Below are positions 1 to 64,000 of a stretch of DNA of 64,000 nt, in pieces. A program made the translations under genes and the position numbers. The notes under the pieces were generated by a model. That model did no database searches, was not told where the DNA came from, and saw nothing but the letters and a program-made list of their open reading frames with translations. How positions within the stretch are numbered: position 1 is the stretch's first letter; each line of letters opens with the position of its first letter. This DNA comes from Octopus vulgaris (Eukaryota). Location of the stretch: assembly GCA_951406725.2 (NCBI GenBank), contig OX597834.1, positions 19,778,001-19,842,000 on the forward strand, in the 5' to 3' direction.

Positions 1-281
1 TAAAGATACATAAATATACATATATACATATTGGCTGAGTAGCTAGTGTAAGAGAAGATGGCTTGGCAATTTTTGTATTCATTTCCTCTGTTAGGTTTTG
101 AGTTCAGATCCTATCCAGTCAAACTTTATCTTACACCTTTTCATGAAAATATATATACTAGTTTACGAATACTGTGCTAAATTAAATTTTCTCCAACATA
201 TGTATTCCTCACTCAAAGAATGCCCGTCTGTCGTAGAATTACTCCTTTTAGCCTTCTCAGTAGACTGGAGCAACGTGAAAT

Positions 282-691
282 ACTCTTTACTCTTTTACTT
301 GTTTCAGTCACTTGACTGTAGCCATGCTGGAGCACCGCCTTTAGTCGAGCAAATCGACCCCAGGACTTATTCTTTATAAGCTTAGTATTTATTCCATCGG
401 TCTCTATTGCCAAACCGCTAAGTGACGGGGACGTAAACACACCCGCATCGGTTGTCAAGTGATGTTGGGTGGACAAACACAGACACACAAACATATACAT
501 ACACACACACACACATATATACACTTACGACAGGCTTCTTTCAGTTTTTGTCTACCAAATCCACTCACAAGGCTTTGGTCGGCCCAAGACTATAGTAGAA
601 GACACTTGCCCAAGGTGCCACGCAGTGGGACTGAACCCGGAACCGTGTGGTTGGTAAGCAAGCTACTTACCACACAGCCACTCCTGCGCCT
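282..691 (-). mobile_element. tRNA-derived SINE, family A, near full length; nested in an older family-C SINE (~247-800)
   Basis: Minus-strand head GGCGCAGGAGTGGCTGTGTGGTAAG with A box and B box GGTTCAGTCC, internal (TG)n, TAAAAGAG tail; TGAAAT on both sides; many copies in the window. Confidence 0.85.
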
Positions 692-1117
692 GAAATGAAG
701 TGTTTTGCTCAAGAACACAATGCATTGCTTGGCCTAGGGATTGAAACCATGATCTTACAATCAGATGTCCAACACCCTAACCACTAAGCCATGTGCCTCC
801 ACTTTCGAATGAAATTACTGTTCGTATATTATTAAGTTTACAAGAAACTAAACTATTGTTTAATTATCCCTTTATGACTCTTCCATCCATACTGATTAGT
901 TTTCATGTTATTTAATTGTTATTAATTGCTGGATAACAATTAAACTTTATGTATTAATTAATGGCTTAAGTTGTGATAGAAGAGAGAAATTTAACTTTGA
1001 ATACTTTAAAACAGACAGATGGCTGGTTGTAACATAGTCATATAAATGGTTTTAAATGAGTTGATGTCAAAAACATTCAGAAATAAATTTATTAATGTCA
1101 TGGCTTTGCTGTTTTAT

Positions 1118-1260
1118 TTAGCAGCTCTAATATTGGAAGTTCCTGATATAGATTTCCCTCGAATAAATAATACTAGATTCTGGCTTCTTCTTCCTTCCTT
1201 AACTTGGCTGCAAACCTCAGCTACAGTGGAAGGAGATATGGAACTGGATAAACTGTTTAT
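1118..1260 (+). pseudogene. cox1: NUMT: decayed fragment of mitochondrial cytochrome c oxidase subunit I
   Basis: Invertebrate mitochondrial code gives [36 protein letters not shown] then, after a frameshift, GTG*TVY; matches the COI motif [25 protein letters not shown]...VESGxGTGWTVY. Confidence 0.88.
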
Positions 1261-1310
1261 TTGTACTTATCAAGAAATTTAATGATGATATATATATATA
1301 TATATATATA

Positions 1311-1682
1311 GCTGACCAGAAAAGAATTAATGCATTCGACCTTTGGTGTTGGAGAAGATTTTTACGGATTCCATGGACAGCAAAGCTCACCAATGGAGAA
1401 GTTCTTAAGCAGATTAGGTCGAAAATGTCGCTAGAAGCTAGGATCACCAAGCATAGATTGGCATATTTCGGTCATATTATGTGGAGAAAATCCCTGGAGA
1501 AGGACATCATGCTCGGAATGGTCAGTAGCAAGAGAGGAAGAGGCCGACCAAGAACCTGCTGGCTTGACAGCATCAAGAGTGATACTGGAATGGATATAGC
1601 CAATCTGAAGGAAGCGGCTCAGGATAGAACTGACTGGAGGACACTTATCCAACGAGTAACCGAGAGTCGACTTCGACTGAGC
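1311..1682 (+). mobile_element. RTE-clade LINE, 5'-truncated ORF2 C-terminus
   Basis: RINAFDLWCWRRFLRIPWTAK...YFGHIMWRKSLEKDIMLGMVSSKRGRGRPRTCWLDSIK...AQDRTDWR; between (TA)n tracts. Confidence 0.9.
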
Positions 1683-2091
1683 ATATATATATATATATAT
1701 CATCATTAAATTGAACTCTGTAAACTTGAACTCCGTAAAGACAGATGAATAAGCATTTCACCTGGTATGCTAATGTTTCTGCCAGCTTGCTTCCTTACAA
1801 TAACAATAATATTATACATATCTCTATGTGATATGTGAATGAGAATGCATGGTCTAGTGGTTAGGGTGTTGCCCCCATGATTGTGAGATCATGGTTTCAA
1901 TACTTTGATCGGGTGGTGCATTGGATTTTTGAGCAAAACACTTCATCTCATGTAGTTCCATGAACACTTCAATACCTGATGTGTGGTACACTGTGCACCT
2001 GTTCAGGTAATGTCAACTTGATGGAGAGAGTTAGCTAATGTACAATGTACAGCACATACATTTGATCATTAGAAACAAATCATTTGTAAGG

Positions 2092-2303
2092 CTGTGAGCT
2101 GGCAGAAATGTTAGCACACCAGGTGAAATGTCTAGCGGTATTTCATTTATCTTTATGTTCTGAGTTCAAATTCCGCTGAGGTCGACTTCACCTTTCATCC
2201 TTTCAGGGTCGATAAATTAGGTACCAGTTGTGAACTGGGGTCTATCTAATCGATTGGCCCCCTCCCAAAAAATGTCAGGCTTTGTGCCTAGAGTAGAAAA
2301 GAA
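2092..2303 (+). mobile_element. SINE family B
   Basis: GAGCTGGCAGAAATGTTAGCA head, GAGTTCAAATTCC B box, CCTTTCATCCTTTCAGGGTCGATAAATT central domain. Confidence 0.8.
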
Positions 2304-2899
2304 ACTGATCATTTGTGCCGGTCATTAGGCAAAAGCTGAACTCTCATACAGCACCTTCGACTGTCCATCATGTGAGTGTACATGTGTTTGCATTTGACCT
2401 CCATTACACGATAAGCGCAGTTAGTTTGTTTATGTCCCTATTTCACAAATAAAGAGACTAACAGAAATTGCACCAGACAAAAATGATAAGAACAGAGGTC
2501 AACCAGTTTGATGAAATACTTCAAGGTGTTGCTCCAGCATGGCTGCTATCTAATATCTGAAACGAATAGAAAACCAAAAAATAAAATAGTCAAGAATATA
2601 AATGTTTTGTCATGGAGTAGAGGTGGTGGTGGTGTTGTTAATGCAGTATATTTTATTAAATAAATTACATATTTGTTGTATGTATTCATATCTAACATTA
2701 GAAATTAAATACAAAACATAAGAGATAAAATTGCATGGGGCGGGGATAGCATTTTGCATTTTGTACTCAAGGGTAAAATATAATATATTGCTGAGTTTTA
2801 GGTACAAAGCATAGGTGTATGTGTGTGTGGATTGTGATATATTTGATATTACATTGTACTGAAGTAAATATAAGTTTAATAAAAGAATAAATGTGTGTG

Positions 2900-2939
<40 letters not shown>

Positions 2940-3077
2940 CATATGTATGTATACAAAATACATATGTATATTTACATACATACATGCACATATATACAGG
3001 CATACATTCATTAACATATAGATGCACAGACATACATATATTGATATATATATATATCCATACATATGTATACCTAC

Positions 3078-3483
<406 letters not shown>

Positions 3484-3484
<1 letters not shown>

Positions 3485-4855
3485 ACGGGAAGCTTTATGA
3501 AAATAAACAAAAGACGAAGGCAGGTGGAAAACAAACGAACAATTGTATTAGTATGGCGCTCAGGAAATATAAATAAAACAAGTCTTTAACGTTTCGAGCC
3601 TACGCTCTTCAACAGAAAGATATGCGTGCAGTAGCTAACGAATCAACATGGCGATCTGATTTCGCCAGAGGTCAAAGATCAAACATGAGACGCGAGAGCG
3701 AAATAAGGGGAGATAATAGGGTTGATAAAAGGGTTGAGGGACCAGCTAAAAGTGCGTGGAGGGGTCTGGATGTGTGTATGTATAGGGTTGGTGTATGTAT
3801 TAGTATGTATAGGGTGTGTGTGTGTGTGTGTGTGTGTGTATGAGAGAGTATTAGTGCGTAAGATTGGTCTGGACGTGCGTATGTATGGGGTTGGTGTATG
3901 TATTAGTATGTATTAGTATGTATTAGTACGTATTGGTATGTATAGGGTGTGTGTGTGTGTGTGTGAGAGTATAAGTGCGTATGCGGGGTCTGGACGTGTG
4001 TATGTATAGGGTTGGTGTAAGTATTAGTATGTACTAGTATGTATTAGTACGTATTAGTAGGTATTAGTTGGTGTGTGTATTAGTATGGCACATCATATGT
4101 GATGTGATGTGTAAAGTCATGTGGTGTAGTGAGGAGAAGAGGGGAGGGGGAGGAGGGGGAGAGAAGAGGGGGAGAGAAGGGGAGGGGAAGAAGAGGGGGA
4201 GGAGAAGGGGGAGAGGAGAGGATGGGGAGAAGGAAGGGGATGAGGGGGATGAAGGAGGAAAGAGGGAGAGGGGAGAGAGAAGGGGAGAGAGGGAGTGAGG
4301 GAGCAGAGGGAAGGGGAAGAGGGAGGGAGAAAGAGGGAAGAAGGGAAGGGAGTAGGGGTGAAAGGATGAAGGACTGAAGAAGTAGGGGTCGGGGGAGAAA
4401 GGATAGGTGAGGAGGGGGTGAGGTTAGATGAGGAGGGGGAGAGTTGAGACCAAATGGCGTATAAGAGCGAAGAGAGAAGATTAATTCCTGTTCACGGCGC
4501 AAATCCGGATGGCCTCTGTGTAAGGACAAACCGAACACAGATAGGTGTTGCAAGGATGATGAGCGGAAATGGCGTGAGACCGGTGTGTCGTTCGCAAGGT
4601 GGATGTCACGAAGGTGTTCCGCGAACCGGTCAGCCAAGCGGCGTCCCGTTTGTCCGATGTACAAGGAATTGCAGAGAGAGCAAGAGATGCAATAGATAAT
4701 ATTGCTGGAGGTGCAGGTGAAGGATGGATGATGGGATAGGGTCGATGGTGGGTGCTAGTGAGGCGGGTGGTGTTGGAGATGTAGGGCAAGTGCGGCAACG
4801 TGGGCGGGAGCAGGGGAACGAGCCGGGTTGGGAGGTAGGGTCAGGGAAGGAGCTA
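3484..4855 (-). mobile_element. Penelope-like element, 3' part: Cys-rich linker, GIY-YIG endonuclease and 3' repeat region
   Basis: With frameshifts reads [61 protein letters not shown]...REQELIFSLRSYTPFGLN; (TA)n on both sides. Confidence 0.92.
3583..3620 (-). ncRNA. Minimal type-I hammerhead-ribozyme-like motif (U6 variant)
   Basis: TCTTT-CTGTTGA-A-GAGC gtag GCTC-GAAA-CG-T-T-AAAGA: stem I TCTTT/AAAGA, stem II GAGC/GCTC, palindromic AACGTT. Confidence 0.7.
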
Positions 4856-4891
4856 TGTATATATATGTATATATATATATGTATATATATG

Positions 4892-4940
<49 letters not shown>

Positions 4941-4941
4941 G

Positions 4942-4975
<34 letters not shown>

Positions 4976-5080
4976 TGTATATATATATATACATACACAT
5001 GTATATATATATATATACATGTGTATATATATATATACATACACATGTATATATATATGCATATATATAAATATATATAT

Positions 5081-5130
<50 letters not shown>

Positions 5131-5422
5131 TCATATATATATCTATACACACACACATTAATATGATGTGAGGGTGAGGAGAGGCGTTTGGTATTGATTG
5201 TTGTAGAAAAAAAAAACAAAATAAAAAAGCAACTAAAATAATGAAAAAAATGAAAATAGAAAATGTCAATTATTCTGCAGACATATGCTGATATATCTTC
5301 AGCCTGTCAGGAATTTGGTTCTTATACTATGCCTTACCATTATTGCCATTCTATGACACATATACATAGAAATACACACATAAATACACATCTGAATACA
5401 CAGAGATACCGACACACATATA

Positions 5423-5460
<38 letters not shown>

Positions 5461-5755
5461 TACACATACACACACTTAAACACACACATAGATGTATTTG
5501 CACAGATGCACGCATGTGAAGTTAGTGTGTGATTTAAAGATTTATTCTTCAGGTTTTGGAGATTTGAACTGGAACCAGATTTCAAAAGATTCTGTTGCAA
5601 AAACCATTAGAATATGTGGGCACAGGAATTTGTTTAACAGCAGCCTTTGGAATTGAAGAGAAGAACTTCATTTATGCTTTGGGTGTTTGGATGTCAAGAT
5701 GTTGGATGCTACAATGATGAACAGAGATACATACATACATACATACATACATACA

Positions 5756-5791
<36 letters not shown>

Positions 5792-6219
5792 TACATATAT
5801 ATATCTGTGCACACATACACACATATTTATAAACACACACACACATATATATGTATGTGCATACACACACACATATTTATATACATACATATACATATAT
5901 ATATATTCAGACACACACACGCACACACATGGACACACACATACACCTTTGTATGTTTTTGTACTCCCATACGCACATGCACATATGCATGTATTCTGGT
6001 ATGTGTTTTCCAGCCCATAGGCTGTGGCCATGCTGGGGTATATATATATATATATATACATACATACACATATGTATGTATTTATTGATATATCTGTATC
6101 TATCTGTCTATTCTATATACATACATACATACATATATATATGTGGATTTTCTGAGTACCTCAATTCTTCTAATATATATATATATATATATCTTCATCA
6201 TCATCAACACTGTTTAATG

Positions 6220-6250
<31 letters not shown>

Positions 6251-7593
6251 ATATATATATATATATACACATTGTATGTGTGTAGAGAGAGGGAAGGAGA
6301 GAGAGGAGATGTATGGTTGAGAGGCAGAGATATGAAGAGTTTAATATAAGTGTTTTGTGGCTGTGACATCTTTATTCCCTCAATCCATTGAAATTTAGTC
6401 ATCTTCATGAAATCTCCAAACCCCTCCTGCCTTGCCCTCTTCCCTCGTTCTTCTGCACACTGAACAACTGATAGGGTCAGGGAGGTTGCACCCCACCACG
6501 CCTTTCAGTGCTCACCCCACCTGCCAAACTGCCCAGCCAGATTGCTTACAATAAATCATCTGTTGCATGTGGAGGGTGGAGAGAGGGAGGGAGTGTCTTA
6601 CCTCTTCTAGCTTACTTCTTTCTCATTCATTCATTTATTCACTACTACTACTACTAATACTACTACTACTACTACCGTTGCTGCTACCACCATTACTGAT
6701 GCTGCGGCTACTTCACCTAGTTCTTTTACTTCTTTTTCTTCTTTTTTGTCTTCTTCCTCCTTTCCTCTTCCTCTCCTCTTCCTCCTCATTTTCTTCCTCC
6801 TCTTCCTCTTATCCCTCCTCCTCTTCCTCCTTCTTCTTCAGACCAATCTTAGACAGGTTTTAGCAACAAATCTTCCTAATTTTAATTCAAGATGAGAAGG
6901 TTTCAGGAGAAGGGGGAAATTAGCCAATTACATAGACCCCCCCAGTACTTGACTGGTACCTTGTTTTACCAACCCCTAAAGGATGAAAGGAAAAGTTTAC
7001 CCAGGAGGAAAGAAGTGTGGTAAGGTGGTTGCTTCCTGATGAAATTCCCTCTCTTCGTGCTTGTTTTCGATCAGCCCTAATTCTGGAAAATCATCACCGC
7101 TCTCCCTTACTGTTTCATTAACCACCTGCTCTTCCCACGTGGATTGTTTGGTAAAAAGCAAAAAAAAAAATACCAGACTTTAAAGAAAGATACTAGAGCC
7201 AATTCTTTCGACTAAAAAGCCCTTCAAAGCAGTGCTCCAGCATGGCCACAGCTGAATGTCAAAAATGACCGAAAGGTAAAAGATAAAAGACATCTATGTC
7301 ATCATGGTCATCTTAAGGGCCACTTGCCCCGTGGTGTTATGGATGGAATTTATTGTTTGTCAACCTTCATCTGATTCCAAGCGAGATAATCTTTTTCTGT
7401 GGTCAGATATATTTTTCACAGAATATTGGAAAGTGGATGAAAATGGCACTGCTTTGTATGACAGTGATATCATTTACAATAATCACATGATCAAGACAAA
7501 AAAGACACAAACACATACACTTGCACATACATACACATATATATAAATGTATATACATATTGATACATATGTAAGTATGTATACATACATATA

Positions 7594-7630
<37 letters not shown>

Positions 7631-7631
<1 letters not shown>

Positions 7632-7822
7632 GTCGCCATGATAGATTGTTAGCCACTACACACATTTTTTCTCTCCTTGTTTTTGCTGTGTCCCTTTCTG
7701 TAGAGGAGCGTAGGCTCGAAACATAAAAGACTTTTTCTATACCTGAGCATTATACTAATACATCTGTTTGTTTTGTACACCACCTATCTTTGTCTTTTGT
7801 TTTTTTTCGTAAACCCTCCCTA
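7631..7822 (+). mobile_element. Penelope-derived 3' tail fragment with hammerhead-like motif (7694-7729)
   Basis: Homologous to 3484-3660; CTTT-CTGTAGA-G-GAGCgtagGCTC-GAAACATA-AAAG; (TA)n flanks. Confidence 0.8.
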
Positions 7823-7842
7823 TGTATATATATACATATATA

Positions 7843-8043
7843 ATAGGCTGGCGTATAATTATTGCGACATTTTTCAATAAATTTTATTCATCAAAAACAA
7901 TAACAACATGTAACAAAAACAACTCTAAATGATTATTCTGGAGCATCTTCACCATCTACTTCAATTACTGCTTGGTGTTTTGTTAAAATTTTGTTGAATA
8001 AAATTTATTAAAAAATAGCTGCAATAATTGTGCACCAACATAT
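7843..8043. mobile_element. Mariner-type MITE
   Basis: Imperfect TIRs ATAGGCTGGCGTATAATTATTGCG / TGCAATAATTGTGCACCAACATAT resembling Hsmar1/MADE1-type ends; TA flanks. Confidence 0.7.
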
Positions 8044-8416
8044 ATATAGATATATGTATGTATATATATATATAGAACTTAATTGGAAAAGGATGCGTGG
8101 CGTTCGATCATATGATAATATAAATAATATATAAATATATGCATATATACATACATATATGTACATACTACATACATATGCATATATGGGTACACGACAT
8201 AAAAAAAACGTTGAACACAATGAGAAGCGAAAACATAGAAACAAAAACATAGAAAGCGAATTTACTTATCACTGCTTAGCACTCCACTTCCATAGATTAT
8301 TCTATCAGCCTCTTTTGCCAAACTGCTAAGTTACAGGGATGTAAACACACCAACACCAGTTGTCAAGAAGTGGTGGGGGACAATCACAAACACAGAGACA
8401 CACACATATATATATA

Positions 8417-9008
8417 TGGTGGTTGTCTACTCCTTATGCAGAGCTTGACCATTCCTGTACCTACACTTTAGAACTATCATGGCATCTGATGTGGCTTTTT
8501 AATCCAATCAATATTCTGAAAAGTCACCCACATAGATTGCACATCTGATTTGGACCAGCAAGAGCTGCAGATAAGTACTCATCTTTGTGGATCTTAAAAT
8601 GTCTTTTGAGGCCTCCATTAGATTTGCAAACCTTCTGGCATACACTGCATTCAAGGCTGTGCACAGACATATAGGTAGAATAGTTGGTGGAGGTTTGTTT
8701 TCCATGGGTTCACAAATGAGATTTGAGCCCTGCAAAAGAAAGGCATGCGCAAAAAGGTCATTGTGATTCACCTTCTCAATCATAACATTCTTCCTTAAAT
8801 CTCTCGAGTCTTGCATGTGTTATCCTGGCCTCTTCAAGTGCGTTCACTCCACTCCACACTTTTGTTCACCATCCAGTTCAATCCGAAGCAAGGGTTTCTA
8901 TATCCTCTGGATCCAGTCCAAGTGACTTCATAGTAGTCCTAAAACCGTTCTTAAACCTTTTTTTAGGTTTACACCAATAGCGTTTCCTCTCTGCAAGCTC
9001 ACCATAAT
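8417..9008 (-). mobile_element. RTE-clade LINE 3' end with three C2H2 zinc fingers, inserted inside a family-A SINE (~8300-9200)
   Basis: One frame: YGELAERKR..KPKKRFKN..ETLASD*TGW...CLSFAGLKSHL*TH...CSVCQKVCKSNGGLKRHFKIH...CNLCG*LFRILIGLKSHIRCH..SKV*; short 3' UTR and CCA-type tail. Confidence 0.85.
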
Positions 9009-9344
9009 ATATATATATAGATATATAACAGACAGGTTTCTTTCGGTGTCTGATTACCAAATCTACTTAGAAGCCTTTGATTAGCCCAAGATTATAGTGG
9101 AAGGAAGACACTTGTTAAGGGTACCACACAGTGGGACTGAACCCAGACCCCCAGAACCATGTAGTTGGGAAGTGAGCTGTTTACTACATAGCCACACCTA
9201 TGTGTGTGTGGTGGGGGATTACACAATGATGTATCTTGCCATTATTCTGTATTTCATATTCCATTGATAAACAACAACTAGAACACATACACATTTCCAT
9301 GTATGTGTATACACACATATATATATATACACACACATACATAT

Positions 9345-9388
<44 letters not shown>

Positions 9389-9588
9389 TTATACATGCCT
9401 TAACATATTTACATAACCAACACACCTGTACTCTTTAATGTCTGACTACATATATTTTAATACATACAACGAATTTACTATTTCTATGTTTTAGTTAGCT
9501 AATTAGATTTCAATCTGAGATATTTAATACAAACATGTGTATGTATATAAACATACATACATACATTTATTATATGTGCATGTATATA

Positions 9589-9624
<36 letters not shown>

Positions 9625-10032
9625 TTTATTTATTTATGTATGTATACATGCATCAATCTTGTTTTGAAGTGAAGTATAATCTTTTATTTTATTTTATTTT
9701 ATAGTTTTTTTTTTATATTTGTTCCTTTAAATTATTTCTGACTATAACGAGACACATCATGTCTCATAAATGTTCTTTTATCCAGAAATTCTACTTAAAA
9801 ATAACAGTAGCCATTTATTAAATAAATGAGATTCTTCTTCATTTTTTTGTACTTTTAGCGCCTGTGAACTGTCATAAGAGTCTACTTTATGAGTTACTGT
9901 GGTTGAAAATTAACTGGTTCTTTTTTCACAGTTAATGGGGAATTGTCCAGACATTATTTCTAAGATCCACTGTATAAAATCAGGATTGTTTAACTTCATT
10001 TTGTCACCACATAAAAAGTGTAATAAATGCAC

Positions 10033-10069
<37 letters not shown>

Positions 10070-10459
10070 GAGAGAGAAATAGATAGCGATATATATATAT
10101 ATATATACACGTACACACGCATAAATACATACAAACATATGCATAAACACACACACATACACCCATACACACACGTACATTTAGTTTAATTTATAGATTT
10201 CTGTAGAATAAACCAGATGCTCTACTGTTATATTTAACTTGTATACACTTCTCTTGTGATATCTAGTCTCCTTGATCTTTGAATATATATATGTGTGTGT
10301 GTGTGCGCGCATGTGTGTGTATGAATATATATATGTATATATATATATATATATATGAATATTTACATAAATATATATACATAAGCAGACACACATATAT
10401 GCTTATATTCAGATATATACATGCACATATATGTGTATATATAATATATAAATGTGCAC

Positions 10460-10500
<41 letters not shown>

Positions 10501-10510
10501 TATATATATT

Positions 10511-10542
<32 letters not shown>

Positions 10543-10695
10543 GAGCATGTATATATCTGAATATATGCACATATATGTGTATTTATAAATGTGTGTATGT
10601 ATATATATTTATGTATATAGATGTATGTATGTATACATAAATATATATAAGCACACACATATATATGCATATATTCAGATATATATATGCACATA

Positions 10696-10768
<73 letters not shown>

Positions 10769-11174
10769 AGACACACGTGTGTGTGCTTGTGTGGTGCGTG
10801 CTTTGTAGTTGAGCTGGACATGAACCTAAAGCTTTCAAATCACTGTTGCTAGCTAGTTATTACTGACCCTGCTCTGTGTTCATCAATCCTTTTGACAGCT
10901 ATTGTCTATTTCGTCTGCCTGGATTTATGTGTGCATATATGTGTGTGTGTGTGTGCTTCCATATATGTGCATCAAAACAGGTGTGTGCATATGTATGTCT
11001 CTTTTGTTTTTAATTATTTGAATTCTTCCTGTAACGAAGGAGCTGATTTCTAACAGAGGTACTAGGCTCCATCGTTGGAACGTAGATAACAGAATCAGTG
11101 TCACATGTCAAACTCGAGAAAAAGTTTTACTGTTCTACCTATGCATATAAGCATGTGAGTATGTATGTATGTAT

Positions 11175-11545
11175 GTAGTGAGAATTTACAAAAAACAAAA
11201 GATGACGACGGGTGTGTAAAGCTCTATCTGCTATGATTTCATCTCAATTGAAGGAGAGGGGCTCTCTCCATCCGGGTTGTGGATCTGTGGAATAAGCTGC
11301 CAGACGAGATAGTGAAGATGCCGACGACTGCTTGGTTCAAAGTCTCCCTTGACCAGAAATGGCCTGAACTCTTTGCATGAACACCACCCTGTACATAACT
11401 CCATGTCCCCCTACATGGCCTTGCTTTTTGCTTTTTGAGCCAAAAAATTAACTTAACTTAACTTAACAAACAGATGTATTAGTTTAATGCTCGGAAAGTG
11501 AGAAAGTCTTTTACATTTCGAGCCTACGCTCTTCGACAGAAAGGT
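11175..11545 (-). mobile_element. Penelope-derived tail with hammerhead-like motif (11508-11543), split by a LINE insertion
   Basis: Halves 11175-11220 and 11466-11545 rejoin to the sequence seen at 29650-29800; core CTGTCGA-A-GAGCgtagGCTC-GAAATGTA. Confidence 0.78.
11219..11466 (+). mobile_element. CR1/L2-group LINE 3' end
   Basis: RRGALSIRVVDLWNKLPDEIVKMPTTAWFKVSLDQKW fits the RVVxxWNxLPxxVV...FKxxLD ORF2 terminus; (AACTT)n tail. Confidence 0.8.
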
Positions 11546-12375
11546 TGAATTCGTCCTTACATCATATGTTGTGAAAAAAGCCTCAACCAAACTGAGAGTT
11601 AGAATTTTTCTCTCTGCCAATTCATGCTTTATGATTCCGCTTTCCTCTCCTCGTAATTTTTCCTCTAAGCGTTTCATATCTCTTTAAAAAAATAAACACC
11701 ATAATTTTGTTTTTTTTAAATCTAGGGAAAAATAATCATACGTGGTCAAACATTAGAATCACAATGTGCAGATGAAAAATTATCTTCGTTAAATAATTAG
11801 CCAGAACATGATTACAGAAACAGAAAGATCCGAGTATGAAATGGCTATTGGTACATCCAGTTAACCGAGATAAAATAATAGGAAATACATACAAAAAGAA
11901 TAAATAAAAACAAAAATACAAGACAAAAGAAAAAATAAGAAAACAACATGATTTTGGGGAGGTCTTTATCAATAATGTAATTCTATTTAAAATGTGCTGA
12001 TTAAAAGTAATAAAAAATGTTTGCTATTCTGTTTTCTCTGTAGGTAATCATATAATCGTATTAGCAAATTATCTATATTTATAGCTTCAAACATATCTAA
12101 TTAACAGTGTGTAACAGCATGTGCAACAGAATATTTTTGCATATATATGTGTGTATGTATGTATGTGTATGCATGTATGTATGCATATATATACGTATAC
12201 ATGTGCATTTCTATGAGTATGCAAGCATGTATATGTATATATGTATATATATGTCTGTGTATATATCTATGTATAGATATATATATATGTATATGTATGT
12301 ATATATATATGTATATGTATATTTATATATATATATACATATATATAGATATGCATATATATATAAATATATATT

Positions 12376-12409
<34 letters not shown>

Positions 12410-13337
12410 CATATACATATATATATATGCATATATATATATATATGAATATATATATATATGTATGTATGAATGTATGTATGTATGTATAGATAGATAG
12501 ATAGATGAATTTCATATCTGTGAGTATATATTTCTCTTTATGCAAACAACTGCATGTCTTTACATATAAGCATGCACATAAACTCACTTGCACACATCTA
12601 TCTATATACATACATACACTCACACACACACACACACACACATATACATATATACACCCAAAGTTTAATGTATCCATAATATGCAGGCAGAGTAATCATA
12701 CATTTACTAACATGTTTCCTGTAAAAGCGGAAACATCCACATCCACATTTAGATACAGAACAGAGTAAACCAGATGCTGTTTGTGAACACACTGTGAACA
12801 CATTGTGAACACATGCACGCATAAAGCATTGAAATTAACCTTTATCTGCTCACATATTCATTCATATATATGTATATATGTATTTTTTATTCTTTTACTT
12901 GTTTCAGTCGTTTGACTGTGGCCATGCTGGAGCTCCACCATGAAGGACTTTTAGTCAAACAAATCGACTTCAGGGCTTATTCTTTCAGCCAAGTACTTAT
13001 TTCATTGGTCTCTTTTTGCCAAACCGCTGGAACCCTCAATGATGATGTGGGTTTCAGTTGATCCTATCAACAGAAGATTTATGGGGAAATAAACTCGCCG
13101 ACACAAGAAGTCAAATGGTGAGAAAGACATGTGGCTTAGTGGTAAGGGTGTTCAGCTCATGATAGTAAAGTCATGAGTTCCATTCTTCCATGAAAGCATA
13201 TCTGGGCATTGTGAAATGAGTGAGAGAAGGGGTATTATCCCTTAAGGAATGACAGGGCTGATCTCTTGGCTGAAAAGTTGAACGACAAAGAAGATTGTAT
13301 TAGTTCTTTCAATTTCCTACAAGGATATATATAGTTT

Positions 13338-13710
13338 TATATTCTTTTACTTGTTTCAGTCATTTGACTGCAGCCATGCTGGAGCACCACCTTTAGTCAA
13401 GCTAATCGACCCCTGGACTTATTCTTTGTAAGCCTAATACTTATTCTGTCAGTCTCTTTTACCAAACCGCTAAGTTATGGGGACGTAAACACACCAGTAT
13501 CGGTTGTCAAGTAGTGTTGTGGACACACACACACACATATGTATATACATACGACAGGCTTCTTTCAGTTACAGTCTACAAATCCACTCATGAGGCTTTG
13601 GTCAGCCTGAGGCTATACTAGAAGACACTTGCCCAAGGTGCCATGCCGTGGTACTGAACCTGGAACCATGTGGTTGGTAAACAAGCTACTAGCCACACAG
13701 CCACTCCTAT
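13338..13710 (-). mobile_element. SINE family A, near full length
   Basis: Colinear with 282-691. Confidence 0.85.
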
Positions 13711-14237
13711 ATAAAGTAATTAATTTATTTTTTATAATTTTTTTTTTTTAAATATGTGCCTTCTGTAGGGCTGGTGTAAAGGGCTCCATCTTTTTGGCAT
13801 TGAAACACCAAATGAAGCACTGTCTGCAAAGGGTTAAGCTGTAGAAAACCTTACTCAGTGAATCCCATTGACCTCTGCAAGCACAGAAAAATGTACAGTA
13901 AAATGTTGATGTTGATATGAGAAAGGCTGCGATGGTGGAGGTTTGGACAAGCAGGGAAACAGTTTATATAGTACGAGGAAGAGAGAGATGGCGTGAATAG
14001 GGAAGGAAGAATATGAGGAAATTTATGGGAGAAAAGTAAGTAAATATGCCAGTAGCCTAAAACTGACTAATGTAGATGTAATAGATAAGAGAACTAATGA
14101 TAGTGTTATATATTTATAACAAAAGACTTTGGTATGTATTAACATATGTTTGTGGAATATGTTGGAGTACAAGGAAATGAAACAAGATATATGTATGTTT
14201 TAAATAACTAAAGGGCTTCAGGAGAACATAACAAGAG

Positions 14238-14269
<32 letters not shown>

Positions 14270-14621
14270 CACACACATACACACACACATCTGTGCATGT
14301 GTGTGAATATACATATACATATATATATGTTTATATATACAAATATATGTATGTATATAAATATGTATGTATGTATGTATGTATATATGTATCTATATAT
14401 ATATATATGTATTTATGTGTATGTATATATATATATGTGTGTGTGTGTATAAATATATGTATATATGTATATATGTGTAGGTATGTATATATATATGTGT
14501 GTGTGTGTTTATTTATATATGTATATATATGTATATATGTTTGTGTATGTATATATGTATGTGTGTGTGTATATGTATATATATATGTATATATGTATGT
14601 ATATATGTGTGTGTGTATATA

Positions 14622-14667
<46 letters not shown>

Positions 14668-15552
14668 AGCAAAGGGAAAAAAGTAGCATGCAACTCAAGC
14701 ACATGTAGTTAGTGTTGTAAGAATTTAATAACATGGCAACTCAGCTCTGCATTATTCAGACTTTTGTGAGCTTGTGTATATCTGTCTGTGTATGTATGAG
14801 TGTGTAAGTGTGTGTATGTGAGCACGTATGTGTCCATACAGACTCAAACACACATAAGCACACACACACATACACACACACATATTGGATAAATTGATCA
14901 GAGAGAAAATGGAATTCATGAGATTCTGTCTTCATATACACTCCAATCGTTTCAACAGCTGTTTTTTACACCTGTACCGCAGAGGTAAGATGCATTTTGA
15001 TTATATATATATATATATATATATATTGTGTATACAAGTAATAAGTTGGCAGAGTTTTAAGAATGGTGGATAGAATTCTGTACAAAATTTTTTTCTGATT
15101 CTCTGCATACTAGTTTGATAAACCACTGAGGTCAGCTTAGCTATTCTTTCTTCTAAAACAGGGTATTCACAAATGTGAGATGGCATGTTGTACTGCTTGA
15201 TTGAAACTAGCAATGCCAGGGGGTTGCGCTTGGTTTCGTAGACTGTTTTGGCTTGGATACCCTTCCTAATGCCAACCACTTTACAGAGTGTATTAGGTGC
15301 ATTTTACATGACACCATCACCAGTGCTTTTTATATATGTATATATACATATTATCAAACACAGGCTATCCTACTTGACTTAATAAGCCCAAAATATTTTC
15401 CTGTCTTTCCTAGTCTAACCATTATTATAAACATTTTCATTAAAGTTAATGAAATTATTTTCAAGCGCATGAAGGGAGAGAACTAGAATTTCTGTCACCC
15501 AAAAATTAAATCGAATTATACAGAAGAGAGAAGAAAATGATGGTGTTGTTTG

Positions 15553-15762
15553 GTTACTATGGTGACAATTCCCACCTAATAAACACCAAACAATTACCAA
15601 GGCAACTTCATCATAGATTTCTCTGCAAGAGTTCATGCATGCATTTCCAATCAATTTCCCAGCAGCAAATTTAATCGGTACAACAGCTGAGTATGTGAGG
15701 TAGACCCCTTTCTCTCCCTTAAACAGCCTCTCCGATGTTTAGCAGCATTCTATTATGGCAAC
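15553..15762. promoter_or_regulatory. Candidate RFX X-box cluster
   Basis: On the minus strand GTCACC-AT-AGTAAC (15553-15566), GTTGCC-TT-GGTAAT (15593-15606) and half site GTTGCCAT (15755-15762), in non-repetitive DNA. Confidence 0.4.
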
Positions 15763-16004
15763 AAATTATTTTCTCACCTAATAACTAGGTCAAATAGATG
15801 CAATTAGGTAGGTAGGTAGGTAGGTAAGAAGACAGGTAGGTATGTAAATTGGTTAATAGGTAGGTAACATTTTTTTTCTTTTGATTGTCGTTCACTTTTT
15901 GTCCTTCTCATTTTCTTTCTTGCTAAGGAGAATGAAAGCTTCCTTAATTCCCATTGGTATTTTCTTTTCCACAGAAGCATCTTCATCATTGTTTCCTTTG
16001 CAAG

Positions 16005-16263
16005 ACAGCAAGCTGGCAGAAACATTAGCATGCCAAGCAAAATGCTTAGCGGTATTTCGTCTGTCTTAACATTCTGAGTTCAAGTTCTGCCGAGGTCAAC
16101 TTTGCCTTTCATCCTTTTGGGGTCGAGAAATTAAGTACTAGTTGCATACTGGGGTCTTCTTCTTCTTCTTCTTCTTCTTCTTCTTCTTCTTCTTCTTCTT
16201 CTTCTTCTTCTTCTTCTTCTTCTTCTTCTTCTTTTTCTTCTTCTTCTTCTTATTATTATTATT

Positions 16264-16310
<47 letters not shown>

Positions 16311-16530
16311 TATTATTAAGGTGGTGAGCTTGTTGAATCGTTAGAATGCCGGGTGAAATGCTTTGTGGTATTTTGTCTGTCACTATGTTCTGAGTTCAAA
16401 TTCCACCGAGGTCGACTTTGCTCTTCATCCTTTTGGGGTCGATGAATGAAGTACCAGCTGTGTACTGGGGTCAATCTAATCAACTAGCTCCCTTCCCCCA
16501 AATTTCCGGCTTTGTGCCTACAGTAGAAAT
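16005..16530 (+). mobile_element. Two family-B SINEs separated by a compound (TTC)n(TTA)n(TCA)n microsatellite
   Basis: Heads at ~16008 and ~16320; same central domain as 2092-2303. Confidence 0.8.
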
Positions 16531-16715
16531 TATTATCATCATCATCATCTTTACTATTCAGTGGTCGTATTTTTATTGCTTGCTTTCACTGCACTAACAA
16601 ATGCATCTCTCTATGCTTTGGGTACAAACAGTGCTTAGCAGTGCTATTTTTCCATACATCACATGCATTATTATTATTATTATTATTATTATTGTTGTTA
16701 TTATTATTATTATTG

Positions 16716-17544
16716 AAGCGCTCCCAAACAGTTGAAGGTATCAGGGGGAGAGGTAGACCCAGGACGACATGGGATGAAGTAGTCAAGCATGACCTCAGAG
16801 CGTTGGGCCTCACAGAGGCAATGACGAAGGACCAAGATCTCTGGGGATATGCTGTGACTGCAAAGACCTGGACTGCTTCCTGCACCAGTTCCACATAGCC
16901 CCTACTCATTCAAAGTACCTTGGATTCCAGAACATCCCGCTGTGCTTGAGGAGACCTATTGAGTCAAGTACATGAACATCGAAATAAATGTCAATGGAAA
17001 TAGTAGTTGTGATACCTGTTCCGGTGGCACGTAAAAAGCTCCATCCGAACGTGGCCGATGCCAGTGCTGCCTTGACTGGCTTCTGTGCCGGTGGCACATA
17101 AAAAGCACCATCCGAACGTGGCTGATGCCAGCGCTGCCTCGACTGGCTTCTGTGCCGGTGGCACATAAAAAGCACCATCCGAACATGGCCAATGCCAGCC
17201 CCACCTCGACTGGCTTCTGTACCGGTGGCACATAAAAAGCACTATCCGAACATGGCCAAAGCCAGCGCCGCCTTGACTGGCTTCCGTGCCAGTGGCCCGT
17301 TAAAAGCACCAACCGATCGTGGCCGATGCCAGACTCCCCTGGCACCTGTGCCGGTGGCACGTAAAAAGCACCCACTACACTCACGGAGTGGTTGGCGTTA
17401 GGAAGGGCATCCAGCTGTAGAAACACTGCCAGATCAGACTGGAGCCTGGTGCAGCCCCTGACTTCCCAGACCCCGGTCAAACCATCCAACCCGTGCTAGC
17501 GTGGAAAAACGGATGTTAAACGATGATGATGATGATGATGATGA
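16716..17544 (+). mobile_element. RTE-clade LINE 3' end (family F): ORF2 terminus, 3' UTR with 67-bp tandem array, (GAT)n tail
   Basis: VEGIRGRGRPRTTWDEVVKHDLRALGLTEAMTKDQDLWGYAV; repeat units start at 17017, 17084, 17151, 17218, 17285, 17347; GGAAGGGCATCCAGCTGTAGAAAC motif. Confidence 0.88.
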
Positions 17545-18171
17545 GAATGGCAGAAGATAACTAAAACATGATGCTTCATATTTATTATCCGGCATATTGG
17601 GTCAGTGTTCTCAATTTAAATGTCACAACAATTGAAATTTGGATTCTCGCTCATCCAGCAGCAATATCTAATTACACACTCACCATTAATTGTATCCATG
17701 GAGAGAAATGACAACTGACCGTCGTCTCCCTCAACAAAATGTGACACTGTATCTGCTGCCTCGTGGAAAATGAAACGAAATAACTGTTGACATTATCGTT
17801 TGCTATCATCTCTGAAATCACGTTGTGTTAAAGTAACTATCAATTTGCAATAGAAATTAATTATTGAGATAATTGTCTTTGGATAGAAGCATCTATTCTG
17901 CTGCTTTTTTGCTTTTTTGATTAAATATCTTCTGTCCTTTACATGTTTTAGTCATTGGACACCAGCCATGCATTTTGGACAAAATGCTTAGTAGTATTTC
18001 TGAGTTCAAATTCCACCAAGGTTGACTTTACCTTTCATCTTTTTGGGATCGATAAATTATGTACCAGTAAAACATTGGAGTCGATGTAATCGACTTGTCC
18101 CTATGCACAAAATTTCTGGCCTTGTGCCTTTAGTAGATAGGATTCTTCTTCTTCTTCTGCTTCTTCTTTTT

Positions 18172-18234
<63 letters not shown>

Positions 18235-18254
18235 CTTCTTCTTATTATTATTAC

Positions 18255-18296
<42 letters not shown>

Positions 18297-18972
18297 CATC
18301 ATCAATGCAGCACGGTGGCAGACTCGTTAGCATGCTGGGCAAAATGCTTGGTGGCATTTGGTTCATCTTTACATTCTGAGTTCAAATTCCACCAAAGTCA
18401 ACTTTACCTTTCATCCTTTAGTGGGGGTCAATGAATTAAATACCAGTGAAACACTGGGGTCAATGTAATCAACTAGTCCCCAACTAGTCTTATTCTTTTT
18501 CTTCTTCTTCTTATTATTATTATTAACCCAAATTTTCCCTACAATTGGCATTTCTCATAATTACAATAAAGGTTCTCTATACTGAAGAACAGTATTATGT
18601 TAATAACATTATATTAAAGAATAGGAACCGATTTTTTTAAAAATAAAGAATCATCTGTTATTAAAAAATCACATAACCTTAGCGTATACCCTATTATGTA
18701 ACACTTAATATCACTTCACCTTCTACTGATAAATTTAAAGGGAGAAGAAACAGAATATTGTAAAATATCGTGTGATATTTTACTGAAGATGTTTAATGAT
18801 TGTGTGTTAAGATATGGAATATATTTTCTTGTATCTCTGCCACGATCAGCTGCAACGTGTGAAATATCAGCCGAGAAATATCACAATTTCCGCTTTAAAA
18901 TATGTCATGATTCACAAAAGCAAGGAAACAAAACCAGTGAAATGCTGTTTTGTTTTGTTTATGTTGTTTGTT

Positions 18973-18974
<2 letters not shown>

Positions 18975-19028
<54 letters not shown>

Positions 19029-19482
19029 TGAGTGAGTGGTGGTGGTGGTGGTGGTGAGTGGTGGTGGTGGTGGTGAGTGAGTGGTGAGTGGTGAGTGGTG
19101 GTGGTGAGTGAGTGAGTGGTGAGTGAGTGGTGGTGGTGGTGAGTGAGTGAGTGAGTGAGTGAGTGAGTGAGTGAGTGAGTGAGTGGTGAGTGAGTGAGTG
19201 AGTGAGTGAGTGGTGAGTGAGTGAGTGGTGAGTGAGTGAGTGAGTGAGTGGTGAGTGAGTGAGTGAGTGAGTGAGTGGTGAGTGAGTGGTGAGTGAGTGA
19301 GTGAGTGAGTGAGTGAGTGAGTGAGTGAGTGAGTGAGTGAGTGAGTGAGTGAGTGAGTGAGTGAGTGAGTGAGTGAGTGAGTGAGTGAGTGAGTGAGTGA
19401 GTGAGTGAGTGAGTGAGTGAGTGAGTGAGTGAGTGAGTGAGTGAGTGAGTGAGTGAGTGAGTGAGTGAGTGAGTGAGTGAGT

Positions 19483-19559
<77 letters not shown>

Positions 19560-19578
19560 TGAGTGAGTGAGTGAGTGA
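18975..19578. repeat. Compound (GT)n / (GAGT)n / (GGT)n microsatellite
   Basis: Directly visible. Confidence 0.95.
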
Positions 19579-19866
19579 GATAAAGTATAATTCTGGCACG
19601 TTCATAGGCTCGGTTTCATAATTGTTTTTAAAATTGCAATCACTACAGTGTTATATTAATGAAGGTGTGTGTGTATATATATATGTGTGTGTGTGCGTGC
19701 TTATGTATGCACATATATATGTGCAGGCGTGCACATATATATGTATAGGGTGATTCAAAAGTCTCCATGTTTCAACAACAACAGGTATCACCAGATGTGC
19801 TGTTACGAGTTCACAATGAGTGGGGTAAACGTATTGCAATGTGTATTCAAAACAATGGTAACCATA

Positions 19867-20030
19867 TAGGCACAGGAGTGGCTGTGTGGTAAGTAGCTTG
19901 CTTACCAACCACATGGTTCTAGGTTCAGTCCCACTACGTGGCATCTTGGGCAAGTGTCTTCTACTATAGCCTCAAGCCGACAAAGCTTTGTTAGTGGATT
20001 TGGTGGACAGAAACTGTAAGAAGTCCATAT
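19867..20030 (+). mobile_element. SINE family A, 5' half
   Basis: GGCACAGGAGTGGCTGTGTGGTAAGTAGCTTGC head. Confidence 0.8.
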
Positions 20031-20090
20031 GTATATATATATATATATATATAACCACTGAGCCATGCGCCTTCATACATATATATATAT

Positions 20091-20390
20091 GAAGGTGCAT
20101 GGCTCAGTGGTTAGGGCGTCAAGCTTATGATCGTGAGGTTGTGAGCTTGAATCCCGGACTGGGCTGTGTGTTGTATTCTTGAAAAAGACACTTTATTTCA
20201 TGTTGCTCCAGTTCACTCAGCTGTAGAAATGAGTTGTGACATCACAGGTGCCAAGCTGTATCGGCCCTTGCCTTTCCCTTGGATAACACTGGTATGCATG
20301 GGCGACTGCTGGTCTTCCATAAAAAACTGCCTTGCCCAGACTTGTGCCTGGGAGGGTAACTTTCTAGGTGCAATCCGATGGTCTGTGTCT
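20091..20390 (+). mobile_element. tRNA-derived SINE family C
   Basis: TGGCTCAGTGG A box, decayed B box GCTTGAATCCC; colinear with 46713-47055. Confidence 0.85.
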
Positions 20391-20610
20391 GCCTGGAAGA
20401 ATTTTTAGTCAAATAAATCAACCCCAGAATTTTTTTTCTTTCAGCTTGGTACTTGTTCCATTGATACCTTTTACTGAGACACTAAGTCACGAAGTTATAA
20501 ACACACCAACACCAGTTATCAAGTGGTGGCGGGGGAAAAACACAGAAACATAGACACACTAACACAAACATACACATACAGAAACACACATACACACATG
20601 CAAATAAATG

Positions 20611-20823
20611 TACAAATGGGTGCCGAAAAGTTCCTGGTTTTAAAGTTATCATGAAAGGCCTGGTTGGAGGCCCAACCTTCCGAGTTCATTTACAGGGTTT
20701 AGAAAAACTGAAGGACTGCAGTAATAAGTGTGTGAATCTGAGAGAACATGTTGGATAAAATCATAATTAACTGATTCTCATGTATTTTCTTTTATCCAAA
20801 GCCAAGAACTTTTTAGCACCCCC

Positions 20824-20828
<5 letters not shown>
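20611..20828 (+). mobile_element. Internally deleted mariner / MITE
   Basis: TIRs GGGTGCCGAAAAGTTCCTGGTTT / AAAGCCAAGAACTTTTTAGCACCC; internal KLKDCSNKCVNLR resembles a mariner transposase C-terminus. Confidence 0.75.
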
Positions 20829-20889
<61 letters not shown>

Positions 20890-20895
20890 ACATGT

Positions 20896-21200
20896 GGAGG
20901 CGCAATGGCCCAGTGGTTAGGGCAGTGGACTCGCGGTCGTAGGATCGCAGTTTCGATTCCCAGACCGGGCGTTGTGAGTGTTTATTGAGCAAAAACACCT
21001 TAAAGCTCCACGAGGCTCCGACAGGGGGTGGTGATCCCTGCTGTACTCTTTCACCACTCTTTCTCCCACTCTTTCTTCTGTTGGCCTGCTCGCTTAGCCA
21101 GTGGGGTGGCGTCATTCGAAGGCTAAAACAATGCAAATGCATTGTGACCAGCGATGTGTAACAACATCTGATGGTCTGGTCGGTCACGTGATCACGTGAT
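20896..21200 (+). mobile_element. tRNA-derived SINE family D (young, CpG-rich)
   Basis: TGGCCCAGTGGTTAGGGC A box, GTTTCGATTCCC B box; near-identical copy at 43106-43405. Confidence 0.85.
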
Positions 21201-22269
21201 ATATATATATACATATCATCATCATCATTTAATGTCTGCTTTCCATGTTGGCATAGGTTGGATGGTTTGACAAGGGCTGGCTAGGCAGAAGACAGCACCA
21301 GGCTTCACTGTCTGTCTTGGTAGGGATTTTACACCTGGATGCCCTTCCTAGCACTAAATATATACACACACAACAAGCTTCTTCAAGTTTCCATCTACCA
21401 AATCCACTCACAAGCTTTAGTCAGCTCAAGACCAACGAAAGACATTTTCCCAAGGTGCCATGCAGTGGGACTGATCTTGGAACCATATGCTTGGGAAGCA
21501 ACCTTTTTTACCACACAGCCATATATAACAATTCTTAAATTATATAATTGAGATGTGTTTGTTATTCGGGATTAACATCAGTGAAGCAAGCCTCTCATCA
21601 AAACCATTCGGATATTGCAATTATTGCCACTTATAATCTTAAATTCTTTCTCCTTTGATATTTATTACCTGACTTCACTAAGTGATTTTTCTGAATGCAA
21701 AAATATTCATAATTTGTAATAAAATAATCATCGAAAATTTAAAACAATTTTTTTAGCATAACTTCAAGATTTCAAATAAAACATTTTTTTTTTTTTTTGG
21801 TTTTCATCTTCCATTTCTTTTTTAGTGTGTGTGTGTATTTTCATTTACTTATTTATCGAAGTGTGTCTTCAATATTATTGCAAATGTGAATATTTTCACA
21901 AGTCTCTTTAAGCAGATGTTTCACACCCACCACCACCACCGCCTTCTCTTTAGATGCTACGTTAACAGCAACCAATGAAGTTATGCTGCCAATATTTCCA
22001 GATCAAGTAGATTATGGTACTTATATTGGTTTTTGATGTTCGTTCAGCTCAAGTGCTGTTTGTTGTTTGTGAGATTGTTTACTTTTAGACATTACATTGA
22101 ATTAAGATATTTATTTAATTTTGACTCAAACAGCATAATCATTCTTTCCGTCTAAATGAAGATTTGGGGTTTTTATGTTCTTGTAATTATGGTAGAAACC
22201 CAATTTCATCCGATACCAAACATGGCTGTTTGGTCAGGAAATTGGGTTTGCAACTATGTGTGTGTCAAT

Positions 22270-22666
22270 ATATGCCAGTGGCATGTAAAAAGCATCATGC
22301 GAACATGATCGATGACAGCCCCCTCGCCCCGACTGGCTTCTGTGCTGGTGGCACTTAAAAAGCACCATCTGAATGTGGCCGATGACAGCACCACCCTGAC
22401 TGGCTCCTGTGCCGGGAGCACGTAAAAAGCACTATCCAATCATGGTCGATGCCAGCCCACTCTGGCCTCTGTGCTGGTGGCACATAAAAATCCCCCACTA
22501 CACTCTCGGAATGGATGGCATTAGGAAGGGCATCCAGCTGTAGAATCCTTGCCAGATCAGATTGGAGCCTGGTGCAGCCTCCTGGCTTTCCAGACACCAG
22601 TCAAACCGTCCAACCCATGCCAGCATGGAAAATGGACGTTAAGTGATGACGATGATGATGATGATG
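22270..22666 (+). mobile_element. Family F RTE 3' UTR fragment with tandem modules and (GAT)n tail
   Basis: Homologous to 17017-17544. Confidence 0.8.
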
Positions 22667-22667
22667 T

Positions 22668-22723
<56 letters not shown>

Positions 22724-22736
22724 CATATATACATAC

Positions 22737-22779
<43 letters not shown>

Positions 22780-23340
22780 CATATATATATATATATATAT
22801 ATACATATGTATGTACATACTCAACAGAGCATCTATATGAAGCTCTCAGTTCTGTAATAGCTTTCAGGTTCCTTTTTGTGTCACAATTTCTTCAGAACTG
22901 TTCATAGAATTAAAATTTTTTTCCTGTCCTCGATTGATTTCTACATTGTTTTTATATTCCTAACATTTGGGAGGGAGAAAAAAAACCCTCACAAAAAAAT
23001 ATTAGATATCACCTGTTTTTTTTTTTTTTTGTCATCTTATTTCATAGATTTAATTTACCATTTTTTTCCCCTCTGACGCTAACATCACTGGCTTTCTTGT
23101 TTCTTCTCTGTTATCTTTTCCTTTTGTAACACCAATTCCATTAACAGAGTTTATAGCTTTCAGGACAATCCTGATCCATGTGATGTTATCCAAAATGTTT
23201 TATCACCTGTTTTGTATCAAATGCAAGTATAATCCTATAACACCTAAACTGCAGCATTTAACCCTGGATTACAGATCATTACAAGCTGTATGAGTGATCA
23301 GCAAAAGTACCAATGAGCTAAGACAAAATATATATATATA

Positions 23341-24030
<690 letters not shown>

Positions 24031-24339
24031 TATATTGGTTTGTTAGATGAATTCATTTATTTTTGTTGTTTTTTTTTGGTTTTTGTTTTTATTGAACCAT
24101 TTATTTTAATTATTTCCAATATTATTTGAATTAATAAGAAAAACATTTTTATCATAGAGTTTTTGAAGATTTTTCGTGTTTGTAGCTCTAAAGTTTATGT
24201 TTATTAGTTTTGAAATTTGAATAAATTTAACCATAATTTTCAGATATATGACAAGTGAGTACAAAGTAAAAAAAAAAAAGAACGAATTTATCTGTCAGTA
24301 TAAAGAGATTGCTAGGACAGATGAAAGCTATAATGACCG

Positions 24340-25632
24340 TAACCCTTTCGTTTCCAACCTGCCTGAGACTGGCTCTGGTTCTGACTACAAATGTTTTGTT
24401 TTCATGAGATTTGAATTAAAATCTTCCACCAAATCTTAGTCACAATTTATGTTCCTAAAACTAGCTGAATGATAACTAAGTTATTTGTTATATTTAATTT
24501 GCGTTTTTGGATTTGGTTTGCAAGATTTTTTATATGAGTTCGTGTGTTGAAGCATATTCTATTGTGTCTGGGGAGAGTCATTTTCTTTTTGTGCCTTATT
24601 ATGTAACACACTCACCGGTAAAATTTCCAGGTTTTGCTTATTTTTATTGTCCTAAAAACTATTGAAAAGGTTGCAAGACGCAACGAAAATTTTAAGAAAA
24701 TAAAAATAAGAAAAACGTGGAAATTTTACCGGTGAGTATGTTATATTTAAAGTAATTGAAAAAAAAACACAGAGCATCTCAAAATAAATACTGTAACAAA
24801 AGGGTTAAACCATTTTGCATTTAAACTGGTCATATCCAGCAAAAACTATTTTTCTGTTTTATCTTCAAACTGGTTAAATCTGACCTTTCAGACCTTTTCT
24901 ACGGTGTAATTTTTAGAAATAAACATTTACAATGGCCGCTTGCCCTCTCAAAGGATCTTTGTCTTGCAAGTTACTTGGTGGCCCTGCCAGTGCATCCAAT
25001 CACACACTGCGAAGCATCCAATCCACACTGCGAAGTGGTTGGCATTTGGAAGGGCATCCAGCTGTAAAAACCATGCCAAAACTGATTTTGCCTGTGCTAC
25101 TGCCATGTGAAAAGCACGCCGTCAATTTCGTTGGGTTGTTGGTGTTAAGAAGGGCATTCAGTTGTAAAACCCCTGCCACAACAGACACAGTAGCCCGGGA
25201 TAGTCTTCTACCTGGCCAGGTCCTGTCAAACCCTCTAACCCATAACAGCATAGAAGGCAGACATTCAATTATGATAATGATGATGATGATGTCATCATTA
25301 AAATCTCATAGCTATGAAATAATGCATGATTATTAATTCAAAGCAATATGAATAAATAAGCATTAAATTTGACAAAATAATCAGAAAACTAAAGGGCTAA
25401 ATTTAACCCTTTTGTTATCATATTTCTGTTGAAATACACAGATTTTGTTTAAATTTATTTTGAAAATATTTGAGAATTTAGTCAAATGATTTCGTTGCTA
25501 TTAACCAGGTCGTCAATAGATGAATTAACAAGGGAGTTTGAAGGAAGTTTTTGATGTAGGTCACATGAAAACAGGAAATTTATATCGCAGAACCAGGGCT
25601 GGCCTTAGGCAGGTTGGTTTTAAAAGGGTTAT
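24340..25632. mobile_element. Cluster of three adjacent TTAA-flanked (piggyBac-like) MITEs with nested insertions
   Basis: Ends TAACCCTTT...AAAGGGTTAA (24340-24808), TTAAACCATTT...AAAGGGCTAA (24805-25400), TTAACCCTTT...AAAGGGTTA (25402-25631); the third is the reverse complement of the first family. Confidence 0.65.
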
Positions 25633-25800
25633 AATAATACAGTAAAAGCTATAAAAATGTAAAAAATAAACAAATCAAAGTTCCTTGTTCGTAAAAACCC
25701 TTTCAATGTAGTTGGTAAATTTACACATCAAATCTTTCCTGCTTTTGTGGAATGGAAAGGCACAGAAATAAAAATGGACATAAAGACTCGAAGAAATAGA

Positions 25801-25886
<86 letters not shown>

Positions 25887-26742
25887 AGAGAGGGAGAAAG
25901 AGAGTCTGAGAGAGAGATACATATATATATATACACATATATTTATATATGCACACATATATAGATGTGTGTGTGTATCTATATGTATATATGCATGTAT
26001 ATATAATATATACATACACACATATATAATGTGTTTGTGTGTGTGTGTGTGTGTGTTATATCAGAAGAAACAACAAAAATAAACATAAGTAAAAGCCTAT
26101 TCTTTGAAAACATATTTTCAAAGGTACTTTCATGAAAGAACCAACCTTTTATTCCGTTATCTTGCCTTTCTGTTAGTTACATTCTTTGACTTCATTTCTC
26201 AAGTCTGACCGATTCCATAGAGTTGGATTGTAGCCAGGCTTTGGATCATTAAACAGGTGGAAATCACACACCCCTTTTTCTTAAAGAAGCCAGTCTGGAT
26301 AACAAAAAACTTTTATCCGGTATCAGCTTTGGCTGCGACAGCATTTAATCATTGAAAAGTGCAAACCATCGAAGCGTGACATCAGGCATGCACATTGTTC
26401 CTGTTTAGCATCTTAGAATTCTCCTTTTGGTGTTGTGTGTCGAGGAGAGGGAATTTATCTGCTACACTTTTCCACTTGTTATGAATTCTTATGCAATCCA
26501 AAACTGTTTTAGGTGAAACTTAAAGCTAGGAAAATAAATCTCTGAACTTGTATTTATTTATTTATTTATTTATTTGTGATTTTTTTTATTTCTTAAAACT
26601 TTTACTGGCTATTATCAAAGCCATTGCTTTTATGTCACTCAAATCACTGTATTTGATGGCATAAAAGATGCATGGCCAGACATATTAGGCTCTCATGCAT
26701 ATTAGGTGCACTCGAACTTAAATAGTGCATTTTCAGAGAAAG

Positions 26743-26930
26743 TGGAGGTGCATGGCTTAGTAGTTAAAGTGTTGAACTCTAACCATAAGATTGTGGTTTC
26801 GATTTCTAGACTGGGTGATGAGTTGTTTTCTAGAGTAAAACACTTCCTTTTATGTTGCTTCAGTCTACTTGGCTGGCAAAATGAGTAATCATGTAATGAA
26901 CTGGCATCCCATTCAGGGAGAATCCTTATT

Positions 26931-26971
<41 letters not shown>

Positions 26972-27400
26972 TTAACATCTGTTGTCCATGCTGGCATGGA
27001 TTGGATGGTTTGACCAGGACTGGCAAGATGGAAGGCTGCACCACACTCCAGTCTGTTTTGGCACGGTTTCTATGGCTGGATGCCCTTCCTAAGACCAACC
27101 ACTGCATGAGCATAAGGGGTGCTTTTGTGTACCACTGGCACAAGTGCCATTTGTGAGACATCGATACCTGCCACAACTGTTGTTTTAATTGATTTGATGT
27201 GTCTTCTTTTCAATTATGGCATAATACCAAATGGATTCAGTTATTGCCTCCATGGGGCCCAATGCTTGAAGCTCAGCATAATGCCAAATGATCTTGGTCC
27301 TTGTCTCTGTGAGACCCAATGCTCAAAAGGTGCTTTTACATGCCACTGGCACAGGTGCCATTTGTATGACACTGGTATTTGGTATCACTACGATTTTAAT
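26743..27400. mobile_element. Family-C-like SINE (+) followed by a family F RTE tail (-)
   Basis: TGGCTTAGTAG/GGTTTCGATT boxes; (CAT)n then CCATGCTGGCATGG..GGATGCCCTTCC. Confidence 0.7.
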
Positions 27401-27403
27401 TGT

Positions 27404-27690
27404 GAAGGCACATGGCCTAGTGGTTAGAGCAGCAGACTCGTGGCTGAGGGATTGCAGGTTTGAATCTCAGATCGAGATATGAGCAAAATACCTAAGCTCC
27501 ACGTGGCTCCGGCAGAAGGTAATGGTGAACCTCCGCTGACTCTTTTGCCACAACTTTCTCTCACTCTTTCCTCCTGAATCTTCCATCTCACCTGCAACGG
27601 ACCGGCATCCCATCTAGGTGGGAAACCTATATGCCAAGGAAACCAGGAAACTGGCCCTTATGAGCCAGGCATGGCTTGAGAAGGAATAAA
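27404..27690 (+). mobile_element. tRNA-derived SINE family E
   Basis: TGGCCTAGTGG/GGTTTGAATCTC boxes; colinear with 61097-61390. Confidence 0.8.
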
Positions 27691-29214
27691 CAAATGATTT
27701 TAATTGGTTTGAAGGTTCTTCTTCCAATGCACAACATAATGCCACCAAAGATCTCAGTCATTGCCTCTGTGAGGCCCAACATTCGATTTGCCTCTGTGAG
27801 GCTCAATGCTCAAAAGGTGCTTTTTATATGCCACCAGCACAGGTGCCAGTTATGTGACACCAGCATCCGCCACAATGCAATTTCCCTTGGCTCAACAGAT
27901 CTTCGCAAGCACAGCATATCGCCAAATGTCTTGGTCACTAGTCATTGCTAGAGAAACCAGGAAACTGACCCTATGCTCCTTAAAGGTGTAATATGGACTA
28001 AAGATATTCAGAGGAAAGTGTGTGTCAGGGACAGAATTAATTTATGGGAGGCCCACCACAGTATGTAAGATCCAAACTAATTTTTTGAGGTTTATTTTAA
28101 GGAAATAGATGCATCTTATATACCATCAAACATGGTACTTTTTTTTTATTCTATTATAACTGAAAAGATGGGAATAACATGAGGGTGCTTGATGCAAAAC
28201 AAAATATGAAAGATAAAGAATACAAACTAAAAAGCAACTAAAAATGAATGGAAGAAAATTTAGTGAAGGGCTACGGTTTATTGTTAAGTGTGTTGTTAAG
28301 AGGGAAATCCAGGAAGACATGGCACGAAGTACTGAAGGTGAATTTGAAGAGATTAAGTCTTGTGAAGGAGATGGCTAATAACTGAGATATCAGGTGCATT
28401 GCTGTACTCAATATCTGGTGCATTGCTGCTACAGCAGATTTGATACCAGTGCTGGTGTCACATTAAAAGCACATATGCTGGTGTCACATTAAAATCATTG
28501 GTGCTGGTGCCACATAAAATTCACCCAGCACACTCCATGGAGTGGTCGACATTAGGAAGGGCATCCAGCTGTAGAATCTATGGCAAAACAGGCAATGGAA
28601 TCTGATGTAGTCCCTGGCCTTAACCAACTCCAGTCTGACCCATGCCAGCATGAAAAATTGGACGTTAAATTATGATGATGACGACGATGGTGTTTTATCT
28701 GTTGTTAGTCGTTGTTGATCCAGTATTATTGACATTCTTGAATTATGAAACAACCCGTGTACACCCTATTTAGATTACATTGAGTTATGTATTGCGAATG
28801 GGGACTTCAGCATAGCATTTCTCTTATGTCTCTTGATAATAATTGTATCAACCCTATTCAATGTCTTATCATCTGTTCGGGGAGCAAAGTCATGTTTAAT
28901 ATTTCTTCGATTTCTCTTTCTTGTCTTTATTGTATTCGTCAGTTGTTTCCTGTTACAAACCAGAAGAATTCCATTTTAGCATTCATTCATCCCTTTTATT
29001 CTGTCCGTCATTCAACGATATTTTAGACTATTGAGCTTAATCGTAACACAATGAACCTGTGCTACGACCAATCATCAGGAACTGCATCTTTTTCCTTTCC
29101 TTTTATTGTAGAAACAGTTAGATTACTTTGTGGCATGCTCTGTGCACTAAAACAGGTTTAGCAGCTATTCTACATGCACTTCCGTTTCCATGTTCTTTCA
29201 AATATATATTTGTT

Positions 29215-29256
<42 letters not shown>

Positions 29257-29580
29257 GTAATAATAATAATAATAATGATAATAATAATAATAACAGTAAT
29301 AATAGTAATAATAATAATACTTTACTTTCTTAAAAGCACAAGGCCTAAAATTTTGAGGAAGGGATAATTGATTACATCGACCCCAATACACAGCTGGTAA
29401 TCCCCCTAGATCACTGGTCTTCACACCCTCTTTTTGTCTCTCTCTCTCTCTTTATGTATATATATGTGTTTGTGTGTGTGTATGTATGTATACATATATA
29501 TCATATCATATATATATATATTATATATATAATATATATATATACATATATAATATATATATATATCATATATACATACA

Positions 29581-29649
<69 letters not shown>

Positions 29650-29654
<5 letters not shown>

Positions 29655-29800
29655 CAAAGTTTACGAAAAAATCAAAAGACGAAGACAGGTGGTGTACAAA
29701 ACAAACAGATGTATTAGTATAACACTCAGGAAAAGAAAAAGTCTTTTACGTTTCGAGCCTACGCTCTTCTACAGAAAGGTACACAGAAAAAACAAGGAGG
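29650..29800 (-). mobile_element. Penelope-derived tail with hammerhead-like motif (29743-29778)
   Basis: CTTT-CTGTAGA-A-GAGCgtagGCTC-GAAACGTA-AAAG; abuts (TA)n. Confidence 0.8.
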
Positions 29801-30098
29801 GATAGATGATATTTTGCTTAGGCATTGTGAGACCAATAACCCAATGTAGAACTCAATATATGTATCTTTCTGAATGAAGTGTTGTGTAAGTAGTACAGAG
29901 TATTAAAAAGAAAGAGAGATGGCAAACGAATGAATGGTTATTCCTTTGTCCTCTCTCTTTCTTATAATAAGACTCCAGCAATGTAACTACACACATGCTG
30001 TTGGTGATTTCTTTTCCTTCTTTGGACTTTTCCCTTTCTCCTTTCTGACAAAAAGCTAAATATGGACTAAATCCATACCTAGCATAAACACTATTTTA

Positions 30099-30183
30099 CC
30101 CTGATGATGAGGGCATTCTATGGAAATGGATCAAAAGATTCATATGTAATCAGCATAAAAGTACTCCTGAAATGATCGTTGGG
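30099..30183 (+). ncRNA. Decayed type-I hammerhead-like motif with long stem II
   Basis: CC-CTGATGA-T-GAGGGC...GTACTC-CT-GAAA-TGATCG-TT-GG; near-palindromic ATGATCGT. Confidence 0.4.
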
Positions 30184-30517
30184 ACCCCTCTTTTTCCACT
30201 AACATGTTACCCAAAATTCCTTTTAATGCCTATTACTTCTCTATATTATATTTGGAATTTTTAAAAACATATTTTTTCTATATTTCATTATTTTTATCTG
30301 CATTCTATTATTATTATGTTTACATATTTATATATCGATATATATGTATGTTGGTGTTTATTCTTGTCTTGTCATCAGATGTACATTTTTAATATTCATA
30401 TATTTTTATATTTCGAATATATCAATACGTTTCAGATTGGAAAATTCTTATTTTATCCTAATTAAACCCGCGTGTGTTAATTGTAGTCTGCCTAATTTGA
30501 ACCTTTTCTATTGTATC

Positions 30518-30598
<81 letters not shown>

Positions 30599-31327
30599 GC
30601 ATATATATATAGATATATGTGTATGTATATATATATGTGTGTGTGTGTATGCATGCATGCAAATATATATATAGAGAGAGATTTTCATTACCTTAGCTAA
30701 TGAAAATCTTATCCAGGCATATATATATATATGATGGCAAAATTTAGATGTACAAACAGACATTTAGTTACCAAGGTGATCAGAGGATTTACTACCATTC
30801 ATAGTATATTTTGAAAATCAAAAGTCGTACCAACAAATGTCAGGAGCTATGAAGTATAATATGGAAAGGACATTATTAATTAGCCAATTGTTTCTTCAAA
30901 TTAATATTCATAAGTATTCATAAACAAAAAATACGAAAAAGGAGATAATAGATTTCTCTAGAAATGCAGTATAACTTTCAAGTCATGCGTGTGTATGTAT
31001 GTGTGTGTGTGTGTGTGTAAATGTAACTTATATATATAGGTTGCTGGGTTTGTATATTTATCTACCTATGTGCTTGTCTGTTTGTCTCTTAATATATAGT
31101 TATGTATCTGTGTGTAAGCATAACACACACATTCATTAATATATATACACATATATATTATAAATATATATATTATACATATTACATATGTATATATATT
31201 ATATATATATATAATATACACACACACATATATATTGTAAATATATATATATTATACATATTATATATGTATATATATATATATATAATATACACACAAA
31301 CATATACATTGTAAATATATATATATT

Positions 31328-31407
<80 letters not shown>

Positions 31408-31828
31408 AAATGCACACACATTTATATGTATTATATAACACACACGCACACACATAATTTCATACATACATATATAAACAAGAAATAAAAAAAAAAAGCA
31501 CAAAATATGATATAAAAGCTAAATCCTTTTAGGAAATTAGTTTTCACTCCTTTTTTTTTTAGTATTTTCTATCTTTATTTTTAGAGATATTTTCTTTTTT
31601 TCCAATTTTCAAAAATATTATGAATATTGATGAGTCATGTGACTATTTGGTCACTGTATGTCATTAGAAAAAAACAAAAAGAACAAGAAATTGTTGCATT
31701 TTCTATGTCTGTAGGTTTTTCCTTCTTCGAAATTGTACAGTCTGATAACATCTATTTATATTGAGCTTTCTTTGAAACGACTTCTTAGCAGTGTACACAT
31801 AGCAAAGGTTAGCCTTCATCATGTGAGG

Positions 31829-32830
31829 TTAACTCTTTAGCGTTTAAAGCAGTCATATCCAGCTTAACTATTCAGTCCGTTTTATGTTCAAATCAGCTAG
31901 ATCTGGCCTCTCACACTCACCCTACAATGTCCTTCTGACAATGCACGATTAAATCCAAACTATGTGAATAGATAAGCGATAAATTTGATGGAGTAATCTG
32001 CAAACTGAATGGATAAACCGTAGCCACCCTGGAAAAGAATCAACTGATACCATCACTCCCACAAACCATTATCTTGGCTAGATCTGGTCTCTTACACCTA
32101 CCCTACCATTTCATTTTAACAATAAGCCATTACATCAATGAAATCTTGAGGCTATGAGATAATGCCGGATTACTTCAAGACAATGTGGATAATCTGACAG
32201 GGTAATCTGAATGCTAGAGGGATAAACTGATGCCACCCTGGAAAAGAATCTATTTTTAACCATCATCATCATCATCATCATCATCCAGTGTTTTAAATCC
32301 AGGTTTTGTCCCCATTAATAGGTGAGGCCGGATCTATCTCAATGCCATAGCAACTGCTCTCACACCATCTTGCCACCTTGCTCGGTTTTGGGCATCTTCC
32401 TTTTTTAGACCAACCCTTCCAATCTCCACTACCTATCCTCTCCACCTTTTCCTCGCCCCACCTTTCTATTATGCTCCATTTACCTCAAACGCAATCACCC
32501 TCCTCAGAACATGCTCTTCATCCCTCCCCAACACATCCCTCCTTCCATACCACTTCACTCCATTCACCCTTGCCAACCATTCCATCATAATTCCAAACCA
32601 TTATCTTGGAGATATTACATACATATAAGTGTAACTCTTCAACTCTTTAGCATTTAAACTGACCACACCTGACCCAAATATTCTACCTGTTTTATGTTCA
32701 AACTGGCAACATCTGACTTCTCACACTTACCCTACAATGTCATTTTGGAAGTAAACAATAATACCACTGAAATCTCAAAGCTATGAGATAATGAATGGTT
32801 AATTCAAAATAATGTAAAGAAATAGGCTTT
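31829..32830 (+). mobile_element. Several decayed or duplicated TTAA-type MITE copies
   Basis: TTAACTCTTTAGC(A/G)TTTAAA ends and shared body TTTATGTTCAAA...CCCTACAATGTC; same family at 24805-25400 and 39595-39812. Confidence 0.6.
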
Positions 32831-33825
32831 ATAATTGTCTTCCATAAAACAACCTTGCCCAAACATGTACCCCGGAAGGGAAATTTATAGGTGCAATCCC
32901 ATAGTCATTTGCGACCGAAGGGATCCTTTTCCCTTTGCCCAAATAGGTGTCTGATACTTACCTCTGTGGCACTTTCTGCAAGGGACTTCCACTATAAACC
33001 AGAGTTGACCAAAGCTTTCCAAGAGAATTCGGTAAAAGGAAACTGTATGGAGGCCTATCTTATATATATGCATCCCTGTGTGTGTGTGTGTGTGTGCATT
33101 TATGAGCATATGCATATATATGAATGTTTGTGTTTATTCTTGTCTTGACATCAGATGTTAATTTTGAGGATTTCTATCAGTCAATCAGTCTTCTGTGAAA
33201 GCCATAGGAAAGTCTGACCATAGGAAAATATTACGTTGCTGGGAAACAAGTGAGGGCTGGTGAGAGGAAGGGTATCTGGCCATGGAAGATACACCTACCT
33301 GAACTCTGGTTAACCCATGCAAGCATAGAAAAGAGGACATTAAAATGACAATGATGATAATGATGATGATGATGATGATGTCGACATCGACGACGGTTAT
33401 GATGAGAATTATGATGATGATGATAATGTAGTGATGCTGCTGATGATGATGATGTCAACGCCGACGACGATGATGATGAGTATGATGATTATGATGACGT
33501 GGATGATAACACTAATGCTGATGATGATGATGAAGATGATGATAATCATCATCATCATAGGGACAAAGATGAAAATGGGCATAGCAACAATAGCACTGAT
33601 GACCACCACCAACACCAACACCGTGACCACCACCATACAAGTCACAACTGGCAGCATACGATGTGATAAATCAGGATACTGTCTGAAATATACTCAGCGG
33701 AAAATTTCATAATGTCATACCAGAATAAATTATTCTTTGAATAAATGGACAATAATATGCTAAGATTTTTATCAAAGTAAGCAATAACATGAAATGGTTT
33801 ATTATTATATTTATTGTTATTATCA

Positions 33826-33880
<55 letters not shown>

Positions 33881-34466
33881 CATCATTATTATCATTATTA
33901 TTATCGTTATTTATTATTATTATTATTTTCTAATTCTCTCATTCAATTGTTTGCACAAAATTTCGCCATCTGCAAAAACAAAGAAAAAATAGATAAATAA
34001 AAAGGAACCAAACAAGATTACAAAATGCACGCAAAAAAAAATCCTGTTGTGATATTTCTATGTCTAATACTGGAATTTCCCCTGCCCCGTTTTCATTTTC
34101 AGTGATTTTTACATCAAATTCTACATCAAAGTACAAAAGTAATTGTTATTTTGTGACAGTAATTATTTTGCTGCTGGAGACGTCTCTTCAAAATATCACA
34201 GTACACACATGCACACACACACACGCGCAGACGTGTGTGTGGGTATGTATACATAACTACATATATATAGTTATGGATATATGATGTATATAGAAATAAA
34301 TATATGTAACATATGTGTATATATAATTATATATATATACACATATACATATGTATACACACATACATGCACATATATTCCTTTATGTATATATATATAT
34401 ATATGTATGTATGTGTGAGTATATATATGTGTGTGTTTCTGTAGATATATACATATGCACACACAC

Positions 34467-34499
<33 letters not shown>

Positions 34500-34600
34500 C
34501 ATATATATGTACATATTTATATGTATGTATATATATATATATGTATGTGTATATATATATGTATATATTTATATGTATATATATATATGTGTATGTATGT

Positions 34601-34653
<53 letters not shown>

Positions 34654-34667
34654 TGTATGTATGTGAG

Positions 34668-34703
<36 letters not shown>

Positions 34704-35355
34704 CACAGTGAAATTCTACTTGGACCACACTAGTGTCTTGCAGAAACACACTGCCTGTCACAAAGTTATTCTTCATTAGAAACCAAAGAAAATGAAGGAG
34801 ACAGGAATATTACGAAATTTCCCTGTAGAATTCCTTAAAATAGTTCATGTCCCCCACCCTCCCCATTTGATTGGTTCCCCTCCCCCTCACCACCCCATAA
34901 GATAAAGATAAACCAAGAAAAAGAAAGGATAAAAAACAAATTGAAATGAAATAAAAATTTGATTGAACAACTTCCAATCTAAGTATCTTAATTGTTTTTA
35001 TTTTTATATTTTATCTTTTTTGTTGTATTTTTTTTTTGTCTTTGGTACCACCTGATATCAGCTTCCATTCTAGCAGTGCCAAAATAAATGATGACTGTCT
35101 GAAAATTATGGTAAAAACATGAGGAAATCCAATAAAATTCTCATCTAACAAGTATTGCTCTCCAAAGATGGAACATACATAAAAGACAATACACACACAC
35201 ACACACACACACATGTACACATTTACACAAGCTCAAACACACACACACAGACATACACACATGCATTCATACACACACACACATACACAGATGTACATTA
35301 ACACAGACACAAACACACACAGACATACACACACACAGACGTACACACACACACA

Positions 35356-35389
<34 letters not shown>

Positions 35390-35878
35390 TATACACACAC
35401 AGACATATACACACACGCACACACTCACACACTAGACATGCATACTCACATGTATATATACACACAAACATAGCGACACTTATATACACATATATACAAC
35501 ATCACTTAAACACACACATCGAGAGTGATGCTTATAAACACACACAAATTCAGCAACACTTACATATTGTGACTTTTCTGCACACACATACATACTGGCA
35601 TTTATACACACACATGCAGACACACGCACACACACCTACACACACTCACACACACACACGCATATGCAGTAAAACATACACTCACACATACATATACATG
35701 CAGACAAACATGACGACAGTCACATACACACATACATACACGGCAACATATTCACACATAAACAGTGACGCATATACACATATATACAACAAAACTTACA
35801 CACACACACACACACACATCACAAATTTGCATGCACATGCACACATACATATGCACACATACCCAGGTATACTTAGAA

Positions 35879-35953
<75 letters not shown>

Positions 35954-36609
35954 CATTCCTGTACGTAGATGCACTCACATCCTTGTATTATACAAGGTTA
36001 CATTGTTTAAGCGTGCCCATCAAAGGGTGCCACTCCGTGTGTTGGTGAATAGTTATTTCTTTGTCTCTAATATATTGTCATTGGCATCATTGATGACTGA
36101 CGAGATTAGTTTGTTTCCGAACAAGGAACGTGCACACATACACATACATAAATATATATATATATACATACATACATACATATATATATACATGTATATA
36201 TATATATATACACATACATACATACATACGTACATACATATATATATATATATACATACATACATATATGTATGTATATATTTATGTATATATATTGATA
36301 TGTATATATATATACATGTATATACACACATACATGTATATATACATATATATATACACATATATATACATGTATATATATATACATATATATACAAATA
36401 TATATATATCTATATATATATATGTATGTGTATATATATATATATATACATACATATACATATTTATGTATGTATATAATGTATATATGTATATATACGT
36501 GTGTGTGCGTGCATGTGTGTGTGTCCAGTGTTTGTGTGGGGGCTATTTTTGTTTTGTACTGGCTGGTTTTGTTCCCTTTTTCCCCTTTTTTCTTTTGTTA
36601 CATATTTGA

Positions 36610-36675
<66 letters not shown>

Positions 36676-36860
36676 GTAAAGAGGATGTTTCTTAGCACCT
36701 AGAGAGACACAGGAACAGCTGCCGGTAGAACAGAAAAAAAAAGAGAAAATCGATAGATTTCCATTGATTTCCAACTATTGGTTTGGTTGACTTCAAAAGG
36801 CCTTTATGTGTAGAATATAATATAGTAGAATAGTAGAATAGAAATATCTATGTATGAAGG

Positions 36861-36894
<34 letters not shown>

Positions 36895-38133
36895 AGAATA
36901 AGTATATATGAATGATTGTAGGTGTATATATATATATATATATATATAAGAAAAAATATACATGTCAAGTATGTAGGTATATATATTTATGTATATATAT
37001 ATGTATGTGTGTGAGTGCACATGTGTGGGTGTGTGTATATATATATACATATTATATATATATATGTATTTTTATGCATATATTTGTGTGTGTTTATATG
37101 TAATATATTCATATATTTACAAATATACATTCATGCACACACAAACACACACACACCCACACATAAACACAAACACACACACACACACACATATACATAT
37201 ATATATATAGAGATAGATAGACATAGATATATATGAACATTCACATGTGCATACATACATATAGACAGATATATATACATAAACTGGTATGTGTGTGTGT
37301 GTATTACCCCCCTCTCTCTCTCTCATACACACACACATGTCAGCATACACTTGTACGTTATATTCCCTTAATTCCCCAGGTACATATGTACTAGCAATAT
37401 TTCATTGTGACTTGTGACTCTTAACTTGTGAAAGAAGCAAAACGTAAAACAGAAATGGCGTAATGTTCATGACTTATGCAAGAGTCTTGTAATATTAAGT
37501 AAAGCTGGTAACTAGTCACATCTAAGAACTGAAACTGGTTTCAATAGTCTGCGTATTCCTTTTGACAAGAACTCAATGCTACATTATAGAGCCTGTTAAT
37601 CAATAACATTATTAATAACTTGTCGCATTGGCAAAGGGCCAAAAATTTTGTAAAGGGATTGATGTAGTTTGATCTAATCAATCCAACAACATGGTTGGTA
37701 GTTATTTCATTGGCCTCCTCCCTGGGGGATTGGAAAATAATACCAATCTGTGTTTTACTTAAATCAATGTTTTATGAACCAGCCTGAAAAATCATAAAGC
37801 TACAAAAGCCGAAGAGGTGAAACCGTTAATGTAGTAACGGCTCTTACGGCTGGGGAGGTTGCTGTGGTTATTCACATACAGACTATTCCAGTTTATGTCC
37901 AAAGAAACTCTTTATCCACTCGGCTGATTAGTAATTCAATCACTAATAGATATGCTCCAACTTCTGGCCCACAGACATGCTGTATCCACCTCCTCTCTCT
38001 CACCCACTACAAAGAAATGAGCTCTTTGGTGTACCACTGAGCCAATGTCTGGAATGATGCTGATGCACCCCCCCACACACACACACACATCCTACGCTAC
38101 AGCCAATAGCAAAAACAAAAACAAAAAGAGAAC

Positions 38134-38545
38134 TCATCATCATCATCATCATCGTTTAACGTCCGTTTTCCGCGCTAGCATGGGTTGGACGGTTCAGCTG
38201 GGGTCTGGGAAGCCAGGGGCTGCTCCAGGCTCCAGTCTGATCTGGCAGAGTTTCTACGGCTGGATGCCCTTCCTAACGCCAACCACTCCGCGAGTGTAGT
38301 GGGTGCTTTTTACGTGTCACCTGCACAGGTGCCAGGGGGGGGGGTCCGGCATCGGCCACGATCGGTTGGAGCTTTTAACATGCCAGCAGCACAGAAGCCA
38401 GCCAAGGCGGCGCTGGCAACGGCCACGTTCGGATGGTGCTTTTTATGTGCCACTGGCACAGAATCCAGTCGGGGTGGCGCTGGCATCGGGACGGTGCTGG
38501 CATCGGAAGGTGGTGCTGGCATCAGGGCGGTGCTGGCATCGGAAC
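38134..38545 (-). mobile_element. Family F RTE 3' UTR fragment
   Basis: (CAT)n, CGTTTAACGTCCG, GGATGCCCTTCCTAACGCCAACCACTCC and tandem modules. Confidence 0.85.
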
Positions 38546-38945
38546 TATTTGATTTATTTAAAGCCATCCACACAGGGCTGGATTAAGAGCCACAAAGAGG
38601 CCCTAAGCACACCCAATTCTATCCCCATTCACTTCTGCTCACTTAGCACCTTGTGCAGCCATCCTGGTACCTCATAATCACTATTTTTATCTCTCTCTCT
38701 CCCACTTCACCCCAGTCGCTCCCACCGTCTCTTAGATAGAAAAACCAGAACACTACTAACAGCATATTGAAGTCACCACCCCAAAGCAGACGCAGACTGA
38801 CTATATCTACCCCACTCAGAACCATGAGCAAGAGTAACCATATAGCAAGAGACATATTCTGTTCAGGTGTCTTCTCTCATACTTTAACCAGGGCTGGTTT
38901 AAGACCCACAGACACCCTAAGCTCTTAAAAGATTTTGGTGCCTCC

Positions 38946-39255
38946 ATCATCATCATCATCATCATCATCGTTTAACGTCCGTTCTCCATGCTAGCATGGG
39001 TTGGACGGTTCGACCGGGGATCTGGGAAGCCAGAAGGCTGCACCAGGCTCCAGTCTTATCTGGTAATGTGTGTACAGCTGGATGCCCTTCCTAACGCCAA
39101 CCACTCCGTGAGTGTAGTGGGTGCTTTTTACGTGCCACCTGCACAGGTGCCAGGCGAGGCTGGCAATGACCACGGTCGGATTGGTGGTTGCCAGCCTCGC
39201 CTGGCACCTGTGAAGGTGGCACGTAAAAAGCACCCACTACACTCACGGAGTGGTT
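38946..39255 (-). mobile_element. Family F RTE tail with a 5' fold-back inversion
   Basis: Arms 39099-39166 and 39188-39255 are reverse complements with one mismatch. Confidence 0.88.
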
Positions 39256-39812
39256 TGTAATTCAAAATATAAACTATAATAAACCATTAAATAATTTTTT
39301 ATTTTTCAAAATGAAACAAAACTAACGGCAAAACTGAAAATAATGTTTATTTTTGTATGCTTCCATTTAACTTATATTTGAAAAATTTTCTCCTACATTT
39401 TTTTTATTGCAAAGTCTTTGATCAGATCCTCACTACGACACCATGAACACTTTGAAATTATATTTCCAAAAATATAAACCACTTTGAATATTATTTTAGC
39501 AAGTTTAAAGGGATTTTCTTTTGTGCCATAAACCATTTACCATTTCTGTGATGCTCCTACTTCCCTTGATATCCTAAGTATGTGCTTATTTTTCTTAACC
39601 CTTTAGCATTCAGACTTTTCTATCAAATGTAATGTTTATTTATTCACACCGTTTTGAATTAATCATGCATTACCTTGCAGTTCTGAGATTCTGATATGAT
39701 TGCTTATTTTTAGAATAGCATTGTAATGTAGGTGTGAGAGGCAGAATCTAGCTAATTTGAAAAATAAAACATAGAATATTTTGACCAGGTATGGCTGGTT
39801 TAAATGCTAGAG

Positions 39813-40396
39813 AAATGGTTTTCATCCGGGGTCCATATACCCACTGAAGGTCCATATAAGATTTTTAGGGGTCCACACAACAAAATAGGAAATTAGGGAT
39901 TCACCATAGTATTCTTAGGGCCCCTGAAAATTTTTTCCTTTAGATGTATGTATTGGTATGTGTTACAAGAAACAGCTAGGAGTCTTTCTTGAACATTTTA
40001 CACAGTTCAAACCACACAAGTTAATGTATGGAAAACAAAACAGAAATTTTGTAAGAAGTTTCTATAAAACTAGTTTTTAAACATCGAATTGTTATGAAAT
40101 TCTACTAGAATGAAATAGTTATCAAAGGAATCTGTAATGGTATTTTAAGAGTCCCTGAAAAAATTTTCCTTTAAATGTATGTATGCATTGGTATGTCATA
40201 CAAGAAACATCTGGGTTTCTTTCTCTAACATTTTACATAATTCAACCTACACAAATAAATGTGCAGAAAACAAAAAAGGAATTTTTAAAGAAGTCTCTAT
40301 GAAACTAGTCTTTAAACACTGAATGGCTATGGGGGTCAACCAGAATAAAATAATAATCAAAGGGTTCCATAGATAAAAAGTGGTTGAGAACCCCTG
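39813..40396. mobile_element. hAT-like non-autonomous element with an internal ~230-bp direct duplication
   Basis: Right end GGTTGAGAACCCCTG, decayed left end TGGTTTTCATCCGGGG; ~39905-40135 resembles ~40136-40370. Confidence 0.6.
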
Positions 40397-40419
40397 TGAT
40401 AAAGGGATAATGGTTAATC

Positions 40420-40647
40420 CAGCACTGCATTCACAGACATACTTCATTTCACCGTTCTTTGCAGCTATTGTTGCCACACTTCCATCATGCCACTCAACCT
40501 GGGTATTATGCATAAACTCACTTGAAAATTTTTTGCTCTCCTTCAAAACAGAATGAAGTTTCTTACATCTTTCATGATTTTCAATGAGCTTTAGCATTCA
40601 GTTGTTAGATGTTTCAAGATATTTTGCCATTCCAGTTGTGGTGGTTT

Positions 40648-40650
<3 letters not shown>
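40420..40650 (-). mobile_element. R4/Dong-clade LINE fragment
   Basis: KTTTTGMAKYLETSNN*MLKLIENHERCKKLHSVLKESKKF aligns by eye with KITTIGQLKYL...KQEQNKKLSSVSKEADKY in the 41690-43590 element; abuts (TAA)n. Confidence 0.6.
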
Positions 40651-40695
<45 letters not shown>

Positions 40696-41122
40696 TATTA
40701 TTATTATTATTATTATTATGCATTATTTTTGTTATATTTTTTTCTATTTGTTTAAATTTTTTTTTTTAGAAAATGTCATCAGAAACAAAGACATTTTTTT
40801 TTAGTAATGGAATGCAGTGGTGGTGGTAGTGATGTTGTTGATGATATAATGAAGAATATGTTTTACAATAAAAGAACCCATTAATTAAACAAAGAAAATA
40901 CAGAACGGTTATTGTAAAAGATAATCGAATAATACAGAATATATAACAAACCAAAAAAAAATAAAGAACATAAAGACAACAATAGTTTTCGTATTTTTCA
41001 CTCGATGTTTGACATCTTTTTGTTAGAATACTTTCTTACATAATTTAATGCCTACAAGATTAATAGCGGTAATATAATATGATACAATATAGTATAATAT
41101 AACATAGAATAATATGCTATAA

Positions 41123-41590
41123 TCACCATCATCATCATCATCATCATCATCATTTAATGTCCGATTTCCATGCTGGCATGGGTTGGACGGTTCGACTGAA
41201 AACTGGTAAGTTAGGGAGCTACACCAGTTTCCAATCTGATTTGGCATGGTTTCTACAACTAGATACCCTTCCTAATGCCAACCACTCCAAGAATATAGTG
41301 GGTGCTTTTTATGTATCACTGGCACAAGTGCCAGTTATGGAACTGTTATTGGTCATGACTATGATCTCCCTCAGCTTGACAGGTCTTCTGAAGTATGACA
41401 TGTGGCCAAAAGTCTCGATCACTTGTTACTGCTTCCGTGGGGCCCAAAGTTCAAAAGGTGATTTTTATGTGCCACCAGCACAGGTGCCAGGTACACAACA
41501 TTGGCATTGGCCATGACTGTGACTTCACTTGGCTTGATGGGTCTTCTCAAGCACAGCATATCGCCCAACATTCGAAAGGTGCTTTTTAGT
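41123..41590 (-). mobile_element. Family F RTE 3' UTR fragment (older)
   Basis: (CAT)n and CCATGCTGGCATGGGTTGGACGG. Confidence 0.75.
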
Positions 41591-41689
41591 TTGAGAGGCA
41601 ATAAAGCAATAGCCTACAATTTTATAATTTTAAACAAACGTAAAGTATGAACAATTCTTGATTCTGTCATTTGATTATTTGACTATTAG

Positions 41690-43590
41690 TGCATAAAGTA
41701 TACATGCAGTCCTCACAAACTTTCTGTGATTAAAGCAACCTGCAGCATAATTCGAGTTGGCTAGGCCTGACCTTGGGTATATGCTGTGGTTTGTTGTGAT
41801 GCGCTTATTTTCACTGTATTGAAAGTGTTTTATGTAGGAGGGGTGCAGTACCCAGTAGTACTATTTTCTGTGTTATATATACTTGTTAGTCCTGGTGTTT
41901 TTGTTATGTATTAGTCTGAATGTTTTTTGATCATACCTAATGTGCCTACTATGATAGGAATTTTTTCAGTTTTTAGGCTCCACATTTGAGTTACCTATAT
42001 TTCCAGTTTTGATTTACCTATACTCAAAGTTTCTCCATTTCTTTTAGAGAAGCATTGTCATCTGTTGGTATTGATACATTGATTAGAATGCTATTTTTTT
42101 TTTTTGACGATCTCTCACAACTACATCCAGCCTATTGGACTTAATTTCTCTATCTGCATGTACTAGCATATCCCAGAGTATGGTTGCTTTCTCCTTTTCT
42201 GTAACCTTTTCTGGCATGTGCCTATACCATCTTTTGTCGCAATTTATGTTCCTAACACTAGCTCAATGATAACGATGTTATTTTACTAAATTCTTTCTTA
42301 TATTTATGCCACCCGCCCGTCTGGCACCTGTGCGGGTGGCACGTAAAAAGCACCCACTACACTCACGGAGTGGTTGGCGTTAGGAAGGGCATCCAGCCGT
42401 AGAAACACTGCCAGATCAGACTGGTTGCTTTCTCCTGTTCTGCGACCTTTTCAGGCATGTGCCTATACCATCTTTTTTCTGTTGTTATTCCATAGTGTTG
42501 GCATAGCTTCCAGTGAATGTAGCTCCCAATTCTGTCTCGTCTGTGAATATATTCCTTCTTAGACAGGACTGGGCAGCCAGCGACAATATGATTTATTGTT
42601 TCTTCTACATAACCACATATTCTGAAATTGCTTGTATTTCTTTTCATTATGTGTTTTTGGTGATTTCTGGTGGGAAGGCTTTGATCTTGTGCTACAATTA
42701 AAAATCCTTCAGTCTCTGCTTTGAGTTCTGCTTTCTCTATTTTTTTGTGTTTATCTTAACTCAATATTTGCCATGAAGGGGCTTATCTTGCCATCGTTTC
42801 ATCATGATCTTTTGCTGTTCCAGTTTTAGTTTTGAATTTCAGTTGCTTTACAGCTTTTGTTGTTTCTTCTTTTTTCATAGTTGTTAGGTACTAAGACTCA
42901 TTTTTTGTATTTGTCAGCTTCCTTAGAGACTGAAGACAGTTTCTTGTTTTGTTCTTGTTTTAAGGCTATTTGTATTAGTTTTCCTTGATTTTTAAATAGG
43001 TATTTCAGTTGTCCTATGGTGGTTATTTTGTAATAGTTTTCTAGCTGTATAAGGCCTCTACCACCTTTGCTATGATATATATATAATCTTTTTATATCAG
43101 ACTAGCAGTGACCGACCAGGCTATCAGATGTTGTTACACATCGCTAGTCACAATGCGCTTCGCATTGTTTTAGCCTTGAAATGATGCCACCCCGCTGGCT
43201 AAGCGAGCAGGCCAACAGAAGAAAGAGTGAGAGAAAGTTGTGGTGAAAGAGTACAGCAGGGATCACCACCACCCCCTGCCGGAGCCTCGTGGAGCTTTAG
43301 GTGTTTTCGCTCAATAAACACTCACAACGCCCGGTCTGGGAATCGAAACCGCGATCCTTCGACCGCGAGTCCGCTGCCCTAACCACTAGGCCATTGCGCC
43401 TCCACATGTTATATATATATAACCTTTTTATATCAGATTTTGGATGGTACATCCGAAATCCTGTCTTTATACATCTTGTTTTTCTGTCTATTTCGATTAG
43501 TTCATTTAGAGTCCAGTTAAGAATATTGTAGCTGTAACTTATAACTGTGATGGTTAGAGTGTTGATACATATTATCTTGTTTTTATTATT
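41690..43590 (-). mobile_element. R4/Dong-clade non-LTR retrotransposon 3' half (post-RT region, CCHC knuckle, restriction-like endonuclease), decayed with nested insertions
   Basis: HPKSDIKRLYI, GGRGLIQLE, RICGYVEETINHIVAGCPVLSKKEYIHRRDRIG, TILWD..DREIKSNRLDVVV..ILINVSIP, IPIIVGTLGMI. Confidence 0.85.
43106..43405 (-). mobile_element. SINE family D inserted in the Dong-like element
   Basis: Flanked by the direct repeat ATATATAA(T/C)CTTTTTATATCAGA. Confidence 0.88.
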
Positions 43591-43942
43591 ACTCTTTTAC
43601 TTGTTTCAGATATTTGACTGTGGCCATGTTGGAGCACCACCTTTAGTTGAGCAAATCGACCCTAGGACTTATTCTTTGGATACCTAGTACTTATTCTATC
43701 GGTCTCTTTTGCTGAACCGCTAATTTACAAACACAGACACACAAACATACACACACACATACATACACATAAATATACATATATACGACAAGCTTCTTTC
43801 AGTTTCCATCAACCAAATCCACTCACAAGGCTTTGGTCAGCCCGAGGCTATAGTAGAAGACACTTGCCCAAAATGCCACGGAGTGGGACTGCACCAAGAA
43901 CCATGTGGTTTTTAAGCAAGCTACTTACCACACGGCCACTCT
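43590..43942 (-). mobile_element. SINE family A
   Basis: Colinear with 282-691. Confidence 0.85.
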
Positions 43943-44469
43943 ATTATTATTATTATTATTATTATTATCATTATTATTATTATTATTAATATTATTATTA
44001 TTATTATTTTATTATTATTATTATTATTAATATTATTATTATTATTATTTTATTATTATTATTATCATTATTATTATTATTATTATTATTACTATTTTAC
44101 ATTAAATGTAAAGCACATGCACACAAATACTGACACATGTATGTGCACATGCACATAATATTGTGTACATGTATGTATGAATATATATGATTATATATAT
44201 TTTCAAAGAGAGAGAGAGAGAGGTAATATATGTAATCCTTTCTAATATAGACACAGGGACTGAAATTTTTTATGGGAGAGGGTTAGTTGATTATCTCGGT
44301 CGCAGTACTCAACTGGTACTTAATTTATTGATTCTGAAATGATGAAAAGCAAAGCTGACCTCGTCAGCATTTGAACTCAGAATGTAAAATCAGAATAAAT
44401 GCCACTAAACATTTTGTCCAGCATGCTAACAATTCTCCCAGCCCCACCAACTTAGAGGTCATATATATG

Positions 44470-44505
<36 letters not shown>

Positions 44506-45261
44506 CACATACACAAACTCTTGAAATGCACACCTTCACACACACACACCTACATGTGATTGTATGGGTGTTTGCATTTTCATTCATTTCAATTCTTTTT
44601 TTTTTTTCATGTTTGTGCAATGAAGGATATAACATTTTTGCAAAACCTCCATTAGAAAATTACATGAATTATTGGAAAACACTAAGAATATATTTGTTGC
44701 TTGCTTTCACTCGGTGTCAATGGCTGACTACCTTTCATCTCACTGCTTCATACATACATACATACATACATACATACATACATACATACATACATACATA
44801 CATACAAATATATACATATATATGTGTGTGTTTGTGTATCTGTCTCATTTGGGACACATACATTCGCATCTACAGTTACATGTGTAGATACATGCTTACA
44901 CATCTCCATACATTTTCTCTTCTACACGCATGCACTTGCACATATTATTGTTCAGTTAACCATATTGTTCATTCACTCATTTCTCACCTTGACAATAAAC
45001 ACATTAAAATATTAAATATATAAATGAGTTATCATCAAATTGATAAACATTCACTCAATGGATAGGTATTCAACCAGCCTTCTAAAAGATTTTAAATTGA
45101 AATACTACAACTAATGCACACATCGGTGGCACACATGTGCATGAAAGCATATATGAGTGTGTGTGTGTGTGTGTGTGCATGTGTGTATGTATGTATTTTT
45201 TTATTTCTTTCAGCCATACTGGAGCAGTACCTTTAGTCGCAGAGTTACAGGGACATAAACA

Positions 45262-45633
45262 CACCACGAAAAAGCACCATCCAAATATGGTCGATGCCAG
45301 CCCCCTCCGGCTCCCATGCCGGTGGCACGTAAAAGCACCATCCAAACGTGGTTGATACCAGCCCCCTCTGGCTCCCATGCTGGTGGCACATAAAAGCACC
45401 ATCTAAACCTTTGTTGATACCAGCCCCCCCTGCCCCTGTGTGGGTGGCACGTAAAAAGTACCCCCTATACTCTTGGAGTGGTTGGTGTTACGAAGGGCAT
45501 CCAGATATAGAAACATTGCAAGATCAGACTGGAGCCTGGTGCAGTCTCCTGGATTCCCAGACCTCAGTCAAACCGTCCCATCCATGCCAGCATGGAAAAA
45601 GGACGCTAAACAATTATGATGATCATCATCATG
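45262..45633 (+). mobile_element. Family F RTE 3' UTR fragment with tandem modules
   Basis: Repeated GGTGGCAC(G/A)TAAAAGCACC modules. Confidence 0.8.
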
Positions 45634-45640
45634 ATATATA

Positions 45641-46413
45641 TATCATGTCATCCCATAAGTTCTGTCTGATTTTACCTTTTTTAAAATTAAATGAAACTTG
45701 ATAGTATTTTAGAATGTTTAATAGAATTAAAGATTATTTTTATGCCTTTGTGTACATTTAAACTAATTAAATATTATTTTACAGAATAATAGAATTAAAA
45801 TTTCTTTGATTAAAATCCTTTCTAACATGAAAGTATCCAAAGAGCATTTGAGGCACATAAGGCTTTATGAGTACAAAAAATGAAACTCTGCAGCTGAAGT
45901 GACTCAAAACATACACTCAGTTTATGGGAAAGAATGCTTGAATGAAAGAACTTGCAGAAGATGGTTTGCAAAATTCAGAAGTGGAGATTTCAGCCTTAAA
46001 GATGAAGATCGAACAGGACATCCAGTTGAGTTTGATGATAAGCTCTTTGAGGCATTACTTGAAGAAAATCCTGCCTCATCAGTTGAAGAATTGGCAACAA
46101 AGCTTAGTTCAAACCATACAACTGTTCATCATCATTTTCAACAACTTGGAAAGGTTCCTAAACTTGGAAAATGGGTACCTCATGAATTGTCTGAAAGCAA
46201 CTGCAAATCTCAAGTTGACATCTGCTCTTCTATCCATTCTCATGTACTCATTTCACCTTTTTTGGATTGACTTGTGACTGGTGACGAAAAATGGATCTTC
46301 TATCGAAATATTAAACGTCGTAAACAGTGGCTTGGTAAAAAGGAAAAAGCTCAACCACAACCGAGATGGGAACTTCATGGAAAAATGTTTCCTCTCTCTA
46401 TCTGGTGGGATTG
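45641..46413 (+). pseudogene. Mariner transposon 5' part: transposase pseudogene (ATG 45827) truncated before the second catalytic Asp
   Basis: One frame with two stops: CRRWFAKFRSGDFSLKDEDRTGHP, GKWVPHELSE, LVTGDEKWIFY, SIWWD; TIR-like GTCATCCCATAAGTTCTGTC upstream. Confidence 0.92.
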
Positions 46414-46674
46414 TTTTTGTTCCCAACTTTCACCCTTCATAAATCCTAAATTTTATTTTAGAATTTATAGGAGCAGCTATCTTTGGAGACTCATATTGTC
46501 ATTGAATGCTCAAAACGAGGAGTAGATAGAAAGCCAACAACCGATGAAGTGTCCTATCTCTAGGTTTACTTGTCCTATTTTCCATTTTTATCTCTCATTT
46601 TTTACGTATTTAACTCATTTGTTCACATATTTCATGTCGTTGCACAGTTGCTGACATCTTGTACCCATATATGC

Positions 46675-46712
<38 letters not shown>

Positions 46713-46716
<4 letters not shown>

Positions 46717-47055
46717 GCATGACTCAGTGGTTAGAGCATCGAGCTTACGATCGTGAGGTTGTGAACTCGAATCCCGGACCGGGCTGCGTGTTGTGTTCTT
46801 GAGCAAGGCACTTTATTTCACGTTGCTCCAGTTCACTCAGCTGTAGAAATGAGTTGCGACGTCACTGGTGCCAAGCTGTATCGGCCCCTTTGCCTTTCCC
46901 TTGGATAACACTGGTGGCGTGGAGAGAGGAGGCTGGTATGCATGGACGACTGCTGGTCTTCCATAAACAACCTTGCCCGGACTTGTGTCTAGGAGGGTAA
47001 CTTTCTAGGTGCAATCCCATGGTCATTCATGACCGAAGGGGGTCTTTACCCTTTT
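46713..47055 (+). mobile_element. SINE family C, full length and young
   Basis: Pol III boxes TGACTCAGTGG / ACTCGAATCCC, CpGs retained, (TA)n flanks. Confidence 0.87.
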
Positions 47056-47493
47056 ATATATATATATGGAGAGAGAGAGAGAGATGATATGATATGAAAA
47101 GCAAAACTAAGCTTCCATTTAATTGTAGAATACAGTTACTGATCAACAAGAGGTCATTTGCATAATTTATTACAGAAATACCATAGTCTTACAAACCATC
47201 CACTTTCCTCATAGTAAATACAGAGAAACTTCAGTCTGTTACCAGGGGAGATTATTAAGTTAAATACAAGTAACCAACTCTTAAATAATGGATTTCATAA
47301 ATATTGGAAGACCATAAAATCTGAAGCTTCCTCTTAATATTCTGAAGGGACTCATTTGAGTTGAGGCAGTGTTTACTAGTTTAGAATCTCTCAGGCATAA
47401 CATTGCCACTGTTTAATGGTTATCCTATTTGTATGTTAGTCCAACTGTTGCTTAACTCTACAGATAAAATGTGTGCATGTATGTGTGTGTGTA

Positions 47494-47537
<44 letters not shown>

Positions 47538-47685
47538 TGAAATTCTGGTTGGTTCTGTGTTTATATTTGATGGAGAATGGTAAAAATGATAGAGAAATGA
47601 GTGTGTGTGTATGTGTGTGTGTGTGTGTGTGTGTGCGTGTGTGTGTGTGTGTGTTTGTGTGTGTGTTTGTGTGTGTGTGTGTTTC

Positions 47686-47716
<31 letters not shown>

Positions 47717-47733
47717 TTGTGTGTGTGTATGTT

Positions 47734-47764
<31 letters not shown>

Positions 47765-48222
47765 TTGTGTGTGCGTGAGTGTGTGTGTGTGAGTGTGTTT
47801 GTGTGTGTGTGTGTTTGAATATGAATGTTTATTTCATCCTGTCTTCCTTCCTCTTTTACTTGTTTCAGTCATTGGGGTGCGACCATGCTGGGGCACAGCC
47901 TTGAAGGGTTTTACTCAAACAAAATCAATCCCAGTGCTCGTTTTTTTTTTTCTTTTTTTTCGAAAGTCTATATTAGTGTCTTTTGCCAAACTGCTAAGTT
48001 ACAAGGACATAGAAGAACCAGCACCAGTTGTCAGAATGATGGCAACGGGGACAGGCCCAAACACAAAATATATACGAAAAATACAAAATCTTGAATAATA
48101 TTAGTCACAAATTCATTTTGATTTATGCATTTTTGCACAAATGTATCTGCATGAATGCACGTATGTATTTATGTGTGCATGTCTATGTGTGTATCTGTGT
48201 GTGTGAGAGAGGAAACTGCCAG

Positions 48223-48255
<33 letters not shown>

Positions 48256-48292
48256 GTATATATATATGTATATGTATATGTATATATATATG

Positions 48293-48391
<99 letters not shown>

Positions 48392-48398
48392 GTATATA

Positions 48399-48471
<73 letters not shown>

Positions 48472-48520
48472 GTATATATATATGTATATATATATATATG
48501 TATATATATATATGTATATA

Positions 48521-48591
<71 letters not shown>

Positions 48592-48989
48592 TTGAATTGT
48601 TTTTTGTTATTTGTACTAAACTGAATGAATGTTCTGGAAAGCTCCTCTTTGTGATCGGCTTTTGAGAACCAGTGTATTATCAGTTACCAACACAAAAGCA
48701 GCCTACTTTCAAGGAAGTTATTCATGTGGGAGAAACATTTCTGGGAGGTTCCATTCTCCATTCATTGTTACTTCCCTGAAGGCATTGATTAAGAGTTATC
48801 AAGTGAAGAATCCTTGAATCGAGGAGTTTGAGCGACATAAAGTAGACATCCTCATCTCTCTATCACAACACTCGTTCTGTTGTAAAATTGCCTTTCATTA
48901 AAGACGTTTTAACTAAATTCTATTTGAAGCAAAATTCATGAAATTTTCCACTATCAAAATGGAGAAGATTCTATAAGCATCAGTTAAAA

Positions 48990-49292
48990 CAGTGGTTCCC
49001 AAACCCTTTCAAATTGCTGCCCCCTTGGCATCCAGGCCTCATTTCTAGCCCCCCCCCCCCAACACCACCACCATAAATGTAGACCATTTTCTACAGTAAA
49101 TTCGAAACAACTGTATTTCACAAATAAAACTTAACCTAATCAACCAATTATTTTATTGTTTTTACACCCGTCATCCCTTTTTGGCCAAACCATTATCACC
49201 TCACTTTTCATCAATGTACCCCCATACTGCATCTCCAACGCTCCTTACCCTGAATCTTTCCACCACAGTACCATCCACTTTAAGAACCACTG
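48990..49292. mobile_element. hAT-like MITE
   Basis: TIRs CAGTGGTTCCCAAA / TTTAAGAACCACTG; GTTAAAA on both sides. Confidence 0.75.
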
Positions 49293-49671
49293 GTTAAAAC
49301 CAAATAAGAGTTCTTGTGGGTCTCTGTTATATTTTTTATAAATAGCTTTGAAATGACCGGAATTGTATAACATTCATAAATTTTTATTTAGGCAGATTAT
49401 ATGTTAAAGTAAGGAAAAATATCCAAATTATACTGCCAAACAAATTTTATGTATTTTTCAATTCTTTTATTCTTCTCCCAGCTTTAGAAATTTGGCTGTT
49501 AACATTCAGGAACAATTCCTTTGAGGGTCATATCAACTCTGACTTTCACTTATTTTATTAGTTTCTATTTGCTGATGTGCTTGGTTATATGAGATAAACA
49601 ATAACATCAATTTTATTTTGCCACATGTGGTGTATACACAGAAATCCCAACACACACATACACATACATGC

Positions 49672-49999
<328 letters not shown>

Positions 50000-50696
50000 A
50001 TGCATCCATTCATACATCCATATGTATGTGTGTGTGTGTTTGTGTGTGTGCCTGTGTGTAACTCATTATTCTTTTGCTGTTCTTCTTCACCATCATCATG
50101 ATGATGATGATCATCAACATCATCACATCATCATTTGTGACACCAGTTTCTGCCACAACTATGATTTCACTTGGCTTGATGGATCTCCCTTCTCAAGCAC
50201 ACCATATGCCCAAAGATCTCGGTCATTTGTCATTACCTCCATGAGGCTCAGTGCTTGAAAGGTGCTGTTTATGTTCCACTGGCAGGATGCCCTTCCTAAC
50301 ACCAACCACTCTGAGAGTGTAACGGAAGCATTTACATGCCACTGGCACGGGTGCCAGTTGTGTGACACCAGTTTCTGCCACAACTATGATTTCTCTTGGC
50401 TTGATGGGTCTTCACAAACAACACATCACCAAATATCTCAGTCATTTGTCATTACCTCCATGAGGCTCAGTGCTTGAAAGGTGTTATTTATGTGCCATCG
50501 GTATGGTTGCTACTTCAGTGACACCAGCATCAGCATATTGCCTGTGTGAGGCGCAATGCTCAACAGATGGTTTTTACATGCCACCAGCACAGGTGCCACT
50601 TATGTGACACCAACAACGGCCGCATCTGTGACATAATTATAAAAATAATAGTAATAATACTAATAATAATAATAATAGTAATAGTAATAATAATAA

Positions 50697-51275
50697 ATAT
50701 CTCAGTCACAGGTCATTGCCCTGATGCAGCACCAGGCAGTGGCTCTCATGGCTTCTGATTTTAACTGATTGGAAGTGTTATCATGTACATGTTTTATCTT
50801 ATATAAAAGATGGGCTTCAGTAAACATTCTGCTCAATACGACAAATTTGCTTGTCAGTTGTTTGACCTTAACCAGTTGAGCATGTCTCTTGGTGGCTGAC
50901 AATATGTGCATCTCTGAACATGAGCAGAAGTAGTGGGGAGCATCATTGCCATGTATCGAGAGGGATTCTTTGGGGTTTGGATAATTCATCTTTGGAAACA
51001 TGGTTGTTATGTTCATCATCCTTAAACAACCCTTACTTAGGGATCTTTTGAGCAGAATAGGCTACTTGACCTGAAGAAAATTCTAACTGGGCCCCACCTG
51101 GACGGTCATGTGCTGTTTATCTTGATTTGAGATCACCATGTCACGCACATATGATTGTGATGCATGTGCCTGGTGTACCCTTATCAGATGGGTAATCATG
51201 CGGGGTATACAGGGCTTCATATATTTTACTCCAGTGTCACTTTGATGGCATGTACTGCTCTCTCACTCAATAGTA

Positions 51276-51320
<45 letters not shown>
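50697..51320 (+). mobile_element. Unclassified interspersed repeat bounded by (TAA)n
   Basis: Partial second copy at ~59325-59490 (GCAGTGG(C/T)TCTCATG...AACCAGTTGAG); (TAA)n on both sides. Confidence 0.6.
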
Positions 51321-51323
<3 letters not shown>

Positions 51324-53389
51324 GTTCAAGTTTTAGTACAAAGCCAGTATTTTGTGAGAAGGGGCAGCCAGTTACATTGACCTTAGTGTTTCACTGGTAT
51401 ATATGTCATTGACCCTGAGACGGATGGAAGGCAAAGTTGACTTTGACCGAATTTGAACTCAGAGCATAAAGATCGATGAAATGCCACTAAGAATTTTGCC
51501 TGGCATGATAAATGATTCCTCCTGCTTATGGTACTTACTAATGAGAATGAGGAATTGAACTTGTGTGGAAGTTGCACCCCCTATTTCGATGCTAAATCTT
51601 GGTACCAAATTTTCTCCTTTCATATTCGAATTTTATATCAGCTTTGACCCATGTATATATTTGTACCCTTAACATATACTTGGGTCAAATATTAATTTTT
51701 CCTGCAAAGTTCTTTTCCTTCATATTCAAACTTGGTATCAACTGTGTCCCATGCATAAGTCACACCCCGTTTCTTTTCTTTTCCAGTTAAAATAAAGCAT
51801 AATAAACTAGTGTGACTTATTCGTGAATAAATATGGTAATTATTACTTCATTTTTTTGGTTTTTATATAACGACAATCAATTCTGATGGCCACGCTACAA
51901 TGTCTGCTTAATAGTTTGTGACTTGTTTCAGTAAATTGATCACATCTCACTAATTGAGTTTTTCTTCAAGTTTCCTTCATCGCAAATTAAAATAAATAAA
52001 TAAATAGATAAATAAAATAAAATAAAATAAAAATCAGCAACAACAATAACAACAACATGGTTCGTCTTCATTAATTCTTTCGGTCTCCCCTCTTATAATT
52101 CATTGCATGGAATCACTATATATGCTTTTGCTGTTCTTTGTTGTTTTCTTTTGGATTCCAAAAACATAAATATAAAAAGCCATATGCCAGTGAGATAGGC
52201 TTTAAGAAATGCAATTTGTTCACTGCTAAATAGCTGCCATGTATTTCTTTAAAAAAATTATCATTCAAATCCTGAAGTTTGTGTTACTGTTCCTCTCATC
52301 ATTGTCTATGTTTCTTATAAAAATAAGACTTGGTAACTGAATTAATTCTGTCTACAACTGACGTTTTAATTTCATTATCAATTTACTCATCATCACATCA
52401 CATCAAGAGAATCCTAATAATCTCATCTAAATAATTTTTGTTTGTTTCTTTCTTTACTGTTTTTTTTTCATTTCAATTTATATTTATTTATTTAATTATT
52501 TTTTGCTAAAATGTTTTTGAGGGACCAACCTGAGAAAAATCTATTAACTAAAAGCAATATTTCAAAGTCAAGAGAGATGATCCTTGCTTCAGTGAAAATA
52601 CCCAAAGGGGATCACTCTTCATGCTGACACTACTAAAGTAATCTTCCTTTTATCTTTTACTAATCTCTGTATTTGGACTGAGGCCAAGCTGGGGCACTTC
52701 CTTGAAGGGCTTTAGTCAAACAAATTGACCCCAGTACTTATTGTTCCATTTTAAGTCAGGTATTTTTCCTGTAAGTATCTTTTGCTGAATTACTAAGTTA
52801 TGGGCCATAAACAAACCAACACCAGCAGCGTTGGAGGACAAATACAAAGACATGCACTCATACATATATATACACAATGGCACATATATGTGGTAAGAAG
52901 TTTGCTTCCCAACCACTTGGTCACAGGTTCAGTTCCACTGCATGACAATGCAGACAAGTGTCATCTACCATAGCCCCAGGCCAAACAAAGCCTCTGTGTT
53001 TGTGTGTGTGTGTGCATGTGTAACTATCTCCTTGCTTTGACATCACATGGTAATTATAAAACAGATATGACTGTCTTGCAAGCGGCGCTCTTCATTTCCA
53101 ATCTTCCATGAAAACATGTCCGGTCTTAGGGAGACATTAGCTTGCTTAGAAACAGGTGAGGGTTGGCAACTGGATAGGCATCTGGTTGTAGAAAATCTGC
53201 TTCAAAAAAATTCCATCTGACCCATGCAAGCATGGAAAAATGGATATTAAATAATGTTAATATATCTACATAATATATATTTTAGAAAATGTGTAGTATA
53301 GTATTTAGTGTATTGATCTCTTGATTGTTAGAGTGAGGGCTAGGGTAAAGGTTAACCCTAACCCGTAACCACACAACCATACTTGCACA

Positions 53390-53643
53390 CACTAATGTAG
53401 CTAGAGTGTGTGCTGCCTGGGGTGACCCTTCCATTTGCCACCTCTGGAGCTCACAAAAACACACATTACCTACAGCAATAGCCTATATATATACATATAT
53501 ATAAAAAGGGGAAGTTTACGAAAATAAACAAAAGACGAAGGCAGGTGGTGTACAAACAAACAGATATATTAGTATAGCGCTCAGGAATAGAAAAAGTCTT
53601 TTATGTTTCAAGCCTACGCTCTTCTACAGAAAGATATCTCTTT

Positions 53644-53686
<43 letters not shown>

Positions 53687-53851
53687 ATACAGTAACGCAT
53701 ATATATATATATATATATACATAATATATATATATAAACACATATTGCCTACAGCAATAGTATACAACAAGATGAAAAGTGCTGCCCCTTTAAAAATTCC
53801 GCCCCTGGATGGACCGCCCCAACTACACACCCCACCCTAGCTACGCTAGTG
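53390..53851. mobile_element. hAT-like MITE with 8-bp TSD and a nested Penelope tail
   Basis: TIRs CACTAATGTAGCTAGAGTG / CACCCTAGCTACGCTAGTG; TSD CTTGCACA at 53382-53389 and 53852-53859. Confidence 0.85.
53505..53636 (-). mobile_element. Penelope-derived tail with hammerhead-like motif (53597-53634)
   Basis: TCTTT-CTGTAGA-A-GAGCgtagGCTT-GAAACATA-AAAGA. Confidence 0.78.
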
Positions 53852-54739
53852 CTTGCACAAAACAATTAAGATCAAAATCACTTTGAAGTTATTAATGAGG
53901 TTCATGGTGAACCCTCATCAAAAATTTGTCATGTTAACCATTTGAAATAATGGGGCAGGCTGACGTTGAGCCCATAAATAGGGTGAGTTTGTTTCTAAGT
54001 TCTTAATTTGTTGGCACCTTCTCTGAACCTTAGAGTAGAACAATTATCATTTGACCATAATGTATCGTTATAGTGGTCTGCTTTGTTAGTTTGTTTGTTC
54101 GTTAAAGTTACTTGAAATTTATTTATCTTTAATTAATTGCCATCATGTGTGAAGTGAGTAATGAGTTGGAGAAATGTCTTGAGGAATAATCTTCACTTCG
54201 TTGTTTTTGTATTGGATCCTCTGAGAGGTTTGTCATTGGAAAATTGGTTTTAATTGAAAAATACAATTAGAAAAAAATAATAACTAAGTAAAAACAGAAT
54301 GATAGAGACTGAAAACAGTGGGAGGGAGGGGGAACAAAAGGGATGAGAGATAGATAGATAGATAGATAGACAGATGGATATGAAACAGGATGGCAGAGAG
54401 ACACTTAAATAATAAATTATGGAAAAGATTGTAGTTGCGCGTGTGTGTGTGTGTGTGGATATGTGTATAGATAGAGTGGGAGAAAAAGAGGACAAAGAAA
54501 AATAAAGGAGATAGATAGACAGATGGATATGAAACAGGATGGCAGAGAGACATATATATATATATATATATATCCTATAAATGATAATAATGGTATTTTT
54601 ATATAAGCTTTTGCACCAATATATATATATATATATATGATATTAATTAGAGACAAAACCACTATTATGCAAATCAAACAAAGAAAGACTTAATCCAATA
54701 CATAAAAAATTTTATATAAATTAAATAAAATTAAATTCG

Positions 54740-54785
54740 CCACTACAATTGTTTCGTGTCTCTTCTAAGGACATTCATCAGGTGG
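54740..54785 (-). ncRNA. Type-I hammerhead ribozyme motif with canonical core
   Basis: CCAC-CTGATGA-ATGTC cttagaaga GACAC-GAAA-CAATTG-TA-GTGG: stem I CCAC/GTGG, stem II TGTC/GACA, palindrome ACAATTGT, GUA site; A.C mismatch at 10.1/11.1. Confidence 0.8.
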
Positions 54786-54922
54786 TTTTCAGATCTTCTA
54801 TTCAATTTTAAGTTATGAAGTAACTCTAATTAATATTATATAATATTTTACTATAAAATTGGATTCAATCCTAAATCTGATTTTTCCCTGTAAATTTGGA
54901 TTTATTCCCTAATATTTATTAT

Positions 54923-54965
<43 letters not shown>

Positions 54966-54968
54966 TAT

Positions 54969-55002
<34 letters not shown>

Positions 55003-56231
55003 GACTACCCATGACCCATTGGACCACCTGGGAAGTCTGAGTTTCCCAGCAATGGAATTTTGTTTTGTGGGAATTTTTCTTTTCCATGTTATTTCACATG
55101 CTTTCAATGAATGTGACATCAAAATCATGTGTAAGTGGCTCCTTTCCCCAGAAAAGGAAAGATTTGGTTGCTATTTCTTGCACGCCCTGCAACCATGTAA
55201 CTGGTATTTCGAGTCCTTTATCACAAATAGCTGTTATGTGGTAGTAGGGTGGGCTAGAAATAGCAGCCAAATATTTGGCGGTAAGATATGCTAAATGCAC
55301 TCAAAAGAAACCTATGGAAAAAAACTATTTTACACTGAAGTTATAAACAGGTCTTTTACGAAATATTTACCGTGTTCTTGAAGTCATTTTCACTTCAAAT
55401 ATTTTGCCCATCATAATGTGTCTAATGGAAAGGTTAAAGTTTCTTCTCTTTCAGGGTTAAGTTATTTTCGGAGTATTTTCCCATTATGCTCCAGTTTGGC
55501 AGTGTAACATTGCAAGCAAGCAGGCAAGCAAGCAAGATTGAACTTCATTTTTAATGTATTATAGATATATAATGTATTATAGATATATAAATGGCGGTGC
55601 CCCAGCATGGCCACTGCTTGTGAGCTGAAACTTAATAAAAGAAAAATTTTTTAAAATATATCTATGTATGTATGTATGTATGTATGTATATGAAGGCATA
55701 AATGAACACACACACACATGTATGTATTTATATATATATGTATATGAAGCTATAAATACATATATGTGTGTGTGTGTGTATGCATGTATATATAGGTATA
55801 AGTATATACACACACACACACATACGCACACATATGTAAGAGAAAGAAAAGGTGTGGAGGGGAAGGAAGAAGTCAGAGAAACATTTATCTCTTCAGCTTC
55901 AATCTTGCAGGAAAAATAAAATAAGAATTCAGATCAATTTTCTAAATTGAATTTCCAATTTTTGTTGTTGTTGTTGTTGCTAGAGTATTAAGCGAGAGCA
56001 GCAGCAGTGGCAGTAGCAGCAGCAGATACTTTGCATCAGCAATTATAAGAATGTCTACTAAGTTTGCTGTGATGACTTTCTTTGGTGGAGAAGTCTACCA
56101 TAACACTGTTGTGCAATAAAAGGTTGGAGGAACTTGGCTCAGCTCTTGCTTCATAATTCATCAATTCAAGCTGTTGTCTTCCCCCATCACTATTGCTGTT
56201 ATCGTCATCATCGTAGTCGTCGCCGTCGTCG

Positions 56232-56377
56232 TCTTCTTCTTCTTCTCCTCCTCCTCCTTTTCCTTCTTCTTCTTCTTCTTTTTCTTCTTCTTCTTCTTCT
56301 TCTTCTTCTTCTTCTTCTTCTTTTTCTTCTTCTTCTTCTTCTTTTTCTTCTTCTTCTTCTTCCTCCTCTTCTTCTTC

Positions 56378-56409
<32 letters not shown>

Positions 56410-56590
56410 CTTCTTCTTCTTCTTCTTCTCCTTCTTCTCCTCCTCCTCCTCCTTCTTCTTCTTCTTCTTCTTCTCCTCCTCTTCCTTCTTCTTCTTCTTC
56501 TTCTTCTTCTTCTCCTTCTTCTTCTTTCTTCTTCTTCTTCTTCTTCTTCTTCTTCTTCTCCTCTTCCTCCTCATTCTTCTTCCTCCTCAT

Positions 56591-56622
<32 letters not shown>

Positions 56623-56629
56623 TTCTTCT
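56232..56629. repeat. (TTC)n/(TCC)n polypyrimidine tract, ~400 bp
   Basis: Directly visible; source of the poly-E/K/F/L pseudo-ORFs. Confidence 0.95.
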
Positions 56630-56665
56630 TGTGCCTAGAGTAGAAAAGAATATATTATAGCTTCA

Positions 56666-57080
56666 ATGCAGTGAGCTGGCAGAAACGTTAGCATGCCGGG
56701 CGAAATGCTTAGCGGTATTTCGTCTGCCGCTACGTTCTGAGTTCAAATTCCGCCGAGGTCGACTTTGCCTTTCATCCTTTTGGGATCGATTAAATAAGTG
56801 TCAGTTATGCACTGGGGTCGATGTAATCAACTGAATCCGTTTGTGTGTCCTTGTTTGTCCCCTCAGTGTGTAGCCCCTTGTGGGTAGTAAAGAAATAAGA
56901 AATGTTAGCATGCTGGGCAACATGCTTAGCGGTATTTCGTCTGTCATTATGTTCTGAGTTCCGATTCCACCGAGGTCAACTTTACCTTTGATCCTTTCAG
57001 GATCAATAAATTAAGCATCACTTGTGTCCCAAGTTCAACCTAATTGACTGCCCCCACCCTTGTGCCTAGAGTAGAAAAGA
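56666..57080 (+). mobile_element. Two tandem family-B SINEs
   Basis: Heads at ~56668 and ~56898. Confidence 0.85.
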
Positions 57081-57458
57081 ATGTTTATTCCAGTCCTTTA
57101 TGTCATGTATCTCCTCTGAAGCAAAACACCTGTACATGCCCCTCTATCATATTGTTAGCATTTCAACACCTGGAACACAGCCCCTCACCTCCATCTTCCT
57201 CTTCCAAATACTTCTTCTTAGTAGTTGGAGCTTTTTTCTCCTTTTCTTCATTCTCCTCTGTTATTTTCTGTCTTACAAGTTACTCAATAACCTCGTTAGT
57301 GCCAGTGGCACAAGAACAAAAAAAAAAGTATAGACGCATCTCGAACTCTCAGTAAAATTATTGGTATTAATTAGGATGGGTTTCCAGCGGTAGAAACCAT
57401 GTCAAAAATGACATTGGAACACAATGCAGCCCTGTAGTTTGCCAGTTCTCCAACAAAC

Positions 57459-57691
57459 CTATTTCTTTACTACCCACAAGGGGCTAAACACAGAGAGGAC
57501 AAACAAGGACAGATAAACGGATTAAGTCGATTACATCAACCCCAGTGCGTAACTGGTACTTAATTTATCGACCCCGAAAGGATGAAAGGCAAAGTCGACT
57601 TCGGCGGAATTTGAACTCAGAACGTAACGGCAGATGAAATACGGCTACGCATTTCGCCCAGTGTGCTAACGATTCTGCCAGCTCGCCGCCT
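57459..57691 (-). mobile_element. Young family-B SINE inserted into a family F tail
   Basis: Reverse complement of 56666-56897; TTCTCCAACAA duplicated at the flanks. Confidence 0.85.
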
Positions 57692-58604
57692 TTTTCTCCA
57701 ACAACAAACCGTCCCACCCATGCCAGCATGGAACGTGGACATTAAATAATGACGATAAAGAGATTAGCAGGTAAGCATTGGTGAAATTCTCTCCATCTGT
57801 TCTGGATATTTTATTGGTCAGAGGTGAGTAGTGAGGTGAGACAATAGTCTATGCTGGCCTGTAAAAACACTTAGTGAAAGCATGGCTCATATTACTAAGC
57901 AATTCACACTTGTGAGTGACAGCTGTGCTTCACACACACAGATATATGTATGTATGTGTATGTATGTGCAATAAGTATGAGTATATCTGTGTGTATGTAT
58001 AATATTCTAATTATTTCTAAATTCTTCTTGCAAAATGAAGTATTTATTACCTTTAAATATCTTTATGTAAATAACCAAAATATCAATTTATATTTAGAAT
58101 AATTTTTTGATTAACTCTAATTATATTCAAATGGTATCGTTAACAACACTCATGAAGCATGCATTATTTCAAGATAATGAAGTGTGTCGTTATCTTAAGA
58201 TATCTCATGGTAGTTATATCATGTTTCAATTGCTTTCTGAATGATTTTCTTCAGCTATATGGAGATCAGTTATAATATCTTTATAATGATATCTGTCATA
58301 AAAATACTATAATGTAGATATGATATCATTTCTGAAAGTTTATAATTTCCATTAGATATCTCACATTTTCATGTCACAATGATTCTTTTAAAATGATTTG
58401 ATTGAACATGTGATTCCCTTAGTAATCACGGGTATTATAAGGGAGATTATGAATCTTTTTTTCATTGTAATATTTAGTGGGATTAAAAATTTGAATGTGA
58501 AATTAAGGAGTTGTAAGGAAAAAGATACCTAAAATTCACACATGTAATTTATTTTTCTTTGCGAATTTCTTAAAATTTCAAGAAATTCTATGTAAATTCA
58601 TCGT

Positions 58605-58789
58605 TAAATTCCCTTAACTGGTGCGGTTAGTTGTTAGGGTGCCACTCTTGGTGCCTTAGCAGTCAGCCGTCACCACTGGTTCCTGTTCTTTGCCATGCAT
58701 AGCTGGGTGGTTGTGTTGTGACCTGTCCAGTCCTTGATGGTGTCAGACCAGTATTTTTTCTGCCTGCCTGTTTTCGCCATCAGCCAGCT
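58605..58789 (-). mobile_element. RTE LINE extreme 3' fragment; inverted partial copy at 59587-59662
   Basis: GRQKKYWSDTIKDWTGH..AKNRNQW fits the RTE ORF2 terminus. Confidence 0.7.
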
Positions 58790-60431
58790 TACTTACTACA
58801 TTACTATAATAATAATAGTAGTAGTAATAATAAAAATAAAAATAATAGAAGCAAAAATAGAAGAGTGCCATTATTATCGAGTGAACGATATTTCGACATA
58901 TCACGCGTCTTCCACAGGTTCAATAAATTAACTTGTCAATCTGTTGAAATATCATTCACTTGATAACAATAGCACTCTTACATTTTTGCTTCTATATCTT
59001 CTGGAGGAGTTACCTCACTAATAATAATAATAATTACGCAAAATACTTTCTTTGTAATCTCAAGATTTAAAACAAACATAATTTTCGTATGTTTTTTTAG
59101 GCATTCACTAGTACAACACTAAGTACAAAACCAAATATATGGCACCCTAGGCATAACACCAACATGAACTTCCAACTTGTTGTCTCTTGAGGTCTCTGGG
59201 TGAGACTTGGAGCCAGCTTGTGCAAATGTAAAGCAAAAGTCAAACATAGAATGATAATAATATTAATAATAGTGATGATGATGATGATGATGATACAGTT
59301 GCAGCAGCAGCAGCAGTGGGTTATCATGCTGCAGTGCTAAGCAGTGGTTCTCATGTCTTCTGGTCTTAATTGACCGGAAGTGTTAATATGTTCACAGCAG
59401 ATTTTGTCTTGGTGTAAAAGATGGGCTACAACAAATATTCTGCTCAATACCACATATTTGCTTGTCAGTTGCTTGACTTTAACCAGTTGAGATCCTTCTT
59501 AAGAAAACAGTTGGCAATAATTTGAGGGATGTTTAGTTGTTATTTCTAGCTTATGAACGACGTAAGTTGGATGAAGGTTTGACCAGAGCTGGCTGATGGT
59601 GAAAGACAGACAGACAGAAAAAATTCTGGTCTGACAACATCAAGGACTGGACAGGTCACAACCATATTAGATAAGGAGTACAACGAACACTAGCTTTGGA
59701 CAGAAAGAAAGCAGGAAATGAAAAACGTGATGGTCATGGTTGGAACACATTTTATCAAAGTTCTATGTAATCAGGGCAGTCCTGATTGAACTGACCCCTT
59801 TTTAAAGGTGTCAAAAATAATATTAACCAAAGACAATGAGGAATTTTCTATGTGGTTACTTGACCTGCAAGAAATATCAGCTAAATCTCCTTCATATCAC
59901 ACTAAAACATCAGCCTTTAAAAAAGGGGAGAACACGTTAGGGAATATAATCATAGTTATACAGTCTACAAGAAAAAAATTGGTAGTTTTGTCATGGCTGG
60001 AATGCTTTTGGTTATTGGTTTAATTGATCAGAGACAAACAGGGGCCAAACTACAACAATAACAATTTGCCTGTTTTGTACAGTGGATAGTTTCCCCCCTC
60101 ACTATCCAATGTTTTAATCAATCCTGTATCATATTACATTCAATTAAGTGAAAACAAAACAGTAATAAAAAAAAATAAATAAATAGTTTATCTTGATTTT
60201 TTCCATATAAAACAATGATTCTGTCCACATGGTCGAAAGCTTATGGCTTATCTGATTGTTACCATTTCAAATACAAAATGTGTCTATTTTTAAATACACA
60301 AGATGCATTCCAAAAGTTTTGAAACTATTTTACGAGTACCCTAGATTTGTGTTATTTTAGATTATAGCCAATATAATCTAATATGCTGACTTTCCAGCAT
60401 TTTTTAATTCCAGATTGAAGGAGATGCCTGT

Positions 60432-60952
60432 CACATTGGCATGGCTTGGCTTCGTGAACGAAGATCAGGAAGGCTGTCCATGTTGCATGCATGCACGCTC
60501 ATTACTGACAAGTCCAATATGGGAAAGGCAGGTCCGTGAGCAGTGTCCACAGATGAAGGTAACATCCGGTGTCGTGTCAGAGGTGGCTCGCACCTTCCTC
60601 CTGCGTCTCTTGTCTTTAAGTGTGTCTCTTCCTTGTTCCTCAAACTTGCTGATTGCATTGAAGATCGTGTGGCGCCAGACATCACGGTCTGCAGCCAGGT
60701 CTGACCAGCATTGGTGGTTAATTTGACATGCTGTTAGAGACTTCTTGAGGCAGTCTTTGTAGCGCTTCCTTGGAGCTCCTCTCACTCAGTGGCCAGTGGA
60801 GAGTTCGCCAAACAGGGCAATCTTTGGAAGGCGATGGTTCTTCAGTAGGTGGTTCTTCAGTAGCGTGGCTTCAATGCTGGGGATCTTGGCCCGCTCCAAG
60901 ACTTCAATGGTTGTGACGAAGTCACTCCAGTGAATGTTGAGAATGGTGCGGA
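60432..60952 (-). mobile_element. RTE-clade LINE 3' end with a single terminal zinc finger
   Basis: ILNIHWSDFVT..RLPKIALFGELSTG..RGAPRKRYKDCLK..DLAADRDVWR..FICGHCSRTCLSHIGLVSNERAC. Confidence 0.9.
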
Positions 60953-61096
60953 ATCCTACTGAACGCTACTTGTCAGAGCTGACTGGTTTTCAGAATACTG
61001 TCAAGATGTAAACAACATGGAAGCTTGCAATGCAATAAAACTTTGTGTTAAATTGGACAAAAATGCTTCAGACACTTACAAAATGCTTATGATGTG

Positions 61097-61390
61097 AAGG
61101 CACATGGCCTAGTGGTTAGGGCAGCTGACTCATGGTTGAGGGATCGCAGGTTCGAATCTCAGACCGGGTGATGTGTGTGTTTATGAGTGAAACACCTAAG
61201 CTCCATGTGGCTCTGGCAGAAGGTAATGGCAAAATTCTGCTGACTCTTTCGCCACAGCTTTCTCTCACTCTTTCCTCCTACATCTTGCAGTTCACTTATG
61301 ACTGACCGGCGTCCCGTCCAGGTGGGGAACCTATACGCCAAGAAAACCGAGAAACTGACCCTTATGAGCCAGGCATGGCTCAAGAAGGAA
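61097..61390 (+). mobile_element. SINE family E with TSD
   Basis: Pol III boxes TGGCCTAGTGG / GGTTCGAATCTC; AAAATGCTTATG on both sides. Confidence 0.87.
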
Positions 61391-62005
61391 AATGCTTATG
61401 GTGGATTAATTTGTATGAGCTGAGCATCTGCTTTTTGTTGGCACAAAAGGCCAGGCAAACCAAGTCCGCTGGGAAGCTCATGGTGATCCTCCTTTTTGAC
61501 AGCAAGGGCATCTCCTGCATCCACAAGTTTCCCTCTGGTTGGATGGCCAACAAAGAGTGCTTTGTGGAGGTTTTGAATGAGTTCTGGAACAGATTTCATC
61601 ACAGAGTGTTAGAGTACCTGTACCAGGACAATACACCAGTCCCCAATTCCATCCTGGTAACCAACTACTTGACAGAAATAGACATCAAAACGGTCCCTCA
61701 CCCACTGCCTCTTATGGTCCTGACTTTGTTCCCTGTTCCTCAAACTGAAGGAGAAGATGGAGGAGGTTGTGGCAAAGATCCTGGACACCTTCAGTTTGGA
61801 AGGGTTTAATGGGGTCTTCATGGCTAGATGCATGGTGTTGAGCATGCAGTGTGTTGAAGCAACTCAGAGTTGTCATTTACCGGTAGTATGCTGGTAGTAT
61901 GTAAACACACACACACACACACGTGCACACACACACTTATCTATATATATAAATATACACATAGGTAAAAGAATATAAATAGGTACCCAATTTTTTTCCC
62001 TCCAC

Positions 62006-62036
<31 letters not shown>

Positions 62037-62163
62037 CTTTAATTAAAAGCATATTACTCTACCCCTGGTATTTGAGTACTCTTTTTTCCACCTTGTTTCA
62101 CATTTATGTTTACTCCGGTATATATATATAAAGCTTCCCGTTATATATATATATATATATATG

Positions 62164-62195
<32 letters not shown>

Positions 62196-62986
62196 TGTAT
62201 GTATGCATGTATGTGTGTATGTATATATATTTATAAATGTGTATGTATGTAGCTATTTATCACCAACATATCTCTCTTGTTACAGATTAGGTTCAAACCA
62301 GATCAATAACCAAAATAAGATCAGCAGACCCGTTCATTGTTTCCTTGTTGCTGTTTTTTCCCTCTATTGATCCGATCCTTACTAGATTACTAAGTCAGCC
62401 ATTGTTTCTTCTTTTTTTTTCTTTTCGTTTGTTTCACTTACTTTTTTTTTTCTTTTTTGTTTTTCATTCTTCTTTATCATATTAACGATCAGATCAATAA
62501 ATAGTATCCTGTAATATTCAGTCAATGATATGTTCCGCTATTAACTTCTTAATCAATTAAATGTCGGAAATTTGGTTTAATTTTCCAAGATAGCAATCTG
62601 GCTTGTTTATAAAAAAACAAAGCCGAAAAATATCCCACTTGTGTTCTAACGTGATTGTACATGTATGGGATTTACATGGATTTTGTGGGAATTACATGTG
62701 TGTGTGTATGTGTGTGGGAATGGATGTGAAGGTATGTGCAAGTGTGTATGTATGTGTATGATTCTGTGTGTGTGTGCGTGTTTGTATTTGCTTGGTGTGG
62801 GATGCATGGGGGAATGTGTTACATGTGAGTAAACCACATTTAAAAGACGGCTTAAAAGCTATAAAAATAAAATAGGTCCATATACCAAACACTTTTATAT
62901 TTATAATGTATAGAGATCTATCTATCTATTTATCTATCTATTCATATATATATATATACATACCTATATATATATATATATATATA

Positions 62987-63090
62987 GTTAATCCAAACAA
63001 GAAAACACAGAAAAAAACACAGCAACGCGAGGACGTGGAACAAATAAAGTATTATTTGACGCTCAGGAAAGAAGGGAAGGAGGGTTTTAT
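62987..63090 (-). mobile_element. Short Penelope-like tail remnant lacking the hammerhead
   Basis: GTATTATTTGACGCTCAGGAAAG resembles GTATTAGTATGGCGCTCAGGAAA of 3545-3567; (TA)n flanks. Confidence 0.5.
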
Positions 63091-63114
63091 ATATATATAT
63101 ATATACATACATAC

Positions 63115-63153
<39 letters not shown>

Positions 63154-63154
63154 C

Positions 63155-63185
<31 letters not shown>

Positions 63186-63423
63186 GCACCAGGATGGCCA
63201 CAGACCTAACACTTATATGTGTGTGTATATGTGGGCATGTGTATGTGTATAGGTATATATATATACGTATGTGTGTCTATATATATGTGTGTGTATGTAT
63301 ATATACATATGTATATGTATTTGTGTTTATGCATATATGCAGTATGTATGTATGTGTGTATGTATGTATGTATATATGTATGTATGCATGTATGTATGCA
63401 TGTATGTATGCATGTATGCATGC

Positions 63424-63456
<33 letters not shown>

Positions 63457-64000
63457 TGTGGGTCATGTTTGCCAGTGTTTCTCAAACATGTTTTGATTTT
63501 ATGGTACCACAGAGATCAAACAGAAAATTATAGCTGCAATTCACATGGTAAGTTTAACAAAAAAATTAACAAAAAAACCCCCAAAGGAACTGTTTTGAAG
63601 TTAAAAAATATGCAAATACAAAATAAATGATAAATAACAAATATAGAAAACATTATTTTATGGAACATTTATGTGTGCAACAAAATTAAGAACCTCACGT
63701 TTTCCATTCCAAGCCACTCAACCATTAGTAAGAATGTTCTAATGCATTACGTTATCTTTTTAAAAATCTTCAGTGCATGCTTGATGCCTCGACTGCGCTG
63801 CACCAGTGTGGTATGATGCACTGTTTGACAACCATTGGTGCATTGCACCCGTGATGTGATAGAAATCTTGAAAAGAAGGATTATTGTGCTTAGTCGTCAG
63901 ATGCAAGTGAGCAGGTACCTGGAGGATGGTACCACATTTTTTATAATTATTTCAGGTACCTGTTATAGTAGGTGAGCTACACACCCTATAGGCAGGGCTG

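Follow-up and report, generated by a model that had tools for sequence, protein, structure and literature searches.

The hammerheads of Penelope-like elements (PLEs) have been given the consensus CUGANGAH, with an A at core position 6 in every legible row of the published alignment, and these minimal hammerheads require a dimer and cleave slowly even when A6 is present (PMC4209133, Fig. S3). The hammerheads of Lunse, Weinberg and Breaker (2017), as described by the title of that paper and by a review, are linked to PLEs, have a very short stem III and are cleaved as dimers. The hammerhead of a PLE in Anolis depends on protein for cutting; in vitro, uncut RNA serves for insertion, and mutants of the hammerhead leave this insertion unaffected (PMC11167929). 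A natural exception to A6 is the A6C hammerhead of phage Bcep176, which cleaves at <0.1 per min and is expected to have lost one or two hydrogen bonds (PMC3088659). The A6C change depresses cleavage in Mg2+ and not in Mn2+, and in another hammerhead it lowered the Mg2+ rate from 0.3 to 3.55e-6 per min at 300 uM (PMC7151607). Full pairwise mutagenesis of one hammerhead gave low activity for all mutants of the CUGA region, save for a C-G swap (PMC9901934).

The octopus motif analyzed here occurs five times in the window, which is the whole 64-kb stretch of DNA under study, and has every tested feature of a PLE minimal hammerhead except A6, so that we class it as a variant and not as a canonical member. 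The nearest listed row is the minimal hammerhead (min-HHR) of Acropora digitifera Neptune, with which it shares the type I order, a short stem I, an extra nucleotide after A9, the pair G10.1-C11.1, a 4-bp stem II ending in GCUC, an ACGU palindrome that replaces stem III, and a location downstream of a GIY-YIG endonuclease (PMC4209133). The octopus motif differs from this row by U6, by its stem I (CUUU/AAAG vs GCU/AGC), by its loop (GUAG vs UAAC), and by H17 (A/U vs C). It shares with the Bcep176 hammerhead a natural pyrimidine at core position 6; however, the phage base is C, in a single sequence whose cleavage has been measured as slow and favoured by Mn2+ (PMC3088659, PMC7151607), whereas the octopus base is U, in a high-copy retroelement family that lacks stem III and is known from sequence alone. 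U6 amounts to a single-base variation on a known system, and A6C provides a natural precedent (PMC3088659).

The Anolis Poseidon hammerhead PAc offers a further comparison, as it is likewise uncut in insertions. The distance from the start of stem II to the end of the stub is 115 nt in octopus copy 2, and reverse transcription starts at 111-118 nt from the corresponding point in PAc, an agreement that may be a coincidence. PAc differs in belonging to the Poseidon clade and in having had its protein-assisted cleavage shown, and no U6 is mentioned for it in the text covered; moreover, its ORF starts at stem II, whereas the octopus stubs have no ATG 3' of the motif (PMC11167929).

Motif copies in the window

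An earlier note on this DNA had reported five hammerhead copies with T at position 6 and a free position 7, and all five were recovered at the coordinates and on the strands that it gave:

3583..3620, minus strand: copy 1 motif, predicted minimal type I hammerhead; C3 at 3615, U6 at 3612, N7 = U, H17 = U at 3588
3583..3620, minus strand: stems of copy 1; UCUUU/AAAGA (stem I) and GAGC-GUAG-GCUC (stem II), with an ACGU palindrome replacing stem III
7631..7822, plus strand: copy 2, a 190-bp stub between TA runs; motif at 7694-7729, U6 at 7701, H17 at 7725
11465..11544, minus strand: copy 3, a short stub of a sister subfamily; motif at 11508-11543, N7 = C, 3' flank differs
29653..29802, minus strand: copy 4, a stub with a terminal TA run; motif at 29743-29778
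53504..53637, minus strand: copy 5, a stub between TA runs; motif at 53597-53634

A 31-nt pattern in which position 6 was left free matched exactly these five sites in the window; over 100 shuffles the mean number of matches was 0.00, and 0/100 reached five. Position 6 is T in all five copies, and position 7 reads T, A, C, A, and A in copies 1-5, as expected of a free N7. The minimal type I architecture proposed for the copies is also supported: C3, U4, G5, N7, G8, and A9, together with G12, A13, A14, A15.1, U16.1, and H17, are found in 5/5 copies, and G10.1-C11.1 in four, the first pair of stem II being G-U in copy 5. The canonical A6 of the hammerhead core is replaced by U in every copy, and every copy spans an uncut cleavage site. 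The extra purine before stem II, which had also been noted, is present in 5/5 copies and is an ordinary trait of PLE minimal hammerheads (PMC4209133).

Other parts of the initial description required revision. The string GAAA-CG-T-H, ascribed to all five copies, occurs in copies 1 and 4; the CG of the palindrome is CA in copies 2 and 5 and TG in copy 3, as CpG decay would give. Positions 15.2-16.2, which have no loop III, thus retain ACGU in 2/5 copies, and the remainder carry CpG transitions. The claim that the copies fold as hammerheads is carried by descriptor and comparison rather than by folding energy, as only stem II is stable in 5/5 monomers and the monomer folding z-scores range from -1.74 to +0.72, none of them convincing. 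The poor folding energy of monomers is expected because the motif has no stem III of its own.

When one core change was tolerated, the descriptor identified six motifs in the window, all with U6. The sixth, which the earlier note does not list, is a single copy with unrelated stems:

58882..58922, minus strand: sixth U6 motif; stem I UGAAC/GUUCA, core CUGUGGA
58882..58922, minus strand: the same motif, continued; extra A, longer stem II, AUAU palindrome, H17 = C

The same descriptor gave 0-2 matches in each shuffle, and a U6-type match arose in 2/20 shuffles, for which reason the sixth motif is treated as a lead. It lies centrally in a decayed, 71%-identical inverted repeat (58845-58995, minus strand). 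The arrangement recalls the truncated copy in inverted orientation that PLE insertions typically carry.

The element around copy 1 and the structure of the stubs

The window is AT-rich animal DNA that is dense in microsatellites. Copy 1 forms the 3' end of a 1.37-kb truncated Penelope-like unit located between two TA runs, with the following parts:

3485..3582, minus strand: shared 3' segment after the copy 1 motif; (TA)n run 103 nt past H17
3621..4442, minus strand: predicted 3' untranslated part; pyrimidine-rich tract, ~120-nt and 10-nt tandem units
4443..4845, minus strand: frameshifted C-terminal endonuclease remnant; C-x4-C-x2-C linker, then GIY-YIG with internal cysteines

The region 3621..4442 is assigned to the copy 1 element because it has no internal TA run. 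It includes a high-copy segment at 3630-3809, and a 14-mer at 4076-4089 is found again 3' of the copy 1 motif at 3544-3557. The 5' end of the endonuclease remnant adjoins a (TA)n run near 4856. The remnant matches the GIY-YIG domain (PF01541) with an E-value of 2.5e-4, just under the Pfam cut-off, and is 41-53% identical to the C-terminal endonucleases of RT-EN proteins; in its full-length homologues P0006 and P0020, the RT precedes the EN. The only named endonuclease homologue is an Octopus bimaculoides model with 59% identity over 114 residues, out-of-frame sequence included, and a search for a solved structure of the endonuclease returned none.

The endonuclease and the copy 1 motif are on one strand, with the motif ~830 nt 3' of the endonuclease, and lie within one TA-flanked unit, of which only the 3' copy of the motif was seen; the link to Penelope suggested in the earlier note is supported. 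A CX2-5CxxC linker before GIY-YIG marks the Neptune and Nematis clades and has been proposed to bias insertion toward microsatellites (PMC8557442). By its linker and GIY-YIG domain, the octopus element is likely a Neptune-type EN+ PLE, although the linker is common to Neptune and Nematis. No RT or full-length copy of the element was found in the 64-kb window.

Copies 2-5 are short stubs. The copies share ~100 nt 3' of the motif, and a (TA)n run follows 94-103 nt after H17 in 4/5. Copy 5 is flanked outside its TA runs by a 25-bp direct repeat (92%; 53457-53481 and 53736-53760), and the TA runs may therefore belong to the insertion; a target-site duplication was seen for this copy only, one of the five. 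Copy 3 stops ~48 nt earlier than the other copies and is followed by short TTAAG repeats (11440-11465, minus strand), and an optional PLE tail is possibly absent from it. A 10-mer containing CTAAT occurs after the motif in 5/5 copies, where a pyrimidine tract follows it, and is repeated in tandem within the 3' region of copy 1 (3544-3557 and 3796-4089, minus strand). We take this 10-mer to resemble a branch point.

Position 6 in the family and its relatives

Contigs from four public runs were placed on copy 1 (2,134-22,743 pieces per run) and copy 2 (349-11,737 pieces per run), in agreement with the high copy number claimed for the family. The copy 1 alignment is uninformative for position 6, which falls close to its edge. 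The percentages given below are depth-weighted contig shares, which differ from copy counts, and derive from pieces with 80% or more similarity to copy 2, a threshold that would exclude any A6 sister family of greater divergence. U6 is fixed in the family, being present in nearly all aligned copies. The earlier note had proposed a check for A6 in the family consensus, and the majority base of the copy 2 contigs was U6 in the four runs. Only T>C was seen at position 6 (2.1, 0.6, 0.9, and 0.1% of depth in the four runs), and T>A did not reach 1% of depth there in any of the four runs, for which every T>A place counted was listed.

Position 7 is non-A in 31-53% of depth (U 16-31%, C 11-13%, and G 1.5-10%), and H17 is A or U (U in 4.5-14% of depth) with no row for G. 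The loop II G varies in 3-11% of depth, compared with 0.1-1.6% for the stem base with which it forms a CpG, and the bulge positions of stem I vary by 1-12% per base. At the extra position before stem II, A accounts for 98-99.7% of depth, G12 changes in 1.2-2.9%, and core sites other than position 6, N7, and H17 show no more than 3% change. In the palindrome, 16.2 is G in 77-90% of depth (A in 10-23%) and 15.2 is C in 92-97%, and ACGU is found in most of the depth. In run X5, for which all rows of at least 1% were listed, a minor base of at least 2.5% was found at 0/26 constrained and 5/8 free sites (Fisher p 2e-4), with site classes that were set after viewing the table; without CpG sites the counts are 0/23 and 2/5 (p 0.026). 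The outer G of stem I (G>T, 3.6% in X5) was omitted from the classes and, if counted, makes the constrained figure 1/28. The difference between constrained sites and the 3' flank in the same run was not significant (0/26 vs 10/71, p 0.058).

Depth is greatest over the motif itself, and loose ends occur on either side of it, which implies that sister subfamilies share the motif but have other flanks. Within the limits of pieces at least 80% alike, subfamilies appear to have diverged at free positions while U6 and the remaining core held. The distribution of variable and constant sites matches the hammerhead's own pattern of tolerance, which would have been retained since U6 arose.

Relatives of the element were retrieved from metagenomes by endonuclease alignment, and the best 80 of 413 confirmed loci (L001-L080) were analyzed. 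Their motif matches the Acropora Neptune row (PMC4209133, Fig. S3), and since a protein-only search returned the nearest motif, endonuclease and motif likely form one lineage. The descriptor identified 41 motifs in 37 of these best 80 of 413 loci, 39 with A6 and two with G6. A covariance model gave 71 matches in 64 of the same loci, with A at position 6 in 66, G in two, T in one, and a gap in two, although the model was built largely from the metagenome loci and leans to their sequence. The lone T6 match is a decayed copy.

The motif of the A6 relatives aligns with the octopus motif without gaps. Two of the three stem I pairs differ on both sides, and one stem II pair changes from G-U to A-U, a one-sided but consistent change. 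The stem covariation that the earlier note had suggested looking for is accordingly seen against the A6 relatives, as two events in two lineages and in rows picked by a descriptor that demands pairing, whereas within the octopus family the stems show only constancy. On this comparison, U6 is likely derived from an A6 hammerhead. A second register, with a U inserted after G5 and the next A read as A6, was considered and rejected because it would break C3-G8; it is also ruled out by the variable site, which falls exactly on position 7, and by the gap-free alignment.

A different core change, U4C (CCGACGA), occurs in 19 of the 69 model matches with a base at position 4 (best 80 of 413 loci). The subfamily includes L038:409-452, L041:1522-1565, L050:748-791, L052, L053, L065, L075, and others, often with a changed 3' flank, and as a subfamily trait in relatives it indicates that fixed core changes are not unique to the octopus genome. 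The exact pattern of the octopus family had 0 matches in viral and metagenome contigs, and the endonuclease alignment found none in viral contigs. A general U6 pattern matched 120 loci in viral contigs, one of which has weak 3+3 stems and was judged a chance match.

The Rfam hammerhead models matched neither copy 2 nor the A6 relative L035; because the A6 relative was missed too, this blank is uninformative on U6. In the Rfam scan of the whole window, the rows listed (150 of 498) were all miRNA matches driven by microsatellites. A natural A6U hammerhead was not found in the literature covered, and PMC11014351 and PMC13725137 have no passage on A6U. The A6U hammerhead is provisionally regarded as an unreported variant.

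A proposed slowed ribozyme and the alternatives

Our preferred explanation, held with a probability of roughly 0.55, is that the motif is a slowed, protein- or dimer-assisted ribozyme under selection in an element that is copied from uncut RNA. It falls between the two options of the earlier note, an active non-canonical ribozyme and a dead fold with another role. We infer every step from sequence to cutting. The transcript would form stems I and II, and two motifs, located in two pLTRs or on two RNAs, would pair via ACGU and complete stem III. The loss of A6 would lower the rate in Mg2+, and cleavage after GAAACGUH likely persists, slowly and probably only with a second copy or an element protein. 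On uncut RNA, reverse transcription would start ~100 nt 3' of the cut site, and because of this proposed use of uncut RNA, slow cutting would cost the element little or even help it. Most insertions would be short 5'-truncated stubs at (TA)n, and selection on source elements would keep the fold and some activity. The erosion of the ACGU palindrome, with A at 16.2 in the share of depth given above, counts against this explanation. Among the rows listed, contigs on copies 1 and 2 show neither a joint nor an accumulation of ends at the cut site; the data of runs X10 and X11, presumed to be RNA, are contigs, which cannot show RNA ends.

Given the low activity of CUGA-region mutants and the collapse of the Mg2+ rate with A6C, U6 could be effectively dead. 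It is possible, though unlikely, that U6 killed catalysis and that the fold is kept for the binding of the element's protein or of host factors, or persists only because the family has been too short-lived for its loss. Such a history would fit with the mutagenesis (PMC9901934), with the unchanged in vitro insertion of Anolis hammerhead mutants and the RNA-seq reads from Anolis, none of which ended at the cut site (PMC11167929), with the Naiad PLEs, which thrive without canonical hammerheads (PMC8557442), and with the uncut site retained in every copy in the window. However, a dead fold need not track the catalytic rules so closely as this family does: the subfamilies have diverged at N7 (three alternatives), H17, the loop, the bulge, and the flanks, whereas the unpaired catalytic G8, G12, A13, and A14 change in no more than 3% of depth and H17 is without G.

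It is improbable that the change to U6 has been compensated, whether by dimer geometry, neighbouring bases, Mn2+, or protein, such that the motif cleaves with roughly the efficiency of its A6 relatives. Comparison with those relatives shows no compensating change in the core, and in the mutagenesis no double mutant except the 3-8 swap rescued the CUGA region (PMC9901934). In favour of compensation, U6 has neither reverted nor drifted across subfamilies, and A6C barely affects Mn2+ cleavage under some conditions (PMC7151607); the motif at 58882-58922, with its unrelated stems, also has U6 but is one decayed copy.

Least probable is that U6 is favoured because U6-A7-G8 supplies the UAG of a 3' splice acceptor for a pLTR intron, the splicing of which would remove half the core: the AG follows 46-49 AG-free nt with 17/22 pyrimidines in copies 2 and 4 (7654-7703, plus strand; 29769-29820, minus strand), and the intron of D. 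virilis Penelope ends at helix I (PMC4209133), but a non-A N7 abolishes the AG in 31-53% of depth while U6 stays, copy 5 has the AG without a pyrimidine tract, no clear branch point was seen upstream, and PLE hammerheads in general have U-rich sequence ahead of the motif (consensus of Fig. S3, PMC4209133).

If the slowed-ribozyme explanation is extended, U6 would be a working and selected third identity of position 6, would have arisen more than once in octopus Penelope (in the main family and at 58882-58922) and would act as a brake; we regard this extension as rather doubtful. Under such a brake, cutting would be delayed until Mn2+, a partner copy, or the element protein is available, which would let full-length RNA survive long enough for copying, so that the family would constitute a natural experiment on whether ribozyme activity in PLEs is tuned instead of being maximised. 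Hammerheads in Penelope elements may act as a processing signal or may be passengers or parasites. This family, successful with a core change that is both fixed and probably damaging, forms with its alignable A6 relatives a pair in which the need for fast cutting can be tested. Searches with CUGANGA skip this family because such descriptors treat A6 as fixed, and yet it is present five times in 64 kb.

The window also contains remnants of other transposons. A C-terminal frame at 1203-1709 (plus strand) has no Pfam match and is presumably LINE-like. There is a weak zf-RVT match at 42363-42755 (minus strand), and a Mos1-type HTH domain (PF17906) is located at 45884-46270 (plus strand).
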